Source: Actinomycetota bacterium
GTDB taxonomy: Bacteria > Actinomycetota > Acidimicrobiia > IMCC26256 > PALSA-555
Length of the DNA: 46,447 bases
Assembly: GCA_016870245.1 (NCBI GenBank)
Contig: VGCA01000003.1
Location: 1-46,447 of the forward strand
Direction: 5' to 3'
Part shown: positions 1-46,447 of the stretch, piece by piece
Numbering within the stretch: the first letter of the stretch is position 1
How the letters are laid out: each line of letters opens with the position of its first letter
Position numbers and translations under genes: made by a program
Notes under the pieces: model-generated
Database searches by the model: none
Told to the model about the DNA's origin: nothing
What the model saw: the letters and a program-made list of their open reading frames with translations, nothing else

Positions 1-2
1 CG

Positions 3-167
3 GTCGCCGCGTCCGACGCGCTCCTGGCCCGGGGCCTCCTGGTGCCGGCCATCCGGCCGCCCACCGTGGCCCCCGGGACGTCGCGGCTGCGGGTGGCCCT
101 GTCCGCCGCCCACACCGACGACCAGGTCGCCGCCCTCGTGGCGGCGCTGGCGGGGTTGGCGGCGTGA
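3..167 (+). CDS. bioF: 8-amino-7-oxononanoate synthase, 3' end (partial)
   Basis: Frame 3 reads ...[27 protein letters not shown]..., the BioF C-terminal motif; its TGA overlaps the bioD GTG. Confidence 0.9.
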
Positions 168-808
168 GCGCCGGCCCCCGCCCCGACCGGTTGGTCGTCG
201 TCACCGGCACGGGCACCGAGGTGGGCAAGACGTGGTGGACCGCCGCGGTCGCGCGCGACCTGCGGGCCCGGGGTAGCGCGGTCGCCGCCCGCAAGCCGGT
301 GCAGTCGTTCGCCCCCACCGACGCGTTGACCGCGCTCGACGCGTCGGTCCTCGGCGCCGCCACCGGCGAGCCACCCGAGACGGTGTGCCCCACCCACCGG
401 TGGCTCGCCGAGCCCATGGCGCCGCCGATGGCCGCCGCCCGTCTGGGGCTCCCCCCGTTCACGATCGCCGACCTGGTCGGCGAGCTCCACTGGGACGCCG
501 GCACGGCGATCGGGTTCGTCGAGGGCGCCGGCGGACTGCGTTCGCCCCTCGCCGACGACGGCGACACGCGCACGCTCATCCAGAGCATCCGGCCCGATCA
601 CGTCGTGGTGGTGGCCGATCCGGCGCTCGGGGTGATCCACGACGTCCGGCTCGTGGTCGGCGCGCTGGCCCAGCGCTCGTTGGTGGTGGCGCTCAACCGG
701 TTCGACGACCACGACCCCCAGCACACGGCGAGCCGCGACTGGCTCGCGGACCGCGACGGCGTCGACGTCGTGACCTCCCCCTCCGCGCTCGTCTCGCGCT
801 GGAGCTGA
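164..808 (+). CDS. bioD: dethiobiotin synthase
   Basis: [11 protein letters not shown]-loop, KPVQS and VEGAGG motifs; follows bioF. Confidence 0.93.
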
Positions 809-851
809 CCGGGCGCGGAGGCTCGCCGCCCGCTCGGCCTAGCCTGACGGA

Positions 852-2222
852 GTGGACGCCGACCGACTCTCCGACCTCGCGCAGCGGCATCTCTGGATGC
901 ACTTCTCCCGCCTCGGGGGCTACGACGCCGCACACCCCGTGCCGGTCATGGTCCGCGGCGAGGGCTGCTGGGTGGAGGACGCCACCGGCCACCGGCTCCT
1001 CGACGGCCTGTCGGGCCTGTTCACCGTGCAGGTCGGCCACGGCCGCGCCGAGCTGGGCGCGGCGGCCGCCCGCCAGGCCGAGGCGCTCGAGTACTTCCCG
1101 ATCTGGAGCTACGCGCACCCGCCCGCGATCGAGCTCGCGGCCCGGCTCGCCGAGCTCGCCCCCGGCGACCTGAACCGGGTCTTCTTCACGAGCGGCGGGT
1201 CGGAGTCGGTCGAGTCGGCGTGGAAGCTCGCCCGGGCGTACTTCCGCGCGCGCGGTGAGGGGCAGCGCCACAAGGTGATCGCCCGCCGCACCGCGTATCA
1301 CGGCACCACGCTCGGCGCGCTGGCGGTGACCGGCATCCCCGCGCTCCGCCAGCCCTTCGAGCCGCTCACCCCCGGCACCGCGCACGTGCCCAACACCAAC
1401 CGGTACCGGCATCCGCTCGCGCACGACGAGAAGGCGTTCATGCTCGCGATGACCGACGCCATCGAGGAGCAGATCCTCTTCGAGGGCCCCGACACCGTCG
1501 CCGCCGTCTTCCTCGAGCCGCTGCAGAACGCAGGCGGGTGCTTCACCCCTCCGGAGGGCTACTTCGCCCGGGTCCGGGAGATCTGCGACCGCTACGGCGT
1601 GCTGCTCGTGTCCGACGAGGTCATCTGCGCGTTCGGCCGGCTGGGGCACATGTTCGGCGCACAGCGCTACGACTACCTGCCCGACATGATCACGTGCGCG
1701 AAGGGCCTCACGAGCGGGTACTCCCCGCTCGGCGCGGTGATCTGCCGCGACTTCCTCGCCGAGCCGTTCCTCGAGGGGGCGGCGTCGTTCTCGCACGGCA
1801 TCACCTTCGGCGGTCACCCGGTGAGCTGCGCGGTCGCGCTCGCCAACCTCGACCTGTTCGACCGTGAGGCCGTCCTGGCCAACGTGCTCACCCACGAGGC
1901 GGGCTTCGAGACGCGGCTGCGCGCCCTCGCCGAGCTGCCGATCGTCGGCGACCTGCGCGGCGCGGGCTACTTCTGGGCGCTGGAGCTCGTGAAGGACCAG
2001 GCGACGCAGGAACCGTTCACCCGCCCGGAGGGCGAAGCGCTGCTGCGCGGCTTCCTGGCACCCCGGCTCTACGAGCTCGGCGTGATCGCCCGCACCGACG
2101 ACCGCGGCATGCCCGTCGTGCAGCTCGCGCCCCCGCTGGTGGCCGGGCCCGAGGAGCTCGACCTCCTCACCGACCGCGTCCACCAGGCCCTCGCCGAGGC
2201 CGGCGATCGGTTCCTTCCGTGA
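852..2222 (+). CDS. class III PLP aminotransferase (omega-amino acid/polyamine:pyruvate type)
   Basis: LWMHF, FFTSGGSE, YHGTT, DEVICAFGR and AKGLTSGY motifs; TAGCCT 6 nt before the GTG (leaderless-type start). Confidence 0.9.
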   Translation: MDADRLSDLAQRHLWMHFSRLGGYDAAHPVPVMVRGEGCWVEDATGHRLLDGLSGLFTVQVGHGRAELGAAAARQAEALEYFPIWSYAHPPAIELAARLAELAPGDLNRVFFTSGGSESVESAWKLARAYFRARGEGQRHKVIARRTAYHGTTLGALAVTGIPALRQPFEPLTPGTAHVPNTNRYRHPLAHDEKAFMLAMTDAIEEQILFEGPDTVAAVFLEPLQNAGGCFTPPEGYFARVREICDRYGVLLVSDEVICAFGRLGHMFGAQRYDYLPDMITCAKGLTSGYSPLGAVICRDFLAEPFLEGAASFSHGITFGGHPVSCAVALANLDLFDREAVLANVLTHEAGFETRLRALAELPIVGDLRGAGYFWALELVKDQATQEPFTRPEGEALLRGFLAPRLYELGVIARTDDRGMPVVQLAPPLVAGPEELDLLTDRVHQALAEAGDRFLP

Positions 2223-3150
2223 CCGACGCGCGCCAGCCGCTCACCGTCGGCGTCCCCCGCGAGACCAAGCCCGGCGAGCACCGGGTCGCACTCACCCCCG
2301 ACGGGGTCCGTGAGCTGCACCATCACGGCGTGACCGTCCTCGTCGAGCGCGACGCGGGCGCCGGGCCGGCGATCCCCGACGACACGTTCGCCGACGCGGG
2401 CGCGCAGATCATCGACAGTGCAACCGAGGTGTGGGAGCGGGCCGAACTCGTCGTGAAGGTCAAGGAGCCGCAGCCGTCGGAGTTCGCGCACCTCCGGCCC
2501 GGGCTCGTGCTGTTCACCTACCTCCACCTCGCGGCGTACCCCGAGGTCGCGGCCGAGCTGCGCGCCCGCGAGGTCACCGGCATCGCCTACGAGACGGTGC
2601 AGCGGGCCGACGGCAGCCTCCCGCTGCTCGCGCCCATGAGCGAGGTCGCGGGCCGAATGGCCCCGCAGGTCGGCGCCCACTTCCTCGAGCGACAGTCGGG
2701 CGGCCGGGGCGTGCTGCTCGGCGGTGTGCCCGGCGTCGCGCCGGCCCACGTGGTGGTGCTCGGCGCGGGCACGGTCGGGTGGAGCGCCGGCCGCATCGCG
2801 GCGGGCATGGGGGCCGAGGTGCGGGTGGTCAACCGCTCGGTCGAACGACTCCAGATGATCGACGAGGTCGCGGCGGGACGCGTCACCACCTACGCGAGCA
2901 ACCACGCGACGATCGAGCGGCTCGTCGCCGATGCCGATCTGCTCATCGGTGCGGTGCTGGTCCCGGGCGGTCGTGCCCCCGTCCTCGTCAGCGAGGACAT
3001 GGTGCGCTCGATGCGGCCGGGCGCCGTCATCGTCGACATCGCGGTCGACCAGGGCGGCTGCATCGCGACGACACACGAGACGTCGCACGCCGACCCGGTC
3101 TACGAGCGGCACGGCGTACTGCACTACGCGGTGGGCAACATGCCCGGCGC
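2219..3150 (+). pseudogene. ald: alanine dehydrogenase, 3'-truncated at about aa 310
   Basis: VGVPRE, EHRVALTP, KVKEP, PMSEVAGR and DIAVDQGGC motifs; similarity stops at YAVGNMPGA and the frame runs on into antisense PilZ sequence to 3541. Confidence 0.85.
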
Positions 3151-3452
3151 TCGCGGCGGCCCAGCTCCACGAACTGGACCGCGAGGCGCCGCCACCCGTC
3201 GGGCAGCGTGTGCACGGCGCGGATCGCCCCCATCACGACGAAGGGGCGCCGCCGCCCGAGCACCGAGTGCACGTCGATGTCGATCCACACGTCGGGCAAC
3301 GACGAGCCCCGAGGCACCAGGATCCCCGCCCCACCCGTCGAGACGTCGACGACCGTGCAGTCGCCCCACGGCCCGTTCGGGTGGGCGCGGAACCGCCCGT
3401 CCCAGGTCCCGAGGACACGGTCGCCGCGCCGGCGCTGTCGGATCGTCGGCAT
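3027..3452 (-). CDS. PilZ-domain protein, native C-terminus probably lost at about 3150
   Basis: MPTIRQRRRGDR (RxxxR) plus DVSTGG (DxSxxG) c-di-GMP motifs, ending in LAVQF. Confidence 0.72.
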   Translation of the reverse strand: MPTIRQRRRGDRVLGTWDGRFRAHPNGPWGDCTVVDVSTGGAGILVPRGSSLPDVWIDIDVHSVLGRRRPFVVMGAIRAVHTLPDGWRRLAVQFVELGRRERRACCPPRSAVRRAARRPGRRATSRVSSRCSRPGRPRCRR

Positions 3453-3515
3453 ACAGATGGGTCGGGCGTGGGAACGGCACGCTTGAGGCCCAATCCGGAC
3501 CGTGCCGCCCATCGG

Positions 3516-3588
3516 TGGGCCGCCAGGGACTCGAACCCTGAACCTGCGGGTTAAAAGCCCGATGCTCTGCCAGTTGAGCTAGCGACCC
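3516..3588 (-). tRNA. tRNA-Lys(UUU)
   Basis: GGGTCGC acceptor stem, anticodon loop CTTTTAA, GTTCGAG T-loop; CCA not encoded. Confidence 0.95.
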
Positions 3589-3679
3589 GGACCGGAAGGC
3601 TAACGGCCGAGGTGCGCCCGCGGGTACGGTCGCGAGGCACCGTGGGGCGACCGGTCAGGTCGGTAGGGTGGGCCGCCAC

Positions 3680-4684
3680 ATGTTGACCTCCGTCCTCGCC
3701 TCCGCCAGCTCCGACGAGGTGCCCGGTGCCGACATCCATGTCGATGCGTGGATGTGGTTCGCATTCCTCGGGCTCATCGCGGTCCTGCTGCTCGCCGACC
3801 TCTTCCTCTTCCACAAGGAGGCGCACGAGATCTCGATGCGAGAGGCCGCGATCACGAGCGCCTTCTGGGTCCTCCTCGGGGTGTCGTTCTCCCTGGTGAT
3901 CTGGGCGCTGCTGGGCGGGCCGGCCGCCAGCCAGTACCTGACGGGCTACGTGATCGAGAAGAGCCTCTCGGTCGACAACGTCTTCGTGTGGGCCGTGATC
4001 CTCTCGTACTTCGCCGTGCCGAAGGCCTACCAGCACCGGGTCCTGTACTGGGGTGTGTTCGGCGCGCTGGTGCTGCGGCTGATCTTCATCTTCGCCGGCG
4101 TCGCGCTGCTCGAGGCGTTCAGCTGGATGCTGTACGTGTTCGGCGCCTTCCTCGTGTTCACCGCCTGGCGGGTCGCCACCCACGACAACGAGGAGATCCA
4201 CCCGGAGCGGAACCCGGTGCTCAAGCTGATGCGCCGGATCATCCCGGTGACCAGCGAGTACCACGGTCAGAAGTTCTGGGTGCGGATCGACGCCCGCCGG
4301 TTCGCCACCCCGCTCCTGGTGGTCCTCGTGATGGTCGAGGTCACCGACGTGGTGTTCGCCGTCGACTCGATCCCCGCGATCCTCGCGGTGACGCGCTCCG
4401 AGTTCATCGTGTTCACGTCGAACGCGTTCGCGATCCTCGGGCTCCGCGCGCTCTACTTCCTCCTGGCTGGCGCCCAGAGCAAGCTCCGCTACCTCAACAT
4501 CGGCCTCGGCATCATCCTCGGCTACGTGGGGATCAAGATGCTGATCTCCGAGTGGTACCACATGCCGACGTTCATCTCGCTCGCGGTGATCGCCGTCGTG
4601 CTCGCCATCACCGTGATCGTGTCGCTGAGGGCCGACGCGCGTGAGCACTCGGGCGACGCAGCCAACGAAGGGGGGTCCCCGTGA
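3680..4684 (+). CDS. TerC/Alx family membrane protein
   Basis: YVIEKSLSVDNVFV, DVVFAVDSIPA and FAILGLRALYF motifs. Confidence 0.93.
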   Translation: MLTSVLASASSDEVPGADIHVDAWMWFAFLGLIAVLLLADLFLFHKEAHEISMREAAITSAFWVLLGVSFSLVIWALLGGPAASQYLTGYVIEKSLSVDNVFVWAVILSYFAVPKAYQHRVLYWGVFGALVLRLIFIFAGVALLEAFSWMLYVFGAFLVFTAWRVATHDNEEIHPERNPVLKLMRRIIPVTSEYHGQKFWVRIDARRFATPLLVVLVMVEVTDVVFAVDSIPAILAVTRSEFIVFTSNAFAILGLRALYFLLAGAQSKLRYLNIGLGIILGYVGIKMLISEWYHMPTFISLAVIAVVLAITVIVSLRADAREHSGDAANEGGSP

Positions 4685-5106
4685 CCGTCACGACGATCCT
4701 GGTGGCCCACGACGGCTCCGATCACGCGGCCCAGGCCCTCGACTGGGCTGCGGGCCTCGCCGGCCAGGTCGGCGCCCGGCTCGTGGTGGTGCGTTCGTGG
4801 TCCCCCCTCGACGATCTGGCCAAACACCGCGACCACGCGGACTTCCACGAGATGCACGACGAAGCGCTCGCCGAGCTGCGCGAATGGTGCGCCGGAGCCG
4901 TCGCGGCCGGCGTCGAGGTCGAACCCCGCGTCGTCGAGGATCTCCCCGTCCCCGGGATCGTCACCGCGGCACGCGACTGCTCTGCCGACCTCATCGTGTG
5001 CGGCACCCGCGGCCGGGGAGCCGTGAAGGGGCTCGTGCTCGGCAGCGTGGCCCGGGATCTCCCCATGAAGGCGCACCTCCCGGTCACCATCGTCCCCGCG
5101 CGTTGA
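4681..5106 (+). CDS. universal stress protein
   Basis: ILVAHDGS ... ADLIVCGTRGRG..LGSVA. Confidence 0.92.
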   Translation: MTVTTILVAHDGSDHAAQALDWAAGLAGQVGARLVVVRSWSPLDDLAKHRDHADFHEMHDEALAELREWCAGAVAAGVEVEPRVVEDLPVPGIVTAARDCSADLIVCGTRGRGAVKGLVLGSVARDLPMKAHLPVTIVPAR

Positions 5107-5132
5107 GCGCGGCGCCGGGCCAGAATGGCCCG

Positions 5133-5642
5133 ATGGACGCCACTCACGACCTCTCCGCCAAGCAGGCGATCACCGAGGTGATCTACCGGTACTGCCGGGC
5201 TCTCGACCGCATGGACCGCGATCTCGCGCTGACCATCTGGCACCCCGACGGCACCGCCGACTACGGCCCCACCATGTTCCAGGGCACCGGCGTCGGGTTC
5301 GTCGACTGGGTGTGGCCCGCGCACCAGTCGATGCTCGGTCACTCGCACCAGATCGGCAACGTGCTGATCGAAGTCGACGGTGACCGGGCCGGCAGCGAGT
5401 CGTACGTGACGGCGACGCTGTGGGGCGAGTTCGAGCCCGGGACGCTGACCACGATCGTCAGTCGGGGCCGCTACGTCGACACGTGGTCCCGCCGCGACGG
5501 CGTCTGGGCCATCGACCACCGGCGCTTCGCCGAAGACCTCACCGTCACCACCGCGGTGCCCGGCGGCGCCCCGCCCGGACCGGAGGCCAGCCCGGCCCGG
5601 CGCGACCGCCACGACCCGTCGTACGACGTGCTGGCCCGCTGA
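5133..5642 (+). CDS. SnoaL/NTF2-like protein
   Basis: IYRYCRALDRMD, HQIGNVLIEVDGD and GRYVDTWSRRDGVW patterns. Confidence 0.85.
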   Translation: MDATHDLSAKQAITEVIYRYCRALDRMDRDLALTIWHPDGTADYGPTMFQGTGVGFVDWVWPAHQSMLGHSHQIGNVLIEVDGDRAGSESYVTATLWGEFEPGTLTTIVSRGRYVDTWSRRDGVWAIDHRRFAEDLTVTTAVPGGAPPGPEASPARRDRHDPSYDVLAR

Positions 5643-5738
5643 ACGCGCGGGGGCCGGCCGCCGCGCCGGCCCACCATCGCCCGGCCCGGAGACCGGGAGG
5701 CCGGCGCTGCTACAGTGAGCGCCCCTTCGGGGAACCGA

Positions 5739-5811
5739 GCCCCCATCGTCTAGTGGCCTAGGACGCCGCCCTTTCAAGGCGGTAACGGGGATTCGAACTC
5801 CCCTGGGGGCA
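5739..5811 (+). tRNA. tRNA-Glu(UUC)
   Basis: Cloverleaf with anticodon loop CTTTCAA. Confidence 0.95.
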
Positions 5812-5833
5812 CGCAACAACCACGCAACAGCAA

Positions 5834-5908
5834 GGTCCTGTGGTGCAGTTTGGAGTGCACGCCGCCCTGTCAAGGCGGAGGCCGCGGGTTCAAATCCCGT
5901 CAGGACCG
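5834..5908 (+). tRNA. tRNA-Asp(GUC)
   Basis: Cloverleaf with anticodon loop CTGTCAA and GTTCAAA T-loop. Confidence 0.95.
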
Positions 5909-5933
5909 CCCGAGGTGGGACACCGCCTCACCC

Positions 5934-6006
5934 GGCCGGGTAGCTCAGTTGGCAGAGCGCACGCCTGAAAAGCGTGAGGTCGCCGGATCGACGCCGGCCC
6001 CGGCCA
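5934..6006 (+). tRNA. tRNA-Phe(GAA)
   Basis: Cloverleaf with anticodon loop CTGAAAA; T-loop reads ATCGACG. Confidence 0.92.
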
Positions 6007-6043
6007 CCGCCAGCGCCCGGCCCCTCCGGTGACGCGCACCCGA

Positions 6044-6067
6044 CGACCCGGGCCACGGCCCGGGTCG
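6044..6067. terminator. GC-rich hairpin between convergent tRNA-Phe and bldC
   Basis: CGACCCGGGCC-AC-GGCCCGGGTCG perfect inverted repeat, no U-tract. Confidence 0.5.
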
Positions 6068-6089
6068 CTCCGCGCGATGCCCGAGCGGG

Positions 6090-6287
6090 TCAGACGTCAG
6101 CCGACGCGTCGGCCTCGGCGAGCAGGCGCCGGATCTCGCTGGCCTTGAAGCGGCGGTGGCCGCCCAGCGTCTTGATGTACGAGACCTTTCCGGCGCGGGC
6201 CCAGCGGGTCACGGTCTTCGGGTTGACGCTGAACATCGCCGCCACCTCGGAGGGGGTCAGCAGCTCTTCCGGCTCGTTGGCTTCCAC
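6090..6287 (-). CDS. bldC: BldC-family single-domain MerR-like regulator
   Basis: LLTPSEVAAMFSVNPKTVTRWARAGK..IKTLGGHRRF closely matches Streptomyces BldC; GAAGGAG RBS before the GTG. Confidence 0.88.
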   Translation of the reverse strand: MEANEPEELLTPSEVAAMFSVNPKTVTRWARAGKVSYIKTLGGHRRFKASEIRRLLAEADASADV

Positions 6288-6542
6288 TGGTGGGTGCTCC
6301 TTCGGTGGGGGGCGGCTCGGATGGTCCCGTGGGTGGGGCGGCTCGAGTGCCCGACCCGCTGGCTCTTCCCTGCGCGGGAGGATCCTGACACACACGGCAA
6401 ACGTTTGCAGGCCCTGGCCACCGTAGCCCGGACGAAACCCGCACGCCACCAGGAACCGAACATTTGCCGAAGTTCCCACCAACACCACGAACGGCCCACA
6501 CCACGAGACCCCGGGAACCGGTCGGGCCGACCCGAGACGGGC

Positions 6543-7619
6543 TCAGCGCGCGACGGTGACGCCGACCGGGCCGTCGACGATCTCGCCGATCAGCCACGCG
6601 TCGTGGCCGGCATTGCGGACCGCGTCGAGGGCACGGTGGGCCTCGGCCCGAGGCAGCACTGCGAGCATTCCGACGCCGAGGTTGAAGACCTGCTCCATCT
6701 CGTCGTCGGCGATGTCGCCCGCCTCCTGGATCACGGAGAAGATGCGCGGCTCCTCCCACCGCCCGCGCCGCACCACCGCGTGGCAGTGGGGCGGCAGCAC
6801 CCGCACGAGGTTGCCGGGGATCCCGCCCCCGGTCACGTGCACGAACGCGTGCACCGGCACGTGGCGCCGCAGGTCGAGCAAGGCCTTCGCGTAGATCACG
6901 CTGGGGACGAGGAGCTCCTCGCCGAGCGAGTGGTGCGCGCCACGCCACGCGGGATCGTCGAGCGAGTGCCCGGCGCGGTCGAGCAACGCCCGCCGCGCGA
7001 GCGAGTACCCGTTGCTGCGCAGCCCGGGGCTCGCGAGCCCGATGATGGCGTCGCCCGACTGCACCCCGGCGGGCAGGATCGCGCTGCGGTCGACCACGCC
7101 CACCGCGAAGCCGACGATGTCGAACTCACCGGGGTCGAGCAGTCCGGGGTGCTCCGACATCTCACCGCCGATGAGCGCGCACCCGGCGTCGCGACAGCCC
7201 TTGGCCACCCCCGCGACGATCTCGTCGACCTGGTCGGGGACGAGCTTGCCGACCGAGATGTAGTCGAGGAAGAACAGGGGCTCGGCGCCGTGCGCGGCGA
7301 TGTCGTCGGCCGACATCGCGACACAGTCGATCCCGATGGTGTCGTAGCGGCCGGTGAGCGTCGCGAGCATCGACTTCGTGCCCACGCCGTCGGTCGACGA
7401 GACCAGCATGGGGTCGGCGTGCTCGAGCCGGCCCAGCGAGAACAGTCCCCCGAAGCCACCGATGTCGCCGACGACCTCGGGCCGGAACGTGGACCGCACG
7501 TGATCCTTGATCATCTCGACGGCCTTCTCACCCGCCGCGATGTCGACACCCGACGCCGCGTAGGTCAGGCCGTCGCTCCTGTCGTCGCGGCCCTTGTCGC
7601 GTGCGCGGCCGCGCTTCAC
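6543..7619 (-). CDS. purM: phosphoribosylformylglycinamidine cyclo-ligase
   Basis: TYAASGVD, TDGVGTK, GAEPLFFLDY and HVTGGG motifs. Confidence 0.96.
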   Translation of the reverse strand: MKRGRARDKGRDDRSDGLTYAASGVDIAAGEKAVEMIKDHVRSTFRPEVVGDIGGFGGLFSLGRLEHADPMLVSSTDGVGTKSMLATLTGRYDTIGIDCVAMSADDIAAHGAEPLFFLDYISVGKLVPDQVDEIVAGVAKGCRDAGCALIGGEMSEHPGLLDPGEFDIVGFAVGVVDRSAILPAGVQSGDAIIGLASPGLRSNGYSLARRALLDRAGHSLDDPAWRGAHHSLGEELLVPSVIYAKALLDLRRHVPVHAFVHVTGGGIPGNLVRVLPPHCHAVVRRGRWEEPRIFSVIQEAGDIADDEMEQVFNLGVGMLAVLPRAEAHRALDAVRNAGHDAWLIGEIVDGPVGVTVAR

Positions 7620-9157
7620 GCGTCGAGGCCCGCGGCAGATGTCGGGACGATGCCGTCGGCCCCTCTGGGGGCGGCGGCCGCGGGGGCGGTGTCGGCCGGC
7701 TCCTCGAGCACGTGCTTCGAGTCGGTGACGGGGATCGGCACGGGGTACACCCCCGTGAGGCAGGCGGTGCAGAACGCCTCCGATGGCGACTGCGTGGCCG
7801 TGGTGAGCCGGTCGATCTCGAGGTACGCGAGCGAGTCGACCTTCAGGTAGTCCTTGATCTCACCCACCGACAGGTCGGCGGCGAGCAGCTCGGAGCGACG
7901 GCCGGTGTCCATGCCGTAGGAGCACGGCCACTTGTACGGCGGCGACGACACCCGGAAGTGCACCTCGGCCGCGCCGGCCTCGCGCAGCATCGCGATGACC
8001 TGCTTGGTCGTGGTGCCGCGCACGATCGAGTCGTCGACGACCACCAGGCGCTTGCCCCGGATGTTCTCGGGGAGCGGGTTGAGCTTGAGTCGGACTCCGC
8101 CGCTGCGCTGGGACTGGCTGGGCTGGATGAACGTGCGCCCCACGTAGCGGTTCTTCACGAGGCCGTCGCCGTAGGGGATCCCCGACGCGCGCGCGAAGCC
8201 CTGGGCCGCCGGGATGCCCGACTCGGGGACCGGCATCACCATGTCGGCCTCCACCGGCGCCTGCCGGGCGAGCTCCTCCCCCATGCGCTGGCGCGCCGCG
8301 TGCACGCTCTTGCCGTACAGGTAGGTGTCGGGCCGGGCGAAGTACACGAACTCGAACAGGCACAGCTTGGGCTCGGGTTCGGCGAAGCGCTTCTCGTGCA
8401 TCCCGTTGGCGTCGATGACGATCATCTCGCCCGGCTCGATGTCGCGCACGAAGTGGGCACCCACGATGTCGAGCGCCGCCGTCTCGCTCGCGAGGACCCA
8501 TCCCCCCTCGATGCGACCCAGCACCAGCGGCCAGAACCCGTGGGGGTCGCGGGCGCCGATGAGGTGGGCGTCGTCCATCAGCACGAACGAGAACCCGCCC
8601 TTGAGGTGGGGCAGCACCTTCTCGAGCGCGAACTCGAGGTCGCGCGCATCGGAGCGCGTGTCGGCCGCGAACTCGGCGGCGATCAGCTCCGCGACCAGCG
8701 CGGAGTCGGTGGTGGAGTCGAGCGGCCCCTGGGGGTCGTGGATCATCCCGGGCAGCATCCCGAGCCGCTCGGCCAGCTCCGCGGTGTTGGTGAGGTTGCC
8801 GTTGTGCCCGAGCGCGAAGCCGGCGTCGCCCACGCTGCGGTAGATGGGCTGGGCGTTGCGCCACGTGCTCGACCCGGTGGTCGAGTAGCGGTTGTGGCCG
8901 ATCGCCAGATGGCCCTCGAGGGGGGCGAGGCGACGCTCGTCGAACACCTGGGTGACGAGGCCCATGTCCTTCACGACGGTGATGGTCTGGCCGTCGCTGA
9001 CGGCGATGCCGGCCGACTCCTGCCCGCGGTGCTGCAGGGCGTAGAGCCCCAGGTACGCCAAGTGGGCGACCGGCTGGCCGGGCGCGTACACACCGAAGAC
9101 ACCACAGGCGTGGGCCAGACCCTCGCCCTTCGCCTCGCGGGAGGCCTGGGGATCCAT
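7616..9157 (-). CDS. purF: amidophosphoribosyltransferase
   Basis: CGVFGV, LQHRGQESAG and VDDSIVRGTT motifs; alternative GTG start at 9163. Confidence 0.96.
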   Translation of the reverse strand: MDPQASREAKGEGLAHACGVFGVYAPGQPVAHLAYLGLYALQHRGQESAGIAVSDGQTITVVKDMGLVTQVFDERRLAPLEGHLAIGHNRYSTTGSSTWRNAQPIYRSVGDAGFALGHNGNLTNTAELAERLGMLPGMIHDPQGPLDSTTDSALVAELIAAEFAADTRSDARDLEFALEKVLPHLKGGFSFVLMDDAHLIGARDPHGFWPLVLGRIEGGWVLASETAALDIVGAHFVRDIEPGEMIVIDANGMHEKRFAEPEPKLCLFEFVYFARPDTYLYGKSVHAARQRMGEELARQAPVEADMVMPVPESGIPAAQGFARASGIPYGDGLVKNRYVGRTFIQPSQSQRSGGVRLKLNPLPENIRGKRLVVVDDSIVRGTTTKQVIAMLREAGAAEVHFRVSSPPYKWPCSYGMDTGRRSELLAADLSVGEIKDYLKVDSLAYLEIDRLTTATQSPSEAFCTACLTGVYPVPIPVTDSKHVLEEPADTAPAAAAPRGADGIVPTSAAGLDA

Positions 9158-9232
9158 CCCCACCAGTATCCCATGCCGGTGCGACCCCGACGACTATCCG
9201 GGCGCGACGCGCTCCCACCAGCCCGTGATCGA

Positions 9233-9259
9233 AGGCCGGCGAGGCCGGCGAGGCCGGCG
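9233..9259. repeat. 9-bp tandem repeat (AGGCCGGCG)x3
   Basis: Read directly in the purL-purF spacer. Confidence 0.7.
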
Positions 9260-9312
9260 TGATCACCCGCGGAGGCGGGCCGCGTCGGCGACGTTCCGGT
9301 CGTCGGCCGCGA

Positions 9313-11541
9313 TCAGACGTGCACGTCGGCGTCGACGAGGGCGGGGATGGCGTCCCGCCAGGCGGCGTGGGCGTCGGCCAGCGCCACGTCGAACGCGCCG
9401 GGCGCCACCAGGCGATCGCCACCCGCGACCCCCAGGTCGGCGGCCCGCACCCCGGCAGCGCCCGCACGGGTGAGCACCTCGGCCAGACGGTCGGGCGTCA
9501 CGGCGAGGACGACCCGCGACGCCGACTCGGCGAAGCACCAGGCGGCCGTCGCGACGGCCGGCTCGGGCGTGACGGTGAAGCCGACGCCGCCGGCGAAGGC
9601 CATCTCCGCGAGCGCGACCGCGAGGCCGCCGTCGGCGCAGTCGTGCACGCCGGCGACGACCCGATCGGCGACCAGCCCGATGACGAGGTCGTGCAGCGCC
9701 CGCGCCGCCGCGAGGTCGGCGGCGGGCGGCATCCCGCCGTCGAGCCCGTGCACGGTGAACGCCCACTCCGAGCCGCCCAGCTCCGAGGCGGTCTCCGGTC
9801 CGACGAGCACGAGATGGGCGCCGTCGACGAGGCCAAGGCCCGGCGGTGGCGTCTCGATCGGCTCCACCAGCCCGACCACGCCGACCACCGGCGTGGGGTC
9901 GATGTTGCGCCCGCGCGACTCGTTGTAGAACGACACGTTGCCGCCGACGACGGGCAGGTCGAGCGCCCGGCACGCGGCGCTCATGCCGTCGATCGCCTCC
10001 GAGAACTGCCACATCACCTCGGGATGCTCGGGGTTGCCGAAGTTCATGCAGTTCACGAGCGCCTTCGGCACACCCCCCGCGCAGGCGACGTTGCGGGCCG
10101 CCTCGAGCACCACCAGCGCGCCGCCGGTGCGGGGGTCGAGTCGGCAGAACCGGGCCTTGCCGTCGGTCGCGACCGCGAGCGCGCGCGACGTGCCCTTCAG
10201 GCGCAGCACCGTGGCGTCGCCGCCGGGGCCGACGACGGTGTTGAGGAAGAGCTGGTGGTCGTACTGGTGCCAGACCCACGACTTGTCGGCGATGGTGGGC
10301 GTGGCGAGGAGCGCGAGCAGCTCGCCCGAGAGGTCGGTGCCGTCGGGGAACCGCTCGAGGAGACGGGGCGCGGGATCGGCGGCCTGGAGCGCGTCCTGGT
10401 CGGCCGGTCGGGCGATCGGCCGGTCGTACACGGGACCGTCGCCGAGGCTGCCGCAGGGCACGTCGGCGATCGTCGCGGCGTCGTCGATCACCCGGAAGCG
10501 TCCGGTGTCGGTGACCCGCCCCACGACGCGCGCGGTGATCTCCCAACGCGTGGCGAGGGCGAGCACCTCGTCGACGTGGTCGGGCGTGACGATCGCGAGC
10601 ATCCGCTCCTGGCTCTCCGACGTCATCACCTCCACCGGGTTCATGCCGGGCTCGCGCCGGTGCACCGACGCGAGGTCGACGTCCATGCCGTTGCCCGCCG
10701 CCGCCGCCGTCTCCGACAGCGCGCACGAGAGCCCGGCCGCGCCGAGGTCCTGCACGCCGACCGCGAGACCGGCATCGAGCAGGGCGAGGCAGGCCTCGAT
10801 GAGCCGCTTCTCCTCGAACGGGTCGCCGACCTGCACCGACGGGCGCTTCGCCTCGGAGCCTTCCTCGAACCCCGCCGACGCGAGCACGCTCGCGCCGCCG
10901 ATGCCGTCGCGACCCGTCGCCGAGCCGAGCAGGATGCCCACGTTGCCCACGCCCTCGGCCCGAGCCAGCACCAGCCGCTCCTGGGGCAGCACGCCGATGC
11001 ACATGACGTTGACGAGCGGGTTCTCCCGGTAGCAGTCGTCGAACACGACCTCGCCGCCCACGGTGGGAACGCCCACGGCGTTGCCGTAGCCGCTGATCCC
11101 CGAGACGACCCCCTCGAACAAGAAGCGGGTGCGGGCGTCGTCGAGCGAGCCGAAGCGCAACGCGTCGAGCAGGGCGATCGGCCGGGCACCCATGGAGAAG
11201 ATGTCGCGGATGATCCCGCCCACACCGGTGGCCGCCCCCTGGTAGGGCTCGACCGCCGAGGGGTGGTTGTGGCTCTCGATGCGCAGGGCCACCGCGAGCC
11301 CGTCGCCCACGTCGATCACACCGGCGCCCTCACCCGGGCCGACGATGACCCAGGGGGCCTCGGTCGGGAACCGGCGGAGGTGCACCTTCGACGACTTGTA
11401 GGAGCAGTGCTCCGACCACATGACCGCGTACATGGCCAGCTCGAGGTCGGTGGGGTGCCGGTCGAGCAAGGCGACGATGTCGTCCAGCTCGGCGTCGGTC
11501 AGACCGAGCTGGCGGTGGAGCGGGGTCTCGTCGACGGCCAC
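9313..11541 (-). CDS. purL: FGAM synthase subunit PurL (small type)
   Basis: MWSEHCSYKSS, ESHNHPS and QDLGAAGL motifs; GTG 6 nt after TACTCT. Confidence 0.95.
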   Translation of the reverse strand: MAVDETPLHRQLGLTDAELDDIVALLDRHPTDLELAMYAVMWSEHCSYKSSKVHLRRFPTEAPWVIVGPGEGAGVIDVGDGLAVALRIESHNHPSAVEPYQGAATGVGGIIRDIFSMGARPIALLDALRFGSLDDARTRFLFEGVVSGISGYGNAVGVPTVGGEVVFDDCYRENPLVNVMCIGVLPQERLVLARAEGVGNVGILLGSATGRDGIGGASVLASAGFEEGSEAKRPSVQVGDPFEEKRLIEACLALLDAGLAVGVQDLGAAGLSCALSETAAAAGNGMDVDLASVHRREPGMNPVEVMTSESQERMLAIVTPDHVDEVLALATRWEITARVVGRVTDTGRFRVIDDAATIADVPCGSLGDGPVYDRPIARPADQDALQAADPAPRLLERFPDGTDLSGELLALLATPTIADKSWVWHQYDHQLFLNTVVGPGGDATVLRLKGTSRALAVATDGKARFCRLDPRTGGALVVLEAARNVACAGGVPKALVNCMNFGNPEHPEVMWQFSEAIDGMSAACRALDLPVVGGNVSFYNESRGRNIDPTPVVGVVGLVEPIETPPPGLGLVDGAHLVLVGPETASELGGSEWAFTVHGLDGGMPPAADLAAARALHDLVIGLVADRVVAGVHDCADGGLAVALAEMAFAGGVGFTVTPEPAVATAAWCFAESASRVVLAVTPDRLAEVLTRAGAAGVRAADLGVAGGDRLVAPGAFDVALADAHAAWRDAIPALVDADVHV

Positions 11542-11633
11542 GGGCCGAGAGTAGTGGCCGTTGTATTTCCAATAAGGACCGCCGATAGACTGTCGTGTTT
11601 CCGAAAACAGGAACCGGGCGAAATTCTCTAAAT

Positions 11634-11678
11634 ACCCGAGTCGAAACCCGAGTCGGAACCCAAGTCGAAACCCGAGTC
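11634..11678 (+). repeat. four tandem 12-bp units (consensus ACCCGAGTCGAA)
   Basis: acccgagtcgaa/acccgagtcgga/acccaagtcgaa/acccgagtc, ending just before the AGGAG RBS. Confidence 0.9.
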
Positions 11679-11691
11679 TCAGGAGCTCCGA

Positions 11692-12099
11692 ATGCCCCCG
11701 AAGAAGATGACCAACGAGCACAAGCAGGCCCTCGCCGAGGGGCGCTCCGAGGGGCGCGCGGTGAAGGCGTACCTCGACGCCCTGGAGCAGCAGAAGCCGC
11801 GCCGGGGCCGGAAGCGCACCGCCGACTCGATCGGCAAGCGGCTCGCCGCCATCGAGAAGCAGCTCGCCGACGCGTCGTCGCTCCAGCGACTCCAGCTGGT
11901 GCAGGAGCGCCGCGACCTCGAGGCGGAGCTCGCGGGCATGGACACCACGGTCGACCTCAGTGCGCTCGAGGCCGACTTCGTGAAGGTCGCCAAGGCGTAC
12001 AGCGCGCGCAAGGGGATCGAGTACGCCTCGTGGCGCGAGCTCGGAGTCGGCGCCGACGTGCTCAAGAAGGCCGGGGTCTCCCGCGCCGCCTCCGCCTGA
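11692..12099 (+). CDS. basic coiled-coil hypothetical protein, possibly DNA-binding
   Basis: AGGAG RBS, strongly GC3-biased codons, KPRRGRKR patch, heptad region. Confidence 0.8.
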   Translation: MPPKKMTNEHKQALAEGRSEGRAVKAYLDALEQQKPRRGRKRTADSIGKRLAAIEKQLADASSLQRLQLVQERRDLEAELAGMDTTVDLSALEADFVKVAKAYSARKGIEYASWRELGVGADVLKKAGVSRAASA

Positions 12100-12162
12100 C
12101 GTCCCCCCGGCTTGGCGCCGCTCGACGGTGCAGGTCGCCCTCCGGCGGCGCCGAGCGGGCGG

Positions 12163-12837
12163 TCAGACGCGGGTGCGGGCTGCGGTGAGCAGCGCGCGCA
12201 GCAGCACCGCGCCGTCGGCGGAGCCGAGGATCGCCTCGGCCGCCCGTTCGGGGTGCGGCATGAGGCCCACCACGTTGCCGGCCTCGTTGCTCACACCCGC
12301 GATGTCGTCGACGGAGCCGTTGGGGTTGTCGACGTAGCGCAGCACGACCTGGTCGTTGGCCCGGATGCGCGCCAGCGTCTCGGCGTCGCAGGTGAAGTTG
12401 CCCTCGAAGTGGTTGATCGGCAGCGCCAGCTCGGTGCCGGGGGCCACACCGTGGGTGAGCGCCGACCGGTCGTGCTCCACCCGGCACGTGACCGTCGCGC
12501 AGCGGAACTTCAGCCCGGCGTTCTTCTGGAGCGCGCCGGGGAGCAGGTGCGCCTCGGTGAGCACCTGGAAGCCGTTGCAGATCCCGACCACCGGTCCGCC
12601 CTCGTCGGCGAACGCCCGCACGGCCTCCATGACCGGCGAGAACCGGGCGATCGCGCCCGTGCGCAGGTAGTCGCCGTGGGCGAACCCGCCCGGCACCACG
12701 ATCGCGTCGTGGCCGGCGACCGACCGGTCGCCGTGCCACACGAGGTCGGCGCTGCCGCCGAGCACCTCGACGGCGTGCACGACGTCCATCTCGCAGTTGG
12801 TCCCGGGGAACACGACGACGCCGACGCGGGTGGCCAT
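12163..12837 (-). CDS. purQ: FGAM synthase glutaminase subunit
   Basis: VFPGTNCE, GICNGFQ and GLMPHPER motifs. Confidence 0.96.
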   Translation of the reverse strand: MATRVGVVVFPGTNCEMDVVHAVEVLGGSADLVWHGDRSVAGHDAIVVPGGFAHGDYLRTGAIARFSPVMEAVRAFADEGGPVVGICNGFQVLTEAHLLPGALQKNAGLKFRCATVTCRVEHDRSALTHGVAPGTELALPINHFEGNFTCDAETLARIRANDQVVLRYVDNPNGSVDDIAGVSNEAGNVVGLMPHPERAAEAILGSADGAVLLRALLTAARTRV

Positions 12838-12843
12838 GGCCGA

Positions 12844-13104
12844 CTACGCCTCCTGGAGTGCGACGACCTCGACCGTGAACGCCTCGATCACCGGGTTGGC
12901 CAGGAGCCGGTGGCACATCTCGTCGACCTGGGCCGCGGCGGCCTCGGCGTCGGGTGCGTCGACCACGAGCCGGATCGACTTGCCGATCCGGACGCAGGAG
13001 ACGTTGGTGTAGCCGAGGGCCGGGAGCGCGCGCTCGACGGTGGCACCCTGCGGATCGAGCACACCGGGGAGGTGGGTGACCTCGACCTGGGCTTCGAACC
13101 TCAT
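12844..13104 (-). CDS. purS: FGAM synthase subunit PurS
   Basis: VLDPQG, VRIGK and LLANPVIE motifs. Confidence 0.95.
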   Translation of the reverse strand: MRFEAQVEVTHLPGVLDPQGATVERALPALGYTNVSCVRIGKSIRLVVDAPDAEAAAAQVDEMCHRLLANPVIEAFTVEVVALQEA

Positions 13105-13140
13105 GCCCGCGCCCTCATGCCCGCACCCTCATGCCCGCGC
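13099..13140 (-). repeat. three tandem 14-bp units (GYGCGGGCATGAGG); the last contains the purS start
   Basis: Read directly; each unit contains ATGA. Confidence 0.9.
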
Positions 13141-13228
13141 CTGCGTCTCGAGCGCCTCGACCGTCACGTGGCGATCGTACCGGTGGGCACCCACCCGGCA
13201 CCGGACCGGCGGGCCGCGAACCCGGCGG

Positions 13229-14110
13229 CTACTCGGGGGCGAACCACTCGTCGAACGACTCCCCGGTCAGCAGCTCGTAGGCCTCCACGTAGCGGGCCCG
13301 GGTGCCGTCGATCACCGCCTGGGGCAGCGACGGCGCCGGGGGCCGCTGGTCCCAGCCCAGGGCCAGGTAGTGGTCGCGCACGAACTGCTTGTCGAACGAC
13401 GGGGGTGAGGTCCCCACCTCGTACTGCTCGGCCGGCCAGTAGCGCGACGAGTCGGGCGTGAGCATCTCGTCGATGACGAGGAGCTGATCGTCGACGTGCC
13501 CGAACTCGAGCTTCGTGTCGGCGAGCAGCACCCCCTGGGCCGCCGCATGCTGCCGGGCGAAGCGGTAGATCGCGAGCGTGGCCTCGCGGACCTGCTCGAA
13601 CACGTCGGCGCCCACGAGCGCGGCGGCCTCGGCGTCGGTGACGGTCTCGTCGTGACCCGACTCCGCCTTCGTGGTGGAGGTGAAGATCGGCTCCGGAAGC
13701 TCCTCCGCCTGGCGCAGCCCGGTCGGCAGGGCCCGTCCGCACACGGTTCCCCGCTCCGAGTACTCCGACCACGCGGACCCGAAGAGGTAGCCCCGGGCGA
13801 TGCACTCGAGCCGCACCGGTCGGGTGGCCCGCACCAGCATCGCCCGGCCGGCGACCTCGGGCCCGGCGGTCTCGGGGAGGTCGGTGGGGTCGGCCGACAC
13901 CACGTGGTTGGGCCAGAGGTGGGCGGTCTGCTCGAACCAGAACGACGACAGGCCGGTCAGCACCCGGCCCTTGTCGGGGATCTCGTCGGGGAGCACGACG
14001 TCGAACACCGAGATGCGGTCGGAGGCGACCATCAGCATGCGGTCGTGCGACACCTCGTAGAGGTCGCGCACCTTCCCCGTGTAGTGGTGTCGTAGGGCCG
14101 GACGGGTCAT
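13229..14110 (-). CDS. purC: SAICAR synthetase
   Basis: GKVRDLY, SDRISVFD, ADTKLEFG, TPDSSRYW and DKQFVRD motifs. Confidence 0.96.
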   Translation of the reverse strand: MTRPALRHHYTGKVRDLYEVSHDRMLMVASDRISVFDVVLPDEIPDKGRVLTGLSSFWFEQTAHLWPNHVVSADPTDLPETAGPEVAGRAMLVRATRPVRLECIARGYLFGSAWSEYSERGTVCGRALPTGLRQAEELPEPIFTSTTKAESGHDETVTDAEAAALVGADVFEQVREATLAIYRFARQHAAAQGVLLADTKLEFGHVDDQLLVIDEMLTPDSSRYWPAEQYEVGTSPPSFDKQFVRDHYLALGWDQRPPAPSLPQAVIDGTRARYVEAYELLTGESFDEWFAPE

Positions 14111-14159
14111 CGCGGGCTCCCTTCCTCCGCACGGGCGTGGCACCCGTGCGGGCACGCGC

Positions 14160-15467
14160 TCACGGGGCGCCCGGCTCGTCGAGTGCATCCACCGCGAGAC
14201 CGGCCCGGGCCGTGGCCGTCGAGAGGTCGAAGCAGGCGTCGAGCGTCGCGTCGTCGAGCACCGCCGACACCTCGGGGTCGGCGGCGAGCACGTCGCGGAA
14301 CGGCCTCTCGGCCTCCCAGGTGGCCATCGCGTTGCGCTGCACGAGCCGGTAGGCGTCGTCGCGCGAGAGGCCGCGCTCCACCAGCGCGAGCAGCACCGGC
14401 TGACTGAACACGAGGCCGTGCGACGCGTCGAGGTTGCGCAGCATCCGGTCGGGGTTGACGACCATGCCCTCGACGATCGACCGGAAGCGCACCGCCATGT
14501 AGTAGGCGAGCATCAGCGAGTCGGGGATGATGACCCGCTCGACCGAGGAGTGGGAGATGTCGCGCTCGTGCCAGAGCGCGACGTTCTCGAGCCCTGCGCC
14601 GAGGTTGCCGCGCAGCACGCGGGCCAGACCCGAGAGCTGCTCCGACTTCACCGGGTTGCGCTTGTGGGGCATCGCGCTCGACCCCTTCTGCGCGCCGGTG
14701 CGGAACGGCTCCTCCGCCTCGCGCACCTCGGTGCGCTGCAGGTGGCGCATCTCGGTGGCGAAGCCCTCGATCGCGGCGCCGAGCGACGCGCACGCGTAGA
14801 GCACCTCGGCGTGGCGGTCACGCGCGAGCACCTGGGTCGACGGGACGGGCCGCAGCCCGAGAGCCGCGCACACGTGCGCCTCGATGGCGGGGTCGACGTT
14901 GCTGTACGTGCCGACGGCGCCCGAGAGCTTCCCGACGGCGATGACCTCGCGCGCCGACGCCAGCCGGCGCCGCTCCCGGCGCAGCTGCAGCGCCCACAGC
15001 GCGATCTTCGCGCCGAACGTGGTGGGCTCCGCATGGATGCCGTGGGTGCGACCCACCATCGGCGTGTCGCGGAACTCGCGTGCACGCGTCGCGACGGCGG
15101 CCTCCAGCGCGTCGACCGCCTCGATGATCAGGTCGAGCGCGCGAGTGACGGTGACCGCGAGCGCGGTGTCGACGACGTCGCTCGACGTGAGGCCGTAGTG
15201 GACCCACGTGCCGTGGGGTGGACCCACGGAGGACTGGACCACGTCGACGAACGCGGCAACATCGTGGTCGGTGGTCTTCTCCCGCTCGTCGACCTCGGCC
15301 ACCGTGAAGCCGGCCCGCTCCCGGATGGCCCGGGCGGCCTCCTCGGGGACGACCCCGAGCCGGGCCCAGGCCTCGACGGCCAGCACCTCGACCTCCAGCC
15401 ACACGGAGAAACGGGCCTCGTCGGTGAACAGGTCGGCGATGGCGGGGAGGGAGTAGCGGGGGATCAA
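14160..15467 (-). CDS. purB: adenylosuccinate lyase
   Basis: GRTHGIHAEP and GSSAMPHKRNP motifs; TTG start with GGAGG RBS. Confidence 0.95.
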   Translation of the reverse strand: MIPRYSLPAIADLFTDEARFSVWLEVEVLAVEAWARLGVVPEEAARAIRERAGFTVAEVDEREKTTDHDVAAFVDVVQSSVGPPHGTWVHYGLTSSDVVDTALAVTVTRALDLIIEAVDALEAAVATRAREFRDTPMVGRTHGIHAEPTTFGAKIALWALQLRRERRRLASAREVIAVGKLSGAVGTYSNVDPAIEAHVCAALGLRPVPSTQVLARDRHAEVLYACASLGAAIEGFATEMRHLQRTEVREAEEPFRTGAQKGSSAMPHKRNPVKSEQLSGLARVLRGNLGAGLENVALWHERDISHSSVERVIIPDSLMLAYYMAVRFRSIVEGMVVNPDRMLRNLDASHGLVFSQPVLLALVERGLSRDDAYRLVQRNAMATWEAERPFRDVLAADPEVSAVLDDATLDACFDLSTATARAGLAVDALDEPGAP

Positions 15468-15580
15468 GTCAGGTGACCTCCGTGCCGAAACACTAAACGG
15501 CTCGACGGGGCGAATCGGGCAGGAAGCGACGGAAGGGCTGGGGCCTGCCATCGACGGGGCCGGACCAAGGAGCATCGGGA

Positions 15581-15829
15581 GTGAAGGAGTCGGAACCCGC
15601 AGCGTTCCTCGGAACCTGCGCGAAGCACTACGCCGAGCGGGCCGTGGCCCAGTGCCACGACTGCAACCGCTTCTGGTGCGCCGACTGCCTGGTGCCGCCG
15701 ATCTCGAAGCGCCAGCCGCTGCGCTGCGTGGACTGCGCGCTGGTCGCGGCCGGCGTGCGGGCGAAGGGCCCGCGCCGGCAGGGCATCACCGACATGAGCC
15801 GCGCGGTGAAGAAGACGATCGGCATCTGA
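15581..15829 (+). CDS. small B-box-like zinc-finger protein
   Basis: CxxH-x8-CxxC-x4-CxxC-x12-CxxC; AAGGAG RBS. Confidence 0.72.
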   Translation: MKESEPAAFLGTCAKHYAERAVAQCHDCNRFWCADCLVPPISKRQPLRCVDCALVAAGVRAKGPRRQGITDMSRAVKKTIGI

Positions 15830-15860
15830 CCGGCGGGCCGGGGCGACCCGACCGCCCGGT

Positions 15861-19843
<3,983 letters not shown>

Positions 19844-19844
<1 letters not shown>

Positions 19845-20983
19845 TGGAGCTCGCACACACCCCCGACGACCAGATCTTCCGCGAGGAGCTGCGCGGATGG
19901 CTGGTCGAGCACGCACCGCCCCCTCCGCCACCGGAGGTCGGCCCGGCGCTGCGCGCGCGCGACGTCGCCTGGCAGCGGTCGCTGTTCGATGCCGGATACG
20001 CCGGGATCACCTGGCCGCGCGAGTACGGCGGCCGCGGGCTCACCCTGACCCAGCAGATGATCTGGTACGAGGAGACCGCGCGGGCCGGGATCTCGCACGT
20101 GAACTCGCTGTTCGTCGGCGTGAGCCACGCCGGGCCCACGATCATCGCCTGCGGCACCGACGAGCAGAAGGCCCGGTGGCTCCCGCCGATCCTGCGCGGC
20201 GACGCGATCTGGTGCCAGGGGTTCTCGGAGCCGGATGCCGGCTCCGACCTCGCGTCGCTGCGGACCACCGCCGAGCGCGACGGCGACGACCTCGTGCTCA
20301 ACGGCGTGAAGATCTGGACCAGCTACGCGCAGATCGCCGACCACCAGGAGATGCTCGTCCGCACCGACCCCGACGCGCCCAAGCACCAGGGCATCACGTG
20401 GCTCGTGTGCGACATGCGCCAGCCCGGCATCGAGATCCGCCCGATCCGCACCCTCGTGCGCGAGTCGCACTTCTGCGAGGTGCACTACCACGACGTGCGC
20501 GTCCCGATCGCCGACGTCGTCGGCGCGCTCCACGACGGCTGGCGCGTCGCGCGGGCCACCCTCGCCTACGAGCACGGCATCGCCAACCTCGGCCAGCAGA
20601 TCCGGATGTCGCGCACGGTCGAGCAGATCGTCGAGACGGCGCGGGCCCGGGGCTGCGACGACGCCATGTGGGCGCGGATCGCCGACGCGCGCGCCGACGT
20701 CGCCTCGTTGCGGGCGATGACCGCGCTCATGGTGTCGCGCATCTCCCGCGAAGACCTCCCGGGTCCGGAAGGCTCCCTGGTCAAGCTCCGCTACGGAGAG
20801 GTGAGCCAACGGATCCACGAGCTCGGCGTCGATGTCCTCGGCGTCGACGGGCTCGAGTTCGTCGCCGACGACCACGCGCTGACCTACGGGTACCTGGCGA
20901 GCCTGGCCGCGACCATCGGGGGCGGCACGTCCGAGATCCAGCGCGACATCGTCGCCGAACGGCTCCTCGGGCTCCCCCGGTGA
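19844..20983 (+). CDS. acyl-CoA dehydrogenase
   Basis: WCQGFSEPDAGSDLASL and IGGGTSEIQR motifs; TGATG overlap with the recombinase stop. Confidence 0.93.
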
Positions 20984-21002
20984 CCGGGAGGCGCGACCGC
21001 TG

Positions 21003-21950
21003 ATGGACCTGCTCCCCGGTCCGACCGAGGACGCCGCGGTCGCGCGGGTCCGTCCGCTCCTCGATGCGCACCTCGGCGCGGTCGCGTGGGGCCGGCGCCT
21101 GCGCGACGACGAGCCGGTGCCGCCCGACGTGATCGCCCGGCTCTCGGCCGCCGCGGGTCGTGCCGCCGGTGTCACCGACGCCACCGTCGTCGCGGTCGAG
21201 CTCGGGCGCACCCTCGCGCCGATCGAGGTGCTCACCGCGATGGTCGCGGGGGCTCCCGCCGCGGCGGCCGTGCCCCACCCCGCGGGAGGGTTCACGCTGT
21301 TCGGACCGCACGACGCCGCGGTCGTGGTCGTGTGGGGAGACGAGGCCGTCGGTCTCACGGACCCACCCACCACCGTGGACACCCGCGCGTGCCTCGACCC
21401 CACGACGCCCATGGCCCGGGCCACGCTCACCGAGGGACGGGCGCTCGACGGCGCCGCTGCGGCGCGCAGCCGCAGCATCCTGGCCGGCTACCTCGCCGGC
21501 CTGGCCCGCGGCGCGCAGGACCTCGCGGTCGAGCACGCGAAGACCCGCGTCCAGTTCGACCGTCCGATCGGAGCCAACCAGGCGGTGAAGCACGCGCTGG
21601 CCGAGTGCGCGACGCGCACCGAGGCCGCCTGGGCCACCGTCCTCTACGGCGCCACCGCGCTCGCCGAGCAACACCCCGAACCGCACTTCTGGCTCGCGGC
21701 CGCGGTCCGCACGGCCACCGCAGCCGCCGACGCCAACGCCCGCACGGCGATCCAGGTCCACGGCGGTCGGGGGTACACGCTGGAGTGTCCGGCCCACCTG
21801 TACCTCGCCCGGGCCCGGCTGGTCACCCAGCTCCTCGGCGGGGCCGACCGGATCCGCGCGCAGCTGCTCGGTCGTCGGGCTGATGGACGCGATCTACGAT
21901 CCGGCCATGACTCGCCAGATGCCGGTCGTCGACTACCTCGTGATCGATGA
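21003..21950 (+). CDS. acyl-CoA dehydrogenase-like short partner subunit
   Basis: RVQFDRPIGANQAVKH and IQVHGGRGYT motifs with a reduced N-terminal half; the true end may be near 21883. Confidence 0.8.
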   Translation: MDLLPGPTEDAAVARVRPLLDAHLGAVAWGRRLRDDEPVPPDVIARLSAAAGRAAGVTDATVVAVELGRTLAPIEVLTAMVAGAPAAAAVPHPAGGFTLFGPHDAAVVVVWGDEAVGLTDPPTTVDTRACLDPTTPMARATLTEGRALDGAAAARSRSILAGYLAGLARGAQDLAVEHAKTRVQFDRPIGANQAVKHALAECATRTEAAWATVLYGATALAEQHPEPHFWLAAAVRTATAAADANARTAIQVHGGRGYTLECPAHLYLARARLVTQLLGGADRIRAQLLGRRADGRDLRSGHDSPDAGRRLPRDR

Positions 21951-22329
21951 TGGTCCGCCGCACCTCGCGGGCCACCGTTGCGACGAGTGTGGAGCGGTCT
22001 ATCTCGAACGGCGCAACGCGTGCGCGGCCTGCGGTGCGCGGACGTTCTCGCCGACGCGGCTGCCCGCCACCGGCCGGATCGAGTCGTTCACGATCGTGCA
22101 CCGAGGCGCGCCGAAGCACGTCGGGCCGTTCGTGTCGGTGCTCGTGCGGCTCGCCGACGGCACCTTCGTGAAGGCGAACCTGGTGGGGGTGCCGCCCGAG
22201 GCCGACGCCGTCGACTTCGGCGTGCCGGTGCGATTGGTGACCTACGCGGCGGGCACCGACGACGACGGCACCGAGGCGATCGCGTTCGGATTCACGTACG
22301 ACGAGCCGACCGCGCCGGCCGAGGGGTAG
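21883..22329 (+). CDS. Zn-ribbon/OB-fold (DUF35) protein
   Basis: CDECG..RNACAACG followed by an OB-fold pattern; precedes the thiolase-like gene. Confidence 0.88.
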   Translation: MDAIYDPAMTRQMPVVDYLVIDDGPPHLAGHRCDECGAVYLERRNACAACGARTFSPTRLPATGRIESFTIVHRGAPKHVGPFVSVLVRLADGTFVKANLVGVPPEADAVDFGVPVRLVTYAAGTDDDGTEAIAFGFTYDEPTAPAEG

Positions 22330-22338
22330 GAGCACGCG

Positions 22339-23538
22339 ATGAGTGACGACATCTGGATCATCGGCACGGCGATGACGCCGATCCGCCGCCACCTCGACCG
22401 CGACGTCCTCGACCTCGCCGTCGAGGCGAGCCTCGGCGCGCTCGACGACGCCGGCGTGACGATGCGCGACATGCAGGTGATGGCGGTCGGGAGCCAGTTC
22501 GAGCCGTTCACGTTCGGCCAGGACGTGCAGAAGCAGATCGGCCAGACGGGGATCCCCCTCTACAACGTGCACAACGCGTGCGCGACGGGCGCCACGGCGG
22601 TGCGGTCCGTGCTCATGGAGATCCGGGCCGGTGAGGCCGACATGGGCCTCGCGCTCGGGGTCGAGAAGATGACGGGCAGCTCGCCGCCGTACCGCATGAC
22701 CCCGCCCAAGGCCGGGAAGGTGTTCGAGCCCGAGGGCCGCGACGGCCACGTGCTGGCGACCGAGGGCGTGCTCGGGACCGGGCAGATGTTCGGCGTGTTC
22801 GCTCAGACGGGCACCGACTACGCGCGCCGCCACGGCGGCGTGGGCTTCGAGCAGTTCGCCAAGGTGGCCGAGAAGAACCATGCGCACTCGACGCTGAACC
22901 AGCTCGCCCAGTACCAGCGGCCGTACAGCCTCGACGAGATCATGAACGCCGAGATGCTCGCCTACCCCAACACGCTGCCGATGTCCTGCCCCACCGGCGA
23001 CGGCGCCGCCGCGGTGGTGCTGGTGTCCGACGCCAAGCTCCGCTCCCTCGACCCCGACGTGCGCCGACGTGCCGTGAAGATCTCCGCGGCGGTCATGACC
23101 ACCGACCCCTACGACCCCAGCGGCTTCGCCCACCCCGACGTCAACACCCTCACCCGCAACGCCGCCGACCGGGCCTACGAGCAGGCCGGCATCGGGCCCG
23201 AGGACCTCGACCTCGTCGAGCTGCACGACTGCTTCGCCACCGCCGAGCTCGTCCACTACGACAACCTGCGCCTGTGCGCGCCGGGTGGCGCCGGGGAGTG
23301 GATCGACCGCCGGGCCCCGTGGCGCGACGGCGAGCTCCCCGTCAACGTGAGCGGCGGGCTCATCTCCAAGGGCCACCCGATCGGCGCCACCGGCGTGGCC
23401 AACCTCTACGAGGTGGCCACGCACCTGCGGGGCGAGGCCGGCGACCGCCAGATCGAGGGCGCCCGCGTGGGCCTCACCCACGTGATCGGGCTCGGCTCGG
23501 TGTGCGTCGTGCACATCCTCGAGCGCGCCGCGTCCTGA
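22339..23538 (+). CDS. thiolase-family (SCPx/Ltp-like) protein
   Basis: NACATG, DGAAA, VELHDCF and GGLISKGHPIGATG motifs. Confidence 0.92.
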   Translation: MSDDIWIIGTAMTPIRRHLDRDVLDLAVEASLGALDDAGVTMRDMQVMAVGSQFEPFTFGQDVQKQIGQTGIPLYNVHNACATGATAVRSVLMEIRAGEADMGLALGVEKMTGSSPPYRMTPPKAGKVFEPEGRDGHVLATEGVLGTGQMFGVFAQTGTDYARRHGGVGFEQFAKVAEKNHAHSTLNQLAQYQRPYSLDEIMNAEMLAYPNTLPMSCPTGDGAAAVVLVSDAKLRSLDPDVRRRAVKISAAVMTTDPYDPSGFAHPDVNTLTRNAADRAYEQAGIGPEDLDLVELHDCFATAELVHYDNLRLCAPGGAGEWIDRRAPWRDGELPVNVSGGLISKGHPIGATGVANLYEVATHLRGEAGDRQIEGARVGLTHVIGLGSVCVVHILERAAS

Positions 23539-23549
23539 GCCCCGGACCG

Positions 23550-24596
23550 ATGGCATCACCCCCGGACCGCGCCGCGGTCGCGGCCGAGCCCCGTCGGCGC
23601 AACCTCTCGCCGTGGGCGTCGTGGTCGCTGCACCTGCGCGCGGTGGTCGACGAGGACCCCTGCCCCGACGCGGCGGACGCGGTGCCCGCGTGGCGCGAGC
23701 GGGTGCGGGCGCGTCTCGCCGAGATGCTCGGGTCCCCGCCGCCGACCGCGCCGCTCGACCCGGAGGTCACCGACGAGGTCGACGCCGGCGACCACGTGCG
23801 CCGGCGGATCCTCTACGACGTGGAGCCGACGATGTCGGTGCCGGCCTACCTGCTCGTCCCGAAGGCGCGCGTCGCCGGGCCCCCGGGCCCGGCCGTGCTC
23901 GCGGTCCACGGCCACGGACCCGGCAAGGAGATGATCTGCGGCCTCACCGGCCCCGCGCAGGAGCACTACGCCCTCCAGCTGGTGCGGCTCGGGTACGTGG
24001 TGCTCGCCCCCGACCTCCGTTGCTTCGGGGAGCGCCAGGACCCGCAGTGGTCACCCGAGGTGCACAAGTACGACTGCGACTGGAACCTGGTCGCCGCGAC
24101 CATGGCCGGCGCGGTCCCGCTCGCCCAGAACCTCTGGGATCTGCAGCGCAGCGTCGACCTGCTGGTCGCACACCCCCTCGTCGACCCCGCTCGGATCGCG
24201 GTGGCCGGCCTCTCCTACGGCGCGACGATGTCGCTGTTCCTCGCCGCGACCGACGACCGGATCGGCGCCGCGATCGTGTCGGGCTACCTGTCGAGCTGGC
24301 GGGCGGCGCACTCGGTGCCGTGGAACCTGTGCGGCTCGCAGGTGCTGCCGGGCCAGCTCGGGCGGCTCGAGCACCTCGACGTCGCGTCGCTGGTCGCGCC
24401 GCGACCGATCCTGGTGGAGTCGGGCACCGACGATCTGTTGTTCCCGGTCGACGCGGCGCGCGCGACGGTCGCGTCGCTGCGGCGGGTGTATGCCGCGCTC
24501 GGCGCCGACCCCGACCGCGTCGAGCACGACGTGTTCGAGGGCGGACACCGGTGGCACGGCACGCGCACGGAGGCGTTCCTCGAGACCGCTTGGTAG
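23550..24596 (+). CDS. alpha/beta hydrolase (dienelactone hydrolase/acetylxylan esterase-like)
   Basis: HGHG, GLSYG nucleophile elbow and C-terminal GGH. Confidence 0.85.
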   Translation: MASPPDRAAVAAEPRRRNLSPWASWSLHLRAVVDEDPCPDAADAVPAWRERVRARLAEMLGSPPPTAPLDPEVTDEVDAGDHVRRRILYDVEPTMSVPAYLLVPKARVAGPPGPAVLAVHGHGPGKEMICGLTGPAQEHYALQLVRLGYVVLAPDLRCFGERQDPQWSPEVHKYDCDWNLVAATMAGAVPLAQNLWDLQRSVDLLVAHPLVDPARIAVAGLSYGATMSLFLAATDDRIGAAIVSGYLSSWRAAHSVPWNLCGSQVLPGQLGRLEHLDVASLVAPRPILVESGTDDLLFPVDAARATVASLRRVYAALGADPDRVEHDVFEGGHRWHGTRTEAFLETAW

Positions 24597-24607
24597 GTTC
24601 CGCCGCC

Positions 24608-25975
24608 ATGGCGCCGCGCATCGTGTTCGTCGGTGGTGGGTCCTACCAGTGGACCCCCAAGCTCCTGCTCGACATCGCCGACACCCCGAGCCTCGCCGAG
24701 GCGGAGATCGTCATCGAGGACATCGACCCCCGGCCGATCCCCGACCTCGTCGACTTCGTCCATCACATCGCCCGCGTGCGCGGGGTGGGACTCCGCGCCA
24801 CCGGCACGACCGATCAGCGCGCCGCGCTCGAGGGCGCCGATCACGTCGTCGTGTGCATCTCGACCGGCGCGTTGGACTCGATGCAGCACGACCTCGCGAT
24901 CCCCGAGCGCTACGGCATCCGGCAGTCGGTGGGCGACACCGTCGGGCCCGGTGGGATCATGCGGGGCCTGCGCAACATCCCGGTGATGCTCGGCATCGCC
25001 CGCGACATGGAGGACATCTGTCCCGACGCGTGGCTGCTCAACCTCACCAACCCCATGACCACGCTCACGCGAGCAGTCCTCCGCGAGACGTCGGTGACCG
25101 CCATCGGCCTGTGCCACGAGGTGACCATCGCGCTCTACACCCTGTCGCAGATCCTCGGCTGCGACCCGCGCGCGATGGACCCGACCGTCGCCGGGGTCAA
25201 CCACCTGCCCTTCATCACCGCCCTCGACGTCGACGGCGAGGACGGCCTCGCCTTGCTGCGCGACGTGCTGAGCGACCCCGACGCACGGGCCCGCCCCCTC
25301 GCGATCCGCGGCATCACCGGACACGAAGCGGTGAGCGCCGGCGGGTCGTTCACCGTCGGCTCGCTGCTCGCGTCGAACCGCGTGAAGGTCGAGCTGTTCG
25401 AACGTTTCGGTGTGCTCCCCGCGGCCGGCGACCGTCACCTCGTCGAGTTCTTCCCCGGGTTCCTCACCGAGGAGAGCGACTGGGGCGCCCGCTGGGGCGT
25501 GCACCTCACGAGCGTCGACGACCGGCGCCAGTGGCTCGCCCACTTCGTGCGCGAGTTCGATCGACTCCGCGGCACCGATGACATCCCCCGCGAGCCGAGC
25601 GGCGAGATGGTGGCCGCGATCGTCGACTCCCGCCTGCGCGACCGGGCGCGGGAGGTCCCGCTCAACATCGCCAACCACGGGCAGGTCCCCGACCTCCCCG
25701 CCGACGTCGTGGTCGAGAGCATGGTGACCGTCGACGCGCGCGGGACCCGCGGTCGCGACGTCACGCCGCTCCCGACGGTGCTCACCGAGCAGGTCCGCCG
25801 CGTCAGCGCCGCGCAGGAGCTCGTCGTCGAGGCGGCCGTGTCCGGCGACCGGGCCCTGGTCCGCGACGCGCTGCTCCTCGACCCCCTCGCCGGGCGCATC
25901 GACTACGACGCCCTCGGGCGCATGGCCGACGACCTGCTCGACGCCACCGCGGCCTGGCTCCCCCAGTTCGCCTGA
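24608..25975 (+). CDS. glycoside hydrolase family 4 (NAD+/metal-dependent)
   Basis: VFVGGGS, GDTVGPGG, TNPM, GLCHE and GVNH motifs. Confidence 0.9.
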   Translation: MAPRIVFVGGGSYQWTPKLLLDIADTPSLAEAEIVIEDIDPRPIPDLVDFVHHIARVRGVGLRATGTTDQRAALEGADHVVVCISTGALDSMQHDLAIPERYGIRQSVGDTVGPGGIMRGLRNIPVMLGIARDMEDICPDAWLLNLTNPMTTLTRAVLRETSVTAIGLCHEVTIALYTLSQILGCDPRAMDPTVAGVNHLPFITALDVDGEDGLALLRDVLSDPDARARPLAIRGITGHEAVSAGGSFTVGSLLASNRVKVELFERFGVLPAAGDRHLVEFFPGFLTEESDWGARWGVHLTSVDDRRQWLAHFVREFDRLRGTDDIPREPSGEMVAAIVDSRLRDRAREVPLNIANHGQVPDLPADVVVESMVTVDARGTRGRDVTPLPTVLTEQVRRVSAAQELVVEAAVSGDRALVRDALLLDPLAGRIDYDALGRMADDLLDATAAWLPQFA

Positions 25976-26132
25976 GCCGCCGCCCTGCGGCGGGGCGACC
26001 GGCGCGGGATGCGGGCGCACGCACACCGGGTGCCCGCCGGGGGCTCGCCTTGAATGTCCCCGACATCCGGGCCAACATGACGGGCACGTCAGATTCACGT
26101 CGGTCGAGCCGACCGTGACGAAGGGACCTCCC

Positions 26133-27290
26133 ATGGGGATCAACGGCTGGCGCGCCGCCGACAGCGACCTGCACGTGATGGAGCCCGCCGATCTGTGGCA
26201 GCGGTACATGGAGCCCGAGTGGGCCCACGCCGCGCCGATCGGCACCACCGAGATGGTGCGCGACATGCGGGTGCGGGTGAAGAACCACACGATGCTGCGC
26301 ATGGGCCGGGCCCGCCCGCGCGCCGGTGCCGTCACCGCGTGGTCGAAGGAGCAGGACAACGTCTACGCGCGCGCCGAGGCGGCCGGCTGGGATCCCGCGT
26401 CGCAGATCCAGGCGATGGACGACGAGGGCCTCGATGTCGCGGTGCTGTTCCCCAGCCGCGGCCTGTTCGTGCTCGGCCTCGACAGCGTCGAGCAGATGGG
26501 CGCCGACGGGCTCGAGGGTGACTACGCCGCCGCCATCGCGCGCGCGTACAACAACTGGATGGCCGACTTCGTGAAGGAGGACCCGAAGCGGATGTTCGGC
26601 GCCGGCCTCATCGCGCCGCACGACCCGAAGCTCGCGGCCGACGAGGTGAAGCGCTGCGTGGAGGAGCTGGGCTTCGTCACGGTCATGCTCCACCCGGGCC
26701 ACGTGAACCGCCGCCCGTGGCACCACCCCGAGTACGACCAGATCTGGGCCGCCTGCGAGCGCCTCGACATCCCCATCAGCTTCCACGGTGGCGGGCAGAC
26801 GTACCTGCGTCCCGACTACTCGATGGAGGTGTTCGACAAGCTGATGATGTGGCACGTCTTCAACCAGCCGCTCGGCATCCAGGCGGTGCTCACCGCGTTC
26901 ACGAGCGGCGGCGTGATCCACCGACACCCCGGTCTGCGGGCCGCGCTGCTCGAGGGCAACTGCGGCTGGGCGCCGTGGTTCGTGCAGCGCCTCGACGAGC
27001 ACTGGGAGTGGGTCGGCGCCATGGACGCGCCCGAGCTCGACCGGCCGCCGTCGGAGTACTTCCTGTCGAACTGCTTCCTCGGCGTGGAGGCCGACGAGGA
27101 CACCGTGAAGTACTACGTCGACGCGTTCGGCGACGACAACCTCGTGTTCTCCACCGACTACCCGCACGGCGACTCGAAGTTCCCCGACGCGCTGAAGGCG
27201 TTCCTGAAGCTGCCGCTGTCCGACGAGTCGAAGCAGAAGATCCTCTGGGACAACTGGGTGCGGATGTACGGCATCGAGGTGGACGCATGA
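26133..27290 (+). CDS. amidohydrolase_2 family protein
   Basis: DSDLHVMEP, AYNNW, LEGNCGW and STDYPHGD motifs. Confidence 0.9.
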   Translation: MGINGWRAADSDLHVMEPADLWQRYMEPEWAHAAPIGTTEMVRDMRVRVKNHTMLRMGRARPRAGAVTAWSKEQDNVYARAEAAGWDPASQIQAMDDEGLDVAVLFPSRGLFVLGLDSVEQMGADGLEGDYAAAIARAYNNWMADFVKEDPKRMFGAGLIAPHDPKLAADEVKRCVEELGFVTVMLHPGHVNRRPWHHPEYDQIWAACERLDIPISFHGGGQTYLRPDYSMEVFDKLMMWHVFNQPLGIQAVLTAFTSGGVIHRHPGLRAALLEGNCGWAPWFVQRLDEHWEWVGAMDAPELDRPPSEYFLSNCFLGVEADEDTVKYYVDAFGDDNLVFSTDYPHGDSKFPDALKAFLKLPLSDESKQKILWDNWVRMYGIEVDA

Positions 27291-27661
27291 GCGAGGACCT
27301 GGCAGCCGCGGGCAAGGCGGTGCAGGAGCAGCTGTGGGGCCCGATGCCCGGCGGGGGTGGCGGCGGGTTCCCGGCGGCGCGCCTCGCGCCCGACTTCTTC
27401 CCGCTCGTGCAGCAGTTCGCGTTCGGCATGTTCTGGTCCCGTGACGCGCTGGCGGTGAAGCAGCGCAGCCTGGTGACCGTCTCGCAGCTCGCCGCCCTCG
27501 GGAAGACCGACGAGCTCAAGGCCCACCTGCGCGGCGCGCTCAACGTGGGCTGGACCAAGGAGGAGCTCGTGGAGGTCCTCATGCAGACCGCCGTGTACGC
27601 GGGCGTCCCCGCCGCGGTGAACGCGCTCGGCGCCGCCGCCGAGGTCCTCAACCCGGAGTAG
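27287..27661 (+). CDS. carboxymuconolactone decarboxylase family protein
   Basis: FG.FWSR..L..KQRSLVT, HLRGALNVG and YAGVPAA motifs. Confidence 0.88.
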   Translation: MSEDLAAAGKAVQEQLWGPMPGGGGGGFPAARLAPDFFPLVQQFAFGMFWSRDALAVKQRSLVTVSQLAALGKTDELKAHLRGALNVGWTKEELVEVLMQTAVYAGVPAAVNALGAAAEVLNPE

Positions 27662-27727
27662 CGCCGCGCTGCGACCCGCGACGCCGACCCGGGCGATGCG
27701 CAGGAGCCGCCGGGAGCCGACAGACCG

Positions 27728-29002
27728 CTACCCGATGCGGCGGGTGGGGATGACCGGGACGTCGACGTGCTCCGGCCGGTCGTCGGCGAGCGCGGCGGCC
27801 CGGCGGGAGTAACGCGCCGAGAAGGGGCCGGCGGTGAGACCGTGGAGCACGACGCTCGCGAGCACGGTCGCGGCGACCGCGCCGAGCACGATCTCGCCGC
27901 TGCCGTCCGCGCCCAGGTCGTCGAACGCGAGCAGGCCGAACACGACCGACGCGAGGCCCCGCGGGCCGAACCAACCCACGAACGCGACGGTGGACGGATG
28001 GAGCCGCGACCCGATGCAGGCGATCGCCACCGGGACCATCCGCACCACGGTCAGGCTCAGCACTGCGTAGACCACGGTGCCGGTCGGCGCCGCGTCGAGC
28101 ACGTCGATCAGGAACGCTCCGAACAGGAACCACAGCAGGAGCGACAGCAGCTCACCACCGAGCGCCACGAACGCCATCGACTGCTCCGCCCGCTCCGGCG
28201 CCTCACGGTTCACCGCACCGAAGGCGAGGCCCCCCGCGAACGCGGCCACGAACCCGTTGACGTCGAGCTCCCGCGCACCGGTGAACGCGAGCACCGCGAG
28301 GCCGAGGATCGCGATGGGCACGAACGACTCACCGGCCCAGCCGGTCCGGCGTTCCCGGCCGAGGAGCCAGCCGCCGGCCACGCCCACGGCCACCCCCACC
28401 AGCACCCCGACCACGAGGTCGACCACCGCCTCGCTCGCGTGCTGGTGCACCACGACCTGCGTCGCCTCCACGGCCCCGACGATGAAGAACGTCACGAACG
28501 GGGTGGCGAGGCCGTCGTTGAGCCCGCTCTCCACGTTGAGGGCCCGCCGGATGCGCACCGGCACCCGCTCGTCCTCGACCACCACCGCACCCAGCGCGGC
28601 GTCGGTGGGAGCCAGGGCGGCGCCGATGACCGCCGCCACCCAGGGGTCGAGGCTGGTGAAGCACAGGAGCGCGGCGGCGATGCCGAGGCCGATCGTGAGG
28701 GGCAGGCCGATGCCGAGCAGGCGACCCGGCACGCCGGCATCGCGGCGGAGGCTCCGGACGTTGACCCGGGCGGCGTCGGAGAACAGCACGAGCGCGAGCG
28801 CGAACTCGGCGATCTCGCGCACTGCCGAGCTCCCGGCACCCACGTGGGAGATCCCGAGGACCCCGATCATGACGACGCCCCACGCCACGAAGGCGAGGGG
28901 CGCCGTGATGTTCCATCTGGTGAGGCGGGCCGAGGCGAGACCCCACAGGACGAGGCCCGCGGCGAACACGCACGCCACGCCGAGACCGGAACCCGATTCC
29001 AC
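27728..29002 (-). CDS. cation:proton antiporter (CPA1/NhaP-like)
   Basis: LAPTDAALG, ESGLNDG and GWFGPRGLAS motifs. Confidence 0.92.
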   Translation of the reverse strand: MESGSGLGVACVFAAGLVLWGLASARLTRWNITAPLAFVAWGVVMIGVLGISHVGAGSSAVREIAEFALALVLFSDAARVNVRSLRRDAGVPGRLLGIGLPLTIGLGIAAALLCFTSLDPWVAAVIGAALAPTDAALGAVVVEDERVPVRIRRALNVESGLNDGLATPFVTFFIVGAVEATQVVVHQHASEAVVDLVVGVLVGVAVGVAGGWLLGRERRTGWAGESFVPIAILGLAVLAFTGARELDVNGFVAAFAGGLAFGAVNREAPERAEQSMAFVALGGELLSLLLWFLFGAFLIDVLDAAPTGTVVYAVLSLTVVRMVPVAIACIGSRLHPSTVAFVGWFGPRGLASVVFGLLAFDDLGADGSGEIVLGAVAATVLASVVLHGLTAGPFSARYSRRAAALADDRPEHVDVPVIPTRRIG

Positions 29003-29126
29003 GGATCCCGATCCTGACCGATCGACGACGCTCAGGGACGCATGGGCGGCCGGCGAGCGTCCCGCGCCGCACTCAGGGGCGTCGTTCGGTCGCCACGGAG
29101 GTCGGCGAGCGGCGCGCCCGGGACCG

Positions 29127-31703
<2,577 letters not shown>

Positions 31704-31741
31704 GCGCCTGAGTACCTCACGTCTGCCGGGAGTCGGTCAAG

Positions 31742-31773
31742 GTTGACAACGACATTGTCAACTTTCAGATTCC
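31742..31773 (-). promoter_or_regulatory. clpB promoter: SigR/SigH-type GGAAT-N18-GTTG overlapped by a HAIR-like palindrome
   Basis: GGAAT at 31773-31769 and GTTG at 31750-31747; GTTGACA-N7-TGTCAAC at 31742-31762. Confidence 0.75.
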
Positions 31774-31927
31774 CGCTTGCGTCGACATTTCGCGCGAGCC
31801 CGCGTACGGAGCGAAGCGACGGGAGCAGCGGAGCGAGCGCCCGCGGCGGGCCTTCACCTGCTGTGGCGAGAGCCCCGATCCGGAGTCGACGCCACCGATC
31901 GGCCCGCCGCAGCGAGCGCTGCCATCG

Positions 31928-33853
31928 TCATGAATCCGGGTCGAGCACGCGGTCCAGCACGGCGATGGGCTCGTGCTCCCAGATGCCCCAGCGGAGGTGG
32001 AACCGACGCAGCGGGGTGGGCGCCCACCAGTTGAGCCGCCCGGCGAGGCGCATGAACGCCGGCACGAGGGTGGCCCGGATCAAGAAGGCGTCGACGAGCA
32101 CGGCGAGGGTCACGCCCACGCCGAACAGCTTGAGGATGGCCACGTCGGAGGTGGCGATCCCGATGAACACGATGGCGAGCAGCCAGGCGGCGGCGGTCAC
32201 GATGCGACCCGTCTTGCCCAGGCCCACCCGGACCGACTCCTCGTTGTCGCGATCGAGGTCGTACTCCTCCTTGATCCGCGAGATGAGGAACACCTCGTAG
32301 TCCATCGAGAGCCCGAACGCGATGCAGAACATGAGCACCGGCATGAATGTGTCGATCGTGCCGGTGGGCTCGAACCCGAGGAGCCCGCTGAGGTTGCCGT
32401 CCTGGAAGATCCAGACCATCGCCCCGAACGTGGCAGTCAGGCTGAGGACGTTCATGACCAGCGCCTTCAACGGCACCAGCAGGCTGCCCGTCATCAGGAA
32501 GAGGAGGACGAACGTCGCGACCGCGACGACGATGAGCACCAGGGCGAGGCGCCCGAACACGGAGTCGCTGGTGTCGACGAGGCGCGCACTCGATCCGGTG
32601 ACGCCGAAGTCGAACGGCGCCGACAGGTCGCGGATGTCGTGGACCATCTGCTCGCCGTCGTCGGAGAAGGGCTCGACGTCGGGCACGACCGACATCCAGG
32701 TGCCCCGCCCCTCGTCGATGGGAGTGAACCGCTCCGTGGTGCGTTCGGGTCCGACGATCGCGGCCGGCACGATGAAGCGCTCGTCGTCGAACTGCTCGAC
32801 CCCCGGCAGCGTCGGGAGCACGGTTGCGAGCTCGTCGTCGGGGACCAGCCCGTAGGTCCCGGTGACCGCGTCGACCCGGGCCAGCACCAGGATCGAGACC
32901 AACGCGGCCAGACCGACCACCGCGACCCCGGCGAACGCGAAGGAGCGCAGGTACGGCATCGGGAACAGCACCAGGGCGGCGAGCGAGATCATCACCGTGC
33001 CCGCGCTGAACGCGACGGTCCGGCCGGCGGTCTGCATGGTGCGGCCGACCGCGACGAGCTGGCTCACGCCGCGGTCGAGCTCCTCGCGGTACCGGGAGAC
33101 GATGAAGAGGCTGTAGTCGATGGCGAGGCCGAGGCCGAGGGCCGTGGTGAGGTTGAGGGCGAACACCGACACGGTGGTCTGCCCGGCGAGGACGGTCAGC
33201 ACGACGAACGTGCCGAGGATCGCGAGCACGCCCACCACGAGGGGCAGGAACGCGGCGACCAGGCTGCCGAACACCAGGACCAGCGCGATGAACACCAGCG
33301 GGGCGGTCAGCAGCTCGGTCTTGTGCAGGTCCTTCTCGGCCCGGACGCTGATCTGCGCCTCGATGGGCGAGGCCCCGGTGACGGCGATGTCGACGGGACC
33401 ACGGCGACCGAAGTAGTCCTCGGTGAGCCGTTCGGCCACCTCGATGCGCTCGGTCTCGTCGCCGGCGAGGGCGGCGAGCACCAGCGCCTGCGAGCCGTCG
33501 GTGCTCTTCAGCGGTGGGGCGTCGATGCTCCAGTACGACTGGGCGAGGACGACGTCGTCTTCCCGGGCGAGCTCGGCCTCGATCTCCTCGGCCACCGCCA
33601 CCACTGCGGGATCGTCGACGTCGCCGTCCCGCGCGGTGACCACCAGCACGAAGTCGGGCTGGCGGGCCTGGACGAACTCGCGCAGCAGCTCGTCCTGGAC
33701 GACCACCGACTCCGACGCCGGATCCTCGGTGCCGCCGAGGCTCAGCTTGTCGGCGACGCCACCACCGACGACGGCACTTGCGACGGCGAGCACGGCAGTG
33801 GCGATGAGCACCCAGACACGGCGGGTGACGATGAAACGCGAGAGCTGGCGCAC
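31928..33853 (-). CDS. MMPL family transporter with an apparent in-frame internal deletion
   Basis: GLAIDYSLFIVSRYREE and FGLSMDYEVFLISRIKE motifs; abrupt VSILVL|ARVDAV join. Confidence 0.85.
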   Translation of the reverse strand: MRQLSRFIVTRRVWVLIATAVLAVASAVVGGGVADKLSLGGTEDPASESVVVQDELLREFVQARQPDFVLVVTARDGDVDDPAVVAVAEEIEAELAREDDVVLAQSYWSIDAPPLKSTDGSQALVLAALAGDETERIEVAERLTEDYFGRRGPVDIAVTGASPIEAQISVRAEKDLHKTELLTAPLVFIALVLVFGSLVAAFLPLVVGVLAILGTFVVLTVLAGQTTVSVFALNLTTALGLGLAIDYSLFIVSRYREELDRGVSQLVAVGRTMQTAGRTVAFSAGTVMISLAALVLFPMPYLRSFAFAGVAVVGLAALVSILVLARVDAVTGTYGLVPDDELATVLPTLPGVEQFDDERFIVPAAIVGPERTTERFTPIDEGRGTWMSVVPDVEPFSDDGEQMVHDIRDLSAPFDFGVTGSSARLVDTSDSVFGRLALVLIVVAVATFVLLFLMTGSLLVPLKALVMNVLSLTATFGAMVWIFQDGNLSGLLGFEPTGTIDTFMPVLMFCIAFGLSMDYEVFLISRIKEEYDLDRDNEESVRVGLGKTGRIVTAAAWLLAIVFIGIATSDVAILKLFGVGVTLAVLVDAFLIRATLVPAFMRLAGRLNWWAPTPLRRFHLRWGIWEHEPIAVLDRVLDPDS

Positions 33854-33874
33854 CTGAGTACGCTACGCCACGTC

Positions 33875-34327
33875 ATGAGTCGCCGTCGTGAACTCGCCCA
33901 GACGTTGCACGCCGTGCCCCTGTTCGCCAAGTGCACGCCGCGCGAGCTGCGCACCGTGGCCCGCTTCGTGGAGACCGCGCAGCTCCCCGCAGGGACGCAC
34001 CTCGTGCGCGAGGGTGAGGACGGTGACGCGCTGTTCGTCATCCTCGAGGGCGAGGCGGTCGTGAGGACCGGCGACCGCGTGCTCGCCCGCGTCGGCGAGG
34101 GCGACCACGTGGGCGAGCTGGCGCTCCTCGACGGCGAGCCGCGCGCGGCCGACGTCGTCGCCGAGACCGACGTGAAGATCGCCGTGCTCGGGATCCGCAT
34201 GTTCCGGACCCTCATCCGCGAGCTCCCCGACCTCGCCGAGCAGCTCCTCGCCGGGTTGGCGGGCGAGCTGCGGGCTGCCCGGGCCCGCGCCGACGGCCGC
34301 GTGCCGGAGCCCGCTGCCGAGGGCTGA
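33875..34327 (+). CDS. stand-alone cyclic nucleotide-binding domain protein
   Basis: VPLF, REGEDGD and GELALLDGEPRAADV motifs; no HTH. Confidence 0.88.
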   Translation: MSRRRELAQTLHAVPLFAKCTPRELRTVARFVETAQLPAGTHLVREGEDGDALFVILEGEAVVRTGDRVLARVGEGDHVGELALLDGEPRAADVVAETDVKIAVLGIRMFRTLIRELPDLAEQLLAGLAGELRAARARADGRVPEPAAEG

Positions 34328-34342
34328 GCCCGACACGGCCGG

Positions 34343-34741
34343 TCAGGCGCGGCGGCGAACCTGGACGACGGCCCGGGGGACGGGCACGAGGTCGCGACGG
34401 TGCTCCCGGTGGGCCTGCTGCACCGCCTCCACCAGGTCCTCGTGGGCCCGGTCGAGCGCCTGCTGCAGCTCCCGGATGCGGGCCTGGGCCCGGGCGAGGT
34501 CGTTCTCGAGGTCGATGATCTTGCGGACACCCACCAGGCTCACGCCCTCGTTGGTGAGCTCCTGGATCCGCCGCAGGAGCGCGATGTCCTTCTCGGAGTA
34601 TCGCCGGCTGCGGCCCTGCGTGCGCTGCGGCTCGATCAGGCCCTTGCGCTCGTAGATGCGCAGCGTCTGCGGGTGCACCCCGGCCAGCTCGGCGGCGACC
34701 GAGATGATGTACAGCGCGCGTTCGCTGTGCTCCATCGCCAT
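34343..34741 (-). CDS. hspR: heat-shock repressor HspR
   Basis: YIISVAAELAGVHPQTLRIYERKGL; last gene of the dnaK operon. Confidence 0.95.
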   Translation of the reverse strand: MAMEHSERALYIISVAAELAGVHPQTLRIYERKGLIEPQRTQGRSRRYSEKDIALLRRIQELTNEGVSLVGVRKIIDLENDLARAQARIRELQQALDRAHEDLVEAVQQAHREHRRDLVPVPRAVVQVRRRA

Positions 34742-35910
34742 CAGACTCCCAGATCCACACGGGGGTTGTCGGGCATGCTCGCGGCGAGGGCCTCCACGGC
34801 TGCCCGCTGCTCGTCGCTGAGCTCGGCCGGGACCTCCACCACGAAGGTCACGAGGAGGTCGCCGGGGTCGCCCTTGCCGGTCGCGATCCCGCGCTTCGAC
34901 ACCTTCACCGTGGTCCCGCTCTGGGTGCCCGGCTTCACCTTCACGGTGACCGGCTCGTCGAGGGTCGGCACCTTCACCTGCGCGCCGAGGGCGGCCTCGG
35001 CGAACGTGACCGGCACCTTCACGGTGAGGTTGGCCTTGCCCGAGCGGCCGAAGATCTCGTGGTGGTGCACGTGCACAGTCACGTAGAGGTCTCCGGGGGG
35101 ACCGCCGAAGCGCCCGGGCGCGCCGCGGCCAGCGACCTTGATGCGCTGGCCGCCCTGCACGCCGGCCGGGATCTTCACCTTGACCTCGCGGGGGCGCACC
35201 TCGACGCCGCGGCCCTTGCAGGTGCGGCACCTGTCCTTGACGATCGCGCCGCGGCCGCCGCACTGCGGGCACACCTGCGAGAACGAGAACGGCCCCTGGT
35301 CGACGATCACGTCGCCGCTGCCGTGGCACGTGGGGCAGACGTCGGGTGTGGTCCCCGCCTTCGCGCCGCTCCCGTGACACGCCGAGCACACCGCCTCACC
35401 GGTCAGGTGGACGCTGGTGGTGACGCCGTGGATCGCGTCCATGAAGTCGAGGTACAGCTCGGCCTCGAGGTCGGCCCCGGCCGCGGGGCCCTGCTGCTGG
35501 GCGCGCCGGCCTCGACGACCCCGGCCCCCGCCGGCACCCTGGTTGCCGAACAGGCCACCGAGGATGTCGCCGAGGCCGACGTCGTCGAAGTTGAAGGTTT
35601 GGCCGCCCGCGCCGCCGAAGCCGGCGCCGCCGAAGCCACCGGGGCCGAAGCCACCGGGGCCGGCGCCCGACGCAACCATCTCGCGGACCTGGTCGTACTC
35701 CTTGCGCTTCTCGGGGTCGCCGAGCACCTCGTTGGCGGCCGAGACCTCCTTGAAGCGCTCCTCGGCGGCGGCGTCACCGGGGTTGGCGTCGGGGTGGTAC
35801 TGCTTCGCGAGCTTCCGGTAGGCGCGCGAGACGTCCTTCTCGGACGCCGTCGATTCGACGCCGAGCACCTTGTAGTAGTCCTTCTCGAACCACTCACGCT
35901 GCGGTGCCAC
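34741..35910 (-). CDS. dnaJ: chaperone DnaJ
   Basis: HPD motif, G/F region and four CxxCxGxG repeats. Confidence 0.97.
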   Translation of the reverse strand: MAPQREWFEKDYYKVLGVESTASEKDVSRAYRKLAKQYHPDANPGDAAAEERFKEVSAANEVLGDPEKRKEYDQVREMVASGAGPGGFGPGGFGGAGFGGAGGQTFNFDDVGLGDILGGLFGNQGAGGGRGRRGRRAQQQGPAAGADLEAELYLDFMDAIHGVTTSVHLTGEAVCSACHGSGAKAGTTPDVCPTCHGSGDVIVDQGPFSFSQVCPQCGGRGAIVKDRCRTCKGRGVEVRPREVKVKIPAGVQGGQRIKVAGRGAPGRFGGPPGDLYVTVHVHHHEIFGRSGKANLTVKVPVTFAEAALGAQVKVPTLDEPVTVKVKPGTQSGTTVKVSKRGIATGKGDPGDLLVTFVVEVPAELSDEQRAAVEALAASMPDNPRVDLGV

Positions 35911-35951
35911 GAGTACCTGGGTGCCCTTCTCGGTACGGGTCGGGGAGCGGG

Positions 35952-36497
35952 CTAGCCGGAGACCTTGACCATCGCGGGACGCAGGACGCGCCCCTTGAGG
36001 CGGTAGCCCGACCGCATGGTCTCCACGACGGTCGGGTCGCCGTCACCGGGCTCGTGCAGGACGGCCTCGTGCACCTCCGGGTCGAACGGCTGACCGTCGG
36101 TCGGGATGCGCTCGAGGCCAGCCCGCTCGAGCACGGCCACGAAGTCCGCGTACACGAGCTCGACGCCCTTGCGGACCTTGTCGTCGGCGTCGTCGAGGTT
36201 CAACAAGGCCAGGTCGAAGTTGTCGAGCACGGGCAGCAGCTGCTCCACGAGCAGCGACGCACCCCGATCCGACGCCTCCGCCTGGTCGCGCTGGACGCGC
36301 TTCTTGTAGTTCTCGAAGTCCGCCTGGACCCGCTGCGCGAGCGCGCGCATCTCGTCACGCTCCCGAGCCAGGTCCTCGTCGACCGTCGACTCCGACATCC
36401 CGGAGTCGGCGAACGCCTCGGGGTCCCAATCCCCGCTCGGCGCGCTGCGCGCCTGGTCACCTGCGTCGTCGACGTCGTGATCGCTCGCCTCGCTCAT
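35952..36497 (-). CDS. grpE: nucleotide exchange factor GrpE
   Basis: QADFENYKKR, FDPEVHEAV and LRPAMVKV motifs. Confidence 0.95.
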   Translation of the reverse strand: MSEASDHDVDDAGDQARSAPSGDWDPEAFADSGMSESTVDEDLARERDEMRALAQRVQADFENYKKRVQRDQAEASDRGASLLVEQLLPVLDNFDLALLNLDDADDKVRKGVELVYADFVAVLERAGLERIPTDGQPFDPEVHEAVLHEPGDGDPTVVETMRSGYRLKGRVLRPAMVKVSG

Positions 36498-36546
36498 GAT
36501 TCCCGCTCCTGGCCCTGCGGGCCGGGCCGCTCGGGCCCCGCTCCGC

Positions 36547-38382
<1,836 letters not shown>

Positions 38383-38448
38383 GGGGTGTGCCTTTCGGAT
38401 TGGGGTCTGTGAGAAGGGTTCGGGGGCATGGGACAGCCCACCGACAAT

Positions 38449-38469
38449 CTTGAGTATGACCGTATCAAG
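38449..38469. promoter_or_regulatory. HAIR (HspR operator) upstream of dnaK
   Basis: CTTGAGT-N7-TATCAAG versus consensus CTTGAGT-N7-ACTCAAG. Confidence 0.85.
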
Positions 38470-38561
38470 TTTGATGAGCGGACTGCTATTCCCGCCCGCG
38501 CGGGGGATCCCCCGTGAAAGATGGGCGACAGAGAGCCCGGTCGCTGGCTAGATTCCGGCCC

Positions 38562-38987
38562 ATGGCCCAACGTGACGCGTCCATCGAGCTCCTGAGCCAG
38601 GTACCCCTCTTCTCGGCCTGCTCCAAGAAGGAGCTCCAGGCCATCGCCAAGCGGGCCCAGGACACCAACGTCCCGGCCGGCACGGCGGTGGTCCGGGAAG
38701 GCGAGGCGGGCGACGCCTTCTACGTGATCGTCTCCGGTCGGGCCGACGTCGACCGCAGCGGCACGGTCGTCGCCACCATCGGCCCCGGTGCCTTCTTCGG
38801 CGACCTCGCCCTGCTCGACCGGGCGCCCCGCAACGCGACCGTCACCGCCACGACCGACATGGAGCTCATCGTCCTCGGCCAGCGCGAGTTCACCGAGATG
38901 CTCGACGAGGCCGGCGGGTTCGCCCGCAAGCTGCTCGTGGCGCTCGCACACCGCCTGCGGGAGATGGACGCGACCACGCGCCAGTAG
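38562..38987 (+). CDS. stand-alone cyclic nucleotide-binding domain protein
   Basis: VPLFS, REGEAGD and FGDLALLDRAPRNATV motifs; no HTH. Confidence 0.9.
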   Translation: MAQRDASIELLSQVPLFSACSKKELQAIAKRAQDTNVPAGTAVVREGEAGDAFYVIVSGRADVDRSGTVVATIGPGAFFGDLALLDRAPRNATVTATTDMELIVLGQREFTEMLDEAGGFARKLLVALAHRLREMDATTRQ

Positions 38988-39058
38988 CCCGTCGGCCGTT
39001 CCGGCCCGAGACCGGCTCCATCCGGTACGAGGGTGGGAACCGCAGTAGTTTTCTGCCC

Positions 39059-41263
39059 GTGCGCCGACCCAAGCCGACCGAAGTCGTCATCACCGTCGGG
39101 CTGCTCGCGGCCCTCGGCACCATCTTCTCCGGGATCGCCCCGCGGGTGACGAAGTGGGAGGACGACTCCGAAGTCGCCCGCCACGTCTTCGTCAACATCC
39201 CCGACCCTCTCTACTGGCTCTTCTACGCGACCTCCGCCGTGATGCTGCTGGTGGTCGCGTGGCTCGTGTCGCAGCGGGTGCGCAACTACTCGCGCGGCAC
39301 CGCCGACGATCGGCGCACCACCAAGGCCAACGCCCACCGCCGGATGAAGGACTTCCGCGCCGGCGTGTGGATGCGCACGCTCCTGCGGGACCCCGCCGCA
39401 GGCGTGATGCACTCGTTCATCTACTTCGGCTTCCTCGTGCTGCTGGCCGCCACCATCATCCTCGAGGTCGACCACCAGCTGCCGGAGGGCCTGAAGTTCC
39501 TCCACGGCAAGGTGTACATGGGGTACGCCGCCATCGCCGACCTCTTCGGGCTCGTGTTCCTCGTCGGCATCGGGTGGGCGATCGTCCGGCGCTACGTCCA
39601 GCGTCCGTACCGGATCCGGATCAAGACCCGGCCCGAGGACGCGATCGTCCTGACCACCTTCCTGGTCATTGCGGTCACCGGCTTCCTCATCGAGGGCTTC
39701 CGCATCGCACTGGTCGGCCAGCCGTCGTTCGAGAAGTGGTCCTTCGCCGGCTACTCGCTCTCGAACCTCTTCGACGGGTTCGCGAAGGCCGACCTCGAGA
39801 ACTGGCACCGGGCGATGTGGGGCACACACTTCGCCGCGTTCGTCGCGTTCCTCGTGCTGCTGCCCACCACCAAGCTGCGGCACATGGTCACCTCACCGAT
39901 GAACATGTACCTGAAGGACAAGGACCGGCCCAAGGGCGCGATGAAGCCCATGCCGAACCTGATGGAGACCGAGCTCGAGACCTTCGGTGCGTCGACCATC
40001 GAGGACTTCACCTGGAAGCAGCTCTTCGACACCGATGCCTGCACCATCTGCGGGCGCTGCACGTCGGTGTGCCCGGCGCACGCGACGGGCAAGCCCCTCG
40101 ACCCGCGCGAGATCGTCGTGAAGGTCGGCGAGGTCATGGCCCGCACCGGCGACCCGCGGGTGTCACCGCCGGTGGGGGTCGACAAGGACATCACCGTCAC
40201 CGCCGACTCGGTGTTCGAGCGGATCACGTCCGAAGAGCTGTGGTCCTGCACGACCTGCAAGGCGTGCGACGAGATCTGCCCGGTCAACATCGAGATCCTC
40301 GACAAGATCCTCGACATGCGCCGGTACCTCTCCCTCATGGAGAGCGACTTCCCCGTCGAGCTGGGCAACACGTACCGCTCGATGGAGAACTCCTCCAACG
40401 TCTACGGCATGAACCAGGGCGAGCGCGGCGACTGGGCCGAGGCGCTCGAGGGTGTCGACATCGTCGACCCGTCGGCGGTGCTCGAGCACGAGTACCTCTA
40501 CTGGGTCGGCTGCGCGGGCAGCTTCGACGACCGCAACAAGAAGACGTCGCGGGCCGTCGCCAAGCTGCTCCGGCGCGCGGGCATCGACTTCGCGATCCTG
40601 GGCCCGAGCGAGCTGTGCACCGGGGATTCCGCCCGCCGATCGGGCAACGAGTACCTGTTCCAGATGCTCGCGATGCAGAACATCGAGACGCTGAACGCGA
40701 TGGGCGTGAAGAAGATCATCACGCAGTGCCCGCACTGCTTCAACACGCTGAAGAACGAGTACCCCCAGCTCGACGGCCACTACGAGGTGCTGCACCACTC
40801 CCAGCTGCTCACCGAGCTGGTCGACACCGGCAGGCTCAACCTCGTGGGCGCGTCGTTCGACGAGCGGGTCACCTACCACGACTCCTGCTATCTCGGTCGC
40901 CACAACGACGTGTACATGGCGCCGCGCAAGGTCATCGGGTCGCTCGCGGGCATCGACATCGTCGAGATGCCGCGCAACGGAACGAAGGGCATGTGCTGCG
41001 GCGCGGGTGGTGCGCGCATGTGGATGGAGGAGCACGTCGGCAAGAACGTCAACGTGGAGCGCGCCCAGGAAGCACTCGCCACGGGCGCGTCGCGGGTCGC
41101 GGTCGCGTGCCCGTTCTGCTACGTGATGCTCGAGGACGGCGTGAAGGGCCAGGGCAACGAAGAGGTCCAGGTCCAGGACATCGCCGAGATCCTCGTCGAG
41201 GCCATCGAGCGCGGCGAGCGCGCCGCCGCCCCCGCGTCCGCCGCCTTCGACCCCGGCCTGTAG
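39059..41263 (+). CDS. membrane Fe-S oxidoreductase (FadF/EtfD/HdrD-like)
   Basis: N-terminal TM helices, CTICGRCTSVCP and CTTCKACDEICP ferredoxin motifs, two CCG-type domains. Confidence 0.9.
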   Translation: MRRPKPTEVVITVGLLAALGTIFSGIAPRVTKWEDDSEVARHVFVNIPDPLYWLFYATSAVMLLVVAWLVSQRVRNYSRGTADDRRTTKANAHRRMKDFRAGVWMRTLLRDPAAGVMHSFIYFGFLVLLAATIILEVDHQLPEGLKFLHGKVYMGYAAIADLFGLVFLVGIGWAIVRRYVQRPYRIRIKTRPEDAIVLTTFLVIAVTGFLIEGFRIALVGQPSFEKWSFAGYSLSNLFDGFAKADLENWHRAMWGTHFAAFVAFLVLLPTTKLRHMVTSPMNMYLKDKDRPKGAMKPMPNLMETELETFGASTIEDFTWKQLFDTDACTICGRCTSVCPAHATGKPLDPREIVVKVGEVMARTGDPRVSPPVGVDKDITVTADSVFERITSEELWSCTTCKACDEICPVNIEILDKILDMRRYLSLMESDFPVELGNTYRSMENSSNVYGMNQGERGDWAEALEGVDIVDPSAVLEHEYLYWVGCAGSFDDRNKKTSRAVAKLLRRAGIDFAILGPSELCTGDSARRSGNEYLFQMLAMQNIETLNAMGVKKIITQCPHCFNTLKNEYPQLDGHYEVLHHSQLLTELVDTGRLNLVGASFDERVTYHDSCYLGRHNDVYMAPRKVIGSLAGIDIVEMPRNGTKGMCCGAGGARMWMEEHVGKNVNVERAQEALATGASRVAVACPFCYVMLEDGVKGQGNEEVQVQDIAEILVEAIERGERAAAPASAAFDPGL

Positions 41264-41266
41264 GCG

Positions 41267-41830
41267 CTACCTGAAGTTGAGGTAGTAGCGGCTCGGGGTG
41301 GGGCCGCGCTGGCCCTGGTACTTCGAGCCGGTGGCGCCCGAGCCGTACGGGTTCTCGGCCGCGGTGGTCATCTGCAGGAACGAGATCTGGCCGATCTTCA
41401 TCCCCGGGTAGAGCGCGATCGGCAGGTTGGCGACGTTGGACAGCTCCAACGTGAGATGCCCGTCCCAGCCGGCGTCGACGAAGCCCGCCGTCGAGTGGAT
41501 CAGCAGCCCGAGGCGGCCCATCGAGCTCTTGCCCTCGAGCCGGCCGACCATGTCGTCGGGGATCGCGATGCGCTCGAGCGTCGACGCGAGCACGAACTCG
41601 CCGGGGTGGAGGATGAACGCGTTGTCGTCGGCCACCTCGACCAGCTCGGTGAGGTCCTCCTGGGGGAGCTTCGGGTCGATGAACGGCGTGGTGTCGTTGC
41701 GGAAGACCCGGAAGTACCGGTCGATGCGCAGGTCGACGGACGACGGCTGGACCGCGCCCTCCATCATCGGGTCGATGACGATGCGGCCCTCGGCGAGTGC
41801 CGCGCGAATCGTGACGTCGGACAGGATCAC
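41267..41830 (-). CDS. dcd: dCTP deaminase
   Basis: [18 protein letters not shown] and STAGFVD motifs. Confidence 0.96.
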
Positions 41831-41861
41831 GGCCCGGAGACTAGCGAGATACGGTGGGCCG

Positions 41862-42218
41862 ATGTCCTACGAGGAGGTCCTCGACAACGTCGCCAAGATC
41901 GTGGAAGCGACGGGGGCGGCCATCCTCGTGCTCGGCGGGGCGACCATGCTCGCGATCTACCTCCGGCGGCTGCTCCAGCGAACGCCCGCCGCCTACACCG
42001 AGCTGCGGCGCAACCTCGGCCGCGTGATCCTCCTCGGCCTCGAGGTGCTGATCATCGGCGACATCATCCGCACGATCGCGGTGGACCCGACGCTGGAGAA
42101 CGTGGCGGTGCTCGGGGCGATCGTGGTCATCCGGATCCTGCTGAGCTTCTCGCTCGAGGTGGAGATCGACGGCGCCTGGCCCTGGAACCGCTGGCGGACC
42201 GACACCACCGGCGAGTGA
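41862..42218 (+). CDS. DUF1622-family membrane protein
   Basis: [18 protein letters not shown] and [14 protein letters not shown] patterns. Confidence 0.88.
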
Positions 42219-42244
42219 GTCGATCCGATACCATCGCCACCCTC

Positions 42245-42318
42245 GCGGGTGTAGTTCAGAGGCAGAACATCAGCTTCCCAAGCTGAGAACGCGGGTTCGA
42301 TTCCCGTCACCCGCTCCA
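42245..42318 (+). tRNA. tRNA-Gly(CCC)
   Basis: GCGGGTG acceptor stem, anticodon loop TTCCCAA, encoded CCA. Confidence 0.95.
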
Positions 42319-42439
42319 CGCATCGGGCCTGATCCGGGCCACTTCGCGCACCCCGTCAGGGGAGCGGTCGCACCGGCTGGCTCGAGGGGTCAGTGGGGCC
42401 ATACCACCGGCCTTTATGCTGATCCCAGAGGAGAGCCCG

Positions 42440-42697
42440 ATGCCCGACGACGACCTCAAGACCATGGTCCGCGAGTTCCGAGCGAGCGTCGCCGCGGACC
42501 TCGAAGCACAGCACCGGCGCATCGACGACCTCAGCGACGAGATCCGCCGTCGCATCGGAACCGCCGAGACCGCGATCGTCAACGAGATCCGCGACCTCGG
42601 CGGTCGCATAGACCGTCGGCTCGAGCGCGTCGAGATCCGCATCGGCGAGATCGACCTACGCGTCGACTCGATCGAACAGCACCTCGACCCGAGCTGA
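42440..42697 (+). CDS. small coiled-coil hypothetical protein
   Basis: GAGGAG RBS; heptads RIDRRLE/RVEIRIG/EIDLRVD/SIEQHL. Confidence 0.7.
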   Translation: MPDDDLKTMVREFRASVAADLEAQHRRIDDLSDEIRRRIGTAETAIVNEIRDLGGRIDRRLERVEIRIGEIDLRVDSIEQHLDPS

Positions 42698-42760
42698 CCC
42701 CGCTCAGGACGGTGGGGGCAGGCGGACGAGCAGGTGGCCCGGTAGGGGACGCGCTTGCCG

Positions 42761-42937
42761 ATGGGTGAGATCCTCCTCCCCCGCACCGACGGCGGCGTCT
42801 ACGCGCAGGCGCTGATCGTCTTCCCCGTCCTCGTCGTCGCGCTGGTGCTCGTGCGCCACGACCGCGACTGGCGGATCTTCGTGCTCGGCATCCTGACCAT
42901 GACGCTGGCCCTCTTCGGTGCCCGCGCGATGCACTGA
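42761..42937 (+). CDS. small two-helix membrane protein
   Basis: Two hydrophobic segments around RHDRDWR; GC3-biased codons. Confidence 0.65.
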   Translation: MGEILLPRTDGGVYAQALIVFPVLVVALVLVRHDRDWRIFVLGILTMTLALFGARAMH

Positions 42938-43113
42938 GCCGCCCGGCCGATCACCTCGGAGGACGGATTCACCGCGGCTCGGGTCGGACGGGTCGCGTGA
43001 CCCGTGGTGACCTCGGGCCCCGTCGACCCAGGTCGATCGCCTCTGGCGGTTCGGGCCTCCCACACGCACCTTGGTGGGGGTTGTGCTACGGCCTCGAAGC
43101 GGGGTTGCTGACG

Positions 43114-44616
43114 ATGCGTCGACGTTCGGTCATCATCCTGTGCGGAGTCTTGGCGTTCGTTGCCGCCGTTTCGGTGGAGACGACGGCGGCGGCACCGGCA
43201 GAAGAGGTGCCCGCCATCGTGCTGGAGCTCGACACCGCAGCCGGGGACTCTCCGCTGCGCCGGAGCACGCTGTTCCCCCCCATCGCGCTCGATCCCGATG
43301 CGCCGGGCGATCGTTGGCCAGCGGCGGCTGAGCTGACGATCTCGCGCGACTGCTGGGACGGCCCCTGCGAGGAGAACCGGCCCTACACGGTGACCGAGTC
43401 CGTGGAGTTCGAGGGCTTCTACGACCGCAAGGCCAGGACGCTCACCGGAACGGTGGTGCACAGCCAGCAGTCGGACCAACCCGAGGTGCGCCTCGGTGCC
43501 GGGGGCGTCGAACAGCTCGAATCCCAGACGATCGTCCGGACCACCGGGGAGCTCAACGCGACGTGGTCCGAGGCGGAGCGGCGGTTCTCCGGGACGATGG
43601 CGGGCACGGAGACGACGACGAGCACCTACTGGGACTACGAACCCGGACCGGGCTTCCGGGGCCGCCACCAGGAGTCCCGCCCGACCAAGACCCGAGACGT
43701 GACGTGGTCCGTGCGATCGGCGCCGCTGGACGATCCGCTCGAGGTGACGGTCCCGGCCGGGGGCGAGGGGGGCACGGGCACAGCCGCCGGCGGAACCGAC
43801 GAGACCGGGGCACCCGCCGACGAAGGCGACGATGCCTTCCCGTACCTGGTGGTGATCGCCGCGCTCCTCGTCGCCCTCGGCATCGCCGCGGCGGCCGTGG
43901 TGATGGCGGCCATCCGCCGGTCTCGCCGCGCCAAGCGAGAGCGCCCAGAACGGCGAGGCGGGCCGACGCTCGACCTCACCTTCCCGGCCGGCGCGAGCCC
44001 GAAGGTGTTCACGGAGGGCTGGGTCTTCGGGGCTCGGTGCATCGCGAACGCCGGAACACCCGAGCAGGTCGACCTCTCGGACGAGGTCGAGTGGTCGGGC
44101 TCCGGGACCTTCACTCCTCCGGTCGGACGGCGCAGCCGCCCCACGTTCGGCGGCCCCGGCGCCAACACCATCAACTTGACCGCGAGCTACGAAGGCCAGC
44201 CGGTGACGCGCTCCTTCACGGTGCAGGCCGTCTCGCCCGCCGGGTACGCCCACGTCGGCAGCCGGGCCCGGTGCCCCGCCGACGCGCACGGTGGGCCGTG
44301 CTGCCCCCATGACGTCAAGGGGCCGGTCGCGGAGGGCAGCCCGACGGTGCTGGTCGACGGCCGCCCGGCAGCCCGGGTCGGCGACGGCGGCTTCCACGAC
44401 ACCGACCCACTCTGGGTGGAGCGCAAGTTCGATGAGCTCCATAGCAAGATGCATGACGCCATGGACGGGGGCGACCCGGTGTTCTTGCGGTGCTGCGGTT
44501 CGAACACGTTCACGGTCGCCGCGGGTGATCCCGAGGTGCTCATCGACGGACGGCCGGCAGCCCGCATCGGCGACGGGACGAAGCACTGCGGAGGGATCGG
44601 CACCCTCGTGGGATGA
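43114..44616 (+). CDS. single-pass membrane protein with C-terminal PAAR domain
   Basis: Signal-peptide-like N-terminus, TM helix at 43843-43914, then GSPTVLVDGRPAARVGD and VLIDGRPAARIGD repeats with Cys/His residues. Confidence 0.85.
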   Translation: MRRRSVIILCGVLAFVAAVSVETTAAAPAEEVPAIVLELDTAAGDSPLRRSTLFPPIALDPDAPGDRWPAAAELTISRDCWDGPCEENRPYTVTESVEFEGFYDRKARTLTGTVVHSQQSDQPEVRLGAGGVEQLESQTIVRTTGELNATWSEAERRFSGTMAGTETTTSTYWDYEPGPGFRGRHQESRPTKTRDVTWSVRSAPLDDPLEVTVPAGGEGGTGTAAGGTDETGAPADEGDDAFPYLVVIAALLVALGIAAAAVVMAAIRRSRRAKRERPERRGGPTLDLTFPAGASPKVFTEGWVFGARCIANAGTPEQVDLSDEVEWSGSGTFTPPVGRRSRPTFGGPGANTINLTASYEGQPVTRSFTVQAVSPAGYAHVGSRARCPADAHGGPCCPHDVKGPVAEGSPTVLVDGRPAARVGDGGFHDTDPLWVERKFDELHSKMHDAMDGGDPVFLRCCGSNTFTVAAGDPEVLIDGRPAARIGDGTKHCGGIGTLVG

Positions 44617-44732
44617 GACGCCTCAACGCGGCATCACGCCGCGCGGCGGGTCGGCAGCCTCCGAGCGCGACCCACTCGACGACACCGGGGCGGGGCGTCG
44701 CCGGCGACGGACCGTCCCGATAGTCTCCGCTC

Positions 44733-45527
44733 GTGGACCTGAGCCTGGGGGGGCGGGTCGCGGTCGTGACCGGCGGGAGCCAGGGGATCGGCCGCGAGAT
44801 CGCGCGGTTGTTGGCGGCCGAAGGCGCGGATCTCGTGATCGTCGCCCGGCGCACCGAGGTGCTCGAGCGCACCGCGGCCGAGCTGCGGGCCCTGGGCCGC
44901 CGGGCGATCGCGGTCACCGGCGACGTCGCGACCCCCGACGGTCCCGCGGCGATCGCCGATGCAGCACTCGCGGAGTTCGGGCACGTCGACATCGTGATCA
45001 ACAACGCGGGGAAGGGCCACAACAAGCCACTCGAGGCGCTGACCGACGACGATTGGCAGGCGAGCCTCGACCTCAACCTGATGAGCGCGGTGCGGATGTG
45101 CCGTGCGCTGGTGCCGCAGATGCGCGCACGCGGGTGGGGGCGCATCGTCAACATCTCCACCCGCGTCGCGCTCGAGCCCGACCCGTACTTCGCCGCGTAC
45201 GGCGCGTCCAAGGCCGGGCTGGTGAACTTCTCGAAGAACCTCGCCAACGCCTATTCGCGCGACGGGGTGCTCACCAACTGCATCGTGCCCGGGCTCATCC
45301 GCAGCGAGGCGATCGATCAGGCGGCCGAGAAGTCGGCGGCCGAGACCGGCCTCAGCGTGGAGGAGGTGATGGCCCGCACCCTGAAGAAGCGGCCTATCCC
45401 CGCCGGGCGCCTCGGCGAGCCGGCCGACGTGGCCGGGCTGGTCGCATTGCTCTGCTCCGACCGTGGCTCCTGGATCACGGGCGCGTGCTTCACCATCGAC
45501 GGCGGCATCGTCCGCTCCGACCGGTAA
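44733..45527 (+). CDS. SDR family oxidoreductase
   Basis: TGGSQGIG, NNAG and YGASK motifs. Confidence 0.93.
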   Translation: MDLSLGGRVAVVTGGSQGIGREIARLLAAEGADLVIVARRTEVLERTAAELRALGRRAIAVTGDVATPDGPAAIADAALAEFGHVDIVINNAGKGHNKPLEALTDDDWQASLDLNLMSAVRMCRALVPQMRARGWGRIVNISTRVALEPDPYFAAYGASKAGLVNFSKNLANAYSRDGVLTNCIVPGLIRSEAIDQAAEKSAAETGLSVEEVMARTLKKRPIPAGRLGEPADVAGLVALLCSDRGSWITGACFTIDGGIVRSDR

Positions 45528-45550
45528 CACCGCGGCCGCAGGGGACGACG

Positions 45551-46447
45551 ATGGACTTCGCGTTCACTCCCGCGGAGGACGCGTTCCGCGCCGAGCTGCG
45601 CGCGTTCCTCGCGGAGGCACTTCCCGACTGGTGGCGCGGCATGTTCGTCGATGACGAGCGGGTGATGCCGCTGACACGCGAGATCTGCGGCGAGCTCGCC
45701 GACCGGGGCTGGCTGACGATGGCCTGGCCCGCGGAGTACGGCGGCCGGGATGCCAGCGCGTGGATGCAGACGGTCCTGCGGGAGGAGATGTGGGCACACG
45801 AGGAGCCCCGCGGCCCGCAGTACATGAACCTCAACTACATCGGGCCGTTGCTCATGCGGTTCGGGACGCCCGACCAGCGCGCGCGGTTCCTCCCCCTCAT
45901 GGCCCGCGGCGGCGTGATCTTCACCCAGCTGTTCTCCGAGCCCGACGCCGGCTCCGACCTCGCGTCGCTGCGGACCCGGGGCGACGACCGGGGCGACCAC
46001 TTCGTGGTGAACGGCCAGAAGATCTGGTCCAGCTACGCCGACGCACCGGCGGACTGGGGGTTGCTGCTCGCCCGCACGGATCCCGACGCGGCGAAGCACG
46101 CGGGGATCAGCGTCTTCCTGCTCGACATGAACACCCCGGGCGTGACGGTGCGGCCCATCCCCACGATGGCCGGCCCCCACGAGTTCAACGAGGTGTTCTT
46201 CGACGACGTCGTGGTGCCGCGCACCGAGCTGCTCGGCGTCCAGAACGAGGGTTGGGACGTGATCACCACGGGGCTCACGTTCGAGCGCACCGGGATCGCG
46301 CGCTACGCGCGGGCCGCGGCCGTGCTCGAGCTGGGCGTGGAGTACGCCAACGAGACCGGTCGGTCGCGCGACCCCGAGGTGCGACGCCTGCTCGCCGATC
46401 TCGCCGCGCGGATCGAGGCGGCGCGCCTGTGCAGCTACCGCGCGATC
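45551..46447 (+). CDS. acyl-CoA dehydrogenase (partial, runs off the window)
   Basis: MDFAFT..., FSEPDAGSDLASLR and NGQKIWSS motifs; absent from the ORF track because the stop lies outside. Confidence 0.92.
   Translation, partial: MDFAFTPAEDAFRAELRAFLAEALPDWWRGMFVDDERVMPLTREICGELADRGWLTMAWPAEYGGRDASAWMQTVLREEMWAHEEPRGPQYMNLNYIGPLLMRFGTPDQRARFLPLMARGGVIFTQLFSEPDAGSDLASLRTRGDDRGDHFVVNGQKIWSSYADAPADWGLLLARTDPDAAKHAGISVFLLDMNTPGVTVRPIPTMAGPHEFNEVFFDDVVVPRTELLGVQNEGWDVITTGLTFERTGIARYARAAAVLELGVEYANETGRSRDPEVRRLLADLAARIEAARLCSYRAI

What the first reader, a model, noticed from the sequence alone, without database searches (positions are those of the whole stretch)
43114..44616. Membrane-tethered, cytoplasm-facing PAAR protein with an extracellular domain and no injection system nearby
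Seen: a 500-aa ORF ordered signal peptide (MRRRSVIILCG...AAA), about 215-aa domain ending in a Gly/acidic linker, one TM helix, a strongly basic stop-transfer (RRSRRAKRERPERR), a beta-rich domain of about 90 aa, then a C-terminal PAAR domain. Established: PAAR domains cap VgrG/gp5 spikes of T6SS, eCIS and phage tails and are usually free or N-terminal to toxins; Streptomyces has cytoplasmic contractile injection systems recruited to the membrane. Inference: the positive-inside rule puts PAAR on the inner membrane face, giving a receptor-like layout. It could dock or trigger a cytoplasmic spike, act as a spike decoy, or be a PAAR repurposed as a metal-binding signalling module.
Basis: partly seen in the sequence, partly recalled or inferred. 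Interest (0 to 1): 0.8.

Follow-up and report, generated by a model that had tools for sequence, protein, structure and literature searches.

The report
Membrane-anchored PAAR protein without injection machinery
This gene encodes a single-pass membrane protein ending in a spike-tip (PAAR) domain, in a bacterium that has no spike or injection machine, and it belongs to a widespread, undescribed family of such membrane-tethered PAAR modules whose job is unknown.

Summary
ORF 43114-44616(+) encodes 500 aa: Sec-type signal peptide, about 190-aa beta-rich ectodomain, Gly/acidic linker, one strong TM helix, Arg-rich stop-transfer, a PKD/Ig-like domain, and a true PAAR cone (Pfam 52 bits; model vs VCA0105 Z 13.4) carrying a unique 29-aa insertion.

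The last 216 aa form a conserved PKD-PAAR module (43-56% identity by BLAST). It has 165 relatives among 185,579 species genomes, across many phyla. Of 82 proteins, 54 put the module behind a signal peptide or lipobox, so it is exported. Fourteen share the query's SP-ectodomain-TM-module order. Eleven of these form a supported clade with the query and have unrelated ectodomains.

Positive-inside bias (5 K/R before the TM, 52 after, 14 proteins) puts the query's module in the cytoplasm.

The family does not depend on contractile injection systems. The host genome (95% complete) lacks VgrG, gp5, sheath, tube and gp25. So do 40 of 50 carrier genomes.

The gene is absent from 60 of 60 relatives and sits at a synteny break beside tRNA-Gly.

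Best reading: a horizontally acquired, receptor-like membrane protein with a repurposed, probably metal-stabilised PAAR head. Its function is unknown, and docking of a cytoplasmic spike is unsupported.

The parts
43114..44616 (+). Whole ORF, 500 aa plus stop. An alternative in-frame GTG start at 42997 would add 39 aa.
   Evidence: P0002 is the 539-aa version. GC3 is 0.87, against 0.92-0.97 in flanking genes.
43114..43191 (+). Sec-type signal peptide (residues 1-26): MRRR n-region, hydrophobic core 6-24, AAA-P c-region.
   Evidence: Hydropathy scan, plus direct reading of the sequence. The cleavage site is inferred, not computed.
43192..43758 (+). Lineage-specific all-beta ectodomain (residues 27-215) with one conserved Cys pair.
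   Evidence: Only one real relative among 1.84 billion representatives: P0085, 44% identity. The AF2 model is weak overall (pLDDT 62, core blocks 80-87, long antiparallel strands). No PDB match.
43759..43845 (+). Gly/Thr/acidic linker (residues 216-244), with no K/R in the last 15 residues.
43846..43911 (+). Transmembrane helix (residues 245-266). The FPYL motif just before it is shared with P0085.
   Evidence: Kyte-Doolittle mean 3.02 over 245-263. Alignment.
43915..43956 (+). Arg-rich stop-transfer RRSRRAKRERPERR (residues 268-281).
   Evidence: Seven K/R in the 15 residues after the TM, against 0 before.
43966..44238 (+). PKD/Ig-like beta-sandwich, the first half of the conserved module (residues 285-375).
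   Evidence: AF2 pLDDT about 98. ColG PKD domain 4aqo: Z 8.2, rmsd 2.3 over 79 aa. LigB Ig-like domain by Foldseek.
44239..44613 (+). PAAR cone, the second half of the module (residues 376-500). It has two PAAR repeats, each with a DxxxH (His428, His491).
   Evidence: Pfam PF05488, 52.3 bits. 4jiv_D: Z 13.4, rmsd 1.9 over 86 aa, 37% identity; T4 gp5.4: Z 11.1. SalCis10 E 8e-14 by profile. The internal DNA repeat 44324-44387 / 44513-44576 is the two repeats. Ten of 11 family-conserved Cys/His positions are kept.
44404..44490 (+). 29-aa insertion unique to this protein (residues 431-459). It is predicted helical and contains HSKMH.
   Evidence: Found in 1 of 82 aligned rows. Model helix 148-162 with pLDDT 56-69.

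Best explanation
The gene encodes a horizontally acquired, single-pass (type I) membrane protein.

Layout. A cleaved signal peptide puts a lineage-specific beta-rich domain outside the cell. One TM helix with an Arg-rich stop-transfer leaves the C-terminal 216 residues in the cytoplasm.

The module. Those 216 residues are a member of a widespread, so far undescribed PKD-PAAR module family. The module is a rigid two-domain unit: a PKD/Ig-like sandwich packed on a complete PAAR cone. The cone has the canonical DxxxH His/Cys set that binds Zn in solved PAARs. In most relatives the module is tethered to the cytoplasmic membrane, but by very different anchors: lipoprotein signal, signal peptide with other domains, single TM, or polytopic domain.

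What it is not. The family does not depend on contractile injection systems, so here the cone is not a spike tip.

Inferred, not shown. The module acts as a metal-stabilised protein-binding head. In the query's clade it is the conserved inner-face output of receptor-like proteins whose outer sensor domains vary. The partner and the signal are unknown.
For: Domain order and PAAR identity.

Module family:
- 81 proteins (P0003-P0083) share only query residues about 285-500, at 40-56% identity.
- 165 relatives among 185,579 species genomes, from many phyla.
- 84 more in metagenome contigs.

Inward topology:
- The query has 0 K/R before the TM and 7 after. Summed over the 14 SP+TM proteins the counts are 5 and 52.
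- The same ectodomain-TM unit occurs with a different tail in P0085.
- Clade of 12 rows (11 SP+TM, 1 polytopic) including the query, support 96/91. Its ectodomains fall in separate similarity clusters or stand alone.

Independence from injection systems:
- The own genome has no GPD, base_V, sheath, gp25, gp19 or DcrB and only one PAAR.
- In 50 carrier genomes, hits over cut-off were GPD 6, sheath 4, VipB 4 and gp25 10. The union is 10 of 50.
- In those 10 genomes the module gene lies on another contig than the injection genes. In at least five of them (G020, G026, G029, G030, G050) separate small PAARs (about 90-133-aa frames) were also hit, four of them on the contig that holds the injection genes.

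Metal set:
- AARxxDxxxH is present in 69 of 82 rows.
- H392, C460, H491 and C492 are kept in 78-79 of 82 rows.
- The query keeps 10 of 11 conserved positions.
- DxxxH is needed for Zn binding in orphan PAARs (PMC7773334, passages read).
- Tat motif plus lipobox in Dehalococcoidia forms suggests the module folds before export.

Acquisition:
- Absent from 60 of 60 relatives, 7 of them the same genus.
- Synteny with same-genus genomes ends at tRNA-Gly 42245-42318.
- GC3 is lower than in the flanks.

Not a chimera: contigs of runs X6 and X8 bridge the TM-module join with no differences.
Against: - Topology rests on my own hydropathy and charge counts, with no dedicated predictor and no experiment.
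- PKD-like domains and every Pfam domain fused to the module elsewhere are typical extracellular types: CarboxypepD_reg, SdrD_B, SpaA, Cu_amine_oxidN1, Laminin_G_3, F5/8-C, PKD, Big_1 and TIL. The only exceptions are N-terminal zinc ribbons in one polytopic protein.
- 54 of 82 relatives are predicted to export the module. A cytoplasmic PKD-PAAR is therefore the minority state.
- No partner, ligand or conserved neighbour was found for the inward-facing forms.
- The protein-binding role is inference only.
- The genome is a 385-contig assembly at 95% completeness, so a missing 20-30-kb cluster cannot be excluded.
- The completeness of the 50 carrier genomes was not given.
- Those 50 were my choice out of 80 loci. 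I dropped short contigs, second loci of one genome and many Chitinophagaceae-like loci.
Confidence: 0.5

Rival explanations
1. The module is really on the outside, as in most of the family. The protein would then be a surface-displayed PKD-PAAR adhesin or binding protein, and the charge-based topology is wrong. This could happen if the N-terminal segment is not a functional signal, or if the central helix is not a stop-transfer.
For: 54 of 82 relatives export the module. Lipobox and Tat signals occur in 11 or more short forms. The PKD fold and the fused domains are of extracellular type. P0085's tail after the homologous TM holds a DTDGDGIGD motif, which from recall resembles extracellular Ca-binding loops.
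Against: The N-terminus has MRRR followed by a hydrophobic core, so the next domain should be outside and the residues after the second helix inside. The K/R count is 0 before and 7 after in the query, and 5 against 52 over 14 proteins. The TM is strongly hydrophobic (3.02). The inward forms cluster as a clade.
Confidence: 0.15
2. One reading: the inward-facing PAAR docks, caps, triggers or decoys a contractile or other trimeric beta-helical spike. The spike could be a host system lying in the unassembled 5% of the genome, or one brought in by a phage or an attacker.
For: The cone is a complete canonical PAAR. The closest sequences with solved structures are spike tips: SalCis10 of a Salmonella eCIS (E 8e-14), then c1882 and VCA0105. 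One related carrier, the Ilumatobacteraceae MAG G006, has a gp25 hit and a weak sheath hit on another contig. Cytoplasmic injection systems recruited to the membrane exist in Streptomyces (PMC12237407, passages read).
Against: Five hallmark families were not found in this genome, nor in 40 of 50 carriers. Where such systems exist, several have their own small PAAR beside them, and the module gene is on another contig. The known Streptomyces adaptor CisA has the opposite topology, has no PAAR, and is predicted to bind baseplate Cis11 rather than the spike. From established knowledge, incoming spikes already carry a tip, which leaves no free face for a decoy.
Confidence: 0.08
3. The module is mainly a metal-binding or metal-sensing unit (Zn or another thiophilic metal) held at the membrane. 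The cone serves only as a scaffold for its Cys/His cluster.
For: There are 11 conserved Cys/His positions, more than the four ligands of an orphan PAAR (PMC7773334). A CxxC is present in most members. Tat export occurs in some lineages. The query's insertion adds an HSKMH.
Against: Several members have lost some of the extra Cys, for example P0023, P0024 and P0018. No metal transporter or regulator recurs beside the genes. The PKD half is as strongly conserved as the Cys/His half, which a simple metal site does not explain.
Confidence: 0.12
4. A recently acquired passenger gene with no role in this host, possibly on its way to decay. The unique 29-aa insertion would be a sign of relaxed constraint.
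For: It is absent from 60 of 60 relatives. It lies at a tRNA-flanked synteny break. The insertion is unique and one conserved Cys is displaced. Its ectodomain has only one relative known anywhere.
Against: The frame is open for 500 codons. Ten of 11 conserved Cys/His positions and both DxxxH motifs are intact. GC3 of 0.87 is close to the host's. Identical sequence is found in contigs of several runs.
Confidence: 0.1

Closest known systems
Orphan PAAR spike tips of T6SS and contractile phages (VCA0105 4jiv, c1882 4jiw, T4 gp5.4 4ku0)
   Same: Same cone fold: Z 13.4, 12.6 and 11.1 over 86-88 residues, with 37%, 31% and 14% identity. Two PAAR repeats, each with a DxxxH.
   Different: Those are about 95-aa soluble cytoplasmic proteins that sit on VgrG or gp5. 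This one is the C-terminus of a 500-aa membrane protein, fused to a PKD-like domain, and carries a 29-aa insertion. Its genome has no VgrG, gp5, sheath, tube or gp25. The NCBIfam T6SS PAAR model scores 37 bits against a cut-off of 124.
eCIS spike-tip protein Cis10/Afp10 type (SalCis10, 9rce; Salmonella enterica subsp. salamae eCIS, PMC13266070, search listing only)
   Same: It is the best sequence match among solved structures: E 8.1e-14 over profile positions 172-259.
   Different: SalCis10 is a 99-aa stand-alone tip inside an eCIS gene cluster. There is no such cluster here.
prePAAR / TMD-containing T6SS effectors (Tse6, Rhs1; PMC7773334)
   Same: Hydrophobic helices precede a PAAR domain, and an AARxxDxxxH motif is present.
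   Different: In those effectors the motif is split off to the N-terminus ahead of the TMDs, a toxin follows the PAAR, an Eag (DcrB) chaperone is needed, and the TMDs are meant for the target cell's membrane. Here the motif lies inside a contiguous PAAR, nothing follows the PAAR, no DcrB was found, and a Sec signal plus a 190-aa ectodomain precede the single TM.
CisA, membrane adaptor of the cytoplasmic Streptomyces CIS (PMC12237407)
   Same: A single-pass membrane protein linked to a phage-tail-like system in an actinobacterium.
   Different: CisA is N-in/C-out by PhoA-LacZ, has a disordered cytoplasmic part and a periplasmic substrate-binding-like domain, has no PAAR, and is predicted to bind baseplate Cis11. 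The query has the opposite orientation and no CIS in its genome.
Bacterial PKD/Ig-like domains of secreted and surface proteins (ColG PKD 4aqo, LigB Ig-like 2mog)
   Same: Model residues 1-90 of the module match them at Z 8.2, rmsd 2.3 over 79 aa. Foldseek probability is 1.00 for LigB.
   Different: Those sit outside the cell as spacers or binding domains. Here the domain is fixed to a PAAR cone and is predicted to lie in the cytoplasm. Pfam's PKD model does not detect it in the query.

Membership tests
PAAR_motif superfamily (Pfam PF05488) | Score above the Pfam gathering threshold | tested here: met
   52.3 bits against 27, E 6.8e-14, two stretches. All 82 aligned family members also pass.
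PAAR_motif superfamily (Pfam PF05488) | Conical three-lobed beta fold | tested here: met
   AF2 model pLDDT 91.6. Z 13.4, rmsd 1.9 A over 86 residues to 4jiv_D. Also matches T4 gp5.4, a phage P1 baseplate chain and phiKZ gp163.1.
PAAR_motif superfamily (Pfam PF05488) | His/Cys set with DxxxH motifs that coordinates Zn near the apex | tested here: inconclusive
   Both DxxxH motifs (His428, His491) and 10 of 11 family-conserved Cys/His positions are present. Their role in Zn binding is taken from PMC7773334. No coordinates or metal analysis were available here.
Functional spike tip of a T6SS, eCIS or contractile phage tail | A VgrG/gp5-type spike encoded in the same genome | tested here: not met
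   No Phage_GPD or Phage_base_V hit at E<=0.1 in the 95%-complete genome. Only 6 of 50 carrier genomes have GPD over cut-off.
Functional spike tip of a T6SS, eCIS or contractile phage tail | Sheath, tube and gp25 baseplate genes in the genome or beside the gene | tested here: not met
   No Phage_sheath_1, Phage_T4_gp19 or GPW_gp25 in the genome, and none in the window. The union of hallmark hits is 10 of 50 carrier genomes, never on the module's contig.
Functional spike tip of a T6SS, eCIS or contractile phage tail | NCBIfam equivalog model for T6SS PAAR (NF033420) | tested here: not met
   37.2 bits against a cut-off of 124.
prePAAR TMD effectors | AARxxDxxxH split off at the N-terminus before the TMDs | tested here: not met
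   In the query the motif lies only inside the contiguous C-terminal PAAR (AARVGDGGFH). The N-terminus is a signal peptide.
prePAAR TMD effectors | C-terminal toxin after the PAAR, and an Eag (DcrB) chaperone gene | tested here: not met
   The protein ends with the PAAR. No DcrB PF08786 in the genome. No toxin family was found among 82 near-length and 13 longer relatives.
CisA-like CIS membrane adaptor | N-in/C-out bitopic protein encoded with a cytoplasmic CIS | tested here: not met
   The predicted orientation is the opposite and the genome has no CIS genes. CisA features are from PMC12237407. Sequence similarity to CisA was not tested.
PKD-PAAR module family (defined here) | Contiguous about 216-aa unit: the [LIV]x[LIV]x[YFH]PxGxSP...GWxFGA motifs of the PKD-like half, followed by two PAAR repeats and HCGG | tested here: met
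   Query residues 285-500 align end to end with 81 proteins, at 46-68% identity in the alignment and 40-56% by BLAST.

The most novel reading that the evidence does not exclude
PKD-PAAR modules are a second, injection-independent career of the PAAR cone: a membrane-tethered, metal-stabilised binding head used on either face of the cytoplasmic membrane.

The query's clade would be a new family of single-pass receptors. A swappable outer sensor domain is coupled to a conserved inner PKD-PAAR output that recruits or releases a cytoplasmic partner.

The exported lipoprotein forms would work with their conserved N-anchored neighbour on the outer face.
Probability: 0.3. Interest if true: 0.75.

Novelty: new variant of a known kind. 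Interest (0 to 1): 0.6.

Why it matters
PAAR domains are treated in the literature as parts of contractile injection machines.
- A 2012 survey found PAAR with an associated TM helix 'strictly' in T6SS contexts (PMC3482391, passages read).
- A 2021 census tied PAAR copy number to vgrG (r = 0.81) and framed all types as T6SS or eCIS clips (PMC8651086, abstract and sections 5 and 8 read).

Here a well-conserved PAAR family is found mostly in genomes without any such machine, including Dehalococcoidia and one archaeal bin. It is exported by Sec or Tat as lipoproteins, or, as in this window, held on the inner face of the membrane behind variable ectodomains.

If confirmed, this would show that the cone fold has a function apart from capping spikes. 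It would also warn against inferring an injection system from a PAAR hit. And it would give a tractable 216-aa module, with a confident model, for binding and metal studies.

Function remains unknown, and no carrier seen here is a cultured organism.

Tried and rejected
- The search of earlier findings was not open.
- Complex prediction was meant to test whether the exported lipoprotein module binds its conserved upstream neighbour (alignments A3 and A4). The queue was full, and the tool was declared unavailable. Nothing was folded, so that question stays open.
- Ectodomain: the AF2 model had only pLDDT 62. Foldseek against the PDB gave nothing at E<=0.001. The ESM Atlas gave only sub-threshold leads: feature score 0.78, and structure rows resembling beta-meanders or small barrels. 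No fold is named.
- PADLOC: no family. PHROGs: only phrog_281, 'PAAR motif of membrane proteins', 3.4e-9.
- A direct repeat of the tRNA end, as an att-like site, was not found in 42200-44800. Promoter and terminator scans found nothing.
- Conserved neighbours of the inward-facing forms: none is shared between the window, L038, L093 and L007 apart from the module itself.
- The cluster-4 partner was not found in the window's genome with one query protein.
- No RNA holder was listed among the sequencing runs.
- Assembly chimera: rejected.
- An internal Tat signal of the Sec/Tat dual-insertion type (bioRxiv 10.1101/111781, listing only) was considered. It was rejected for the query because the Arg cluster follows the helix instead of preceding it.
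- Literature searches found no description of exported or inward-facing PKD-PAAR proteins. The searches were: 'PAAR domain / signal peptide / lipoprotein'; 'orphan PAAR / PAAR-like / lack T6SS / twin-arginine'; 'PAAR / membrane-anchored / cytoplasmic contractile injection / CisA'; and 'PAAR / PKD domain / Sec-dependent / exported / Chloroflexi'. Supplementary tables of PMC8651086 and PMC7773334 could not be seen and might list such architectures.
Full report
**1. What is there**

Window 43114-44616 (+) is an open frame of 500 codons. An in-frame GTG at 42997 would add 39 residues, and that 539-aa form is the one in the protein collection.

A Kyte-Doolittle scan of my own finds two hydrophobic segments:
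- Residues 6-24, preceded by MRRR and followed by AAAP. This is a classical Sec signal.
- Residues 245-263 (mean 3.02), preceded by an acidic, K/R-free stretch and followed by RRSRRAKRERPERR.

Pfam finds PAAR_motif at 52.3 bits against a cut-off of 27. NCBI's T6SS PAAR equivalog model reaches only 37 of the 124 bits required.

**2. The C-terminal 216 residues are one conserved module**

A search of the 5.8-billion-protein collection returned 83 proteins. One is the query itself and one is a weak partial match. The other 81 share only query residues about 285-500, at 40-56% BLAST identity. Their remaining parts are unrelated to the query.

With this alignment AlphaFold2 gives a confident model (pLDDT 91.6, pTM 0.82).
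- Residues 92-216 of the model superpose on the *Vibrio* PAAR VCA0105 (Z 13.4, rmsd 1.9 A, 86 residues, 37% identity). They also match c1882, T4 gp5.4, a phage P1 baseplate chain and phiKZ gp163.1.
- Residues 1-90 match PKD/Ig-like domains (ColG PKD Z 8.2).
- By sequence profile the nearest solved protein is SalCis10, the tip of a *Salmonella* eCIS (E 8e-14).

The family keeps 11 Cys/His positions, and the query keeps 10 of them, with one Cys shifted by two residues. Both PAAR repeats carry DxxxH (His428, His491). AARxxDxxxH is present in 69 of 82 rows. In orphan PAARs DxxxH is needed for Zn coordination (PMC7773334, passages read). That the query binds metal is inference.

The query alone has a 29-aa, probably helical insertion (residues 431-459) in a loop of the cone.

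**3. Which side of the membrane**

I classed the 82 aligned proteins with crude hydropathy rules of my own, leaving out no rows:

| Class | Proteins |
|---|---|
| N-terminal signal or anchor only, so the module is exported | 54 |
| Query's order: signal, other domain, one TM, module | 14 |
| Polytopic | 6 |
| No hydrophobic segment | 6 |
| One TM without a signal | 1 |
| Fragment | 1 |

Export in the first class is well marked:
- Many have typical AxA-type signals directly before the module.
- Six have lipobox-like sites.
- In genome loci the short Dehalococcoidia, Actinomycetota and *Syntrophomonas* forms have lipoboxes. Five carry a twin-arginine motif (IDRRKFL) before the lipobox Cys.
- Apart from N-terminal zinc ribbons in one polytopic protein, Pfam domains fused to the module are all of extracellular type.

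For the 14 proteins of the query's class, the 15 residues before the TM hold 5 K/R in total and the 15 after hold 52. By the positive-inside rule the module is cytoplasmic in these.

In a maximum-likelihood tree of the module (82 rows, careful search, bootstrap not fully settled), 11 of the 14, plus one polytopic protein, form a clade with the query (UFboot 96, SH-aLRT 91). Within it the ectodomains are unrelated to one another. So the TM-linker-module unit is inherited while the outer domain is swapped, which is the pattern seen in receptor families.

The query's own ectodomain has a single real relative among 1.84 billion representatives. That relative, P0085, has the same signal-ectodomain-TM-basic layout but a different tail.

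The topology is a prediction. No dedicated predictor or experiment was available.

**4. No link to injection machines**

The window holds purine synthesis genes, ClpB, MMPL, DnaK-GrpE-DnaJ, dCTP deaminase, an SDR and acyl-CoA dehydrogenases.

The whole genome (3.36 Mb, 385 contigs, 95% complete, 1.5% contamination) has exactly one PAAR hit, this gene. It has no hit at E<=0.1 to Phage_GPD, Phage_base_V, Phage_sheath_1, GPW_gp25 or Phage_T4_gp19, nor to the Eag chaperone family DcrB.

The scan of one genome per species found 165 relatives in 185,579 species. The best 80 are all metagenome-assembled or uncultured genomes. They come from Dehalococcoidia, Chitinophagaceae, Holophagae, Armatimonadota, Actinomycetota, Bacillota, Planctomycetota, Desulfobacterota and others, plus one Methanobacteriota bin.

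I searched 50 of these 80 carrier genomes. This was my own choice: I dropped short contigs, second loci of one genome and many Chitinophagaceae-like loci. Hits over cut-off were:

| Family | Genomes of 50 |
|---|---|
| Phage_GPD | 6 |
| Phage_sheath_1 | 4 |
| VipB | 4 |
| GPW_gp25 | 10 |

Ten genomes have a hit to at least one family and 40 have none. In the ten, the module gene lies on a different contig from the injection genes. Several of them also have separate small PAARs, some beside those genes. The completeness of these genomes was not reported, so 40 of 50 is an upper bound on true absence. It is nevertheless far from the tight PAAR-vgrG coupling reported for the domain (PMC8651086, section 8 read).

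**5. Genomic setting**

- The gene is absent from 60 of 60 relatives searched: 7 same genus, 29 same family, 24 same order.
- Same-genus genomes match the window at 82-89% DNA identity up to dCTP deaminase. Where contigs continue, they match up to tRNA-Gly(CCC) at 42245-42318. After that they differ.
- The SDR/acyl-CoA dehydrogenase block downstream lies elsewhere in them.
- The gene's GC3 (0.87) is below that of its neighbours (0.92-0.97).

Together this points to horizontal acquisition at a variable site beside a tRNA gene. No integrase or att-like repeat was seen.

DnaK is 77% identical to that of an Ilumatobacteraceae MAG. Together with the MMPL gene and about 70% G+C, this suggests an Acidimicrobiia-like actinobacterium. 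That is inference.

Lake-water metagenome runs hold the stretch. One possible source run has a contig spanning all of it. Contigs of two other runs (X6: 43803-44189; X8: 43868-44133) cross the TM-module join without a difference. These runs may belong to one campaign.

**6. How it most likely works**

Shown or strongly supported:
- It is a real gene for a membrane protein with a genuine PAAR cone fused to a PKD-like domain.
- It is a member of a module family that is independent of contractile injection systems.

Predicted: the module lies on the cytoplasmic face.

Inferred: the PKD-PAAR unit is a metal-stabilised binding head, and in this clade it is the conserved inner output of receptor-like proteins with variable outer domains.

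I could not find its partner. Inward-facing loci share no neighbour.

The exported short forms do have a conserved partner gene. It encodes an N-anchored protein of about 240 aa, without a Pfam family, lying 0-60 nt upstream. I found it in 22 of the 80 loci in which my pattern recognised the module gene, out of 160 loci held. The co-folding test of that pair could not be run.

Rivals considered:
- An outward topology after all.
- A spike dock or decoy.
- A metal sensor.
- A functionless passenger gene.

**7. Comparison and novelty**

Structurally this is a PAAR. Functionally it fails the tests for a T6SS or eCIS tip (no spike, sheath, tube or gp25). It also fails those for a prePAAR effector (motif not split, no toxin, no Eag) and for a CisA-like adaptor (opposite topology, no CIS).

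The papers I read treat PAAR as a part of injection systems:
- PMC3482391 (passages)
- PMC8651086 (abstract, sections 5 and 8)
- PMC7773334 (passages)
- PMC7376260 (passages)

Four full-text searches found no account of exported or inward-facing PKD-PAAR proteins. Supplements were closed.

I therefore rate it a new variant of a known kind. It is of real interest to people working on injection systems and on membrane signalling. It is held back by the unknown function and the lack of any cultured carrier.

Noticed in passing
L012, L015, L026, L027, L049 (module ORFs, e.g. L015:9821-10567) and other short forms: Dehalococcoidia versions of the module are lipoproteins of about 245 aa. They have a twin-arginine motif (IDRRKFL) followed by a lipobox Cys, a short helix and an acidic linker. 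This suggests Tat export of a pre-folded, metal-loaded PAAR.
   Followed up: partly
e.g. L015:9059-9778, L023:9019-9804, L004:9131-9841: A conserved gene lies 0-60 nt upstream of the lipoprotein forms. It encodes an N-anchored protein of about 240 aa with no Pfam family. I found it in 22 of the 80 loci with a recognised module ORF (160 loci held), from Dehalococcoidia, Actinomycetota and Syntrophomonas. It was not found in the window's genome with one query.
   Followed up: partly
L146:8564-9469, L045:10567-11433, L038:11957-13081(-), L015:10534-11499 and L015:11517-12812: A class-I SAM methyltransferase lies within 3 kb of the module gene in 10 loci, and a B12-binding radical-SAM enzyme in 6. 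The loci span lipoprotein, single-TM and polytopic forms, including the archaeal bin. The window's gene has neither neighbour.
   Followed up: partly
L007:9311-10573; P0027, P0032, P0070: A short DDCx(5-7)DC motif precedes the last hydrophobic helix before the module. It occurs both in an Ilumatobacteraceae protein (signal peptide, 20-aa loop, TM, 150-aa acidic linker, module) and in polytopic forms. It looks like a small disulfide loop on the outer face.
   Followed up: no
window 42245-42318 and 42319-44721: tRNA-Gly(CCC) marks the end of synteny with same-genus genomes. The 2.4 kb after it holds a 93-aa coiled-coil ORF (42416-42697), a 58-aa two-helix membrane ORF (42761-42937) and the PAAR gene. 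Pieces of the two small ORFs occur elsewhere in relatives at 77-82% identity.
   Followed up: partly
P0085 (404 aa, metagenomic): This is the only relative of the query's ectodomain. It keeps the signal, Cys pair, FPYL motif, TM and basic stretch. It ends in an unrelated acidic tail with a DTDGDGIGD motif instead of the PKD-PAAR module.
   Followed up: no
window 44404-44490 (residues 431-459): The query-specific insertion in the PAAR cone contains an HSKMH (HxxxH) and several acidic residues, which could form an extra metal site. The model's confidence there is low.
   Followed up: no
G006 (genome of L007), contig C33: The Ilumatobacteraceae carrier has a gp25 hit (E 9.6e-16) and a weak sheath hit (E 1.9e-4) about 14 kb apart on one contig, so it may hold a contractile injection cluster. 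Its module gene is on another contig.
   Followed up: no
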